Positions 1-48,446 of a stretch of DNA of 48,446 nucleotides are shown in pieces. The stretch lies in sequence record SRR22947725_2636; one strand, 5' to 3'. Both the position numbers and the translations under genes were made by a program. The number at the start of each line of letters is the position of its first letter. The first letter of the stretch is position 1. The notes below the pieces were generated by a model. That model saw nothing but the letters and a program-made list of their open reading frames with translations. It ran no database searches and was not told where the DNA came from.

Positions 1-288
1 AATTGTATTATTAATTTTATGTGCACCAGTATGATTTAAGTCCTCACGCTTCAGATAAATTTTTGCACCGCCAATCTTTTTAGTCAGGTTTTCTGCGAAG
101 TAGAGTGGCGTTTTACGCCCAACATAGTGTTTAAGATCATCCTCAAACTCTTTAAGGAAGTCTGGATCATCTTTAAATTTCTCATAGGCCTCTTTTAACT
201 CTGTGACTGCTGTCATCAGAGTTTCGGCAACAAAGATTCCACCGTATTGATCAAAATGACCTTTTTCGTCAGGAAGGTTATAGCTCAT
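1..288 (-). CDS. trpB: Tryptophan synthase beta chain, N-terminal 96 aa (runs off window edge)
   Basis: Manual translation from ATG at 288: [25 protein letters not shown]...[14 protein letters not shown]...[20 protein letters not shown], containing the PLP-lysine motif [12 protein letters not shown] overlap with the trpF stop. Not in the ORF track. Confidence 0.97.
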
Positions 289-896
289 GAATTGGTATGT
301 CTGATAAAAGCTTCTATTTTATCAATATCCTTAACTCCTGGTGCACTTTCCACGCCACTTGAAGCATCAACTGCATATGGATTTACTTGTTTAATTGCAT
401 CGGCTACATTGTCAACAGTTAAGCCACCAGCCAAAATAATTGGCAATGATATTTTGACACACGCCAATGACCAATCAAAAGACTCACCGGTTCCTCCATA
501 ACTTGAAGGGCTGAAAGAATCTAAAAGGAGTGCGCTAGCTGATGAAAAATTTTCAGCTATTTCTTTAACATTAGTGTCTGGTTTTACGCGTAAAGACTTG
601 ATAAATGGCATTTGATATTGAGCACAATCAAGAACACTTTCATCACCATGAAACTGAAGAGTATCAAGAGGTACCTCACAAAGAATCTCATCAATAAAGC
701 TGGGGTTAGCATTAACAAATAAACCCACTCTATTTATGAAAGGAGGAAGCGCTTCAATTATTTTTTGAGCAGAATGGATATCTACATTTCGTGGAGATTT
801 ATCATAAAAAACCAGGCCGATTGCATCAACGCCGGCTAAGGCAGCATCTCTGGCATTATTAGGCTCAGTAAATCCACAAATTTTTACCTTAGTCAT
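285..896 (-). CDS. trpF: Phosphoribosylanthranilate isomerase
   Basis: [38 protein letters not shown] motifs; directly upstream of trpB. Confidence 0.97.
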
Positions 897-978
897 TAGC
901 TAAATCAATTTCTTTAAAAGAATGATTTTCTCATAGCCTCGCTATGTAATGAATACAATTAAGGAATGAACTTAAAAT

Positions 979-3333
979 TTAACTAGAAGCTTTTTTTTTG
1001 GCAGGCGCTTTCTTTTTAGATTTTTTTACTTTAGCTTTTTTGGCTTTAATTTTTCCCTCTATAGCTTTTTTGCACTCCTCAAGGGATAAGTCTGCTGGCT
1101 CTTTGTCACCAAAAACTTTTTGAACAGTGACATTTTTTTGACCTTTGCCTCGCTTTTTACCATTCCAAATATATGGACCAAAACGACCATTCAAAACCTG
1201 AATTTCAGAGTCTTCAAATACCTTTATTATTCTTTCAGCATCGAATTTTTCTTTTGCAGCAATAAGCTCTAATGCAGTCTCTAAAGAAACCTCTTCTGGT
1301 GAGACCTCTTTCAAAGAGACATACTTTTTTCCATATTGAATATATGGACCAAAACGTCCATAATTAGCCTTAATTACTTCACCACCATCTGTCTCTCCAA
1401 CAGTTCGAGGCATTTTGAAAAGCTCTATTGCTTCATCAAGTGATATATTTTCAATGTCTTGCCCTGTTCTAAGTGAAGCAAAAGTTGGTTTTTCCTCATC
1501 ATCTTGAGTACCAATCTGAGCATAAGCACCATATCGACCGAATCGCACACTTACTGGCTTACCAGAAACTGGATCTTCTCCTAAGTCCCTCTTTCCATGG
1601 GTTTCATCTCGCGAAATATCCTTAGCAAGCTCTATTTGCTCATGAAAGGGTTCATAAAAATTTCGAATTACGCCTGCCCATGGCTTGGATTCTTCAGCAA
1701 TAAGGTCAAAGTCACTTTCAAGATTAGCTGTAAACTCATACCCAATAATATTTCTAAAGTTTTTAACCAAAAAATCAACTAAGAGGTAGGCTACATTTGT
1801 TGGGAATAACTTATTTTTTTCAGCCCCTGTGTTCTCAGTTTGCGTCAATTGTGAGATAACACCATCTGCAATTTCTATCATTTGATACTCTCGTTGAACA
1901 CCTTCTCTAGTATCTTTGACAACATAATTTCTATCTTGAACTGTTGTAATCATTGTTGCAAATGTTGACGGTCTTCCAATCCCCATTTGCTCAATCTCTT
2001 TAACTAATGAGGCTTCAGTGTATCTTGGTTTTGCTCTAGAGAATGACTCTCTAGAACTCATATCCATGAGAGTGAGCTCATCGCCCTTAGACACCTCAGG
2101 CAACAATTTATCTTCAGCAGCAATGTAATCATAAACCTCAAGAAATCCAGCAAAAGAGAGAATCTCACCATCTGCAATAAAGTTTTCACTTCTTTCCGAG
2201 ATACTAATATTGATTTTAGTTTTTTGTAACTGGGCATCACTCATTTGAGACGCCAATGTCCGTTTATAAATTAAAGAATACAATTTTGCTGACTGATCAT
2301 CTAATCCCAAAATAGTTGGCTTAGTTAGATCCGTTGGTCTGATTGCTTCATGCGCCTCTTGAGCACCAGTGGAACTTGTCTTATATCTTCTGGCCTGATG
2401 AAAATCCTTGCCATATTTAGAAATAATTTCATCTTGGGCCGCTGAAATTGCCACTTCAGATAAATTTAACGAGTCAGTTCTCATGTATGTGATTGCACCT
2501 TCACGATATAAGTTTTGCGCAATTGACATAGTCTGCTTGACAGAAAATCCAAGCTTTTGAGATGCCTCTTGTTGCAATGTAGAAGTTATAAATGGCGCTT
2601 TAGGTGACCTTTTAGAAGGCTTAGTGTCAATAGACTCAACAATTAACGTTGACTTCAAAAGAGCCTCTGCAAAAGAAAGCGCCTCTTCCCTGGAGTCAAA
2701 GTCTTTGCCTAGCTTTACCTCAAGGCTTTGACTAGTCTTGTTTACAAGGTTTGCTTTAACTTTATAAGTGCTAACAGGAGAGTGTGCAGAGATTTCACGT
2801 TCACGCTCAACCACCAATCTCACAACTGGAGACTGAACTCTGCCAGCAGAGCGTGCTCCAGAAATTTTACGCCATAGCACTGGTGAGATTTCAAAGCCAA
2901 CAAGTCTGTCAATAATGCGCCTGGCTTGCTGCGCATTAACAAGATCAGTATTTATTGTTCTTGGGTTGCTAATTGCATCGGTAATAGCACCCTTGGTTAT
3001 CTCATGAAAAACAATCCTTGGAGTATCCTCAGCTAAGGAAAGCGCTTGTTGCAAATGCCATGCAATGGCCTCTCCCTCTCTGTCCTCATCAGTTGCAAGA
3101 TAAATTTTCTCAGCAGTTTTAGCAGATTTTTTAAGATCAGCAACTACTTTTTTCTTATCCGCACTGATAGCGTAGGTTGGCTGGAAGTCATTCTCTATAT
3201 TGACACCCATATCTTTCTTTGGCATGTCTCGAATATGACCTATGCTTGACTTAACAACATAGTCTGCGCCTAAGAACTTTTCAATTGTTTTTGCTTTCGC
3301 CGGTGATTCGACAATAACAAGATTTTTTGACAT
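979..3333 (-). CDS. topA: DNA topoisomerase I (type IA) with zinc-free C-terminal repeats and Lys-rich tail
   Basis: LVIVESPAKAKTI, ATDEDREGEAIAWH, SAGRVQS, ITYMRTDS (catalytic Tyr), QEAHEAIRPT, GIGRPST; three GR(Y/F)G(A/P)Y repeats. Confidence 0.97.
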   Translation of the reverse strand: MSKNLVIVESPAKAKTIEKFLGADYVVKSSIGHIRDMPKKDMGVNIENDFQPTYAISADKKKVVADLKKSAKTAEKIYLATDEDREGEAIAWHLQQALSLAEDTPRIVFHEITKGAITDAISNPRTINTDLVNAQQARRIIDRLVGFEISPVLWRKISGARSAGRVQSPVVRLVVEREREISAHSPVSTYKVKANLVNKTSQSLEVKLGKDFDSREEALSFAEALLKSTLIVESIDTKPSKRSPKAPFITSTLQQEASQKLGFSVKQTMSIAQNLYREGAITYMRTDSLNLSEVAISAAQDEIISKYGKDFHQARRYKTSSTGAQEAHEAIRPTDLTKPTILGLDDQSAKLYSLIYKRTLASQMSDAQLQKTKINISISERSENFIADGEILSFAGFLEVYDYIAAEDKLLPEVSKGDELTLMDMSSRESFSRAKPRYTEASLVKEIEQMGIGRPSTFATMITTVQDRNYVVKDTREGVQREYQMIEIADGVISQLTQTENTGAEKNKLFPTNVAYLLVDFLVKNFRNIIGYEFTANLESDFDLIAEESKPWAGVIRNFYEPFHEQIELAKDISRDETHGKRDLGEDPVSGKPVSVRFGRYGAYAQIGTQDDEEKPTFASLRTGQDIENISLDEAIELFKMPRTVGETDGGEVIKANYGRFGPYIQYGKKYVSLKEVSPEEVSLETALELIAAKEKFDAERIIKVFEDSEIQVLNGRFGPYIWNGKKRGKGQKNVTVQKVFGDKEPADLSLEECKKAIEGKIKAKKAKVKKSKKKAPAKKKASS

Positions 3334-3341
3334 AAGAAGAC

Positions 3342-3830
3342 CTACTGAAGGGTAGGGTTATCATCATAAAACACAATAGATTCAATCCATTGTGACGGAA
3401 CAGCAGATTCAGCACTATTTCCGATAACCATCATAACCACCCATTTCAAGTCATCAATACTTAATTTGGAGTCCTCTAGGGACATTACTTGATCAATAAC
3501 TATTTCTCTTTGGCTCGCATTGAGTTGGCCCATATTTTCCATAAACATTATGAATCCTCTGGCTCTAGAATCTAGTTTTGTTTTTTCTAGATCATTGTAG
3601 ATTCTCATGGAATTATGCACTGTATTGAAACTTGCAATTTTTCCATCTTGAAGTGCGGCAATATTCTCAAGCCAAACTAAAGCTTTTTCAATTCGATCCG
3701 AATCAAATCCTGCCTCAGAAAGATGAGTTTTTAATAGATCATCATCCAACTCTTGCGTCGAGTCTTGCTCAGCCGACTCAAACAAAAAATCAAACATAAA
3801 GGTGAGCACATCAAGAATATTATTAGTCAT
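3342..3830 (-). CDS. smg: Smg / DUF494 family protein
   Basis: ILDVLTFMFD, L.EAGF..RIEKAL.WL, MRIY..LE..KLD..RGFI, QRE.VIDQVM.L, DDLKWVVMMV; usual position upstream of topA. Confidence 0.9.
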   Translation of the reverse strand: MTNNILDVLTFMFDFLFESAEQDSTQELDDDLLKTHLSEAGFDSDRIEKALVWLENIAALQDGKIASFNTVHNSMRIYNDLEKTKLDSRARGFIMFMENMGQLNASQREIVIDQVMSLEDSKLSIDDLKWVVMMVIGNSAESAVPSQWIESIVFYDDNPTLQ

Positions 3831-4006
3831 AAGGCCTCATCGAATTTACAGATATTTACTTAATAATTATTTTAAGACCCAATATTAGAAACTTAAAGGT
3901 GTCTTTCTTTTGGTATTACTTGTGGGCAACAATCCCTTTTTTCAACCTCTATACAAGTTATAAAGTGTATACAAAATTTAAGTAACTAATTATTTGTTAC
4001 CTTTCA

Positions 4007-4015
4007 TTATCCACA
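4007..4015 (+). promoter_or_regulatory. Perfect DnaA box TTATCCACA
   Basis: Exact consensus match in the smg/rpmH divergent intergenic region; 7/9 matches at 3921-3929 and 3964-3972 on the opposite strand. Confidence 0.6.
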
Positions 4016-4096
4016 TCTTTACAAAGAGTGGGCTTAATCTAGCTACGAATAGCAAAGAAACTCTTATTTATCAGGCTTACTGAATCAAATCAAGTA

Positions 4097-4105
4097 TGGT
4101 AAAAT
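4097..4105 (+). promoter_or_regulatory. Extended -10 promoter element for the rpmH operon
   Basis: TGgTAAAAT about 30 bp upstream of the rpmH ATG. Confidence 0.5.
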
Positions 4106-4134
4106 TGCAAACTTTTTGTTGGCATACATAGATT

Positions 4135-4269
4135 ATGAAAAGAACTTTCCAACCCAGCGTACTAAAACGCAAACGTAATCATGGCTTTAGAGCCAGAATG
4201 AAAACTCGATCAGGACGTGCCATATTAAGTGCACGAAGAAAAAAAGGGCGTAAGCGCTTAGCAGCATAA
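4135..4269 (+). CDS. rpmH: 50S ribosomal protein L34
   Basis: Manual translation [44 protein letters not shown] (44 aa, below the ORF-track cutoff); upstream of rnpA. Confidence 0.99.
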
Positions 4270-4273
4270 ATAA

Positions 4274-4627
4274 ATGTCCAGCTCGCTCGCTCATAGTGTG
4301 CGTATTACAAATGCAAAAGAGTTCGCTCACGTTTTCAAAAAAGGCTTTCACTCCCAAAGTAAGTTCTGGAAAATAGTTGCTAATGACTCTGGTAATGGTT
4401 TCTCAAGACTGGGCCTTGCCATATCCAAAAAAGAATATAAAAGGGCTGTTGACAGAAACCTATTTAAACGTCTTGCTCGTGAAACTTTTAGAAAAAATCA
4501 AGATAATTTAGACCATCTAGACTTTGTTGTAATGGCTAAAAAATCTAAGTCTAAAAACAATAGTGAATTAACCTTAGATTTGATTACTCTTATGAAAAAT
4601 GCTAAAACGAAGGCAAAAACTCAATGA
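4274..4627 (+). CDS. rnpA: Ribonuclease P protein component
   Basis: RLGLAISKK..KRAVDRNLFKRLARETFR (RNR-type motif); rpmH-rnpA-yidD-yidC synteny. Confidence 0.96.
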   Translation: MSSSLAHSVRITNAKEFAHVFKKGFHSQSKFWKIVANDSGNGFSRLGLAISKKEYKRAVDRNLFKRLARETFRKNQDNLDHLDFVVMAKKSKSKNNSELTLDLITLMKNAKTKAKTQ

Positions 4628-4839
4628 AATATTTGCTTCTACCTCTTATTAAGATTTATCAATGGCTAGTTAGTCCTATTCTAGGAAATAATTGTCGTCA
4701 TATTCCAACATGCTCTGAATATACGTTTGATGCTATCAAATATCATGGTGCGATAAAAGGTGTGGCTCTTGGAGCAAAAAGAATAAGTAAATGCCATCCA
4801 TGGTCTGAAGCTAGCTTTGACCCAGTCCCAAAAAAATAA
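4624..4839 (+). CDS. yidD: Membrane protein insertion efficiency factor
   Basis: YQ..VSP..G.NCRHIPTCSEY...HG.IKG...RISKCHPW...FDPVP. Confidence 0.96.
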   Translation: MKYLLLPLIKIYQWLVSPILGNNCRHIPTCSEYTFDAIKYHGAIKGVALGAKRISKCHPWSEASFDPVPKK

Positions 4840-4859
4840 TTTAAAAAATTTAATACTCT

Positions 4860-6503
4860 ATGAATACTCAAAAACTCTTTCTCTTTATAGCAATTTTTTT
4901 AACAGTCTTTCTTCTTTGGGACAAGTGGGAGCTCACTCAATCGACTGATGCAAATGGTAATGTAATATCCCAAACTCAACTGATTGATAATAGCTCATTA
5001 AGCGAAAAGACTGATATTCCTCTTGCAAGTGACGTTCCTGTTGCTGAGGTTTCAATATCTGATGACTCAACTCCATCAGTAAGCGAGTCAAATATTAATA
5101 GTGCGTATACAACTGTTGTTACAGATCTTTTAACAGTTCAAATTTCCCATAAGGGTGGAACAATAATTAGTGCCTACCTAAATGAATATCCAAACTCTCT
5201 AAACTCTGAAGACAAATTTCAGTTGCTTAGCAACTCTCCAGACAATATTTTTCATGCGCAGAGTGGATTAATTCCAGCAGAGCAAATGCCTACTCATCAA
5301 GATGAATATTTCTCTGAAAGGCAAGATTATTTCTTACAAGGCGGCAATGAATTAGTTGTCCCGCTAAAGTGGACAGGAAGCAATGGTCTTAGTGTTACTA
5401 AAAACTTCCGCTTCAAACCAAACAGCTACATTATTGAAATAGACTATGAGATTAGTAATAATAGTTCTTCTGATCAAGTAGTAAGTAGCTATACACAACT
5501 AGCTCATGGTACTCCTCAAAAATCTGGTAGTTTCATGATGGGCATGCAAAACTTTAATGGTGGTGCAGTCTACAACGATGAGGAAATTTTTGAAAAAATT
5601 GACTTTGAGGACTTTGATTCTACCCCTAAAATGGTATCAGTTGGTGGATGGGCTGCTATGATTCAGCACTACTTTTTTACTGCCTGGATTCCCAATGAAA
5701 AAGAAAAGCATACCTTCTCAACCAAATCAAGCAGAAATAACTATTTACTAACAACAGTAAACCCAGGTGTAAGTATTGCAGCAGGCACTACTACCAATAT
5801 TGGGAAAAACCAACTCTATATTGGCCCTAAAGAACATGTTCGACTTGAACAGTTAGCTCCAGGCCTTGACAAGACTGTTGACTATGGCTTTCTATTTATA
5901 GTTGCTAAGCCTTTATCAGTTTTCTTGCACTGGATCTATAGTTTTGTTCAAAACTGGGCTATTTCAATAATTCTAGTTACTTTAGCTATAAAACTTGCTT
6001 TCTATAAGCTTTCGGAGAAATCATTTCGCTCGATGGCAGGAATGAAAAAACTTGCGCCAAGACTTCAAAAAATCAAAGAAACATATGAGGGTGATAAACA
6101 GAAAATTGGCAAAAAGACAATGGAGCTATACAGAACAGAAAAAATCAATCCTGCTGCGGGTTGTCTACCAATCCTAGTTCAAATCCCTGTATTTATATCA
6201 ATTTACTGGGTCCTTATTGAAATGGTGGAGCTCCGCCAAACACCATTCTTGTACTTGCCAGATTTAGCGGCTAAAGATCCTTTCTTTATCTTGCCACTTA
6301 TTATGGGCGCGTCAATGTGGTTCCAGCAAAGGCTTAATCCGCCTCCTGCAGATCCAATCCAGGCAAGAATAATGCAGATGCTTCCGGTTGTATTTACTGT
6401 TTTCTTCCTTTGGTTCCCTTCAGGACTAGTATTATATTGGGTTACCAATAACGTGCTGTCAATTGCACAACAAGTATATATCAATAAAAAAATTAATGGA
6501 TAA
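4860..6503 (+). CDS. yidC: Membrane protein insertase
   Basis: N-terminal TM, periplasmic domain (GWAAMIQHYF), VDYG, INPAAGCLPILVQIPVF, FPSGLVLYW. Confidence 0.98.
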   Translation: MNTQKLFLFIAIFLTVFLLWDKWELTQSTDANGNVISQTQLIDNSSLSEKTDIPLASDVPVAEVSISDDSTPSVSESNINSAYTTVVTDLLTVQISHKGGTIISAYLNEYPNSLNSEDKFQLLSNSPDNIFHAQSGLIPAEQMPTHQDEYFSERQDYFLQGGNELVVPLKWTGSNGLSVTKNFRFKPNSYIIEIDYEISNNSSSDQVVSSYTQLAHGTPQKSGSFMMGMQNFNGGAVYNDEEIFEKIDFEDFDSTPKMVSVGGWAAMIQHYFFTAWIPNEKEKHTFSTKSSRNNYLLTTVNPGVSIAAGTTTNIGKNQLYIGPKEHVRLEQLAPGLDKTVDYGFLFIVAKPLSVFLHWIYSFVQNWAISIILVTLAIKLAFYKLSEKSFRSMAGMKKLAPRLQKIKETYEGDKQKIGKKTMELYRTEKINPAAGCLPILVQIPVFISIYWVLIEMVELRQTPFLYLPDLAAKDPFFILPLIMGASMWFQQRLNPPPADPIQARIMQMLPVVFTVFFLWFPSGLVLYWVTNNVLSIAQQVYINKKING

Positions 6504-6513
6504 CTACTAATTT

Positions 6514-7047
6514 ATGAATGGTAATAAAAAAGCTAGCAGTATTGCCAAGAACATCAAACTATTAATCTTAGATGTAGATGGGGTTCTAACTGATGGGGGG
6601 ATATATTTTGATGACAATGGCACTGAACATAAAAAATTTGATTCACAAGATGGTTGTGGGATCAAGTTATTAGAATTATCTGGCGTTGAAGTTGCAATCA
6701 TTACTGCAAGAAGTACCAAGTCTGTTGCTCATAGGCTAAACACCCTTGGTATCAAAAATTATTATCATGGGATTAAAGATAAAGGCGTTGCTTTAAAAGA
6801 ACTATCAGACAAACTATCTATCGATCTCAATGAGTCAGCCTTTGTAGGAGATGATGTCATCGACCTGCCAGCTATGTCAAAAGTTGCTTTACCTATTGCT
6901 GTTGCAAATGCTCACTCTTTTGTAAAAGAAAATGCATTGATGGTCACAGAAAAGGCTGGAGGCTCTGGAGCTGTTAGAGAGGTTTGTGATTTTTTATTAA
7001 AATCACAAAATAAATATGATGACCTAATGCAGTCATTTTTAAAATGA
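6514..7047 (+). CDS. kdsC: KDO 8-phosphate phosphatase (HAD family)
   Basis: LDVDGVLTDG, F..QDG.GI, FVGDDVIDLP, GG.GAVREVCD. Confidence 0.92.
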   Translation: MNGNKKASSIAKNIKLLILDVDGVLTDGGIYFDDNGTEHKKFDSQDGCGIKLLELSGVEVAIITARSTKSVAHRLNTLGIKNYYHGIKDKGVALKELSDKLSIDLNESAFVGDDVIDLPAMSKVALPIAVANAHSFVKENALMVTEKAGGSGAVREVCDFLLKSQNKYDDLMQSFLK

Positions 7048-7349
7048 CTCCATTTCAATCAGAATGTTATAAAGCACTCGAAAAAGTTCCGCCTGGTAAA
7101 GTGATTTCATACGCTGGTCTTGCGGAGATGATAGGAAGGCCAAAAGCTCATCGAGCTGTTGGAAGCGCCATGAATAAAAACCCTTTTGCGCCTAAAGTAC
7201 CTTGTCACAGAGTGGTGAAGTCGAATGGAGAAATAGGTGGTTTTGCAGATGATATTAACGTGAAAATAAAACGCCTTCATAAAGAAGGCGTTGAAGTACT
7301 AGATAATAAGATTGTTAACTTTAAGTCTATTTTATTTAGCGAGTCTTAA
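7044..7349 (+). CDS. Single-domain O6-methylguanine-DNA methyltransferase (MGMT family)
   Basis: VP.GKVISY..LA..IG.P.A.RAVG.AM.KNP and active-site PCHRV. Confidence 0.9.
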   Translation: MTPFQSECYKALEKVPPGKVISYAGLAEMIGRPKAHRAVGSAMNKNPFAPKVPCHRVVKSNGEIGGFADDINVKIKRLHKEGVEVLDNKIVNFKSILFSES

Positions 7350-7762
7350 CGCTTTTTACTTCTCATCTTAGTGATCATTTGAAGCTGAGCCATTGCATCT
7401 GCCAATGCAGCTTGAGTAGTTGTTACATCCTGATCGCCTTGAGAATTAGACATAGCTTCTTCAGCTCTTTGTTTTGCCTCAAGTGCTTTGGACTCATCTA
7501 AATCATTTGCACGAATAGCAGTGTCAGAGAAGATTGTAACCGTACCAGGCTGAACCTCAATAATCCCTCCTGAGACAAAGATTGACTCCATGCCACTCTC
7601 TGTTTCAACCCTCACCTCACCAGGTTTGAGCGTGCTAATTAGTGGAACATGCATTGGATAAACACCAATCTCGCCCATTGAAGCTGGCGCAAAAACACAC
7701 TTCGCCTCTCCTGAGTATATTTCCTCAGTTGCACTAACTACATCAACATGTATTACTGACAT
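7346..7762 (-). CDS. atpC: ATP synthase F1 epsilon subunit
   Basis: IHVDVVSA, GEIGV.P.H.PLI..LKPG, FVSGG.IEVQP; last gene of the atp operon. Confidence 0.98.
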   Translation of the reverse strand: MSVIHVDVVSATEEIYSGEAKCVFAPASMGEIGVYPMHVPLISTLKPGEVRVETESGMESIFVSGGIIEVQPGTVTIFSDTAIRANDLDESKALEAKQRAEEAMSNSQGDQDVTTTQAALADAMAQLQMITKMRSKKR

Positions 7763-9157
<1,395 letters not shown>

Positions 9158-9165
9158 TTAAATCT

Positions 9166-10029
9166 TTAAACAGCCGCAGCACCCGCTACAATCTCAGAAA
9201 TTTCCTGAGTAATAGCAGCCTGTCTTGCCTTGTTATAAATCAATTGAAGATCGTTAATCATATCTCCAGCATTTTCTGTAGCACTATGCATTGCTATCAT
9301 CCTTGAAGATTGCTCACAAGCAATATTTTCTACAATTCCTTGATAAACTAACGCTTCAATATAACGAACCAATAATGCGCTTAGCGCACTCTCTGCATCT
9401 GGTTCATAAATATAGTCCCAGTAGTGGTCCATACTTTCTTCTTCAGTAACCTCCATTGGAACAATTTGCTTAACAGTCGGGACTTGTGACATAGTGCTTG
9501 CAAATCTATTGTAAGCAATCATAATCTGGTCAATCTCACCAGCATCATAGCGGTCCAACATTACCTTAATTGCACCTAAAAGGTCATCAAAATGAGGCGT
9601 ATCCCCTAAATCCGTGAGTACAGAGTTGATTGTTAATCCAGTGTTCTTGAAGAATGAGGTAGCTTTTTTACCAATTGTACAAAGCTCAACATCAACCTTA
9701 TCTGATTGCCAAGCCGCGATATCTTTTAGAAGACTTCTAAATAGATTTGTATTAAGGCCTCCACACAAACCTCTATCACTTGAAATTATAATAATTCCAA
9801 CACGCTTATTTTCTTCAGAAGCAGTCATGTAAGGGTGCTTGAACTCTGAATTTGCATGGGTTAAGTGACCAATAACATTAAGGATTTTTTCAGAGTATGG
9901 TCTAGATGCAAGCATTCTATCTTGTGCCTTCTTCATCTTAGATGCTGCAACCATTTCCATAGCCGAAGTAATCTTCTGAGTATTTTTAATACTCGCTATT
10001 TGGGTCCTAATTTCCTTGCCTACTGCCAT
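9166..10029 (-). CDS. atpG: ATP synthase F1 gamma subunit
   Basis: [38 protein letters not shown]. Confidence 0.99.
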
Positions 10030-10035
10030 CTCTGT

Positions 10036-11577
10036 CTACCAAGTATTATTAGCTTTAAAGTCATCAATCGCTGCCTGAAGTTTTGCCGCAATATCATCAT
10101 TGTAGTCACCAGACTCGTTAATAGAATCCATCAAATCTTTCTGACTTGTATTCATATATGCCAAAAGTGCCGCCTCGAATGCCACGACTTTATTTGCCTC
10201 AACATCATCAAGTGCTCCTGAGTTAGCAGCAAAAAGTGAAGTTGCAGTTTCAGCAACATTTAATGGTGAGTATTGCGCTTGCTTCATTAGCTCTGTTACA
10301 CGGATTCCTCGATCGATCTGAGCTTTAGTCTCAGCATCTAGATCAGATGCAAACTGAGCAAAAGCGGCCAATTCACGATACTGTGCTAGGTCAAGACGAA
10401 TACTACCTCCTAGCTTCTTAACAGCTTTAGTTTGTGCTGCACCGCCCACTCTTGATACTGAAAGACCGGCATTAATCGCAGGACGAATACCTGAGTTAAA
10501 TAAATCTGTCTCTAAGAAGATTTGACCATCAGTAATTGAAATTACATTTGTTGGAACAAAAGCTGATACGTCACCAGCTTGAGTTTCAATGATAGGCAGA
10601 GCAGTCAAAGAACCCGTCTTACCCTTAACCTCTCCATTTGTTACCTTTTCAACATAATCAGCGTTAACTCTTGAAGCTCTCTCGAGTAAACGCGAGTGTA
10701 GATAGAATACATCACCTGGATATGCTTCACGCCCTGGTGGTCTCTTCAGAAGAAGTGAAACCTGACGATAAGCCCAGGCCTGCTTTGTTAAGTCATCATA
10801 AACAATTAACGCATCCTCTCCACGTTCCATGAAATATTCACCCATCGCACAACCAGCGTAAGGGGCAATATACTGAAGCGCTGCAGAGTCAGAAGCTGAA
10901 GCAGATACAATAATTGTATGGGCTAAAGCGCCATGCTCTTCAAGCTTACGAACAACAGCAGCAATTGATGATGCTTTTTGTCCAATCGCAACATAAATAC
11001 ACTTAACACCTGTATCTTTTTGATTGATAATCGCGTCAATAGCTACAGCAGTTTTTCCAGTTTGACGGTCACCAATAATTAGTTCACGCTGACCACGCCC
11101 AATTGGCACCATTGCATCAATAGCTTTAATACCAGTTTGGATAGGCTGATCAACTGACTGCCTGTCAATTACTCCAGGAGCAACAACCTCAATTGGTCGG
11201 CTTGCACTAGCTTTAATTTCACCCTTGCCCTCTAAATCTTCTCCAAGAGGATTAACAACTCGTCCAAGAAGTTCATTTCCCACTGGGACTTCCATGATAC
11301 GGTTTGTACACTTCACAGTGTCGCCTTCTGAAATATGAAGATAGTCACCTAGTACAACTGCACCAACTGAATCTTGCTCTAAGTTAAGCGCTAAACCAAA
11401 AGTATTTCCAGGGAACTCTAGCATCTCTCCAAACTGAGCATCGGCTAAGCCATGAATACGAACAATTCCATCACTCACACTAATTACTGTGCCCTCTGTT
11501 CGAGCTTCTGCTGAAAAATCAAAGCCCTCTATTTCTTTTTTAATTAAATCACTGATTTCAGAAGCGTTTAATTGCAT
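10036..11577 (-). CDS. atpA: ATP synthase F1 alpha subunit
   Basis: [31 protein letters not shown]. Confidence 0.99.
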
Positions 11578-11598
11578 ACCAAACCTCTCTTTATAAAA

Positions 11599-12147
11599 TT
11601 AATTTACAGACAAAGAGACGCTTAAAGCATCTACTTTTGCCTTAACTGAAGTATCAATTACCTTATCACCTTCCTTGATAATGACACCACCTTTAAGGGT
11701 CAAATCAATTTCAGTTTCAACTGATACGGTTGTTTTGTGTTTATTTGTCAAATCTTCTACTATTGCATTTTGTTCTGCTTCACTTAACTCAAAAGCACTA
11801 ATTACTTTGAAATTTTTGCTCTTGTTAGAATTAGATACAGCAGCCTCAAAAGCATTCGATATACTACTAATTGCAGTTGAACGATCATTATTAAGAATCA
11901 AATTAATAAAGGCAGTTTCTTGCTTGCTGAGATCTTTTGAAGTTACTCTTCCAACTAAAGTAGAAATCAAATCAAATTTTTGATCCTTACTTTTACTAGG
12001 AGATGCAATAAAAGCTTTTGTATTAGCATCGGCCATGACCAAAGTGGTAGCTGACAAAAGCTGACTCCATTCTGTGACAGAATTATTTTGCACAGCAATT
12101 TCAAAAATCGCTTGAGCGTATGGCTTTGCAATTGTTGATAATTCCAT
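11599..12147 (-). CDS. atpH: ATP synthase F1 delta subunit
   Basis: TIAKPYAQAIF, GGVIIK.GD.VID.S; operon position. Confidence 0.96.
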   Translation of the reverse strand: MELSTIAKPYAQAIFEIAVQNNSVTEWSQLLSATTLVMADANTKAFIASPSKSKDQKFDLISTLVGRVTSKDLSKQETAFINLILNNDRSTAISSISNAFEAAVSNSNKSKNFKVISAFELSEAEQNAIVEDLTNKHKTTVSVETEIDLTLKGGVIIKEGDKVIDTSVKAKVDALSVSLSVN

Positions 12148-12156
12148 CTTACCTAC

Positions 12157-12627
12157 CTAAAGTGATTGAGAAAGCTTTGAAAGCATATCTTTGTGCGTTT
12201 TAGAGTCAACTTCTTTATCCAAGACTGAATTTACACCTTGCATAACCAAAGTTGAAACTTGGTCTTTAAGCTCATTACGTGCTTTCACAACCTCTTGGTC
12301 AAGTTCAGATTTAGCATGTGCCTTAATCTTATCAGCCTCTTCAGATGCTGTACCCTTTGCGTTATCTATCATCACACTAGCTTGCTTGTCAGCATTTGCA
12401 ATAATTTCAGCTGCCTGAGTTTTCGAGCTTTCGATTAAATCTTCTGCATTTTTCTGGGCTAAAGCATGCTCTTCTTTTCCAAGCTCTGCTGCCTTAAGTC
12501 CATCTTCGATCGCTTTTTTTCGAGCTGCCATAGCCTCAACTAATGGAGGCCAAACAAACTTCATGCAAAACCAGACAAACATGGCAAACATAATTGTTTG
12601 CCCAATTAGCGTAAGGTTAATATTCAT
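12157..12627 (-). CDS. atpF: ATP synthase Fo b subunit
   Basis: [24 protein letters not shown] followed by coiled coil. Confidence 0.98.
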
Positions 12628-12662
12628 AACTTAATACCCTTGTTCATTGAAAAGAATACGAT

Positions 12663-12905
<243 letters not shown>

Positions 12906-12933
12906 CTACTTATTAAAACTATTTAAAAAAAAA

Positions 12934-14099
<1,166 letters not shown>

Positions 14100-14135
14100 T
14101 TGCTTCTGACCACCCTGACTGTGCACAAACGCAAT

Positions 14136-14163
14136 ATTATACAATTTAATGTTTAATAGTCAA
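14136..14163 (-). promoter_or_regulatory. Sigma70 promoter of the atp operon
   Basis: Minus strand TTGACT-16 bp-TATAAT. Confidence 0.7.
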
Positions 14164-14249
14164 GCATTCAAAATGGAAAAAATCTAGCGTGAAGTTAAAA
14201 AAAAATTCAACTTAATAAGAAGTATGATTCAATAATATTAAGAATGTGT

Positions 14250-15911
14250 TCAGGAGCCAGTGTCAATCATTTCCTCTGCGGCTATTCTGGTTTTGTTGCT
14301 AATTTTAATCCCGCCAAGTATTCGGGCAACCTCATCAGCTCTTTCTTTCCTGCTGAGGCTCGTCACACTTGTAAATGTGAGTCCATCTTTTTGAGTTTTC
14401 TCAACCTTCATATGATCTTTCCCTTGAGCTGCAACCTGGGCTAGATGTGTTACACATATAATTTGATATTTTTTTGAGAGTTTTTTTAGCATTTGACCGA
14501 CAATTTCAGCAACTGAACCACTAATTCCAACATCAACCTCATCAAAAACTACGCATGGTATCAAAACAGTGTTGGTGCCCGAAACTGAGAGTGCTAAGGA
14601 GATCCTTGATAGTTCGCCTCCTGAGGCAACCTTATTGAGTGGCTTAAAATCTTGTCCTGCATTAGTTTTAACTTGAATAACCACTTCGTCAACACCATTC
14701 AGCTTAACTTCTGCAACAGGCGGTCCAACCTCAAAGATAATTTCACTTCCAGGCATTCCAAGATTTTGCATAAGAAGAGTGACCTCTTTAGAAAGAATTT
14801 TGCTAGCCTTTTTTCTCTCTTGTGTAAGTATTTTTGACCTGACGAAATATTCTTTTTCAAATGCTTCTTGCTGTTGATACAGTTTGTCCAAAGCTTCATT
14901 AGATGAGCTTAATTCATTAACTTTTTCTTCAAGAGTTTTCTGAACATCAACTAACTCAGTAATCTGACAATTATGCTTTCTCCCAAGGCCATGAAGTAGC
15001 GTAATTCTCTCACTTAAGTGTGTTAAATTATCCTCCTGGTTACTAATTTTACTTAGATAGTCGTTTAAGTCATAAACGCTCTCCTGAACCTGTACCTGGG
15101 CACTTGAGATTAATTCTCTTATTCCATTAAGACGAGAATCAAGCTCTTTTGATTGCTCCAATTCACTCTCACTTTCAATAAGAATGTTATTAACGCCACG
15201 ATCATCATTTAATAAATTTAAAATCTTTGATATTTTTTCTACAAGCTCGCTTGAATTTACTGACGCTTTGTACTCGTCTTCAATATTATTTAGCTCTTCT
15301 AAATTAATTTCAGCCTGATTAAGTTCATCAAGTTGATGCATTAGTAGCTCTTTTTGAGAAGAAAGAAGAGCACTTTCAGCACTTAAGGTTTCAAGTTTAC
15401 TTTTGACATCATGGTAGTTTACATAAGCCTTATTTACCTCATCACAAAGAACCTGAGACCCTGAAAAGTCATCCAACAAAATTCGATGGTGGTTGGTTCG
15501 CAATAAAAGTTGATGTTCGTTTTGACCGTGCATATCGATCAGATAACTTCCTATATTACTGAGCACTGACAATGGCACTTTTCTGCCATTAACGTATGAA
15601 CGCGACTTGCCATCTGAAACAATTATTCTTCTTAAAATACATTCCGAATCACTATCTAAATCTTGGCTCTCAAGATAGGACTTGAGCTTTAGATTTGAAT
15701 GGATATTAAAAGAAGCAGTAATTTCTGCCTTAGCTGCACCATTTCTCACTAAAGATGCATCAGAACGGCCACCAGAAACTATACTTAACGCTTGAACAAG
15801 TATTGACTTTCCAGCCCCTGTTTCTCCTGTAATAACTGTCATACCAAGATTAAAATCTATATTTAACTCTTCTACAACAACAAGGTTTTTAATATTCAGG
15901 TACTCAAGCAT
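14250..15911 (-). CDS. recN: DNA repair protein RecN
   Basis: ITGETGAGKS, IDMHGQNEHQ, ASGGELSR, FDEVDVGISG, CVTHLAQVA. Confidence 0.98.
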   Translation of the reverse strand: MLEYLNIKNLVVVEELNIDFNLGMTVITGETGAGKSILVQALSIVSGGRSDASLVRNGAAKAEITASFNIHSNLKLKSYLESQDLDSDSECILRRIIVSDGKSRSYVNGRKVPLSVLSNIGSYLIDMHGQNEHQLLLRTNHHRILLDDFSGSQVLCDEVNKAYVNYHDVKSKLETLSAESALLSSQKELLMHQLDELNQAEINLEELNNIEDEYKASVNSSELVEKISKILNLLNDDRGVNNILIESESELEQSKELDSRLNGIRELISSAQVQVQESVYDLNDYLSKISNQEDNLTHLSERITLLHGLGRKHNCQITELVDVQKTLEEKVNELSSSNEALDKLYQQQEAFEKEYFVRSKILTQERKKASKILSKEVTLLMQNLGMPGSEIIFEVGPPVAEVKLNGVDEVVIQVKTNAGQDFKPLNKVASGGELSRISLALSVSGTNTVLIPCVVFDEVDVGISGSVAEIVGQMLKKLSKKYQIICVTHLAQVAAQGKDHMKVEKTQKDGLTFTSVTSLSRKERADEVARILGGIKISNKTRIAAEEMIDTGS

Positions 15912-15923
15912 ACTTTTAGTTAT

Positions 15924-16742
15924 TTAAACTTTTTGACCCCAGTGAAGTTTTGAACGAATAATCTCAAAATAATCATAGCCCTTAGGATGAATAAGGTGGA
16001 CAAAATTACTGTGTCTTTTAATTCTCAATGCAACTCCCTCAGAAGCAGATAAAGAAGACTGAGCATCAAAACTGATTGTCGCCCTCTCATCAAAATCTAA
16101 AAGGTTGATCAATACTTCACTTTCTCCATGAAGTATAAATGGCCTGTGGCTCATTGTGTGTGGGCTAATTGAAACCAGACAAATTGCATTGGTGCTTGGA
16201 TGCATAATTGGCCCTCCGCTTGACAAAGCATAAGCAGTTGAACCTGTCGGAGTTGTGATGATAATTCCATCAGCTCTTTGGTTATTAACAAAGTCATCAT
16301 CAACATACAGCTCAAACTCAATCATTCTCGGTGTTGCGTTTCGATGAATAACCACCTCATTAAAGGCTAGATGTTGAGATAGAACCTCATCATTTTTCTC
16401 GACCTGGCAGCTTAAAAGTGCCCTTTGCTCTTTTATATATTCTCCATTAAGAATTTCACTCACCACTGTAGCCATTGAATCAACCGAAACATCCGCCAAA
16501 AAGCCTAATCGCCCTAAATTCACCCCAAGAATAGGGATATTAAAATCAACATAGGTTCTTGCAGTATTTAAAATAGTACCGTCGCCGCCAACAACGATTA
16601 TTAAATCCGCTTCACTTTCAAACTTCTCTTGGTCCTGTAAAAAATTAACGCCAAGATCCTTAAGAAGGACTCCAAGCTCCAAAGCAGTTTTTTGACTGGT
16701 AAAATCATTAGGTTTACAGATAACGCCGACAGAATTAAACAT
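15924..16742 (-). CDS. nadK: NAD kinase
   Basis: VGGDGT, GVNLGRLGFL, NE, DG.IITTPTGSTAYALS.GGP; divergent from grpE. Confidence 0.97.
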   Translation of the reverse strand: MFNSVGVICKPNDFTSQKTALELGVLLKDLGVNFLQDQEKFESEADLIIVVGGDGTILNTARTYVDFNIPILGVNLGRLGFLADVSVDSMATVVSEILNGEYIKEQRALLSCQVEKNDEVLSQHLAFNEVVIHRNATPRMIEFELYVDDDFVNNQRADGIIITTPTGSTAYALSSGGPIMHPSTNAICLVSISPHTMSHRPFILHGESEVLINLLDFDERATISFDAQSSLSASEGVALRIKRHSNFVHLIHPKGYDYFEIIRSKLHWGQKV

Positions 16743-16746
16743 AGGC

Positions 16747-16775
16747 CTTGAAATATTTTAAAGAGTAACTAAATA
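16747..16775 (+). promoter_or_regulatory. Possible sigma32 promoter for grpE
   Basis: CTTGAAA -35 match at 16747-16753; the -10 is a poor match to CCCCAT. Confidence 0.3.
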
Positions 16776-16807
16776 ACACATTAAATATACATTAGTTTGA
16801 TAAGACA

Positions 16808-17350
16808 ATGACAAAAAAGAAGGAACAAAAAACTCAAAAGAATGCCTCTGATAAAGTAAATGAAGAGATATCTGACAGCTCAAAAATTGAAGACTTGACA
16901 TCTCAACTTGAAGAGGCGCAACAGTCTACCAAGGATAATTGGGATAAACTTTTGCGTTCCCAAGCTGAAATGGAAAATCTCAAAAGAAGAACCTCAAAAG
17001 ACTTAGAGAATGCCCATAAATTTGCCCTTGACGGATTTGTTAAAGCACTGCTTGAGGTCAGTGATTCACTCTCAATGGGTCTAAAATCGGCAACAGATGA
17101 AAAAGCTACCTTAGAAAATACTGTTGAAGGACTGGAACTTACAAACAAAGTCTTCAGCTCTACACTTGAAAAATTTGGCGTAGAAACAGTAAATCCCGTT
17201 GGGGAAAAATTTAACCCAGACCTTCATGAAGCGGTAACAATGGTTCCAATGCCTGACAAAACATCTAATACTGTGCTGGAGGTTATTCAAACAGGATTTA
17301 CACTTAATGGCCGTCTAGTTCGACCAGCGCTAGTCATAGTCGTTCAGTAA
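16808..17350 (+). CDS. grpE: Nucleotide exchange factor GrpE
   Basis: [36 protein letters not shown]. Confidence 0.98.
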
Positions 17351-17440
17351 AAAATAAACATAAAGTGATTTAAAACTTAATTGAAATAATTAGTTAAACT
17401 AAATCATCAAAATTATTTTGTTAGTGTTGAGTGATTCTGT

Positions 17441-17878
17441 ATGGGAACTTTTATGCGAATTGTATTTACATTATTAGTTTTTCTAAATTTAATAATAATT
17501 TCAAAAGTTGCTTTAGCGGAAACTATCCAAATTGAGTTTACTGAAAATGATTCCTATAGCCTCGAAATAGCATATGTTGATACTGGAGATACTATAGAGT
17601 GGTTGCCAAAAAATGAGGGGCATAATGTAGAGTTTCTTGCGGGCCCCAAAATGAATAATCTTCCAAATAATTCCAAAATGAACGCGTCTCACTCTGTTCT
17701 TTTTAAAACTCCAGGGGTTTATTTGTATGGATGTACGCCACATTTAAATATGGGTATGTTAGGTTTAATTATTGTCGACAATGATTTTCATAATCTAGAA
17801 GAAGTCAGTCGAATCGAATTGTCATATGTTGCGAAATCAGTTTTGGGCCGATTAATAAAAATCGCACAATCTAATTAG
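17441..17878 (+). CDS. Pseudoazurin/plastocyanin-like type 1 blue copper protein, exported (alternative start 17453)
   Basis: Signal peptide ending ALA; GDTIEW, GHNVE, Y.Y.CTPH..MGM.G supply the His/Cys/His/Met ligands. Confidence 0.88.
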   Translation: MGTFMRIVFTLLVFLNLIIISKVALAETIQIEFTENDSYSLEIAYVDTGDTIEWLPKNEGHNVEFLAGPKMNNLPNNSKMNASHSVLFKTPGVYLYGCTPHLNMGMLGLIIVDNDFHNLEEVSRIELSYVAKSVLGRLIKIAQSN

Positions 17879-18240
17879 TAATATATATTGAGAAATTTAG
17901 GGGTGAGTTGGGCTTGGCAGGGCCTCACTTACTATTCATAATAGAAACAGGTGATATTTGTCAAATTTTTGTCAGTTTTTTATACAACAAACAACATATG
18001 ATCAGAATGTTAACAAATGGCTGAGTGCTTGATATTTCACACTCTGACAAAGTTCTTGCAGAGGCTGCCTTAGCATAATGCCTCAAAATAATCAGTAGAT
18101 TGTGAAACTCAATCTTCCACATAAAACATAGAAGAACTTAACCCTTATTTAGCTTGCTTTGCGTAAAAAATTCAAAACTTTAATTTTTATTTAATCTGGG
18201 GTAGAATAATTATTTTAATTAGAAGCATAATTCGGAAACT

Positions 18241-19701
18241 ATGAAAAAACTACTCGCATTTAAACTCTCAATATTAATACTAACTTCACTTCCATTGTAT
18301 GCTAATGAAGCATTGATTGGAAGCTGGAAAAATAATGAAGGCCTCAGAATGGACTTTTTGGGTGGCTTTAAAGCAAATGTTGGGCCTGTAATTTATTGGG
18401 AGGATGATGAAGTTAGTAAGATTCACACCTGGGTAGTTAATACAAATAGCAACGAGTTGAAAATCCATTATGAATCAGGTGCGTATGAACTATCAAATGA
18501 TGGAATGCAATTATTTTGGAATACCTCTGCATGGAAAGAAAAAGAAGACTTAACATGGGAAAAAGTTGATGATGTTTTTCAGACAAACTCAATAAATTTA
18601 AAAATAGATCCGGATGCTTTTGTTAATGAACTGACCAAATCTAGTTGGAGTTCAAATTTTAATAATATTGACCTTAAAGAGTTTACGAAAACATTTTCAT
18701 CTGCTTCAGGAATTTTGTCAGAGTTTGATAACGAAGCCAATCTTGATAATCTCCAGTCATGGGGTGTTGCTTCTGGTGTTCTCATGATAGGAACCTCCGA
18801 TCTTTATGTTGAAGCAATTATTTCTGATATGTATCTAATTGCTGTTGATGAAAATGATAGTTTTCTCGTGTTATATAAAGGTGATCTAAAAGAAAATGAA
18901 GAAAGAGTTACTCTTAAAGACTCTCGAGAGAAGTTTTTATCTGCTTTAACAACAGGTGCATGGAAGCAGGTTGGATATTATTCCGATTCAATATTCAGAT
19001 ATAGACCGATAGAGGGAGATTTAAAAGGTAGGGCGTTTCTTGAGCGTGACTCAAAACTCATCTCTACCTCGGTGTGGGAGTTTTCTCCTGCTACGGGGGC
19101 TTTTAAAGAGGGTTACAATGAATATATTTCGGGAATAAACATCGGTGACCTTATTGTTTTTGTTGATGAAGATGGAGAACAAAATGCCTTTTATAGAGAT
19201 AGTTCAGTTGAATTAAAAGAATTTTCCACTTCTGATGTAAAAAATATATCTATAAGTGAGCGTTCAACTGATGACACTAAAAATGCTCTAACCAAACAAA
19301 TGTCTATAGGAAGTGGAAGTGACTTTACATTGTTTGAATTTAACTCAGATAACAGAACAGGCTACTTCCACAAATGGACCTCTCATCCTTTTCAGATAAC
19401 AGGACAAACGCTTTCAATTGATGATCACTATCCATCGAGCTTTGAGCAGTTATACATTGTTGAAGATTATTTAGTTTTTGATGAAACCTATAACTCCAAA
19501 GTTGATGTCCGAGAAAGCCGAATGAGGCCAAAAACAAATAATGAAGCTAAAGATGATGTTATTAAAGCAGTTGCTGCTATTGAGGAAGGTCAAAACTTTA
19601 TAAAAATCAGGGTTGACCTAAAAGATGGCTCAAGTGAGACAATTCCAATTCCTGTCTCATCATTACAAGATTTAAAATCGATCAGCGTTATTACGGAATA
19701 A
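18241..19701 (+). CDS. Secreted hypothetical protein with internal repeats of about 105 aa
   Basis: 486-aa ORF; signal peptide MKKLLAF...LYA; repeated L-x(3-4)-W modules; acidic, no Cys. Confidence 0.85.
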   Translation: MKKLLAFKLSILILTSLPLYANEALIGSWKNNEGLRMDFLGGFKANVGPVIYWEDDEVSKIHTWVVNTNSNELKIHYESGAYELSNDGMQLFWNTSAWKEKEDLTWEKVDDVFQTNSINLKIDPDAFVNELTKSSWSSNFNNIDLKEFTKTFSSASGILSEFDNEANLDNLQSWGVASGVLMIGTSDLYVEAIISDMYLIAVDENDSFLVLYKGDLKENEERVTLKDSREKFLSALTTGAWKQVGYYSDSIFRYRPIEGDLKGRAFLERDSKLISTSVWEFSPATGAFKEGYNEYISGINIGDLIVFVDEDGEQNAFYRDSSVELKEFSTSDVKNISISERSTDDTKNALTKQMSIGSGSDFTLFEFNSDNRTGYFHKWTSHPFQITGQTLSIDDHYPSSFEQLYIVEDYLVFDETYNSKVDVRESRMRPKTNNEAKDDVIKAVAAIEEGQNFIKIRVDLKDGSSETIPIPVSSLQDLKSISVITE

Positions 19702-19774
19702 GCTCTGTATTTACTCTACTATTATTAGGAAAAAAACAATAAAAGTAAAAAGTGGGCAAAAAAAATTACAAATA

Positions 19775-20119
19775 TTGAGTGGGTATCTTAATGATTCTCC
19801 TCTCATGAAAGAATTATTGAGCTTATCAATTCAAAATGGGCATAACGATTGGACTTACGAACAGTGGTCTGAAGTTTGTCACGAAAATGGCTGGATAGAA
19901 ATCTCTAATCAGTCTGATATTTGGGTTGAAAGTATCCAAGACGCAACTAAACGAGACTTAATAATTGCCTACAATAAACTTAATCAAGACCTTAAATGGA
20001 ATACTAAAAAGAAAGAGAAAATGCTCTTTAGAAAAGGAGATTTAGTGATCTCATATGAAAAAGACTTAGCCAATTGGTGGGATTATCAAGCTTTACTAAA
20101 TAAAAATAAATCGATATAA
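19775..20119 (+). CDS. Trp-rich hypothetical protein (alternative ATG start 19805)
   Basis: 114-codon ORF in very AT-rich DNA; no family recognised. Confidence 0.55.
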   Translation: MSGYLNDSPLMKELLSLSIQNGHNDWTYEQWSEVCHENGWIEISNQSDIWVESIQDATKRDLIIAYNKLNQDLKWNTKKKEKMLFRKGDLVISYEKDLANWWDYQALLNKNKSI

Positions 20120-20309
20120 GTCATATTAATCATCAATTTTCTATTAAATATGTCATTTTTATTAAAAAATTAATTAAAAATGTATGATTTTTGAATAAAA
20201 GACCATTTTTTAAGGACTTTTTTGCAATAAAACCTCTATATTTCATTAAAAAAGACTAAAAATATACATTTATTGGTTTTTATAAGCGAAATAATCGATA
20301 TATGATAAC

Positions 20310-20338
20310 TTGACATGCAAGGTTTAATACACTATATT
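20310..20338 (+). promoter_or_regulatory. Sigma70 promoter of the tgn-like operon
   Basis: TTGACA (20310-20315)-17 bp-TATATT (20333-20338). Confidence 0.75.
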
Positions 20339-20344
20339 TCTTCA

Positions 20345-20426
20345 TACTCAAGTCGGCAGGCAGTGAGACAAAAAGGTGTGTGCCATGAAGGTTAGTATAC
20401 TACTACCAGAGAAAGTGACCTTATGA
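20345..20426 (+). promoter_or_regulatory. Structured 5' leader: predicted H-type pseudoknot plus 13-codon uORF (20385-20426)
   Basis: CTCA/TGAG and GGCAGGCA/TGTGTGCC crossing stems; AAGGTG SD-like sequence; uORF MKVSILLPEKVTL* ends in an ATGA overlap with the next gene. Confidence 0.4.
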
Positions 20427-21250
20427 GCGACTTGATAAAAGACAATCTTAACAAATCAACCAATCTTTTGGATAAAGATAGCACTGCCTATAGGGTTTTT
20501 GGTGAGAGTGGCCCATACTTAATTTTTGTTCATGGAGTTGGTATGTCTGGTGAAATTTGGACACCCCAAGTGAAACATTTTTTTTCTAACTATAGAGTTA
20601 TAACATATGACTTTCTTGGGCATGGCCAGAGTCCAATCCCAAAAAAACCCCCTTCCATTGAGGACTATGTTGAACAACTCAACTCACTTGTAGAAACAAT
20701 TAATATCTCTAATTTCAGTCTAGTTGGCCACTCCATGGGTGCTCTAATAAGTGTTGCTTTTGGCCTAAAGTATCCAGAAAAAATTACCGCATTAATATCT
20801 CTAAATATGGTTTATAAAAGAAGTATAAATGCTCAAATTGATGTAATCGAACGTGCAAATTTAATTTTAAAACAAGGTGAAATAAATAATATAGGCCAAA
20901 CCTTGGATAGATGGTTTAAAAATAAAACAGAATATCATCAAATTCAGCAAATAAAGAAAGTGCATCAACTTTTAACTGATGTAAATCCGCAGGGTTATGG
21001 ATACGCATATAAATTATTTGCAGAGTCTGATCGTCACTTTGAAAATAAACTTTCAGAACTTAGCGTACCTGTTTTATACTTAACTGGGAGTGACGATCCA
21101 AACTCAACCCCAGATATGTCAAGCGAAATGGCTCATGAATCTCCTCAAGGCAGTTTTATCAGTATTGCAAATGAAGCACATATGATGGCGTATATTGCCC
21201 CAGAAAAGATAAATCCAGTAATTGAAAAATTTATAAAAACGAATGAATAA
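20423..21250 (+). CDS. tgnD: Alpha/beta hydrolase, TgnD-like (trigonelline pathway hydrolase)
   Basis: FVHGVG, YDFLGHG, GHSMG nucleophile, TGSDD.NSTP, EAHMM; assignment rests on operon context. Confidence 0.72.
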   Translation: MSDLIKDNLNKSTNLLDKDSTAYRVFGESGPYLIFVHGVGMSGEIWTPQVKHFFSNYRVITYDFLGHGQSPIPKKPPSIEDYVEQLNSLVETINISNFSLVGHSMGALISVAFGLKYPEKITALISLNMVYKRSINAQIDVIERANLILKQGEINNIGQTLDRWFKNKTEYHQIQQIKKVHQLLTDVNPQGYGYAYKLFAESDRHFENKLSELSVPVLYLTGSDDPNSTPDMSSEMAHESPQGSFISIANEAHMMAYIAPEKINPVIEKFIKTNE

Positions 21251-22184
21251 AAAAGACAAAACTAGAGAATTAAGACAAGCATTAGGATCATTTCCTACAG
21301 GAGTAACTGTTGTAACTTGTCTCGACTCAAACAATAACCCGCTGGGATTTACTGCCAACTCATTTACATCTGTCTCTCTAGAACCGCAACTAATCTCAAT
21401 ATGTATTGATAAAGACTCCTTTAATATTGAATCCTTTTCAATAGTTGGGCACTTTGCAGTGAGCGTTCTTTCTGAAGATCAACAGGCTATCTCAACAACA
21501 TTTGCAACTCCAAATGAAGATCGTTTTTTGGATATTGAGTGGGATTCAAAAAATACTGGAAGTCCAATTATTAAAGGCGCTGTAGCCTGGTTTGATTGTG
21601 ATACTGAACAGGTTATTAGTGCTGGAGATCATCTGATTCTAATTGGGAAGATTATTGCCTTTGACAGCACCCCTAAGACACCACTTATGTATCTTAGGGG
21701 TAATTATGTTAATCTTGGTCTCGAGCAAAAAATGAGACTAGCAATGGAGAATGAAAATACAATAATAGTTGTGGGTGCATTAATTGAATGGCAAAAAAAA
21801 GTGCTCCTGCTAAAAGACAAAACAAGCGGCAAACTTTATTTTCCTTCTGCCTCCAGGCTTGGGCATATTGATGATGAACAAAGTCTTCTTGGAGTTCTAA
21901 ACAAGCTAAGTATTTCAATTAGCGAACACTATCTTTTTTCAGTCTTTGAAAAGCCTCTGGATAAAACAAGCCTCATTTATTATCGTGCTCAGGCTAAAGA
22001 AGGATCAATTGAATCTCAAAATAACTTTTATGACTTTGATGCAATTCCGTTTGACAAACTTAATGATGAAGCGAGTAGAATAATGCTCAAGCGTTATATT
22101 AAAGAGAGAGATTTGAATGCTTTTGGGATTTTTGTTGGAAAAGAAAGTGAAGGTAAAATTGAGGCAATCAGTACAACTAATTAA
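21243..22184 (+). CDS. tgnA: Flavin reductase component of a two-component monooxygenase, TgnA-like, with extra C-terminal domain
   Basis: LR.ALGSFPTGVTVVT, GFTANSFTSVSL.P, AGDH.ILIG; adjacent to an LLM oxygenase. Confidence 0.78.
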   Translation: MNKKDKTRELRQALGSFPTGVTVVTCLDSNNNPLGFTANSFTSVSLEPQLISICIDKDSFNIESFSIVGHFAVSVLSEDQQAISTTFATPNEDRFLDIEWDSKNTGSPIIKGAVAWFDCDTEQVISAGDHLILIGKIIAFDSTPKTPLMYLRGNYVNLGLEQKMRLAMENENTIIVVGALIEWQKKVLLLKDKTSGKLYFPSASRLGHIDDEQSLLGVLNKLSISISEHYLFSVFEKPLDKTSLIYYRAQAKEGSIESQNNFYDFDAIPFDKLNDEASRIMLKRYIKERDLNAFGIFVGKESEGKIEAISTTN

Positions 22185-22204
22185 AATTTATAGGAACTTT
22201 TAAA

Positions 22205-23242
22205 ATGGATTTTTCTTTATTTGCTCATATGGAAAGAATAGACGAAGGTCAGTCTCAAAAAAGACTCTATGAAGAGTTTGTTGAACTTTGTCAAATAGCC
22301 GATAGGTCTGGCTTTAAAACAATATGGAATGGAGAGCATCACGGCATGAACTTTACGATTGCTCCAAACCCATTTGTGAATCTTGTTGATTTGGCTAACA
22401 AGACTGAAAATGTTAGACTCGGCACCGGTACTATTATTGCACCTTTTTGGCACCCTATAAAACTTGCTGAAGAGGCTGCAATGACGGATATTATTTCTGG
22501 GGGAAGACTTGAACTAGGGATTGCAAGAGGGGCATATTCTTTTGAGTACGATCGACTAGCTGATGGAATTGATCCGTTTTCTGCTGGAAACGCTTTAAGA
22601 GAAATTGTTCCAGCAATCAAAGCACTGTGGAAAGGCGACTATACTGGTGAAGGTGAGCACTGGTCATTTCCAAAAACTACTAGCTCGCCCAAACCTCAAC
22701 AAACTCCTAATCCACCAATTTGGATTGCGGCCAGGGATCAAAACTCACATGATTTTGCCTTAAAAGAAGGGTGTAATGTCCAAGTTACACCTCTTTGGTT
22801 TGGTGATGAAGAAGTCATTTCGCTAATGGAAAAATTTAACATAGCATGTGAAACACATAAAGAAATTAAGAGACCAAAAATAATGGTTTTACGCCATACA
22901 TTTGTTGCAGAAACTGAAGAAGAAATTTCTCAAGGCGCTAAAGATATTTCTCGCTTTTATTGTTATTTTGGTGCTTGGTTTAAAAATGAAAGGCCTGTTG
23001 AGCAAGGACTAATTGAGAGGCTTACAGATGAAGAGATGTCGAAACTTGAAATGTATTCTCCAGAAAATATGCGCAAAAATAGCATTATAGGCACACCGGA
23101 AGAGGTGATTAATCGGATCAAGCTATGTGAAGAACTTGGTTATGATGAATACAGTTATTGGATTGACAGCAGCATGGATTTTGAAACAAAAAAGAAATCA
23201 CTTCAGCTTTTTATTGACAAAGTCATGCCTGCATTTAACTAG
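22205..23242 (+). CDS. tgnB: Luciferase-like (LLM) flavin-dependent monooxygenase, TgnB-like trigonelline oxygenase
   Basis: FSLF.HMER, GEHH.MNFTIAPNPF, PFWHPIKLA, ARGAYSFEY, YFGAWFKNER, EYS.WID motifs, recalled as matching Acinetobacter TgnB. Confidence 0.8.
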   Translation: MDFSLFAHMERIDEGQSQKRLYEEFVELCQIADRSGFKTIWNGEHHGMNFTIAPNPFVNLVDLANKTENVRLGTGTIIAPFWHPIKLAEEAAMTDIISGGRLELGIARGAYSFEYDRLADGIDPFSAGNALREIVPAIKALWKGDYTGEGEHWSFPKTTSSPKPQQTPNPPIWIAARDQNSHDFALKEGCNVQVTPLWFGDEEVISLMEKFNIACETHKEIKRPKIMVLRHTFVAETEEEISQGAKDISRFYCYFGAWFKNERPVEQGLIERLTDEEMSKLEMYSPENMRKNSIIGTPEEVINRIKLCEELGYDEYSYWIDSSMDFETKKKSLQLFIDKVMPAFN

Positions 23243-23251
23243 ATAGGACAA

Positions 23252-24724
23252 ATGATGGAGCATTTTAAACACTACATTAATGGCAAATTCAGTGATGGAT
23301 CAGAACAATTTGAAACGTTGAATCCTGCAAATGGCAAACCTTGGGCTTCTTTTCCTGCTGCATCAGAACAAGAGTCAAACTCTGCAATTGAATCTGCACA
23401 CTCAGCCTTGTATGATGGCCCATGGTCAAAACTAAATGCAACACAAAGAGGTAAGTTAATTCACAAGCTTGGGGATTTAATTGCTGAGCATGCGTCAGAG
23501 CTTGGTGATCTTGAAACTCAAGATAGTGGCAAGCTAGCAGTTGAGACTCGAGCTCAATCTAGTTATGTAGCAGATTATTACTATTACTATGCTGGCTTAG
23601 CAGATAAAATCCAAGGCGAGGTTCTCCCAATTGACAAACCTGACATGCAGGTATTTACAACTCGTGAACCTATTGGTGTTGTTGTTGCTATTGTTCCATG
23701 GAATGCTCAACTTTTTCTAGCAGCTACTAAGATAGCGCCTGCCTTAGCTGCGGGCAATACTGTTGTAGTAAAAGCTTCTGAACAAGCACCTGCAGCACTA
23801 TTTAAATTTGCTGAGTTGGTTGACAAAAGCGGATTTCCTCCAGGAGTAATTAATATAATCACTGGTTTTCCTGAGCCTTGTGGCAGGGTTTTAACCACCC
23901 ATCCAAAAGTAGCAAGAATTGCTTTTACTGGAGGCACGGAAGTAGCTCGGCATATAATAAGAAATAGTGCAGAGAATTTTGCCCATGTTAGCCTTGAGCT
24001 AGGGGGAAAGTCACCGATGATAATATTCAAAGACTGTAATATTGAAGGTGCTGTTAATGGAATTATTGCTGGCAATTTTGGAGCGTCTGGACAAAGTTGT
24101 GTCGCTGGATCGCGTGTATTCATTCATAGGTCGATTCACTCAAAAATAATTGGATTAGTTAAGGAGCGTGCAAAGAGCATCGTTGTAGGTGATCCATTAG
24201 ACAGCAAAACTCAGGTTGGTCCACTTGCGACAGAACACCAAGTTGAAAGAGCTTCTAAAGTTGTTCAGAATTCTATTATTCAGGGAGCCAGTTTAGTTTT
24301 TGGTGGAAAAAAGCCGAGTCAACATAAAGAAGGTTGGTATTTTGAACCTACACTTCTAGATTGCCCTAATCAAGAATTTGATTGTGTCAAGACAGAGCTT
24401 TTTGCACCTGTTATTAGTGTCATTGCATTTGATACCGAAGAAGAAGCTATAGCTATGGCCAATGACTCAGACTATGGACTGGGATCTGGAGTTTTTACTG
24501 AAAATTTAGCGAGAGCTCATCGTGTCAGTTCAAAAATACACTCAGGAATTGTTTGGATAAATACGTATCGTGCAATCTCACCTATATCCCCTTTTGGTGG
24601 CTTTAAACAAAGCGGTGGCAGTCGCGAAGCTGGAATTGACGCGATTCATGAATATACTCGGACTAAAACAACATGGATAAATACCTCTTCAGAACCCATG
24701 AGCAACCCCTTTATAATGAGGTAG
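23252..24724 (+). CDS. tgnC: Aldehyde dehydrogenase family protein, TgnC-like
   Basis: IVPWN, FTGG, LELGGKSP (Glu), GQSCVAG (Cys), EL.F.PV-like ELFAPV; C-terminal MSNPFIMR; operon context. Confidence 0.75.
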   Translation: MMEHFKHYINGKFSDGSEQFETLNPANGKPWASFPAASEQESNSAIESAHSALYDGPWSKLNATQRGKLIHKLGDLIAEHASELGDLETQDSGKLAVETRAQSSYVADYYYYYAGLADKIQGEVLPIDKPDMQVFTTREPIGVVVAIVPWNAQLFLAATKIAPALAAGNTVVVKASEQAPAALFKFAELVDKSGFPPGVINIITGFPEPCGRVLTTHPKVARIAFTGGTEVARHIIRNSAENFAHVSLELGGKSPMIIFKDCNIEGAVNGIIAGNFGASGQSCVAGSRVFIHRSIHSKIIGLVKERAKSIVVGDPLDSKTQVGPLATEHQVERASKVVQNSIIQGASLVFGGKKPSQHKEGWYFEPTLLDCPNQEFDCVKTELFAPVISVIAFDTEEEAIAMANDSDYGLGSGVFTENLARAHRVSSKIHSGIVWINTYRAISPISPFGGFKQSGGSREAGIDAIHEYTRTKTTWINTSSEPMSNPFIMR

Positions 24725-24759
24725 TGAAATTAATAATATTGATGCAAGTGGAGTAAAAA

Positions 24760-25140
24760 ATGGATAAAAAATTATTTGAATTAGGCTTATCTAAGAGGAA
24801 GGCAACACTGGGGAAAGAATATGTTCAAAAAAACTTAGATGCTGCTGATGACTTTAATGAGGACTTTCAGAAACAAATGACTGAATGGTGCTGGGGATTT
24901 GGCTGGGGAGATGAAACTATTGACAAAAAAACAAGGTCAATGATGAACCTTACTATGCTTGCTGCGCTTGGAAAAATGGATGAGTGGGAAATACATCTTA
25001 AAGGTGCCCTAACGAATGGTGTAAGTAAAAACGAGATCAAATCAATTCTGCATGTGATTGCAATATACTGCGGCGTTCCTCAAGGTGTAGAGTGTTTTAA
25101 AGTTGCAAGAGGAGTTTTAGAGAAGGCAGGTGAAATCTGA
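24760..25140 (+). CDS. Carboxymuconolactone decarboxylase (CMD/AhpD) family accessory protein
   Basis: GL..RK..LG.EYV, TEWCWG..W, KTRSMMNL.ML.AL, H.KGAL.NGV, AIYCGVP. Confidence 0.85.
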   Translation: MDKKLFELGLSKRKATLGKEYVQKNLDAADDFNEDFQKQMTEWCWGFGWGDETIDKKTRSMMNLTMLAALGKMDEWEIHLKGALTNGVSKNEIKSILHVIAIYCGVPQGVECFKVARGVLEKAGEI

Positions 25141-25156
25141 CAAAACCTTTGCTAAT

Positions 25157-26062
25157 TTAACCTTGCTGAGAAGTTTTTTTTGAGACAGTCATTGCAACAG
25201 CAAATGCTATCAATATAACTCCTATTATTGACACAAAGTTCATAGTTTCTCCAAACAAATACCAAGCTTGGATAGCAACAAGAGCAGGCACTAGATAAAA
25301 GTAACTCCCAACTTTTGCAGAAGCATCTTGCTTGATCATTGTCATTAATAGAAGCACTGCACCAATTGAAAGCCCAAAAATTTGCCAACCTAAGGTAACA
25401 ATAAATGTACTAGTCCAATTTATTTCACCTGTCTCAAAATAAAATGATATAAAAACACACAGTATAAAAGCACCAAGGTATTGAATCAACGTACCACTAA
25501 TTAAATCCATTTCATTACAAAAGCGCTTTTGATAAATAGTACCTACTGAGATGCTAAATAGAGATCCAAATACAGCTAAAACTCCCCAAAAAGAAAAGTT
25601 AGTGAAAAAACCATCAAAACCAAAATCAAGTTTTTCAAATAAAATTAAATATAGTCCAATAATTCCTATTAATAAACCTAGCCATTGTCTAGTTGTGACC
25701 TTTTCATGGAGAATTATACCTGCTATAAATGCCATTCCAAGTGGCTGAAGACCGATAATCATAGCAGTAAGCCCTACAGATACTTCCCACTTAATCGCCT
25801 GAAAAACACCGCCAAGATAAATCCCATGAATTAATAAACCAGTTACCATTAAATGTATAAAAGCCAAGCCAGATTTTGGCCAAATGCTTTTATTGACCTG
25901 TGTGAATATAATCAGCACTATTAATGTTAGTCCATTACGATAAGATAACAAAGTGAAAGGCTCTGCGAATTGAAGGCCATATTTAGCAGCTACGAAACCT
26001 GTGCTCCAAATCAAAACAAATAGCCATGGAATTATTTTAGAGTTCATTCTAAGATCTCTCAT
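25157..26062 (-). CDS. EamA/DMT family transporter (alternative start 26047)
   Basis: FVLIWSTGF..AK.GL..AEPFT, GIYLGGVF.A, GLQP, GTIYQKRF, FYLVP; about 10 TM segments. Confidence 0.92.
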   Translation of the reverse strand: MRDLRMNSKIIPWLFVLIWSTGFVAAKYGLQFAEPFTLLSYRNGLTLIVLIIFTQVNKSIWPKSGLAFIHLMVTGLLIHGIYLGGVFQAIKWEVSVGLTAMIIGLQPLGMAFIAGIILHEKVTTRQWLGLLIGIIGLYLILFEKLDFGFDGFFTNFSFWGVLAVFGSLFSISVGTIYQKRFCNEMDLISGTLIQYLGAFILCVFISFYFETGEINWTSTFIVTLGWQIFGLSIGAVLLLMTMIKQDASAKVGSYFYLVPALVAIQAWYLFGETMNFVSIIGVILIAFAVAMTVSKKTSQQG

Positions 26063-26224
26063 TTAGTTATCTATTTGTCAGATCTTTCATTAATTTAGAA
26101 TAGACAAATTACTGAATTATTTAAATTTTATTTTTATACAGAAACACTAGACTTAGAACAATCCTAACATAAGAGAAAGCTTCATTAGACTATAATTAGA
26201 TTTATCATTTTCCAAGTAAGTTTT

Positions 26225-28072
26225 ATGAAGCATTTTTGTGTCACAATTCTACTGATATTACTAAATATTTTTTCTCAAACATCTGCAGAAACTAATACAG
26301 TTTTAAATGATACAAGCAAAGCGACTAATGCAACTTCATCATCGTTAATTCTTGATAGTGATGGCTCATCGGACTTAGGTCGGCCTGTTCCAGTTAATGA
26401 AGCTTTTGAGTTAAGCGCTATCTTAACTGGATCTCATTCACTTTCAGTTAAATGGAACATAAAAAAGAATTACTATCTTTACCAAGACAAAATCTCATTT
26501 GCAGTTGAAGAAGCAACAATTAAAAACGTTGTATACCCGGAGGCAACAATTAAAAACGATGAATTTTTTGGAGAAGTCAGCGTTTATACCTCTCCTTTAG
26601 AGATTCAAATTGAAGTTGAGGATGAGCTAAGTCCTTTCGTAATATTGACAGTTGAACATCAAGGGTGCTGGGAGGGTGGAGTATGCTACCCACCTCAAGT
26701 TGACAGACTCAAAGTTAGCACCACAGGTGCAGAAAGGATAACAGGTTCTGACAGACCAACAGCAACCGATTCAGAAAAAATCACCTCTAAAAAATTCGAG
26801 CAAGGAGGCATTACTCTATTTTTAGCAGCCTTTCTAGCCGGTCTCGCTTTGTCTTGGACTCCTTGTGTATATCCAATGGTTCCAATCTTATCTGGGATTA
26901 TTATTGGACAGAAAGAGGCCCCTAGCAATCTAAATGCAATCTTAATGTCGGTCACATTTGTCTTTTCAATGTCCCTCGCTTATGGTTTAATCGGTGCTTC
27001 TGCTGGCTACTTTGGAGCTGGAATAAACCTACAAGCTGTGATGCAAACACCCTGGATCTTATTTGTTTCCAGCTTAATCTTTATTGCTCTAGCCCTCTCC
27101 ATGTTTGGCCTTTATAATATTCAGCTGCCCTCAAAAATTCAAACTAAGCTCACAAACCTAAGCAATGCACAATCTGGTGGAAGCTTTGTTGGCGTTAGCA
27201 TAATGGGCTTTCTTTCTGCTTTAATTGTTGGGCCTTGTGTGACGCCATTTCTTGCAACCGCCTTAAGCTATGTTATTGCTGGTGGAAGTGCCGCTAAAGG
27301 CGGCGCAAGTCTTTTTGCCATGGGCCTTGGCATGGGTGTGCCACTAATAATAATTTGCGGCTGGGGCGTCAATACACTTCCAAAAGCAGGGGCATGGATG
27401 GAAAACGTCAAACGAGTCTTTGGGTTTGCAATGATAGCTGTTGCCCTTTACCTTTTAGATCGAATCTTATATCCTTTTTTATCACTTATTCTTTGGGCAT
27501 TATTATTTTCAGTGGCACCAGTTATGCTTGGTGTTTTCACAAATTTAAACAAATCAATTTCTCCTCTAAACATCTTATTCAAGCTACTTTCTCTGGCCGT
27601 TCTAGCTTATGGATTGATGTTATGGTTTCTTGTTGCAAAGGGAAATGGAGATGTTCAGCAACCACTAGATTCAATCATATATGGTGATAAAATTGATATA
27701 TCAAATAGCATCAAATTTCAAATAATTAATGATGAAGAGCGTCTCGATAATTTAATTTTAAGCACTAATGAAAACAACAAAATGCTTGTTATTAAATTCT
27801 ATGCCGAATGGTGTATAGCTTGCAACAAGATGGAAAGGGTAGTTTTTACAGACACTCTTGTCAGTCAATCACTTAGAGGCTCTCAAGCCTATACAGTTGA
27901 TGTCACTGATAATAACGCCTTTAGTCAGTCAATATTATCAAGGTTCTCTCTCTTTGGGCCGCCAGCAATCTTATATTTCAAGAATGGAAAAGAATTGAGG
28001 GATCAGAGAATTATTGGTGAAGTGAATGCAGCAGAGCTTACAAAACACATAAATAACATAAATTCGTTGTAA
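26225..28072 (+). CDS. dsbD: Thiol:disulfide interchange protein DsbD
   Basis: QGCWEGGVCYPP (alpha domain), TPCVYPM and GPCVTP (beta), WCIAC (thioredoxin gamma). Confidence 0.96.
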   Translation: MKHFCVTILLILLNIFSQTSAETNTVLNDTSKATNATSSSLILDSDGSSDLGRPVPVNEAFELSAILTGSHSLSVKWNIKKNYYLYQDKISFAVEEATIKNVVYPEATIKNDEFFGEVSVYTSPLEIQIEVEDELSPFVILTVEHQGCWEGGVCYPPQVDRLKVSTTGAERITGSDRPTATDSEKITSKKFEQGGITLFLAAFLAGLALSWTPCVYPMVPILSGIIIGQKEAPSNLNAILMSVTFVFSMSLAYGLIGASAGYFGAGINLQAVMQTPWILFVSSLIFIALALSMFGLYNIQLPSKIQTKLTNLSNAQSGGSFVGVSIMGFLSALIVGPCVTPFLATALSYVIAGGSAAKGGASLFAMGLGMGVPLIIICGWGVNTLPKAGAWMENVKRVFGFAMIAVALYLLDRILYPFLSLILWALLFSVAPVMLGVFTNLNKSISPLNILFKLLSLAVLAYGLMLWFLVAKGNGDVQQPLDSIIYGDKIDISNSIKFQIINDEERLDNLILSTNENNKMLVIKFYAEWCIACNKMERVVFTDTLVSQSLRGSQAYTVDVTDNNAFSQSILSRFSLFGPPAILYFKNGKELRDQRIIGEVNAAELTKHINNINSL

Positions 28073-28284
28073 GCCCATTTTCCTCTAAATGCCTCTAAAT
28101 GTGGCTATTTTTTGCTATATAGCTGGTAAAATACTTAAACTTAATACTTAATAAAGAATCACATCTTTAGGCTTATCTTTAATATTTCTAAGCCAAAACA
28201 TGTACTTATAACATTTATAGCTTGCAAGCTAGTTTGATATATTTAAGTTTTAAATAACAGTTAATAAAATAAAAAGGAGCGTCA

Positions 28285-28740
28285 ATGGATATTCGAAAAG
28301 TTAAAAAATTAATGGAGCTTCTGGAAGAATCTGGAATGTCAGAGATTGAAATTAAGGAGGGTGAAGAGTCCGTAAAAATCTCAAGATATGGCAACTCCCC
28401 AGCTCCTGCCCAGCATCCAATCCAATCTTTTGTTCAGCAGCAAGCTCCTGTTAGCTCCGCTCCCACCTCACAAACAGCAAGCCCAAATGAACAGCCTCAA
28501 GAAACTGGCCAATCTGTAACGTCTCCAATGGTTGGAACATTCTATTCTGCCCCATCTCCAACGGCAAAACCATTTGTGTCAATTGGACAAAAAATCAATC
28601 AGGGAGATACAGTTGGAATTATTGAGGCAATGAAAATAATGAATCAAATAGAGTCTGACCAATCTGGGACAGTGATTGAGATTCTTGTGAAAGATGGTGA
28701 AGCAGTTGAATTTGGACAATCACTAATAGTTGTAGAATGA
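28285..28740 (+). CDS. accB: Acetyl-CoA carboxylase biotin carboxyl carrier protein
   Basis: [24 protein letters not shown] biotinylation motif. Confidence 0.98.
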
Positions 28741-30089
28741 GCTCAATTAAAAAAGTTTTAATCGCAAATCGTGGCGAAATTGCTCTGCGTATTCTTAGGG
28801 CTTGTAAGGAGCTTGGCATTCAAACAGTTGCTGTTTATTCAACTGCAGATAAAGACTTAAAGCATGTTAGGCTAGCTGATGAAGCTGTATGTATTGGCCC
28901 CCACCCATCAATCAAAAGCTACTTAAACATTCCAGCAATTATTAGTGCTGCTGAGCTGACCCACTCTGATGCAATTCATCCTGGCTATGGCTTTCTTTCA
29001 GAGAATGCTGATTTTGCAGATCAAGTTGAACAAAGTGGCTTTATATTTATTGGTCCTAGAGCTGAAAACATAAGAGTTATGGGTGACAAAGTTGCTGCTA
29101 TTGAAGCAATGAAAAGTTCAGGTGTTCCTTGTGTGCCAGGTTCTGATGGTGCACTTGATGACAATGAAAAAAGAAGCGTTAAAATTGCAAAAGAAATTGG
29201 TCTACCAATAATTATTAAAGCTTCGGGCGGTGGTGGTGGTCGAGGCATGAGAGTCGTTGAAGAAGAAAAAGATTTGGCTGACTCAATTCAACTTACAAAG
29301 TCTGAAGCATTAAGCTTTTTTGGAAATGGTGAAGTCTATATGGAAAAATTTCTGACAACACCTCGCCATGTTGAGATACAAGTCCTTGCTGACCAGCATG
29401 GCAACGCTATTCATCTTGGTGAGAGAGATTGCTCTATGCAAAGGAGGCATCAGAAAGTAGTTGAAGAAGCTCCAGCTCCTGGAATCTCTTCAGAACTTAG
29501 AAATAAGATTGGCAATATTTGTGCTGAAGCATGTAAAAAAATTAATTACCGTGGTGCGGGTACCTTTGAGTTTCTTTTTGATAATGATGAGTTTTACTTT
29601 ATTGAAATGAACACTAGGGTTCAAGTTGAACACCCCGTAACAGAAATGATTACGGGCGTTGATATTGTTCGAGAACAAATTTTAATCGCTGGTGGGGACA
29701 AATTGTCTTATGAGCAGAGTGATATAAAAATCCGTGGCCATGCAATTGAATGCAGAATTAATGCAGAAGACCCCGAGAGCTTTATGCCTTCTCCTGGAAA
29801 AATTACCCAGTATCATGCTGCAGGTGGTCTCGGGGTTAGGATAGACTCTCATATCTACAACGGATATAATGTGCCGCCCCACTATGATTCAATGATTGGG
29901 AAGGTGATTACATATGGCGATAATAGAATTAATGCGATTATAAAAATGCAAAATGCGCTTGATGAGATGGTGATAGATGGCATCAAAACCAATATTCCTC
30001 TTCAAAGAAAAATTATGGTTGACAAGGTTTTTCAAAAAGGTGGGATGAATATACACTATCTTGAAAAGATGCTTGGAGATGAAAAATGA
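28737..30089 (+). CDS. accC: Biotin carboxylase
   Basis: [46 protein letters not shown]. Confidence 0.98.
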
Positions 30090-31120
30090 AAATCAAAGTT
30101 GGAATAATTGGGGGCTCAGGTTACACTGGCATTGAGCTTTTACGAATCATACATCAACATCCCAACGCAGAGGTTCATGCAATTACCTCAAGAGCGCTTG
30201 AGGGCAGAAAGATCTCTGAAGTTTTTCCTAATATGCATGGAATATCTGAGCTAACTTATCTTCTTCCTGATGATAATAGGCTATTTGAATGCGACATTGT
30301 ATTTTTTGCTACACCACATGGCGTTGCAATGAACAATGCAGCACTTTTTTTGGAAAAAAATATTAAAGTTGTTGACCTGGGAGCAGACTTCAGGATCACC
30401 AATGCAACTACCTGGTCTGACTGGTACAAGATGGAACATACTCAAGAATCTCTTCTTAAAGAAGCCGTTTATGGTCAACCAGAAATGAAAAGAGATGCCA
30501 TTAAAGATGCTCGGCTAGTTGCAAATCCAGGCTGCTATCCAACAGCAGTTCTTTTAGCATTAAAACCACTCCTTCAAAATAACCTAATAGATACGTCAAA
30601 TATAATTGCGGACTGCAAGTCAGGTACAAGTGGTGCTGGCCGGATTGCAAACCAAGCTACTCTTTTTTGTGAAATTACTGAAAGCTTTAAGCCTTATGGG
30701 GTTAGTGGACATAGGCATTTTCCTGAAATCAAACAAGAAATAGAGTCAATGACTGAATCACCAGTTGGCCTGACATTTACCCCTCATTTGCTTCCAATGA
30801 GTCGTGGGATTGAAGCTACAATTTATGTTGACTTAATAGACTCAGATATCGATATATTGGCATGCTTCGAAAATGCCTATGAAAACGAAGAATTTGTTAA
30901 AATATTGCCTGAAGGTGTCTACCCTGAAACCCGTTCAGTTAAATCTTCTAACTATTGCCAGATCTCAGTTCAGTATGTTGAACATAGCAATAAGCTTGTT
31001 ATTATGTCTGTAATCGACAATTTAGGTAAGGGAGCAGCTGGACAAGCAATTCAAAATATGAATTTAATGTTTGGACTAAACGAACAGGAAGGACTCAAAC
31101 AAATCGGACTTTTGCCGTAA
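30086..31120 (+). CDS. argC: N-acetyl-gamma-glutamyl-phosphate reductase
   Basis: [44 protein letters not shown]. Confidence 0.98.
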
Positions 31121-31154
31121 TTATTTGACTAATAGATTTACTCGGAGATAACCC

Positions 31155-31508
31155 ATGGTTGCCACTGAAATACAAGACGAAGCTGACATAGTTTTTAGTG
31201 ATAGTGCTGCTAATCGAGTTGCACAGCTAATCAAAGAAGAGAAGAATCCTTCTTTGCGACTGCGTGTCTATATTACTGGTGGAGGCTGTTCTGGTTTCTC
31301 TTATGGATTTACCTTTGATGAAAACCTCAAAGAGGGAGATAGTGGAGTTAACAAACAAGGCGTTGAGCTAGTAATTGACCCAATGAGCTATCAATATCTG
31401 ATGGGCTCAACAGTAGATTACTTAGAGGATCTTCAAGGCGCAAGGTTTATTGTAAGCAACCCAAATGCCAAAACCACTTGTGGTTGTGGCTCTTCTTTTT
31501 CAATTTAA
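31155..31508 (+). CDS. erpA: Iron-sulfur cluster insertion protein ErpA
   Basis: [39 protein letters not shown]; argC-erpA synteny. Confidence 0.95.
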
Positions 31509-31519
31509 AAACTAATTAT

Positions 31520-32656
31520 ATGACTGAATACATTCCAGGCCTAGCAGGCGTTCCAGCAACCAAATCATCCATTTCTTCAATTGATGGAGAAAAGGGAATA
31601 CTTGCCTACAGAGGCTACTCAATACAAGACCTTGTTGAGCACTCCTCATTTGAAGAAACTGCACTTTTATTAATGAATGGAGAACTTCCATCTCCGCAAG
31701 AGCTGACAAACTTTAAAAATACCCTAAACAAACGCAATGAAGTAAAACGCAAAATTCGCCATTTGCTTTGGTCGCTTCCTTCAACTGGACACTCAATGGA
31801 CGTGCTTCAAACTGCTATCGCATCTATGGCCACTTTCTATCCTGATGCTGGAGCTTCTGAACCAGATTCGTCTTACACTCAAAACGCTCTAATCAAAATA
31901 ATATCCAATATGAGCACCTTAGTTGCTATGTGGACTCGAATCAGTAGAGGTTATGATCCAATTCCGCCAAGTAAATCAATGACTTATGCGGAAAACTTTA
32001 TGTACATGTGTTTTGGAGAGGAGTCTGACCCAGAAATTGTAAACCTATTAGATGCCTCATTAATTTTGCACGCTGAACACACAATCAATGCCTCAACTTT
32101 TTCTACTATGGTGACGGCGTCCTCACTTGCCAACCCTTTTGCCTCAATTGCTGCAGGAGTTGGAACGCTTGCGGGGCCTTTACATGGAAATGCAAATGAA
32201 AATGTACTTATTATGCTCGATGAAATTGGCTCTCCAAAGAATGCTCGTAAATGGATTGAAGATAGGCTCAAAAATAAACAAGTCATCTGGGGAATGGGTC
32301 ATCGCGAGTATAAAACTAAAGATCCTAGGGCAACAATTCTTGAGAAAATGATTAAGACTTATATCAAGAAAAATGGCCTCAAACTCTCTAACCGCTTTGA
32401 AACAGCGCTTGAGGTTGAAAGCATCTGCAACGAGCTTCTATCTCAAAAGGGGGTTTACCCTAACGTAGACTTTTACTCGGGAATCCTGTATTCAGAGATT
32501 TTTAATTTTACTAAAGAGCACTTTACTTCTATTTTTGCTATGGCGCGCTCTGCAGGGTGGGTGGCTCATTGGCATGAACAAGTGAGCGATAATAGAATAT
32601 TTAGGCCAACTCAAATATATATTGGGGCTGATTTTAGGGATTACCCCGCACAATAG
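31520..32656 (+). CDS. gltA: Citrate synthase, short 378-aa form
   Basis: [57 protein letters not shown] at 31520 preferred because the ORF-track start overlaps erpA. Confidence 0.92.
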
Positions 32657-32658
32657 AA

Positions 32659-33399
32659 ATGGAAAAAACCACCCACTTTGGCTATAAACAAGTCGACGTT
32701 AAAAAAAAACAAGGCCTTGTAAAAGGGGTCTTTGACTCAGTTGCAGGTAAATATGACCTCATGAATGATGTGATGTCAATGGGTACTCATCGACTCTGGA
32801 AAAACTACACTATTTCCAGTAGCAATGTTAAAGAGGGGGATCATGTTCTTGATATTGCTGGAGGCACTGGCGATCTGGCCATTAAGTTTAGAAAAAAAGT
32901 TGGCCCTTCTGGTAAAGTAATCCTTTCAGATATTAACGAATCTATGCTTCATGAGGGAAGAAAAAACCTTATCAATCATGGCATCATTGACGTCGAGTTC
33001 GTTCAAGCCAATGCTGAATTGTTGCCTTTTGAAGACAATACTTTTGACTGTGTAAGCATTGCCTTTGGACTCAGAAATGTTACCGACAAGGATGCTGCCT
33101 TAAAACAAATGTACCGTGTTTTAAAAAAAGGTGGAACTCTTTTAATCCTGGAATTTTCCAAGGTTGAAAATCAAATGCTAGAAAAAGCTTATGACTTCTA
33201 TTCATTTAATCTTATTCCTAAATTTGGAGAATATTTTGCAAATGATGAAGATAGCTATCAGTATCTTGCAGAGTCTATTCGAAAACACCCTGACCAAGAA
33301 ACCCTAAAAGCTATGGTTCTTGATGCTGGATTTGAGTTTTGTGAATTCCACAACCTAACCGGTGGAATCGTTGCACTTCATAAAGCAGTAAAGACTTAA
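32659..33399 (+). CDS. ubiE: Ubiquinone/menaquinone C-methyltransferase
   Basis: [43 protein letters not shown]. Confidence 0.98.
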
Positions 33400-33404
33400 A
33401 CAAA

Positions 33405-33923
33405 ATGTTTCGTCTTGCCATTGAAAAAGCGCTCAACCATATGATCAATGCTAATAGCGTTGACATATCTCTCATTGATAATAAGATTATCAGCCTAAAT
33501 GTTGATGAGATTGACTTGAGTTTATTTTTTTTGTGTCTAAATGCTCGCATCTTTGTTATAAACAATACTCAAAACAAAAAAACTGATGTTGAAATAAGAA
33601 TGAATAAAGAATCGTTTTTGTCCTTATTTAAAGGTGTCACTTTAGAAGATTTAATCGAAAAAGAAGACATGGAAATCAATGGAAGCATTAAAACAGCACA
33701 ACAACTTGCAGACCTCCTGGCCTCATCGTCAATTGACATAGAAGAACTGATTTCACAATATACTGGTGACATTATTGCACACCAGGTTGGTCAATCATTT
33801 AAGCAGATTAAAAACATTTCATTAAAAAATGATGGTTCAATCATTGACACTTTAAAAGAAGAGCTAACCACCCTTTTAATAGCGCCCAGTCGATCAACAA
33901 TTTTTAAAGGCAGGTCATCATAA
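33405..33923 (+). CDS. ubiJ: UbiJ-like SCP2-domain ubiquinone biosynthesis accessory protein (short, divergent)
   Basis: Between ubiE and ubiB; DIEELISQYTGDIIAHQVG motif. Confidence 0.75.
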   Translation: MFRLAIEKALNHMINANSVDISLIDNKIISLNVDEIDLSLFFLCLNARIFVINNTQNKKTDVEIRMNKESFLSLFKGVTLEDLIEKEDMEINGSIKTAQQLADLLASSSIDIEELISQYTGDIIAHQVGQSFKQIKNISLKNDGSIIDTLKEELTTLLIAPSRSTIFKGRSS

Positions 33924-35528
33924 ATGAAGAGTTTGTTTCGATTTTTAAGTATTTTAAGAACACTAATTCGTTACAGGTTAGACCACTTAATACTCTCTAC
34001 TTCTTTTCTAAAAAGCCTAAACCCTTTAATCTATTTAACTCCGTGGCATTATTTTCCTAGCAAAAAGTTTTCAAGGGGCGAGCGGATTCGTTTGGCTCTT
34101 GAAGAGCTAGGGCCGATTTTTATTAAGTTCGGTCAAACTTTATCTACGCGCAGAGATCTTTTGCCTGATGACATTGGCATTGAACTAGCCAAACTTCAAG
34201 ATAAGTGTCCTCCTTTTCCTGCTGATGAGTCAAAAGCAATTATTGAAGATGCACTTGGTGGCGAAGTTTCCAAACTTTTTTCTTCCTTCGATGACACCCC
34301 CCTTGCTTCAGCCTCCATAGCACAAGTTCATACTGCTATAACTCAAAAAGGCGAAGAGATCATTGTTAAGGTGGTTCGCCCAGGAATTGAAAAACAAATT
34401 AAAAGAGATATTAGACTTTTATATACTTTAGCCAGCCTAGCTGAAAGACATCAGGATGGAAAAAGGCTTAGGCCAAAAGAAGCTGTTGCTGAATTTGAGA
34501 GCATTATTTACAACGAGCTAAACATGATGGTTGAGGCAGCTAATGCATCACTTTTAGGTAAAAATTTCAGCAACTCAAGCCTCTTGTATGTTCCTAAAGT
34601 TCACTGGGACCTTTGTCGTTCAAATGTCCTAGTTACTGAACGAATTTATGGAACTCCAGTAAATGACATAGAGGCCTTAAAAAAGAAAAATGTTGACTTT
34701 AAGTCTCTTGCAGAAGATGGTGTAATCATATTTTTTACTCAAGTATTCGACCATAACTTTTTCCACGCAGATATGCACCCTGGTAACATTTTTGTAGGTG
34801 AGAATAATCAATATACTGGTGTTGATTTTGGAATCATGGGCACGCTCACTGAAGCTGATCAGTATTATTTAGCTCAAAACTTTTTAGCTTTTTTCAACCA
34901 AGATTACAAAAAAGTATCCCAAGTTCACTTAGAGTCTGGATGGATTCCTGAGGGAACTAATGTTATGGAATTTGAAAATGCCATAAGAAGCGTTTGTGAG
35001 CCAATTTTTGAAAAACCTCTCAGTGAAATTTCTTTTGGTCAAGTTTTATTGAGCCTGCTTAAGGAAGCAAAGCGTTTTGACATGGAGGTGCAACCTCAGC
35101 TACTTCTGCTATATAAGACATTGCTTAATATTGAGGGCTTAGGACGTTCTCTTTATCCTGATCTTGACCTTTGGGCCACAGCAAAACCTTATCTAGAAAA
35201 GCTTGCTAAAGAAAAGTTTAGCCTCAAAAGCACTCTAAGGAAAATGTCTGATCAGATGCCTCAGCTCATTTCAGAGCTACCTGAATTACCAATGCTGTTA
35301 ATTAATGCTCTTAAAGAAATTGAAAGCGGTTCATTTAAGAAAGAAAACTCAAAAAAACAAACTGAAGCCATCGTGTCTCAACTTAAAGAGAATGCAACTA
35401 AACAGCGATCGGCAATTTTTGCTCTAGTGTTCATAATAAGTGCAGGATTACTTGCCACCCAATCAGCCTGGGTTTTGACTATTGCCAGCTCAACTTTCGG
35501 TATTATATTTTGGCTAAAGTCACGATAG
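33924..35528 (+). CDS. ubiB: Ubiquinone biosynthesis kinase-like protein UbiB
   Basis: LGPIFIKFGQ.LSTRRDL, ASASIAQVH, FFHADMHPGNI, DFGIMG. Confidence 0.97.
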   Translation: MKSLFRFLSILRTLIRYRLDHLILSTSFLKSLNPLIYLTPWHYFPSKKFSRGERIRLALEELGPIFIKFGQTLSTRRDLLPDDIGIELAKLQDKCPPFPADESKAIIEDALGGEVSKLFSSFDDTPLASASIAQVHTAITQKGEEIIVKVVRPGIEKQIKRDIRLLYTLASLAERHQDGKRLRPKEAVAEFESIIYNELNMMVEAANASLLGKNFSNSSLLYVPKVHWDLCRSNVLVTERIYGTPVNDIEALKKKNVDFKSLAEDGVIIFFTQVFDHNFFHADMHPGNIFVGENNQYTGVDFGIMGTLTEADQYYLAQNFLAFFNQDYKKVSQVHLESGWIPEGTNVMEFENAIRSVCEPIFEKPLSEISFGQVLLSLLKEAKRFDMEVQPQLLLLYKTLLNIEGLGRSLYPDLDLWATAKPYLEKLAKEKFSLKSTLRKMSDQMPQLISELPELPMLLINALKEIESGSFKKENSKKQTEAIVSQLKENATKQRSAIFALVFIISAGLLATQSAWVLTIASSTFGIIFWLKSR

Positions 35529-35566
35529 AGAAATTTAGTTATTGGAAAAAGATTTCAGGTAAAATG

Positions 35567-35650
35567 TTCCCCCAGTCTATCTGGTCGCAAGATAGACAAA
35601 TTGGTTGCACCGCATGATGCGGTGTTTTTTCATTTAATGGAGAACTCAAA
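35567..35650 (+). ncRNA. Structured rplY (L25) leader RNA
   Basis: Hairpin GTCTATCT-GGTCGCA-AGATAGAC (35575-35597) and hairpin GCACCGCA-TGA-TGCGGTGT (35607-35625); TAAAAT at 35560-35565; GGAG SD. Structured autoregulatory rplY leaders are known in Gammaproteobacteria. Confidence 0.7.
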
Positions 35651-36343
35651 ATGAGCATTACAGTAAACGCCATAGAGCGTAAAGACCAGGGGAAAGGTGC
35701 GAGCCGCCGCCTGAGAAAAGAAGAGAAAGTTCCTAGCATTATTTATGGTGGCAAAGCTGCCCCAAAAATGATTTCGCTTAGCATTCACGAAATCACTCAC
35801 TTACTAGAGGATGAAAATACATTTACATCTGTATTAGACTTGGTTGTGGGAAAAGAGACAGATTCTGTCGTTCTAAAAGACATACAGCGCCATCCCGCAA
35901 AAAATGTTGTTACTCACATTGACTTTTTACGAGTAGATTCCAAACAAACTCTGGTTACAAATTCACCACTTCACTTTATTGGTGTGGAAGAGAATGAGGC
36001 GTTAAGACTAGGCAATATGCTTAATCAGTTTGTTGTTTCTGTTGAAATCTCTTGTCTACCAAAGGATCTTCCTCATGGTATTGACGTAGATGTAACTAAG
36101 CTTGAAATTGGCGATCATCTCTCATTAACGGATCTAGTATTGCCTGAAGGTGTTGTAATTACCTCACTTCAACATGAGGATATTGAAGCACATGACCAAA
36201 CAGTATGCTCTGTCTCAGAACCTAAGATTGTTGAAGAGGAAGAGGAAGAAGTTATTGAGGGTGAAGAAGGCTCTGAAGATGTTGACGCAGACCAAGCTGA
36301 TGAATCTGAAGGCTCAAATAATGATGGTGACGATACAGAATAA
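35651..36343 (+). CDS. rplY: 50S ribosomal protein L25 / Ctc form with acidic tail
   Basis: GKGASRRLR, VP.IIYG, DIQRHP, HIDFLRV, CLPKDLP; rplY-pth-ychF synteny. Confidence 0.97.
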   Translation: MSITVNAIERKDQGKGASRRLRKEEKVPSIIYGGKAAPKMISLSIHEITHLLEDENTFTSVLDLVVGKETDSVVLKDIQRHPAKNVVTHIDFLRVDSKQTLVTNSPLHFIGVEENEALRLGNMLNQFVVSVEISCLPKDLPHGIDVDVTKLEIGDHLSLTDLVLPEGVVITSLQHEDIEAHDQTVCSVSEPKIVEEEEEEVIEGEEGSEDVDADQADESEGSNNDGDDTE

Positions 36344-36391
36344 AGTATCGTCAGCCTTGTTGTCTCAACAAGCGTAAAATGAAGCGTTGTA

Positions 36392-36958
36392 ATGATTAAA
36401 CTAATTGTTGGACTGGGAAACCCCGGAAAAAATTATCAGGAACATCGTCACAACGCTGGCTTTTGGTTTGTTGAGTCTCTAGCTTCTATTAAAGACTCTA
36501 AATTTACAAGTCAGTCGAAGTTTTTAGGAGAAACTACGAGCGTTGCCTTTGGCTCAAACAAGGTTTTTCTTCTTAAGCCCCAAACTTTTATGAACAGCTC
36601 TGGCGGATCTATTAAAAGCTTCCTAAGCTACTATGATATTTCACCAGAAGAGACTTTGGTTGTGCATGATGAGCTTGACTTGCCTATTGGCGCTGTCAAA
36701 ATAAAGCTTGCTGGTGGTCATGGCGGTCATAATGGACTGAGAGATACCATAAAAGCGCTTAACTCAAAGGACTTTTACCGCCTTAGAATTGGAGTCGCTC
36801 ATCCAGGCTCTAAAGATGATGTAGTAGATTATGTTCTTAATGCTCCCGGTAAATCTGAATTAAGCAGCATAGAACAGGGGATGTCAAATGCAATGAGCAT
36901 TATTGATCTCTTAGTGAATGGAAATTTTGAAGATGCTATGAAAGCTCTTCACACATAG
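36392..36958 (+). CDS. pth: Peptidyl-tRNA hydrolase
   Basis: LIVGLGNPG, RHNAGF, KPQTFMN.SG, HDELDL, GHGGHNGL. Confidence 0.98.
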   Translation: MIKLIVGLGNPGKNYQEHRHNAGFWFVESLASIKDSKFTSQSKFLGETTSVAFGSNKVFLLKPQTFMNSSGGSIKSFLSYYDISPEETLVVHDELDLPIGAVKIKLAGGHGGHNGLRDTIKALNSKDFYRLRIGVAHPGSKDDVVDYVLNAPGKSELSSIEQGMSNAMSIIDLLVNGNFEDAMKALHT

Positions 36959-36973
36959 TATTGGAGAAAGATA

Positions 36974-38065
36974 ATGGGTTTTAAATGTGGCATTGTTGGA
37001 TTGCCAAATGTTGGAAAGTCGACGCTATTTAATGCCCTGACTAAAGCTGGAATAGACTCAGAAAACTATCCTTTTTGTACAATTGAGCCCAATATTGGAA
37101 TCGTTCCAGTAAATGACTCCCGATTACAAAGCCTTGCAAACATTGTAAGTCCTGAAAAGATCCTGCCAACAACCATGGAATTTGTTGACATAGCTGGACT
37201 TGTTGAAGGTGCGTCAAAAGGAGAAGGCTTGGGGAACCAATTTCTCTCAAATATTCGTGAGACAGATGCCATTCTTCATGTTGTAAGGTGTTTTGAAAAT
37301 GAGGATATTATCCATGTTTCAGGCAAAGTCAACCCACTTGATGACATAGAAACGATTAATACAGAGCTTGCTTTAGCAGACCTTTTTAGCGTTGAAAAAG
37401 CTTACCAAAAGGCTATAAAAAATACCAAATCTGGTCAAAAAGAAGGCTTACCTTTAAAAAACCTGCTTGAAAAAATTCTGCCAATACTTGAAGAGGGTTT
37501 AGCTGTTAGATCACTAGATCTCAATGAAGATGAAGACAAGCTTGCAAAAGGACTTCAGCTTCTCACGTCCAAACCTGTCCTGTATGTTGCTAATGTCAAT
37601 GAGGATGGATTTGAAAATAATGCACATCTAACAACTTTGACTAATTATGCGTCCAAAGAGAGAAGCCAAGTTGTATCGGTGTGTGCAGATATTGAGGCTG
37701 AAATTGCAGAACTTGAAGAAGAAGATAAACAAGGTTTTTTAGATGAAATGGGACAGACTGAGTCTGGACTCGATCGCTTAATCAAAGCGTGCTATAAGCT
37801 CCTTGGACTGCACACATATTTTACAGCTGGGCCCAAAGAAGTTAGGGCCTGGACAATTAATATTGGAGATTCTGCGCCGGCGGCCGCAGGTAAAATACAT
37901 GGAGACTTTGAAAAGGGCTTTATTCGCGCTGAAACAATCTCTTACAATGACTTTATAGAAAATCAGGGCGAAAAAGGAGCTAAAGACGCTGGCAAGTTAC
38001 GCTCTGAAGGAAAAGAATATGTTGTTAAAGATGGAGATGTTGTTCACTTCTTATTTAATGTTTAA
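36974..38065 (+). CDS. ychF: Ribosome-binding ATPase YchF
   Basis: [34 protein letters not shown]. Confidence 0.98.
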
Positions 38066-38077
38066 GTGTCCTCACAA

Positions 38078-39604
38078 ATGAAAAATACAAAATTACTTCT
38101 AATTCTTGACGGATGGGGCTATTCAAGTAATTCTGCAAATAATGCTATTGCTCTAGCAAAAACGCCAAACTGGGATCTCTTTATAAAAAACTATCCTAAT
38201 ACACTTATTGGAACTTCCGGAGAAAGCGTTGGTCTGCCTATAGGTCAAATGGGAAACTCTGAAGTAGGTCACCTAACAATAGGATCTGGAAGAATTATTG
38301 AACAAGACTTTACTAGAATTGACAATGACATCGACTCTGGTGAATTTTTTAACAATAAAACTCTTTGTAAAGCTCTAGAACTGGCGTCTCAAAACAATAA
38401 AGCTGTCCACATTCTTGGCTTATTATCGGATGGCGGCGTTCACTCTCATCAAAATCATATTTTTGCAGCACTTGAGCTTGCCAAACAAAAAAACTGTAAC
38501 CAAGTTTATTTTCATGTCTTTACCGATGGTCGTGATACCCCGCCAAACAGCGCCTCAAAATATATCGAACAACTAGAATCTAAAATTTCAGAAACAAATG
38601 TTGGAAGAATCGTCTCAGTAGTTGGCCGCTTTTATGCAATGGATAGAGATAACAGATGGGAGAGGGTTGCTCAGGCTTATGATTTAATTTCTGGAGAGAA
38701 GGCTGAGCGCTCTTCACAGAGCGCAATAGAGGCCATTCAACAGGCATATAAATTAGGTGAAAATGATGAGTTTATAGCTCCAACATCAATTGGTGAGGCC
38801 GTTAAAATCAATCAAGATGACCTTGTAATCTTTATGAATTACCGAGCAGACAGAGCAAGAGAAATAACGCTTGCTCTTACCTCTAGAGCATTTGATGAGT
38901 TTAGCCGAAAACATTTTGTGAAGTGCAATTTTATTTGTCTAACAGAATATAAAAAAGACCTTAATCTAGAGTGTGCTTATCCGCCAATTTCAGTTAAAAA
39001 TACCCTTGGTGACTGTGTCTCTAGCTCTGGATTCAATCAACTAAGGATTGCTGAAACAGAAAAATACGCTCACGTTACTTTTTTCTTTAATGGTGGCGAG
39101 GAAGAAATCCTGCCTGGAGAAGATAGAAGGCTCATTCAATCGCCCAATGTCAAAACATATGACCTTCAGCCAGAAATGAGCGCATATGAGCTTACTGATA
39201 ACCTTATTTCTGCGCTAGAAGAAAACAAATATAAGTTAATTGTATGTAACTTTGCCAATACTGATATGGTTGGCCATACTGGTAATCTAGATGCTGCTAT
39301 TAAAGCTGTAGAAGCGGTTGACAATTGTCTCGGCAAAATCTACAAAGCGGCCTCAGAGAATGCTACTGAGATTTTGATCACTGCTGACCATGGAAATGCA
39401 GAGCAGATGGTTGACTCTAATACTCAGAAGAGCCATACTGCTCACACCACAAATCCAGTGCCATTAATTTATATTGGAAAAAAGAAAGCCTCACTACTGG
39501 GACCACATCTTGGTACACTTGCAGACTTGGCACCAACACTTTTAGCCCTCATGGACATTAAACAACCTGCTGAGATGTCTGGCCAAAACCTTTTAATTGA
39601 GTAA
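38078..39604 (+). CDS. gpmI: 2,3-bisphosphoglycerate-independent phosphoglycerate mutase (alternative GTG start 38066)
   Basis: [54 protein letters not shown]. Confidence 0.98.
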
Positions 39605-39615
39605 CGGAGATAATC

Positions 39616-40290
39616 ATGAAACAAGACAATTTTATTGCGCCTTCAATTCTCTCTGCAGATTTTGCCAAACTCGGCGAAGAGGTTGATAACGTTTTAGTTG
39701 CGGGTGCTGATATAGTGCATTTTGATGTGATGGACAATCATTATGTACCCAATCTAACAATTGGCCCTTTAGTTTGTGAAGCATTAAGAAACCATGGCGT
39801 AACTGCACCAATTGACGTCCATCTCATGGTCAAACCTGTGGACAGAATCATCCCTGACTTTGCTAGTGCTGGCGCCTCGTATATCACCTTTCATCCTGAG
39901 GCTTCAGATCATGTTGACCGTACGATTGGCCTGATTAAAGAAAGCGGCTGTAAAGCTGGACTAGTTTTTAATCCAGCCACACCTCTTCACTATCTAGAGC
40001 ATACAATTGAACAACTCGATATGGTGTTGCTAATGTCCGTTAATCCAGGCTTTGGAGGACAATCTTTTATCCCTCATACTCTAGAAAAATTAAAAACTGT
40101 CAGAAAACTAATTGACTCTCATGGCTTGGCAACAAGGCTTGAGATTGATGGCGGAGTTAAGATTGACAACATTAAAGAAATAGCCTCTGCCGGTGCTGAT
40201 ACATTTGTTGCAGGGTCTGCTATTTTTAATACTGAAAACTACAAAGCGACAATTGATAAAATGCGCTCAGAGCTGGCTATAGCAAAGTAG
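39616..40290 (+). CDS. rpe: Ribulose-phosphate 3-epimerase
   Basis: [34 protein letters not shown]. Confidence 0.98.
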
Positions 40291-40401
40291 CTTTTTATAA
40301 GCTTAAAGGTCTCAATTTTCGAAAGTAAATTCGCGTAATTTCAAAACAACTCTTCAATTAGTTGTGAGAAAATATTAGTTTGTTTTCTAAAACTATTGCT
40401 T

Positions 40402-41703
40402 ATGGGTAAGTCTTCCTTTTTTGGGCCTGAAACTATTTCGCTTCACACTGGGTATCAACCAGACCCTTCGTTTGGTAGTCGCGCCGTCCCGGTTTACCAA
40501 ACAACATCTTATGTCTTCGAAACTGTAGATGATGCCGCTGCACTCTTTAACATAGAAAAAGGTGGTCACATATATAGCCGCATGACTAATCCAACAGTGG
40601 CTGTTTTAGAACAGAGAATTGCTGCACTTGAAGGGGGTGTTGGAGCAATCTGTACGGCTTCTGGAATGAGCGCCCTGTTTGTAACATTTGTAAGCTTATG
40701 TTCAGCTGGTGATCATATTGTAAGCGCCTCACAAATTTATGGGTCAACAGCGACTCTTCTTAAACACACACTTAAACGGTTTAATATTGATTGCACTTTT
40801 GTGTCTATTAATGATGAAAAAGCACTTAAATCTGCCATTCAAGAAAATACAAAACTTATTTTTTGTGAATCGATTGGCAACCCTGGGCTTGAGGTTTCAG
40901 ATCTTCCAAAAATTTCAAAAATAGCTCATCAAAATAGCTTGCCGCTCATAGTTGATGCAACTTTTTCAACGCCTATCCTTTGTAAACCTTTTGATCATGG
41001 CGTTGATGTTGTAGTTCACTCTGTGACTAAGTGGATGGGGGGTCATGGTGTTGCCGTTGGAGGAGTCATTGTTGATGGCGGAGCTTTTGACTGGGGCTCC
41101 TCTAAGAAACACCCTGTCCTCACTACTCCATACGAGCCATTTCATGGAATAAACTTCTGGGAGGAGTTTGGACCGTCAGCTCTTTCAATGAAAATTAGAG
41201 CTGAGTCTATGCGTGACTTTGGCCCTGCAATGAGTCCTCATAGTGCGTTCTTACTTCTCCAAGGAATTGAAACCCTTAGTCTGCGAATGAATCAACATGT
41301 AAAAAATGCGCTAAAACTTGCAAAATGGCTTCTTGAGCAATCCGCAGTTATGTGGGTTAATCATCCTGACTTGCCCGAAAATCCTACCTATGAAATTGCA
41401 AAAGCACTTTTCCCTAATGGTGCTGGATCAATGCTATGCTTCGGTGTTAAAGGAGGAAGAGAGGGTGGAGCAGCATTCATTAATGCTCTTAAATTATCTT
41501 CAAATTTAGCAAATGTTGGTGATTCTAGAACTTTGGTTTTGCATCCAGCTAGCACAACTCACTCTCGCCTTGATGATGAAGCGATGAAGGCTTCAGGCAC
41601 TAGTCCTGACTTAATTCGAGTTTCAGTTGGAATAGAGTCTGTTTCAGATATTATTAATGATTTTAAAATCGGCCTTAAGGCAGTAGAAAAGGCAACTTCA
41701 TAA
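40402..41703 (+). CDS. metY: O-acetylhomoserine aminocarboxypropyltransferase / sulfhydrylase (MetY family, PLP)
   Basis: P.YQTTSYVF, IYSRMTNPT, HSVTKWMGGHG (PLP Lys), ANVGDSRTLV.HPASTTH, IRVSVG.E; ATG at 40402 chosen. Confidence 0.88.
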   Translation: MGKSSFFGPETISLHTGYQPDPSFGSRAVPVYQTTSYVFETVDDAAALFNIEKGGHIYSRMTNPTVAVLEQRIAALEGGVGAICTASGMSALFVTFVSLCSAGDHIVSASQIYGSTATLLKHTLKRFNIDCTFVSINDEKALKSAIQENTKLIFCESIGNPGLEVSDLPKISKIAHQNSLPLIVDATFSTPILCKPFDHGVDVVVHSVTKWMGGHGVAVGGVIVDGGAFDWGSSKKHPVLTTPYEPFHGINFWEEFGPSALSMKIRAESMRDFGPAMSPHSAFLLLQGIETLSLRMNQHVKNALKLAKWLLEQSAVMWVNHPDLPENPTYEIAKALFPNGAGSMLCFGVKGGREGGAAFINALKLSSNLANVGDSRTLVLHPASTTHSRLDDEAMKASGTSPDLIRVSVGIESVSDIINDFKIGLKAVEKATS

Positions 41704-42494
41704 TGAACATTGTTGTTGAAGGAGTAAATATATTTGCAGCAACTGGAGGATGTGCTTTTGACCCAAAAAAACCGACAGTGGTTTTTGTTCATGGAAGTGG
41801 GCTAGATCATAGATCATGGGCTCTTCAGTCAAGATGGTTTGCATTTCATGGTTACTCAGTTTTTGCGCCTGACTTTCCAGGTCACAGCCTGTCAGAAGGG
41901 GAGCCCCTAAAGTCAATAGAGAGCATGGGCAAATGGCTTGTGAAAGCTATCAAGCATTCTGGTGCAGAATCTGTACATCTTGTAGGACACTCTCAGGGCT
42001 TTCTTGTTGCTTTAGAAGCTGCAACTTTACTGGGAGAAAAGATAAAATCCCTAACAGCAGTTGCTAGCGCCTCTGCAATTCCTGTTAACGAGTCTCTAGT
42101 CGAAACTGCCAAAAAAAATACTGAAGAAGCTGCTGAGATGCTTTTAAAATGGGGCTTTGGATCTCTATCTCATTCAGGCAGTAGTGCCATTCCTGGAATG
42201 CAACCGATAGGTATTGGACGACAAATCATGTCAAAGAATCCATTAGCTGAAGACCTCTTGGCTTGCAATAACTACAAAAATGGAGCTAACTGTGCAAAAG
42301 CAATTAAAGTGCCCTCAAATGTAATTCTGGCAACTGAAGATAAAAATACTCCTTACAAATTTGGACTAGAATTAGCAGAGCTGCTGGGTGCAAAGACAAC
42401 AACCATTTCTGGTGCTGGACATATGCTCCCTATAGAGTCGCCAAAAAGTACTTTAGATGCTATTAAAACATTCATTTTAAAAACAAGCTCATGA
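41703..42494 (+). CDS. Alpha/beta hydrolase coupled to metY
   Basis: FVHGSG, PDFPGHS, GHSQG nucleophile elbow, EDKNTP (Asp), AGHML (His); TAATG overlap with metY. Confidence 0.9.
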   Translation: MNIVVEGVNIFAATGGCAFDPKKPTVVFVHGSGLDHRSWALQSRWFAFHGYSVFAPDFPGHSLSEGEPLKSIESMGKWLVKAIKHSGAESVHLVGHSQGFLVALEAATLLGEKIKSLTAVASASAIPVNESLVETAKKNTEEAAEMLLKWGFGSLSHSGSSAIPGMQPIGIGRQIMSKNPLAEDLLACNNYKNGANCAKAIKVPSNVILATEDKNTPYKFGLELAELLGAKTTTISGAGHMLPIESPKSTLDAIKTFILKTSS

Positions 42495-44785
42495 ATAAAA
42501 TTAAAAAAGTTGGCGTCATTGGCGCCGGAACAATGGGGGCTGGTATTGCTGGCCAAGTAGCAAACGCTGGCATAGAAGTGTGGCTTCTTGATCTTCCTTC
42601 TGATAGCGATAATGTTAACAGCTTAGCGGAGAGAGGCCTTCAAAGGCTCAAAGACCCAGATATGCCAGGGATTATGAGCAAAGAGGCCGAACAGCTTATT
42701 AATCTTGGAAACACCAGAGATCATTTTGATGAACTCAAAAATTGTGACTGGATTGCTGAAGCTGTTGTAGAAAGGCTTGATATAAAACAAGCTCTCTATC
42801 GGCAGCTTAATGAAAGCTGTAAAGACTCTACCATAATTACTTCTAATACCTCTACTATTCCGATTAGTCTTCTGACTGAAGGCATGCCAAAAAGCTTTTG
42901 TGAGCGTTTTGCAATTACTCATTTTTTTAATCCAGTTCGCTTCATGAGACTTCTAGAGCTAGTTCGAGGTGAGCAAACTAGACAAGACGTTATGGACACA
43001 CTTGATGTATTTTGTGAAACGATGCTTGGAAAGGGGGTTGTCCCTTGTCTCGATACGCCTGGCTTTCTTGCAAATCGAGTTGGTGTTTTTGCAATTCAGT
43101 GCGCCCTTCATAAGGCATTTAAATATAATCTCTCCCCAATAGAAGCGGATGCTTTTTTTGGAAGGCCCCTTGGTTTACCCAAAACTGGAGTATTTGGACT
43201 TTATGACTTGATTGGCATCGACCTTATGGCTGATGTTGCAAAAAGCCTGGAAAATATCTTGCCCGAAAACGATGCTTTTCATAAATACGCATCGCCAATA
43301 GAGTTCGTCTCTAACATGATTGCTAATGGCCAAACTGGGAATAAAAATGAACAGGGTTTTTATAAGCAGGCTGGAGATGAAAAAAAGGTTATCGACTTTT
43401 TAAGTGGAGACTATGTTGATCATGAGAGACTGAAAACACCTTTGTTGGAAAAGGCGGAAAAAGTTGGTGTAACTGCAATTATCAGCGATGAAAGTAAATA
43501 CGGCCTCTTCATTTGGGAGGTTCTCTCTGAGACTTTATGCTATGCGGCCTCATTAGTGCCAGAAGTTACTGAAGATCTTGCCCAAATTGATGATGCTATG
43601 AAGCTTGGCTATAACTGGGTTAAAGGGCCATTTGAACTTATTGATGAGATAGGTATCGATTACTTGGTCAACAGGCTTAAAAAAAGTGGCAAAGATGTAC
43701 CTGACTTCCTTTTAAGTAGCTCAAACAATAAGTTTTATAATACTACCAATTCAGTCTTAAGTGTTCTATCTCCATCTGGAAAGCTTAGCCCAATTTTTAG
43801 GCCAAAAGGTGTTCTTAGGTTCTCTGAAGCAAGACAAACACTAGTGCCCATCAATGTTAATGAGTCTGCTAGTTGGTTTGAATATGAGGGTGCGGCCATA
43901 GTCGAGTTTCATTCAAAAGCAAATGCACTTGACAGTCAAAGCTTAGATATGATTTCTGACGCAGTTACTTACTCAGAGAAAAAAGGACTTAGAGGTGTAA
44001 TAGTACACAATGACTTTCAGCATTTTTCTTGTGGTGTTAGCCTTTGGAGTGTTAGAGAATGCTTTGAAAAAAATGATTTCGATGGGCTTGATGCCTTTCT
44101 TACCTATTTTCAAAATACAATGCTTCAAATGAGAGACTCGAAACTTCCTGTTATTGCTGCGCCAGTAGGTATGTCTATCGGAGGTGGATTTGAAGTTGTG
44201 TTGCATGCTGACCATGTAGTAAGCCACGCCAACTCTGTGATGGGCCTAGTTGAGTCTTTTGTTGGAGTTGTGCCAGCAGGAGGTGGGTGTAAAGAAATGC
44301 TTTATCGATGGACTGAAAAATTAAATGATACGCAAAAAGGGGCTTGGAAATCATTTATGAATATAGGCCTGGGTAGAAAAGCTAACTCGCCTCAAGAGGC
44401 TGATGCATTAGCTATGCGAAGGGCTGATGATGTATTTCAGATGAATCGTGATCGAATTTTAAATATTGCCCTTTCAAAACTTGACGACACAAAAAAAGCT
44501 AGCCAAAGGAGCCCACTTGCCTTATCAGGCGCTGAGCACTTCAAAGAAATGCTAGAATGGCTTGAGGTTAACAACAAAAAAGGAATGCTTACACCGCATG
44601 ATGTCACTGTTGGAACCGAGATTGGCCGAATAATGTCTGGAGGTGACTGCCCAGCAGGCACTGTTTTTTCTGAACAGGAAATTTTAGATGCTGAGCGCTC
44701 TTCTTTTATCACTCTTGCGCAAACTCAAGAAACTCAAGCAAGAATTGTGTCCATGCTAGATAATGGCGTTACTCTAAGAAATTAA
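42491..44785 (+). CDS. 3-hydroxyacyl-CoA dehydrogenase / enoyl-CoA hydratase fusion (FadN-like domain order)
   Basis: GAGTMGAGIA, EAVVE, SNTS, HFFNP in the N-terminal HAD domain; GGGFE and LVE..VG..PAGGG in the C-terminal crotonase domain. Confidence 0.92.
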   Translation: MNKIKKVGVIGAGTMGAGIAGQVANAGIEVWLLDLPSDSDNVNSLAERGLQRLKDPDMPGIMSKEAEQLINLGNTRDHFDELKNCDWIAEAVVERLDIKQALYRQLNESCKDSTIITSNTSTIPISLLTEGMPKSFCERFAITHFFNPVRFMRLLELVRGEQTRQDVMDTLDVFCETMLGKGVVPCLDTPGFLANRVGVFAIQCALHKAFKYNLSPIEADAFFGRPLGLPKTGVFGLYDLIGIDLMADVAKSLENILPENDAFHKYASPIEFVSNMIANGQTGNKNEQGFYKQAGDEKKVIDFLSGDYVDHERLKTPLLEKAEKVGVTAIISDESKYGLFIWEVLSETLCYAASLVPEVTEDLAQIDDAMKLGYNWVKGPFELIDEIGIDYLVNRLKKSGKDVPDFLLSSSNNKFYNTTNSVLSVLSPSGKLSPIFRPKGVLRFSEARQTLVPINVNESASWFEYEGAAIVEFHSKANALDSQSLDMISDAVTYSEKKGLRGVIVHNDFQHFSCGVSLWSVRECFEKNDFDGLDAFLTYFQNTMLQMRDSKLPVIAAPVGMSIGGGFEVVLHADHVVSHANSVMGLVESFVGVVPAGGGCKEMLYRWTEKLNDTQKGAWKSFMNIGLGRKANSPQEADALAMRRADDVFQMNRDRILNIALSKLDDTKKASQRSPLALSGAEHFKEMLEWLEVNNKKGMLTPHDVTVGTEIGRIMSGGDCPAGTVFSEQEILDAERSSFITLAQTQETQARIVSMLDNGVTLRN

Positions 44786-44796
44786 CAGTTAAGACT

Positions 44797-46410
44797 ATGA
44801 ATAAAAATCCTGCTAATTTTGTACCCCTTACTCCTATCTCTTTTTTACATAGAACTGCAGATATCTATGGAGAGCATCAGTCTGTTCTCTATGAAAATAG
44901 GTCTTATACCTGGGGAGAATCTAGAGAGAGGTGTGTTCGAATTGCCTCCAGTCTAAATGGTCATGGTGTCATGCCAGGAGACACCGTTTCAGTGCTCGCA
45001 TTCAATACACCAGAAATGTTTGAGTCCCATTTTTCAATTCCTATGGCGGGCGCAATTCTAAACACGATAAATATCAGGCTTGATGCTCCAACTATCGCTT
45101 ATATTTTTGATGATAGCAATGCAAAAATGCTCTTTGTTGATAGAGAGCTTTATAGTGTTGCCTCAGAGGCACTAGCTATAGCCTCAGTTAGTCCAAAGAT
45201 AGTTGTAATAAATGATTCTTTTGCCAGCTCACAGCCGGACGTCTCTAGTGAAGCAATAGACTATGAATCTCTTGTTAAAAATGGAGACCCTCTTTATAGC
45301 TGGACAATGCCCAGCGATGAGTGGAGCCCGCTCTCACTTAGCTACACCTCTGGAACAACAGGTAAGCCCAAGGGCGTGGTTTATCATCACCGTGGTTCGT
45401 ATTTAATGAGCATGGGCACTGTTGTTGGCTGGAACCTTCCTAACCATCCTGTTTACTTATATTCTGTTCCATTATTTCATTGCAATGGTTGGGGACATGC
45501 CTGGACAATGGCCGCTCTTGCTGGGACCATAGTTTGCCTCAGGTCTTTTGATCCTGAAAAAGTATTTAGTTTGCTTGATGAGCACCGAGTCACTCATTTT
45601 GGCGGGGCTCCAATAATGCTTAATATGCTTGCCAACGCCCCTAAAGAGATAAAAAAATCATTTAAAAGAGAAATCAAGGTAATGACTGCTGGCGCCCCAC
45701 CTCCCGCGAAAGTTTTAGAAAGCATGATGTCGTTAGGATTTAACGTTATGCATGTCTATGGGCTGACAGAAACATATGGACATATTCTTCAAGCAGCTCC
45801 TCAGGCATCATGGCTCAATGAAAGTCCAGCAGAGCTTGCCAAACTAAGCTCCAGGCAGGGTGTTAGGTTTCCGATGACTGAAGATGTTAGTGTAATCGAT
45901 CAAGAGACTGGTGAGCGCGTTCCTCACAACGGTGAAGCTATTGGTGAAATTGTGATTCGCTGCAATACTTGCATGATGGGCTACTGGAATAATCTTAAAG
46001 CCACAGAGGAGGCGTTTGCTAACGGCTGGTTTCATAGTGGTGACTTGGCAGTAATTCATAATGATGGCTATATCCAAATCAAGGATAGGTCAAAAGATAT
46101 TATCATTTCGGGTGGCGAAAATATTTCCTCAGTAGAGGTCGAAAATGTTCTTTACCAGCACCCCTCAGTTGGAGAGGCTGCAGTTGTTGCAATGTCAGAT
46201 GAAAAATGGGGAGAAGTGCCCTGTGCTTTTGTCGAGCTTAAGCCCAATGAAGAGGCATCTGAAGACGAGTTAATTGCTTTTTGCAAAGATAACATGGCTA
46301 AATTTAAAAGGCCAAAAAAAGTTGTTTTTGGCTCGCTTCCAAAAACTGCAACGGGCAAAATTCAGAAGCACGAATTAAGGGCGGCTATTAAAAAACTAGG
46401 AGAAGAGTGA
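44797..46410 (+). CDS. dmdB: Short-chain acyl-CoA synthetase, DmdB-like (3-methylmercaptopropionyl-CoA ligase family)
   Basis: ANFVPLTP.SFL, YTSGTTGKPKGV, PLFHCNGW, YGLTE, WFHSGD, IISGGENISS.EVE, PKTATGKIQK; substrate inferred from context. Confidence 0.65.
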   Translation: MNKNPANFVPLTPISFLHRTADIYGEHQSVLYENRSYTWGESRERCVRIASSLNGHGVMPGDTVSVLAFNTPEMFESHFSIPMAGAILNTINIRLDAPTIAYIFDDSNAKMLFVDRELYSVASEALAIASVSPKIVVINDSFASSQPDVSSEAIDYESLVKNGDPLYSWTMPSDEWSPLSLSYTSGTTGKPKGVVYHHRGSYLMSMGTVVGWNLPNHPVYLYSVPLFHCNGWGHAWTMAALAGTIVCLRSFDPEKVFSLLDEHRVTHFGGAPIMLNMLANAPKEIKKSFKREIKVMTAGAPPPAKVLESMMSLGFNVMHVYGLTETYGHILQAAPQASWLNESPAELAKLSSRQGVRFPMTEDVSVIDQETGERVPHNGEAIGEIVIRCNTCMMGYWNNLKATEEAFANGWFHSGDLAVIHNDGYIQIKDRSKDIIISGGENISSVEVENVLYQHPSVGEAAVVAMSDEKWGEVPCAFVELKPNEEASEDELIAFCKDNMAKFKRPKKVVFGSLPKTATGKIQKHELRAAIKKLGEE

Positions 46411-48164
46411 TGTCAAACTATACTGCTCCCGTTGAAGATATGGGCTTTGTTTTAAAAGAGGTTGTTGAGATTGAAAAGCTTTGCAATGAAACTGGGCTTG
46501 ATAGCTCAACAGCTGAAATAATTGATACTGTTTTAGATGCTGCTGGTAAGCTTGCCAAAGAAGAAATAGAGCCCATCAATAAGTCTGGTGACTCAGAAGG
46601 CCTAAAGATAGATGACTCAGGAAAAGTCACAACTGCAGCTGGCTTTAAGGAGGCCTACCGACACTTTGTTGAAGGAGGCTGGGGATCACTGCAATTCTCC
46701 CCTGAATATGGGGGCCAAGGCGTCCCGTTTGTTGTTGCTGCAAGTGTTCAAGAAATGTGGCATTCTGCTAATATGTCATGGGGCCTATGCCCTCTTCTTA
46801 CACAAGGAGCAGTTGAGGCTATCACACTCAATGCGACTGAAGATCTCAAACAACGCTACCTTCCAAAACTAATCTCTGGAGAATGGAGCGGCACAATGAA
46901 CCTTACGGAGGGTGATGCTGGAACTGATGTTGGCTCACTTAAAACGCGTGCAACTCAGAATGGAGAGCACTATTTAATCCGTGGTCAAAAAATTTATATC
47001 ACCTGGGGTGAGCATGATATGTCTGAAAATATCATTCATTTGGTCTTAGCCCGACTACCAAATGCTCCCGATGGAATTAAAGGCATTTCACTATTTTTAG
47101 TGCCAAAAATACTGGTTAATGATGATGGCACTCTTGGAAAGCCAAACGACTTAAAGGCATTGTCAATTGAACATAAAATTGGCATTCATGCATGCCCTAC
47201 ATGTGTCATGAGCTATGGCGAAATAGATGGGGCAGTTGGCTACCTGGTGGGTGAAGAGAATAAAGGAATACAGTGCATGTTCACAATGATGAACAACGCA
47301 AGACTTACTGTAGGCCTTCAAGGAGTTTCAATTTCAGAACGGGCATACCAGCAAGCACTTAGTTTTTGCAATGAGCGTGTTCAAGGCGTTGCCCCTGGCT
47401 TCACAGATATTGGCCCTATTATTAGGCATCCAGATGTTCAAAGAATGTTAGCTAATATGAAGTCAATCACACAGGGCTCTCGTGTATTAACATATGCAGC
47501 TTGTGCAGAGGTAGACTACTCTTTAAGCAAGCTTCCACTCGAGAACCTAGAAAAACACGAAAGGAGGCTTGGACTGTTGACCCCAATAGTTAAGGGCTGG
47601 TGCACAGAGACTGCTCAGGAGGTTGCCTCTTTAAGTCTCCAGTGCCATGGAGGAATGGGCTATGTTGAGGAAACGGGTATTGCTCAAATCCTAAGAGATG
47701 CGCGAATTTTGCCAATTTATGAGGGGACAAATGGCATTCAAGCGATGGATCTTGTGGGCAGAAAGATTATTAGTGATGGTGGATTGGGCGCCCGAGAGCT
47801 AATTTCAGAGATGAAAGAATGTATTAAAAATCCAGCAATTGCGGAGTTAGTTTCTGTCTCTCAGTTAAAACGCTTTTCAAAATCTATTGATGACCTAGAC
47901 AGCACTATTACAATTATTCTAAATCACTCAGACAATAAAGAGCTAGTTGGAAAAATTGCCTTTGATACGCTCATGATGGCTGGCACAATTACAGCGTCTT
48001 GGCAGATGCTATTAAGTCTTGATAGAGCATCAAATGCCGTGAATAATCATAAATCTTCAGCTGAGTTTTTAAAAGAGAAGGCTGACACTGTAAAGCATTT
48101 TATTGACTTTATCTTGCCTCGATATCTCTCGAGCTTTACAACGATATCCGCGAGCGCCGAGTAA
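46410..48164 (+). CDS. dmdC: Acyl-CoA dehydrogenase, DmdC-like long form
   Basis: Y.APV.DM.F.L, GTMNLTE, KIYITWGEHDM.ENIIHLVLAR, MF.MMN.ARL, IYEGTNGIQAMDL (catalytic Glu); ATG 46410 follows a GGAG SD. Confidence 0.68.
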   Translation: MSNYTAPVEDMGFVLKEVVEIEKLCNETGLDSSTAEIIDTVLDAAGKLAKEEIEPINKSGDSEGLKIDDSGKVTTAAGFKEAYRHFVEGGWGSLQFSPEYGGQGVPFVVAASVQEMWHSANMSWGLCPLLTQGAVEAITLNATEDLKQRYLPKLISGEWSGTMNLTEGDAGTDVGSLKTRATQNGEHYLIRGQKIYITWGEHDMSENIIHLVLARLPNAPDGIKGISLFLVPKILVNDDGTLGKPNDLKALSIEHKIGIHACPTCVMSYGEIDGAVGYLVGEENKGIQCMFTMMNNARLTVGLQGVSISERAYQQALSFCNERVQGVAPGFTDIGPIIRHPDVQRMLANMKSITQGSRVLTYAACAEVDYSLSKLPLENLEKHERRLGLLTPIVKGWCTETAQEVASLSLQCHGGMGYVEETGIAQILRDARILPIYEGTNGIQAMDLVGRKIISDGGLGARELISEMKECIKNPAIAELVSVSQLKRFSKSIDDLDSTITIILNHSDNKELVGKIAFDTLMMAGTITASWQMLLSLDRASNAVNNHKSSAEFLKEKADTVKHFIDFILPRYLSSFTTISASAE

Positions 48165-48184
48165 TTATTAACAACAAAGTTGTT

Positions 48185-48216
48185 GCAATACTATTGCGTT
48201 TACGTTATATTATTCT
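48185..48216 (+). promoter_or_regulatory. Two Zur/Fur-family-like boxes
   Basis: GCAAT-ACT-ATTGC palindrome (48185-48197) and GTTAT-ATT-ATTCT (48204-48216), compared with Zur core GTTAT-N3-ATAAC; upstream of a His-rich exported protein. Confidence 0.5.
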
Positions 48217-48239
48217 GTTTTAATCAAGCAGGGACTCAT

Positions 48240-48446
48240 ATGTTTAAACTTAGCTTTCTATCTTTACTGTTAGTTTCTTCCTTCGCAAGTGCTGAAGAGG
48301 CAAGACGTGCTAACGCGCATGTCCACGAACTAAACAACTTATCAATGGTTATCAGTCAAAACCAAGTTGCTATTACCTATGAAATGCCAATAGTCCAATT
48401 ATTTGATGAGCATGATGAGCATGATGAACATGATGAACATGACGAG
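48240..48446 (+). CDS. Exported His-rich metal-binding protein, ZrgA/DUF2796-like (partial, runs off window)
   Basis: Manual translation MFKLSFLSLLLVSSFASA-EEARRANAHVHELNNLSMVI...YEMPIVQLFDEHDEHDEHDEHDE; signal peptide and AHVH motif; not in the ORF track. Confidence 0.75.
   Translation, partial: MFKLSFLSLLLVSSFASAEEARRANAHVHELNNLSMVISQNQVAITYEMPIVQLFDEHDEHDEHDEHDE
48405..48446 (+). repeat. 9-bp tandem repeat GATGARCAT encoding (DEH)n
   Basis: At least 4.7 units, truncated by the window end. Confidence 0.9.

What the first reader, a model, noticed from the sequence alone, without database searches (positions are those of the whole stretch)
20345..20426. Candidate novel riboswitch: H-type pseudoknot gating a uORF coupled to the trigonelline-like operon
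Seen: just after a near-consensus promoter (predicted start near 20345) lies a GC-enriched patch in very AT-rich DNA. It folds by eye as S1 CTCA(20347-50)/TGAG(20364-67), L1 AGTC, S2 GGCAGGCA(20355-62)/TGTGTGCC(20377-84; one G-G mismatch, one G-U), a 1-nt L2 and an A-rich L3 ACAAAAAGG, which is classic H-type topology. The S2 3' strand covers the end of an SD-like AAGGTG and abuts ATG 20385. That ATG opens MKVSILLPEKVTL*, whose TGA overlaps the hydrolase ATG (ATGA); the hydrolase has only a weak SD of its own. No regulator gene is in the cluster. Known: compact SD-occluding pseudoknot riboswitches exist (preQ1, SAM-II/V, and NAD+-II, which recognises a pyridinium ring). I could not match this sequence to any of them. 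Inference: RNA-level sensing of trigonelline or a related metabolite.
Basis: partly seen in the sequence, partly recalled or inferred. Interest (0 to 1): 0.8.

Follow-up and report, generated by a model that had tools for sequence, protein, structure and literature searches.

The report
New pseudoknot riboswitch candidate, trigonelline-type genes

Summary
The sequence features are at the stated coordinates. Folding of this one sequence is not better than chance. Conservation is what makes it real.

- **Conservation.** The 38 nt at 20347-20384 are nearly invariant in 37 of 43 genomes of the genus. They are also nearly invariant in Rhodobacteraceae, other Alphaproteobacteria and other Gammaproteobacteria.
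- **Position.** The element always lies just after a promoter, in sense. It precedes one of three gene sets: this tgn-like operon, a lone MttB-family methyltransferase, or an LLM-oxygenase/hydrolase/ALDH operon.
- **Structure.** They also support a local helix, GUC/GGC, which competes with the lower half of S2.
- **uORF.** It is not conserved. Its AUG is part of a strand that pairs with the hydrolase start codon.
- **Logic.** In both lineages, folding of the element competes with helices that bury the start region. This gives a translational ON switch.
- **Novelty.** There is no Rfam 15 match, and none of my paper searches found it.
- **Not shown.** Ligand binding is untested, and trigonelline is an inference from gene context.

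Verdict: a strong candidate for a new riboswitch class.

The parts
20310..20338 (+). Sigma-70-type promoter: TTGACA, 17 nt, TATATT. It is conserved at a fixed distance from the motif in the genus.
   Evidence: (11 of 12). Alphaproteobacterial copies have a TTGAC-like and CTAnnnT-like pair at the same distance.
20347..20384 (+). Conserved 38-nt element (the putative aptamer): CUCAAGUCGGCAGGCAGUGAG, 7-nt A-rich linker, GGUGUGUGCC.
   Evidence: Of 38 positions, 33 are invariant or at least 90% conserved in 72 unique sequences.
20347..20350 (+).
   Evidence: C3:G19 becomes G:C in L161 and L162. The flanking pair -1:+22 is G-C in 38 sequences, G-U in 2, A-U in 1, C-G in 1 and unpaired in 30.
20352..20354 (+).
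   Evidence: G6:C15 becomes A:U (L011) and G.U (L012). C8:G13 becomes G:C (L163, L164, also L216 and L217)..
20355..20358 (+).
   Evidence: G10:C37 becomes A:U in L173. That locus was found by a scan that demanded a non-G at G10 and left the partner free.
20359..20361 (+). P2 3' strand GGC.
20364..20367 (+). P1 3' strand UGAG.
20368..20374 (+). A-rich linker, 6-9 nt in other copies. One copy carries an insertion of about 95 nt made of hairpins.
20375..20380 (+). Invariant GGUGUG with no supported partner.
   Evidence: Rare changes there are uncompensated (L043, G469).
20381..20384 (+). Pseudoknot 3' strand UGCC.
20384..20394 (+). Anti-start strand CAUGAAGGUUA.
   Evidence: MFE. The same CCAU:AUGG arrangement is seen in alphaproteobacterial leaders.
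20416..20425 (+). UGACCUUAUG, including the hydrolase start codon 20423-25. It is the target of the anti-start strand.
20428..20435 (+). CGACUUGA in codons 2-5 of the hydrolase. It is the complement of 20348-20355 (P1 and P2 5' strands), here called the anti-P1 helix.
   Evidence: In 22 of 29 leaders of the genus it ranks within the top 5% against 200 shuffled 9-mers.
20423..25140 (+). Controlled operon: alpha/beta hydrolase, flavin reductase, LLM monooxygenase, aldehyde dehydrogenase, CMD-family protein (tgn-like).

Best explanation
The 38 nt at 20347-20384 are the sensor of a translational ON riboswitch of an undescribed class.

The RNA starts at about 20345. It folds into a hairpin: P1 (CUCA/UGAG), an internal loop, P2 (GUC/GGC) and the loop GGCA. 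The loop pairs with UGCC at the end of an A-rich linker and an invariant GGUGUG stretch, which gives a compact pseudoknot.

When the element is not folded, its strands are free to pair elsewhere. In the window, 20348-55 pairs with 20428-35 just after the start codon. In addition, 20384-94 pairs with 20416-25 across the start codon, so the AUG is buried. In alphaproteobacterial copies, the pseudoknot 3' strand and the next bases (CC-AU-NNN) pair with NNN-AU-GG of the start codon.

A bound metabolite would lock the pseudoknot, free the start region and switch on the catabolic genes.

How far each step is established:
- Shown: conservation, covariation, and complementarity to the start region.
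- Inferred: direct ligand binding and the ON direction.
- The likeliest ligand is the shared substrate of the three controlled gene sets. That would be a methylated nitrogen compound, with trigonelline (N-methylnicotinate) first. I put the odds for trigonelline itself at about 0.3.
For: **Conservation against a diverged background**
- 29 of 30 leaders in the genus carry the motif, with hydrolases 50-98% identical.
- The covariance model finds one strong hit in 37 of 43 genomes of the genus, and in 14 of 15 high-quality ones.
- 55 of 120 hits of a genome-wide pattern scan carry the full motif. They come from Rhodobacteraceae, Kiloniellales, Rhodospirillales, Hyphomicrobiales, Granulosicoccus and other gammaproteobacterial MAGs.
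- It occurs in 9 of 151 Rhodobacteraceae genomes searched with the model.

**Three different downstream gene sets**
- In 53 of the 55 full-motif loci an ORF follows on the motif's strand; in the other 2 the downstream sequence held was too short to call one.
- A regex sorted 85 unique instances: 32 are hydrolase-first, 34 are MttB, 4 are LLM-first and 15 went unsorted.
- I inspected some of the 15 unsorted ones. They were MttB genes by Pfam or by their ORFs.
- The ALDH is 56% identical and the hydrolase 33% identical between the window's operon and the LLM-type operon.

**Covariation** (alignment A1, 72 unique sequences)
- 5 pairs change on both sides, against 1.1 +/- 0.4 in shuffles. None of 500 shuffles reached 5, and slid controls gave 0-1.
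- The changes fall in P1, P2 and the pseudoknot.

**RNA rather than DNA**
- U7.G14 is a G-U pair in 72 of 72 sequences.
- One genome keeps both halves about 113 nt apart, separated by hairpins with z = -3.55.

**Expression platform**
- The anti-P1 complement is present in 22 of 29 leaders of the genus.
- In 36-37 alphaproteobacterial leaders, the bases after the motif co-vary with the bases before the start codon. In the anchored test 7 of 2000 permutations did as well. In the duplex test none of 5000 did.
- The start codon pairs with the motif's 3' end in the MFE fold of 21 of 39 leaders. Locking the element raises the unpaired probability of the ribosome-binding region from 0.29 to 0.40. It rose in 17 leaders and fell in none.

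**Context and novelty**
- No regulator gene is adjacent in the window or in 4 other loci, apart from one MarR on the opposite strand in L175.
- There is no Rfam match at E up to 10.
- In metatranscriptome runs of two studies, contigs carry 20363/4 onward on one piece with the hydrolase gene. DNA may be present in such libraries.
Against: - No ligand has been tested.
- The independent compensatory events are few: one in the core of P1, two or three in P2 and one in the pseudoknot.
- The one pseudoknot covariant, L173, has no long ORF within the 480 nt held downstream, so its function is uncertain.
- Most sequences were gathered with patterns that fix the 5' half. That hides variation, and related sequences inflate shuffle tests.
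- The A12:U35 pair is broken without compensation in 6 of 72 sequences.
- Two species of the genus (L011, L012) carry eroded copies. L012 has lost P1 and half of the pseudoknot.
- A 4-nt loop that is fully paired next to a 3-bp helix is sterically tight. P2 and the pseudoknot may therefore belong to different states.
- Near-total sequence invariance also fits a protein-binding site.
- The anti-P1 complement is absent from 45 of 47 leaders outside the genus.
- The gain in accessibility on locking the element is modest.
- Single-sequence folding energies are not significant.
- The trigonelline naming rests on automatic JGI names for homologues and on my recall of the Acinetobacter baylyi tgn genes.
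Confidence: 0.62

Rival explanations
1. The same structured leader is the binding site of a trans-acting RNA-binding protein. That protein, not the RNA, senses the metabolite and shifts the balance between the folded element and the start-occluding helices.
For: Almost every base is invariant, stems included. This is as typical of protein-recognised RNAs as of aptamers. All the structural and platform evidence fits this reading equally well.
Against: No candidate gene travels with the element. The neighbours differ completely between loci. In Ruegeria the MttB gene sits alone among housekeeping genes. The protein would have to be shared by streamlined 1.7-Mb Gammaproteobacteria and by Alphaproteobacteria.
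Confidence: 0.15
2. One reading: the pseudoknot gates a 13-codon uORF (20385-20426). Translation of the uORF is coupled to the hydrolase through the overlapping ATGA.
For: The uORF exists in the window, with GGUG 6 nt upstream of its AUG and a stop overlapping the hydrolase start. Some alphaproteobacterial copies also have AUG directly after GCC (12 of 72).
Against: The AUG is absent from 60 of 72 unique leaders. Within the genus it is found only in the window's own species cluster. The peptide is not conserved. The CAU-G bases are explained by pairing with the main start codon.
Confidence: 0.05
3. The conserved bases are a DNA operator at +1 to +40 for a repressor that blocks the promoter.
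For: The element always lies directly after the -10 box. Symmetric changes in an inverted repeat can also keep a dimer's site intact.
Against: Three interleaved sets of pairs covary, including a pseudoknot and an invariant G-U pair. One genome has the two halves about 113 nt apart. The bases after the element co-vary with the start codon region. No regulator gene is linked.
Confidence: 0.04
4. The element is a processing or self-cleavage site, and the RNA ends seen at 20363/20364 mark a cut between G17 and U18.
For: Contigs of two metatranscriptome runs from different studies begin at 20363 and 20364, with adapter sequence directly before them.
Against: This is only a weak hint. Contigs cannot show RNA ends. 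Loss of the first 10-20 nt of a transcript during library preparation would give the same picture (recalled, not tested). No ribozyme family of Rfam matches. Another run has a contig across the site.
Confidence: 0.03

Closest known systems
Compact H-type pseudoknot riboswitches that control translation: preQ1-I/II, SAM-II, SAM-V, SAM/SAH, guanidine-III and NAD+-II (characteristics recalled)
   Same: About 40 nt long. A hairpin whose loop pairs with a 3' tail, with an A-rich connecting strand. The 3' strand adjoins the ribosome-binding or start region, so folding and initiation compete. SAM/SAH riboswitches also live in Rhodobacterales (recalled).
   Different: No sequence or covariance-model similarity to any of them. 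Here folding appears to free the start region (ON), whereas most of those classes hide the SD when bound (OFF, recalled). The associated genes are catabolic (MttB-family methyltransferase, tgn-like oxygenase operons), not cofactor synthesis or transport.
Trigonelline catabolic cluster tgnA-F with its protein regulator in Acinetobacter baylyi ADP1 (Perchat et al. 2018, recalled; paper not held. The TgnA/TgnB ring-opening step is quoted in PMC8269262, passage seen)
   Same: The same set of enzyme families: flavin reductase, LLM oxygenase, hydrolase, aldehyde dehydrogenase and a small CMD-type protein. Homologues of the oxygenase are named TgnB-type by JGI.
   Different: No regulator or transporter gene inside the cluster here. 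Control appears to have passed to a leader RNA. The gene order starts with the hydrolase.
proX motif, a riboswitch candidate upstream of betaine transporter genes in Spiribacter and saltwater metagenomes (PMC8632094, passage seen)
   Same: An orphan candidate from marine or saline bacteria. It is tied to quaternary-amine metabolism and has an occludable ribosome-binding site.
   Different: It has a different gene association (the proX transporter) and a multi-stem architecture as described there. I did not compare sequences. No Rfam family matched my loci.

Membership tests
Any Rfam 15 family, including preQ1-I/II/III, SAM-II, SAM-V, SAM/SAH, guanidine-III, NAD+-II, fluoride, pistol, twister and hatchet | A match to the family's covariance model | tested here: not met
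   cmscan at E up to 10 on window 19000-22000 and on five other loci holding the motif gave no match at the element.
Riboswitch (generic criteria) | A conserved structured element in the 5' leader, in sense, across distant taxa | tested here: met
Riboswitch (generic criteria) | Base pairs supported by compensatory changes | tested here: met
   5 pairs change on both sides and 0 of 500 shuffles reach that number. The independent events are few and sampling was pattern-biased.
Riboswitch (generic criteria) | Association with different genes of one metabolic theme | tested here: met
   The tgn-like operon, an MttB-family methyltransferase, and an LLM/hydrolase/ALDH operon.
Riboswitch (generic criteria) | An expression platform whose pairing excludes the folded sensor | tested here: met
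   (computational only).
Riboswitch (generic criteria) | Direct and selective binding of a small molecule by the RNA | not testable with these tools
   Needs in-line probing, ITC or SHAPE with candidate ligands.
uORF / leader-peptide control | A conserved upstream start codon and reading frame | tested here: not met
   An ATG at that place in 12 of 72 unique leaders. Within the genus it is found only in the window's own species cluster.
DNA operator of a repressor | Fixed spacing of half-sites and a linked regulator gene | tested here: not met
   The halves are about 113 nt apart in one genome. The linker is 6-9 nt elsewhere. No linked regulator.
tgn (trigonelline catabolism) operon | A two-component flavin oxygenase (flavin reductase plus LLM), a hydrolase and aldehyde dehydrogenase(s) | tested here: met
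   Pfam and NCBIfam. JGI names homologues 66-67% identical to the LLM 'flavin-dependent trigonelline monooxygenase, oxygenase component'.
tgn (trigonelline catabolism) operon | Activity on trigonelline, and orthology to the characterised A. baylyi enzymes | not tested
The paper is not held.

The most novel reading that the evidence does not exclude
This would be the first member seen of a new riboswitch class that senses trigonelline or a closely related N-methylated osmolyte of phytoplankton. It is spread through abundant marine heterotrophs (the SUP05-related Thioglobus group and Rhodobacteraceae). It turns on two alternative catabolic routes, ring opening by Tgn-type oxygenases and demethylation by an orphan MttB-family enzyme. 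A second version of the pocket (GUGGGCCCGCAG, four Rhodobacteraceae genomes) may have a changed specificity. If so, the element would assign a substrate to an uncharacterised MttB clade.
Probability: 0.45. Interest if true: 0.9.

Novelty: new variant of a known kind. Interest (0 to 1): 0.82.

Why it matters
- No RNA sensor for trigonelline turned up in Rfam 15 or in my paper searches, and I recall none for any quaternary amine. These compounds are major currencies between phytoplankton and bacteria in the sea.
- A validated aptamer of 38 nt would be a compact biosensor part.
- It would give a testable substrate hypothesis for a widespread orphan clade of MttB-family methyltransferases in aerobic marine bacteria.
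- It would show how genome-streamlined bacteria replace a protein regulator with a leader RNA.
- Two different expression platforms built on one sensor are a clean case for studying how riboswitch logic evolves.

Tried and rejected
- **Single-sequence folding.** The z-scores are not significant and were not used as support.
- **Unrelated pattern hits.** Of 120 loci from the genome-wide pattern scan, 65 lack the 3' half and were set aside. Many are one recurrent match inside a protein-coding gene of many phyla, and the rest are scattered.
- **L172.** This second hit of the metagenome scan lacks the 3' half. I treated it as chance.
- **Weak model hits.** In the Rhodobacteraceae model search, the hits in the 40 genomes other than the nine with strong matches scored at most 21.5 bits, and I took them as noise. 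The two I inspected resemble only the 3' half.
- **Metatranscriptome contigs.**
  - In two runs no contig covers 20298-20362.
  - One run's contig starts at 20239, upstream of the predicted promoter.
  - One run's contig spans the whole region.
  - None of this fixes a transcription start, and DNA may be present in these libraries.
- **Anti-P1 complement.** It is not a general feature outside the genus. Only 2 of 47 leaders there show it.
- **MttB tree.** The enzymes behind the P2-variant leaders do not form one clade (2 of the 4 variant loci included). A specificity split is therefore not shown.
- **Calls that gave nothing.**
  - The Atlas look-up for ORF 18241-19701 was unavailable.
  - The genome behind L173 is not held, so its downstream gene is unknown.
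  - Perchat et al. 2018 is not held.
  - The earlier-findings index had nothing for this sequence.
- **Paper searches.** I saw listings and, for some papers, passages. None describes this motif. The two 13-letter core strings occur in no paper held. Subscription journals and supplements were not searched.

Full report
**What is in the window**

- A TTGACA / 17 nt / TATATT promoter lies at 20310-20338. It matches 11 of 12 positions and is the best promoter-like site in 19700-21300.
- The complementary segments are CTCA/TGAG and GGCAGGCA/TGTGTGCC.
- A 13-codon ORF starts at 20385, and its TGA overlaps the hydrolase ATG at 20423.

Downstream lie five genes: an alpha/beta hydrolase, a flavin reductase, a luciferase-like monooxygenase (LLM), an aldehyde dehydrogenase and a CMD-family protein. 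An EamA transporter gene sits on the other strand. No ORF scanned by Pfam between 14.2 and 28.1 kb has a regulator domain.

Homologues 66-67% identical to the LLM are named 'flavin-dependent trigonelline monooxygenase, oxygenase component' by JGI. The label 'trigonelline-like operon' is therefore reasonable, but it is not proven.

Folding of the single sequence is not better than chance. The z-score is -1.96 for the 96-nt leader. It is about -1.1 for the sub-elements.

**Conservation**

I took the orthologous hydrolase genes from 30 genomes of the same genus. Record titles point to the Candidatus Thioglobus / Pseudothioglobus group. The proteins are 50-98% identical.
- 29 of the 30 leaders carry CTCAAGTCGGCAGGCAGTGAG, then 6-9 A-rich bases, then GGTGTGTGCC. 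The sequence around it is free to vary. The thirtieth leader has only 172 nt of upstream sequence.
- A covariance model built later finds one strong hit in 37 of 43 genomes of the genus, and in 14 of 15 high-quality ones.
- 55 of these 120 loci carry the whole 38-nt element. They come from Rhodobacteraceae (Shimia, Ruegeria, Phaeobacter and others), Kiloniellales, Rhodospirillales, a Hyphomicrobiales MAG, Granulosicoccus and other gammaproteobacterial MAGs.
- The other 65 loci lack the 3' half and are unrelated matches.
- The element is single-copy in four of the five other genomes checked with the fixed 7-nt-linker pattern; the fifth has an 8-nt linker and did not match. One exact copy was found in each of 5 genomes of the genus.
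- In 72 unique sequences, 33 of the 38 positions are invariant or at least 90% conserved.

**Gene context**

Outside the genus the element does not precede the hydrolase.
- In most Alphaproteobacteria and in Granulosicoccus it precedes an MttB-family (PF06253) methyltransferase of about 485-540 aa.
- In a Rhodospirillales MAG, a Kiloniellales MAG and a gammaproteobacterial MAG it precedes a different LLM oxygenase. In the Rhodospirillales MAG this is followed by a hydrolase and an ALDH. Those two are 33% and 56% identical to the window's proteins.
- A regex sorted 85 unique instances: 32 hydrolase-first, 34 MttB, 4 LLM-first and 15 unsorted. The unsorted ones I inspected were MttB.
- In Ruegeria the MttB gene stands alone among housekeeping genes.
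- No regulator gene is consistently nearby. One MarR gene lies on the opposite strand in L175.
- An ORF follows on the motif's strand in 53 of the 55 full-motif loci, and a promoter-like pair sits just upstream at the same distance in the leaders I read.

**Structure**

Variants were needed to test pairing.
- A 38-nt pattern with up to 3 mismatches, run on 401 Rhodobacteraceae genomes, gave 12 hits. Two have CUGA...UCAG in place of CUCA...UGAG. Two have AGUGGGCCCGCAG in place of AGUCGGCAGGCAG.
- Two species of the genus have G6A with C15U, or C15U alone.
- A metagenome scan demanded a base other than G at G10 and left the rest of the 3' half free. It gave two hits. One lacks the 3' half. The other (L173) has G10A together with C37U.

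On the 72-sequence alignment I tested two models.
- **My model:** P1 with its flanking pair, a local helix P2 (G6-C15, U7.G14, C8-G13), and the loop GGCA pairing with UGCC. It has 5 pairs changed on both sides, against 1.1 +/- 0.4 in shuffles. None of 500 shuffles reached 5, and slid controls gave 0-1.
S1 plus an 8-bp S2. It has 2 such pairs, both shared with my model.

The lower half of S2 has no covariation. It shows uncompensated changes in L043, L011 and L012 and in G469.

So S1 and the pseudoknot contact are supported. P2 and the lower half of S2 exclude each other and could belong to different states. A fully paired 4-nt loop beside a 3-bp helix is tight.

Caveats:
- The independent events are few.
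- Most sequences were collected with patterns that fix the 5' half.
- L173 has no long ORF in the 480 nt held downstream.

**RNA, not DNA**
- U7.G14 is a G-U pair in all 72 sequences.
- One Rhodobacteraceae genome (G159) keeps the 5' hairpin and an intact AAACGGUGUGUGCCAUU about 113 nt apart. The stretch between them is made of stable hairpins, with z = -3.55.
- A repressor's operator would not tolerate such spacing. A pseudoknot does.

**How it could switch**

In the window's MFE fold, two helices flank and cover the start codon.
- 20348-55 pairs with 20428-35. The latter is CGACUUGA, in codons 2-5 of the hydrolase.
- 20384-94 pairs with 20416-25. The former is CAUGAAGGUUA, which contains the 'uORF AUG'. 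The latter contains the hydrolase AUG.

The first helix is conserved in the genus. In 22 of 29 leaders the complement ranks in the top 5% against 200 shuffled 9-mers. It persists across Arg and Ser codons (AGA, AGC) and through a wobble change, which points to selection on the RNA.

Outside the genus only 2 of 47 leaders have it. There the bases after the pseudoknot strand do the job.
- CC-AU pairs with AU-GG of the start codon in 21 of 37 leaders. One leader has CCAC with GUGG.
- The next three bases pair with positions -1 to -3 more often than permuted partners do: 1.86 against 1.52 +/- 0.12 pairs. Only 7 of 2000 permutations did as well.
- Duplex energy with the leader's own start region beats permuted partners, -11.3 against -9.4 kcal/mol. 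None of 5000 permutations did as well. Related sequences inflate this test.
- In MFE folds the start codon pairs with the element's 3' end in 21 of 39 leaders.
- Making the element unavailable raises the unpaired probability of -12..+3 from 0.29 to 0.40. It rose in 17 leaders and fell in none.

Both platforms give the same logic: a folded element means a free start codon. That is an ON switch, which suits catabolic genes.

**The uORF**

An ATG right after GCC occurs in 12 of 72 unique leaders. Within the genus it occurs only in the window's own species cluster. The peptide is not conserved. The uORF is not part of the conserved device.

**RNA data**

Ten runs on record as RNA hold at least half of the stretch's sampled words. 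I laid contigs of four runs from four studies.
- Two runs have a contig that runs from 20363 or 20364 to beyond the hydrolase gene, with adapter sequence directly before it.
- One run's contig starts at 20239.
- One run's contig spans everything.

This fits transcription of at least the 3' half of the element together with the operon. It argues against a start downstream of 20385. It fixes no start site, and DNA can be present in such libraries. The shared end at 20363/4 is unexplained.

**Known or new**
- No Rfam 15 family matches the element at E up to 10, in the window or in five other loci.
- My paper searches found nothing on it. They covered riboswitch with trigonelline, with MttB, and with trimethylamine methyltransferase. 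They also covered the core strings and two Breaker-laboratory surveys (passages only).
- The nearest item is a different 'proX motif' candidate.
- Subscription journals and supplements were not searched.

**Ligand**

The common denominator of the three gene sets is the breakdown of a methylated nitrogen compound. The tgn-type oxygenase (TgnA/TgnB ring opening quoted in PMC8269262) points to trigonelline. An MttB-type enzyme could demethylate trigonelline to nicotinate. This is inference only.

Four Rhodobacteraceae genomes carry a coordinated C8G/A12C/G13C version, also in front of MttB genes. Two of their enzymes are not sisters in a tree of 33. The change may have arisen twice or been transferred. 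A changed specificity is possible but not shown.

**Verdict**

This is a real, widely conserved, pseudoknotted leader RNA. It most likely acts as a translational ON riboswitch of a new class. The ligand guess is plausible but untested.

Noticed in passing
window 19833-20120 (within ORF 19775-20119): This ORF of 114 aa has no Pfam or NCBIfam match. In one metatranscriptome run it lies on a contig of depth 275, against 13.5 for the operon's contig. Contigs of three runs all diverge from the window upstream of 19833, with the same loose end. One contig ends at 20120 with adapter sequence behind it.
   Followed up: partly
window 20363-20364: Contigs of two metatranscriptome runs from different studies begin here, inside the element between G17 and U18, with adapter sequence directly before them. 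This could be a processing site, a reverse-transcription stop or a library artefact near the 5' end.
   Followed up: partly
window 18241-19701: A 486-aa ORF just upstream of the cluster has no Pfam or NCBIfam family.
   Followed up: partly
L163 498-541, L164 5004-5047 (-), L216 1501-1544 (-), L217 1501-1544 (-): A second version of the element occurs in four Rhodobacteraceae genomes, in front of MttB genes. It has AGUGGGCCCGCAG in place of AGUCGGCAGGCAG (C8G, A12C, G13C). It may be a specificity variant.
   Followed up: partly
L217 about 1385-1544 (-): One genome has a decayed copy of the 3' half directly after the hairpin. About 95 nt of stable hairpins follow, and then an intact 3' half next to the start region. 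This looks like a partial duplication within the leader.
   Followed up: partly
L170 20-1663 (-): In Phaeobacter marinintestinus the MttB reading frame behind the element lacks its N-terminal part. That part lies in another frame, so this is a frameshift or a sequencing error.
   Followed up: no
L011 1418-1461, L012 1400-1443: Two sister species of the genus carry eroded copies. One has lost P1 and half of the pseudoknot but keeps the promoter and operon. Regulation may have been lost or altered there.
   Followed up: no
window 25157-26062 (-) and L176 9980-10882: An EamA-family transporter gene lies next to the element-controlled operon, both in the window and in an unrelated gammaproteobacterial MAG. 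It may be the uptake or export partner of the pathway.
   Followed up: no

Follow-up and report, generated by a model that had tools for sequence, protein, structure and literature searches.

Through the demethylation of DMSP, much of the organic sulfur in the sea enters bacterial biomass rather than the climate-active gas DMS, and this process has two weak links, the release of methanethiol in the many bacteria without DmdD and the capture of the volatile thiol. In the DmdA-DmdB-DmdC-DmdD/AcuH pathway of Ruegeria pomeroyi and Ca. Pelagibacter, CoA ligation and dehydrogenation are followed by a hydration that releases methanethiol. DmdB- and DmdC-type enzymes are broad short-/medium-chain enzymes (PMC5395565). 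In SAR11, the accepted model is that MetY captures the DMSP-derived methanethiol, and the enzyme releasing methanethiol in bacteria without DmdD is stated there as open (PMC5069961). Pseudothioglobus is among the predicted DMSP degraders (PMC13310141).

The window (i.e., the whole stretch of DNA analyzed in this work, 48,446 nucleotides) harbors, at positions 40402-48164, five genes sharing the same (+) orientation. We consider it reasonably probable that they represent one operon that releases methanethiol from 3-methylmercaptopropionate (MMPA), which DMSP demethylation yields, and captures the thiol as methionine. This route would follow the same logic as the DMSP demethylation pathway; the acyl-CoA dehydrogenase (ACAD) belongs to the DmdC family, and dmdA is linked to these genes in other lineages. 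However, the hydratase is here the C-terminal part of a FadN-type protein whose NAD-dependent dehydrogenase domain is intact, the ligase is not covered by the curated DmdB equivalog, the operon also embeds metY and a hydrolase gene, and this genus has no dmdA next to it. As for the methanethiol-assimilating MetY of SAR11, subfamily and proposed reaction are the same (PMC5069961), whereas here MetY opens the candidate thiol-releasing operon and metY is always followed by the gene for an alpha/beta hydrolase with which MetY is predicted to form a complex.

Organization of the five-gene cluster

The genes of the cluster are the following:

40396/40402..41703, + strand: metY, O-acetylhomoserine sulfhydrylase-type PLP enzyme
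41703..42494, + strand: abh, 263-aa alpha/beta hydrolase (Pfam Abhydrolase_1/6)
42491..44785, + strand: fadN, 764-aa bifunctional protein, 3-hydroxyacyl-CoA dehydrogenase (N-terminal) plus enoyl-CoA hydratase (C-terminal), metY-linked subclade
44797..46410, + strand: PRK08162-type acyl-CoA ligase, candidate MMPA-CoA ligase (functional DmdB analogue)
46407..48164, + strand: ACAD, 585 aa, DmdC / P. aeruginosa FadE1-FadE2 family, candidate MMPA-CoA dehydrogenase

The metY reading frame opens with a TTG at 40396, the ATG at 40402 being the likely start. Read off the sequence, metY and abh overlap by 1 base, abh and fadN by 4 bases, and the ligase and ACAD genes also by 4 bases, while 11 bp separate fadN from the ligase gene, in full agreement with the co-oriented, closely joined set of five genes of the original prediction. 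The cluster is flanked upstream by rpe and downstream by a ZrgA-type zinc-uptake gene and is, therefore, limited to the five genes. The order rpe-metY-abh-fadN-acs-acad is kept in all 13 genome loci of the genus and in most of the 80 metagenome loci, but this synteny is uninformative, since the flanks are conserved too.

Genome-content statements refer to the nearest genome (G001), which is 99% identical over the region and is not the assembly of the window itself. When its proteins were used as queries (tblastn, E<=1e-5), neither a thiolase nor a DmdA-like sequence was found in the window, as had been anticipated for both, and no thiolase lies downstream of the operon in G001.

No SAM riboswitch was detected upstream of metY (Rfam, E<=1, positions 39400-48446), the sole match in this interval being a chance-level sRNA (0.92); no convincing terminator bounds the operon, and promoter-like sites were fewer than the shuffle level (12 vs. 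17.7). Nine runs recorded as RNA contain at least 83% of the sampled words, and in four RNA libraries from four studies contigs span every gene and every junction, rpe-metY included; given the flat depth and the possible DNA carry-over, these data are evidence neither of transcription nor of the operon boundaries.

The CoA enzymes

The ligase (AMP-binding domain) matches the PRK08162 family (NF006020) over residues 2-534 with 809 bits, above the cut-off of 677, whereas it scores 314 bits against the DmdB equivalog NF005426, whose cut-off is 822. Its score with the DmdB structure 6ihk (246 bits) is no higher than with FadD5 or AasS. This protein is, therefore, not a member of the curated DmdB equivalog, and its designation as DmdB-like fails that model. 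As for the context of its relatives, dmdA is flanked by PRK08162-type ligases (51-57% identical) in genomes G370, G181, G508 and G399 of other Gammaproteobacteria, the ligases of the dmdA-metY-abh-fadN-acs operons are 58-66% identical to that of the window and, overall, ligase relatives (51-66%) adjoin dmdA in seven sampled genomes. The second ligase of G001 is 50% identical. From this context, the PRK08162 ligase is a candidate MMPA-CoA ligase.

The ACAD is composed of Acyl-CoA_dh_N/M/1 and Acyl-CoA_dh_C (PF12806, 46 bits) domains. According to Shao et al. 2019 (PMC6850173), DmdC is recognized by its length of about 590 aa with an Acyl-CoA_dh_C extension and by three residues, namely Tyr434, the catalytic Glu435 and Arg448. 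All these features are found in the 585-aa protein, whose Tyr-Glu-Gly aligns with DmdC 434-436 and one Arg with Arg448; the P. aeruginosa FadE structures of that alignment have the same residues, which hence do not discriminate. In fact, the protein is slightly nearer to P. aeruginosa FadE (8png, 467 bits; 8r1e, 464 bits) than to DmdC (6ijc, 427 bits). Three ACADs are encoded by G001, and that of the operon is the only one of DmdC type.

FadN is made up of 3HCDH_N, 3HCDH and ECH_1 domains, the FadN/FadB-type architecture, and scores 507 bits with Staph_FadB NF052272, below the cut-off of 999. The FadN type is that encoded by the Bacillus fadN-fadA-fadE operon. The window protein is no ortholog of the stand-alone crotonase DmdD of R. 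pomeroyi, its crotonase being one domain of a 764-aa protein, and no chain named as DmdD occurs among the best 60 of its 61 PDB matches. In the alignment of the window FadN with 45 FadN-type homologues (46 sequences), the motifs GGGFE, LVE, HFFNP and LLE and the NAD-binding GxGxxG are kept. We take the Glu of GGGFE and LVE (crotonase), the His of HFFNP (dehydrogenase) and the Glu of LLE to be the catalytic residues; the retention of both crotonase Glu motifs, already proposed for this protein, thus holds in the whole alignment. The scheme originally put forward assigns no role to the intact dehydrogenase domain.

The domain architecture and all the catalytic motifs are common to the FadN proteins of the beta-oxidation operons thiolase-fadN-acad and fadE-fadN-fadA. 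However, in the phylogenetic tree the metY-linked sequences form a single clade (SH-aLRT 99), with GGGFE in place of GGGCE and HFFNPVR in place of HFFNPPR. The sister group consists of 11 sequences from thiolase-fadN-acad operons, which hold more distant paralogues (37-42% identical) together with an ACAD of the same type as here; three further FadN genes from this wider clade occur singly. The partners of the FadN analyzed here are also different, namely metY, abh and the PRK08162 ligase and, elsewhere, dmdA as well.

It might be argued that these genes perform an ordinary beta-oxidation of short-/medium-chain fatty acids, with the thiolase encoded elsewhere, and that they lie by chance beside an unrelated metY-abh pair. 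The ligase, the ACAD and FadN all derive from general beta-oxidation families, the best PDB matches of the ACAD are P. aeruginosa FadE structures (PMC11890623), the sister FadN clade belongs to operons with a thiolase and the same ACAD type, and two thiolases are encoded elsewhere in G001. Nevertheless, we regard this explanation as unlikely: a separate and complete fadE-fadN-fadA cluster, fit for ordinary beta-oxidation, already exists in G001, the FadN clade is distinct and has its own active-site substitutions, and the overlapping metY-abh-fadN-acs genes recur in several families and in another class, within varied flanks and always beside dmdA.

Linkage with dmdA and the metY-abh pair

Outside the genus, a FadN at least 44% identical to that of the window is encoded beside metY-abh at seven loci (genomes G424, G453, G198, G074 and G791 and metagenome contigs L253 and L254), and at all seven a DmdA over the NCBI curated cut-off (410 bits) adjoins metY. 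DmdA scores 465 bits in G424, 454 in G453, 432 in G198, 416 in G074 (a sister genus) and 414 in L253, and FadN is 56-63% identical in these loci and in L254; in G791, which belongs to another class, the values are 459 bits and 44%. On L253 and L254, dmdA stands beside the entire metY-abh-fadN-acs-acad set, each on a single contig, whereas four dmdA-linked operons have no ACAD inside, with ACAD homologues elsewhere in the same genomes. The flanking genes vary among these loci. In two further genomes (G228 and G439) dmdA-metY-abh is also present, and then the contig ends. Among the sampled genomes from other genera, seven encode a FadN with at least 44% identity, and six of these have a DmdA over the cut-off, versus 16 of 400 genomes overall. 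In this genus, rpe and not dmdA lies upstream of metY at all 13 loci, and in G001 a DmdA of 427 bits is encoded at another locus.

The thiolase is absent from all seven loci; FadN thus has no thiolase as an operon partner in the window, downstream of the operon in G001, or at any metY-linked orthologous locus. According to the original prediction, orthologous clusters usually embedding a thiolase and lacking metY would have spoken against it, and the opposite was observed in 7/7 cases. Hence, its reading of the locus as leading from a methylthio-acid to methionine is strengthened by comparative genomics (linkage with dmdA, absence of a thiolase, ligase type found by dmdA), even though the DmdB-like label did not stand. 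We found no description of the dmdA-metY-FadN arrangement in the literature, the nearest being, in the available part of that source, the co-localization of MMPA genes with dmdA in Ant4D3-clade bins (PMC6383258).

MetY (Cys_Met_Meta_PP) exceeds the cut-off of TIGR01326 (587 vs. 495 bits) and falls just below that of the equivalog NF006004 (623 vs. 636 bits). Among the four Cys/Met-PLP genes of G001 it is the only one of MetY type, the others being MetZ, a CGS-family protein and MetC. In Pseudomonadota, metY lies directly upstream of abh in all the readable loci (16/16 and 20/20, i.e., 36/36), mostly without any CoA-pathway gene nearby, so that the hydrolase may act outside this pathway; abh belongs with MetY and not with the CoA enzymes. 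The complex model of the two proteins (0.82, vs. 0.23 for the best of three controls) supports a predicted contact between them. The triad Ser97-Asp213-His240 is invariant among 32 homologues, and the fold is nearest to short-chain esterases and an enol-lactonase (Foldseek); the names of 891 homologues are generic, and so are the hydrolase clusters of the ESM Atlas, while a metagenome scan yielded only close relatives, 67-100% identical. The identification of abh with MetX (homoserine O-acetyltransferase) finds no support in sequence or fold: the TIGR01392 scan of G001 missed abh, and no MetX appeared among its NCBIfam matches or its top 50 Foldseek matches. The missing likeness makes this identity less likely, although abh may still have an acyltransferase role.

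The strict association of abh with metY also bears on a thiolase-free C3 route, in which the ligase and the ACAD would yield acryloyl-CoA from acrylate, propionate or 3-hydroxypropionate, FadN would hydrate it and oxidize 3-hydroxypropionyl-CoA to malonate-semialdehyde-CoA, and the hydrolase would strip the CoA, with MetY co-regulated only as both serve the use of DMSP. The modified beta-oxidation of propionate is a known thiolase-free C3 pathway, the enzyme set suits it, and a thioester hydrolase would find a role in it, as would the dehydrogenase domain; moreover, R. pomeroyi DmdB enzymes accept propionate and acrylate too (PMC5395565). Yet the linkage is to the demethylase gene dmdA and not to a DMSP lyase gene, and the hydrolase is tied to metY at all 36 readable loci, mostly with no CoA-pathway gene, which makes this route very unlikely. 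That the acid degraded is another methylthio- or thioether-acid (e.g., from the breakdown of methionine or methylthioadenosine), with MetY still capturing the thiol, is compatible with the non-adjacency of dmdA in this genus, with the formation of MMPA also from methionine degradation and from a salvage pathway (PMC5395565), and with the metY-abh pair of non-marine bacteria such as Ralstonia, but the DmdA neighboring all seven metY-linked FadN loci renders it highly improbable.

A possible route from MMPA to methionine

On the observed gene order, gene families, dmdA/metY linkage and subclade structure we propose a pathway whose substrates are all inferred. The PRK08162 ligase would convert MMPA into MMPA-CoA, and the DmdC-type dehydrogenase would then form methylthioacryloyl-CoA; this would be hydrated by the crotonase domain of FadN to a hemithioacetal yielding methanethiol, which MetY would join to O-acetylhomoserine to give methionine. 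A thiolase would be unneeded, because the C3 skeleton offers no useful C-C bond for cleavage. The dehydrogenase domain of FadN would probably act on the C3 product. An oxidation towards malonyl-CoA could start from the hemithioacetal or from hydrated malonate-semialdehyde-CoA; alternatively, malonate-semialdehyde-CoA could be reduced to 3-hydroxypropionyl-CoA. The hydrolase, as the putative partner of MetY, might supply O-acetylhomoserine or free the thiol from a thioester.

If so, the operon would physically couple candidate methanethiol-releasing enzymes with the capturing one, both in a SUP05-clade heterotroph that is abundant and in several further lineages from the sea. Three candidates emerge, namely the subclade of FadN proteins, the PRK08162 ligase and the hydrolase bound to metY, and gene surveys based on roseobacter DmdB/DmdD models would overlook this route.

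It is tempting to speculate, even if we regard the idea as rather doubtful, that this is a thiolase-free oxidative branch of DMSP demethylation. FadN would both hydrate methylthioacryloyl-CoA and oxidize the hemithioacetal or the hydrated aldehyde with NAD+, so that carbon would be kept as malonyl-CoA and not lost as acetaldehyde plus CO2, while at the mouth of MetY the hydrolase bound to it would either free methanethiol or make O-acetylhomoserine, and the volatile thiol would be channeled to methionine without escaping. Such a branch would provide a candidate for methanethiol release in bacteria where DmdD is missing, and it would give the widespread pair of metY and hydrolase a function.

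The replacement of DmdD by FadN is only a possibility because, besides the canonical fadE-fadN-fadA, G001 harbors a second cluster, with a DmdA-like gene (376 bits, below the cut-off), OsmC, an ECHDC3-like stand-alone crotonase and the paralogous ligase. This cluster resembles the dmdA-acuH-dmdB-dmdC cluster of SAR92 (PMC10746254) and represents a second candidate route.

The metY-led cluster and its genomic background

The cluster spans 40396/40402-48164 and consists of five ORFs, all on the + strand. In gene order, the first two junctions are overlaps of 1 and 4 bases, the third is a gap of 11 bp, and the fourth is again an overlap of 4 bases.

Genes of the cluster (window coordinates, strand, assignment)
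40402-41703, +, metY; TIGR01326, 587 bits (cut-off 495)
41703-42494, +, abh, alpha/beta hydrolase, 263 aa; Abhydrolase_1/6
42491-44785, +, fadN type, 764 aa; 3-hydroxyacyl-CoA dehydrogenase N-terminal, enoyl-CoA hydratase C-terminal
44797-46410, +, acyl-CoA ligase, 537 aa; PRK08162, 809 bits (cut-off 677)
46407-48164, +, acyl-CoA dehydrogenase (ACAD), 585 aa; Acyl-CoA_dh_C extension present

The housekeeping genes gpmI and rpe lie 5' of the cluster and, as seen in the nearest genome (G001), a ZrgA-type zinc-uptake system lies 3' of it. Neither a thiolase nor a DmdA homologue was detected in the window by tblastn, and searches for regulatory elements of the cluster yielded no riboswitch and neither a clear promoter nor a clear terminator. 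The cluster is real, and the ORFs, the junctions and the tblastn negatives therefore bear out the observation behind the original prediction, that is, five co-oriented genes joined by overlaps or an 11-bp gap in a window devoid of thiolase and dmdA. This stretch is represented in assemblies of marine metatranscriptomes of several studies, with contigs bridging the gene junctions; however, depth is flat across it and contigs bridge into rpe too, so that DNA carry-over is possible and we draw no conclusion from them. The downstream ZrgA-family protein (window 48180-48446; fetched locus L003 11595-12206, -) harbors an Asp-Glu-His repeat run, and in G001 its gene is followed by those for an ABC ATPase, a permease, another periplasmic protein and a Fur-family regulator.

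All statements on genome content are based on G001, a single contig of 1.71 Mb that is 99% identical across the cluster region. This genome has only three ACAD genes: one for a 385-aa protein, one of the window type and one of FadE type (818 aa), the last of which is embedded in a complete fadE-fadN(812 aa)-fadA cluster. Ordinary beta-oxidation is therefore already covered, and the window cluster comes on top of it as a second set, free of thiolase. As for methionine, G001 has MetZ (adjoining purF), a MetA-type homoserine acyltransferase, a CGS-family protein and MetC, to which MetY is an addition. The search with PF01507 yielded no CysH/CysD-type protein (top match 24 bits), and one NIR_SIR protein is present. 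The ribosomal protein S2 of this genome (L003 1463-2575, -) carries a long C-terminal tandem-repeat extension, made of EEKKPATEAAA-like units and then KKPAA units.

A DmdA is encoded in G001 at 716 kb (427 bits, against the NCBI curated cut-off of 410), with no dmd neighbours. Across the origin, some 58 kb away from the window cluster, G001 has a second cluster that is a candidate for demethylation and directly follows the genes for a dipeptide ABC transporter and a prolidase-like protein:

G001:C1:1672858-1676973 (fetched locus L022 6858-10974), +, candidate demethylation cluster

Its four genes code, in order, for a DmdA-like protein (376 bits, under the 410 cut-off), an OsmC-like protein of 150 aa, an ECHDC3-like crotonase (PRK08139, 390 bits) and a PRK08162 ligase that is a paralogue of the window ligase (50% identity). 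This make-up resembles the dmdA-acuH-dmdB-dmdC cluster of SAR92 (PMC10746254), but the G001 cluster is without an ACAD gene.

Neighbourhoods and phylogeny of the FadN-type protein

Within the genus Candidatus Pseudothioglobus, a heterotroph of the SUP05 clade, synteny reaches into the flanking genes and is therefore silent on function; hence, a wider sample was searched. The FadN protein was compared with 400 evenly drawn gammaproteobacterial genomes, 90 of which gave matches at E<=1e-80, and 40 loci were retrieved and scored with the window proteins and with the beta-oxidation and dmd proteins of G001.

Loci linking metY to dmdA (source, identity to the window FadN, arrangement)
G424, G453, G198, genomes of three different families: 56-59%; dmdA-metY-abh-fadN-ligase, unrelated flanks
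G074, genome of a sister genus, same family: 63%; divergent dmdA, then metY-abh-fadN to contig end
L253, L254, metagenome contigs: 65%; dmdA diverging from metY-abh-fadN-ligase-ACAD, single contigs
G791, genome of another class: 44%; dmdA (divergent)-metY-abh-fadN-ligase (53%)

In the sister-genus genome the ligase (71%) and the ACAD (59%) are located on another contig, and in two further genomes (G228, G439) a dmdA-metY-abh array runs to the contig end. The adjoining GcvT-family genes, scored for all these sources of the list except L254, all exceed the DmdA equivalog cut-off of 410 (465, 454, 432, 416, 414 and 459 bits), and the one compared with the PDB has the Ca. Pelagibacter DmdA structure 3tfh as its top match (378 bits). 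The outcome that would speak against the original prediction, orthologous clusters usually with a thiolase and without metY, was not found: the metY-linked loci outside the genus at 44% identity or more have dmdA next to metY and no thiolase. A thiolase directly adjoins fadN in all 11 loci whose FadN is 37-42% identical, 10 of which also have a DmdC-type ACAD, and in 18 of the 20 loci with the 812-aa type (the exceptions being loci L095 and L111); solitary FadN genes occur three times, at identities of 44-54%.

A phylogenetic analysis of 46 FadN-type proteins (IQ-TREE under LG+G4 with a quick search, SH-aLRT being the only support measure) places the five metY-linked sequences in a single clade (support 99), nested in a clade of eight that includes the solitary genes (support 100). 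The sister group of these eight (support 94) is formed by the 11 thiolase-linked sequences (support 98), and the 812-aa FadN of G001 falls in a third clade. Since the groups were set by neighbourhood before being counted on the tree, and few sequences were sampled, we read the tree as consistency, not as statistics. Of the 400 genomes, 16 carry a DmdA above the cut-off, as do six of the seven sampled genomes outside the genus whose FadN is at least 44% identical, a count that ignores kinship; in the seventh, G301, fadN lies at a contig edge. Both the FadN and the DmdA tallies include G252 and G404, genomes flagged as unpublished, and no specific claim is based on either.

On contig L253 (48-5407, -), genes for an FMN-dependent LldD-like 2-hydroxyacid dehydrogenase, a 4HBT_2 thioesterase-like protein, a 385-aa short ACAD and an ADP-forming acyl-CoA synthetase-like protein are found next to the divergent dmdA; in the sister lineage, these genes might extend the same metabolism. 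The dmdA-linked operon of G198 contains a 146-aa ORF between abh and fadN (fetched locus L080 8005-8445, +) with weak glyoxalase/VOC-like matches (about 21 bits).

Enzymes and substrate of the putative pathway

In the alignment the FadN-type protein retains the motifs GxGxxG (NAD), HFFNP, LLE, GGGxE and LVE, which we take to be catalytic, in both its domains; GGGxE and LVE are the two crotonase Glu motifs whose retention had been noted at first. The beta-oxidation FadN clades have GGGCE and HFFNPPR, whereas the wider clade of the window protein has GGGFE and HFFNPVR. The conservation of both domains suggests that the dehydrogenase domain is probably active, so that a pathway must assign it a role, which the scheme originally proposed did not. 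After hydration of methylthioacryloyl-CoA, this domain might oxidise the hemithioacetal/hydrated aldehyde to a malonyl thioester or malonyl-CoA or, alternatively, reduce malonate-semialdehyde-CoA to 3-hydroxypropionyl-CoA; under either option the thiolase would be missing because the substrate is C3.

The ligase does not sustain the label "DmdB-like", as it reaches 314 bits with the curated DmdB model (cut-off 822) and resembles FadD5 or AasS at least as closely as the DmdB structure 6ihk. The ligases of the dmdA-linked operons share 58-66% identity with it (71% in the case of G074), and in four other genomes (G370, G181, G508, G399) ligases 51-57% identical directly adjoin dmdA without metY; judged by this genomic context, the ligase that usually accompanies DmdA in Gammaproteobacteria seems to be of the PRK08162 type. 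"DmdC-like" stands for the ACAD insofar as the counterparts of DmdC Tyr434, Glu435 and Arg448 (PMC6850173) are retained; they are retained in FadE proteins too, and the best PDB matches are Pseudomonas aeruginosa FadE structures (467 bits; PDB 8PNG, 8PNS, 8PU5 and 8R1E come from PMC11890623), slightly above DmdC 6ijc (427 bits). Four of the dmdA-linked operons are devoid of ACAD, and homologues 42-52% identical occur elsewhere in the respective genomes.

On this comparative evidence, we regard the cluster as most likely an operon leading from MMPA/DMSP sulfur to methionine, a variant of the demethylation pathway in which a specialised FadN-type enzyme and a PRK08162 ligase would act and whose genes are physically linked with the metY-hydrolase pair. 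According to PMC5069961, MetY captures DMSP-derived methanethiol, and SAR11 lacks DmdD; PMC13310141 lists Pseudothioglobus among predicted DMSP degraders. DmdB and DmdC are described as broad short-/medium-chain enzymes in a review (PMC5395565), so that substrates are not settled by sequence alone. Another thioether acid might be the substrate instead, against which stands the dmdA that adjoins the metY-linked loci outside the genus. A C3 acrylate/propionate route would share the dispensability of a thiolase and has to be weighed against the same linkage to dmdA and metY. Plain beta-oxidation, in spite of the FadE-type matches of the ACAD, has to face the missing thiolase and the complete fadE-fadN-fadA cluster of G001. 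The literature searched did not yield an account of a dmdA-metY-hydrolase-FadN-ligase operon; MMPA-assimilation genes co-localised with dmdA are mentioned for Ant4D3-clade bins in PMC6383258, the gene set being confined to a supplementary figure, and partial prior notice in print is therefore possible.

The MetY-hydrolase pair

Homologues of abh number 891 at E<=1e-10, with generic names throughout and identities up to about 60% in Sneathiella, Aliamphritea and Leucothrix. The gene is present in 21 of the 400 gammaproteobacterial genomes, with metY directly upstream in all 16 readable loci (the 17th lies at a contig start), and in 33 of 401 Pseudomonadota genomes, with the same arrangement in 20/20 loci retrieved (20 of the 32 outside G001). 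A Ralstonia solanacearum megaplasmid carries the pair as overlapping genes, annotated "O-acetylhomoserine aminocarboxypropyltransferase" and "alpha/beta hydrolase". CoA-pathway neighbours are absent from most pairs. A different arrangement again ties the pair to such genes in four loci (L125, L126, L132 and L134, of genomes G490, G147, G192 and G321), where metY-abh is divergent to a dehydrogenase-only FadN homologue of about 450 aa, 36-40% identical to the N-terminal half of FadN; a convergent PRK08162 ligase occurs in two of them and a thiolase after the dehydrogenase in one.

The Ser97-Asp213-His240 triad is invariant in the alignment of abh homologues. The AlphaFold model (pLDDT 93) is nearest in fold to short-chain carboxylesterases, an enol-lactonase, aryl esterases/perhydrolases and an acyl-homoserine-lactone-degrading esterase, and MetX is absent from its best 50 structural matches. 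The top PDB match by sequence is weak (5frd, 52 bits), an esterase crystallised with CoA near the active site (PMC4861933).

The complex predicted for MetY and abh scores 0.82, a mark reached by 51/78 solved complexes and 2/108 mismatched pairs, against 0.23 for the best of three controls, with at least 90% of contacts common to the three runs and partner pLDDT of at least 92. The conserved cap loop 155-175 of abh is predicted to contact the N-terminal region of MetY, and the model, as a prediction, supports binding between the two proteins. The MetY surface in this contact flanks the conserved Tyr58-x-Arg60 motif, which in this enzyme family lies at the catalytic-dimer interface, and the complex was modelled without the MetY dimer. 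We read abh as an accessory enzyme of MetY, with three candidate roles: O-acetylhomoserine synthesis where the main route uses O-succinylhomoserine, which fits the presence of MetZ in G001; thiol release from a thioester; or CoA removal from the C3 product. Another alpha/beta-hydrolase-like stretch, 25% identical to abh (tblastn, E 4e-9), is located at 20480-21235 of the window.
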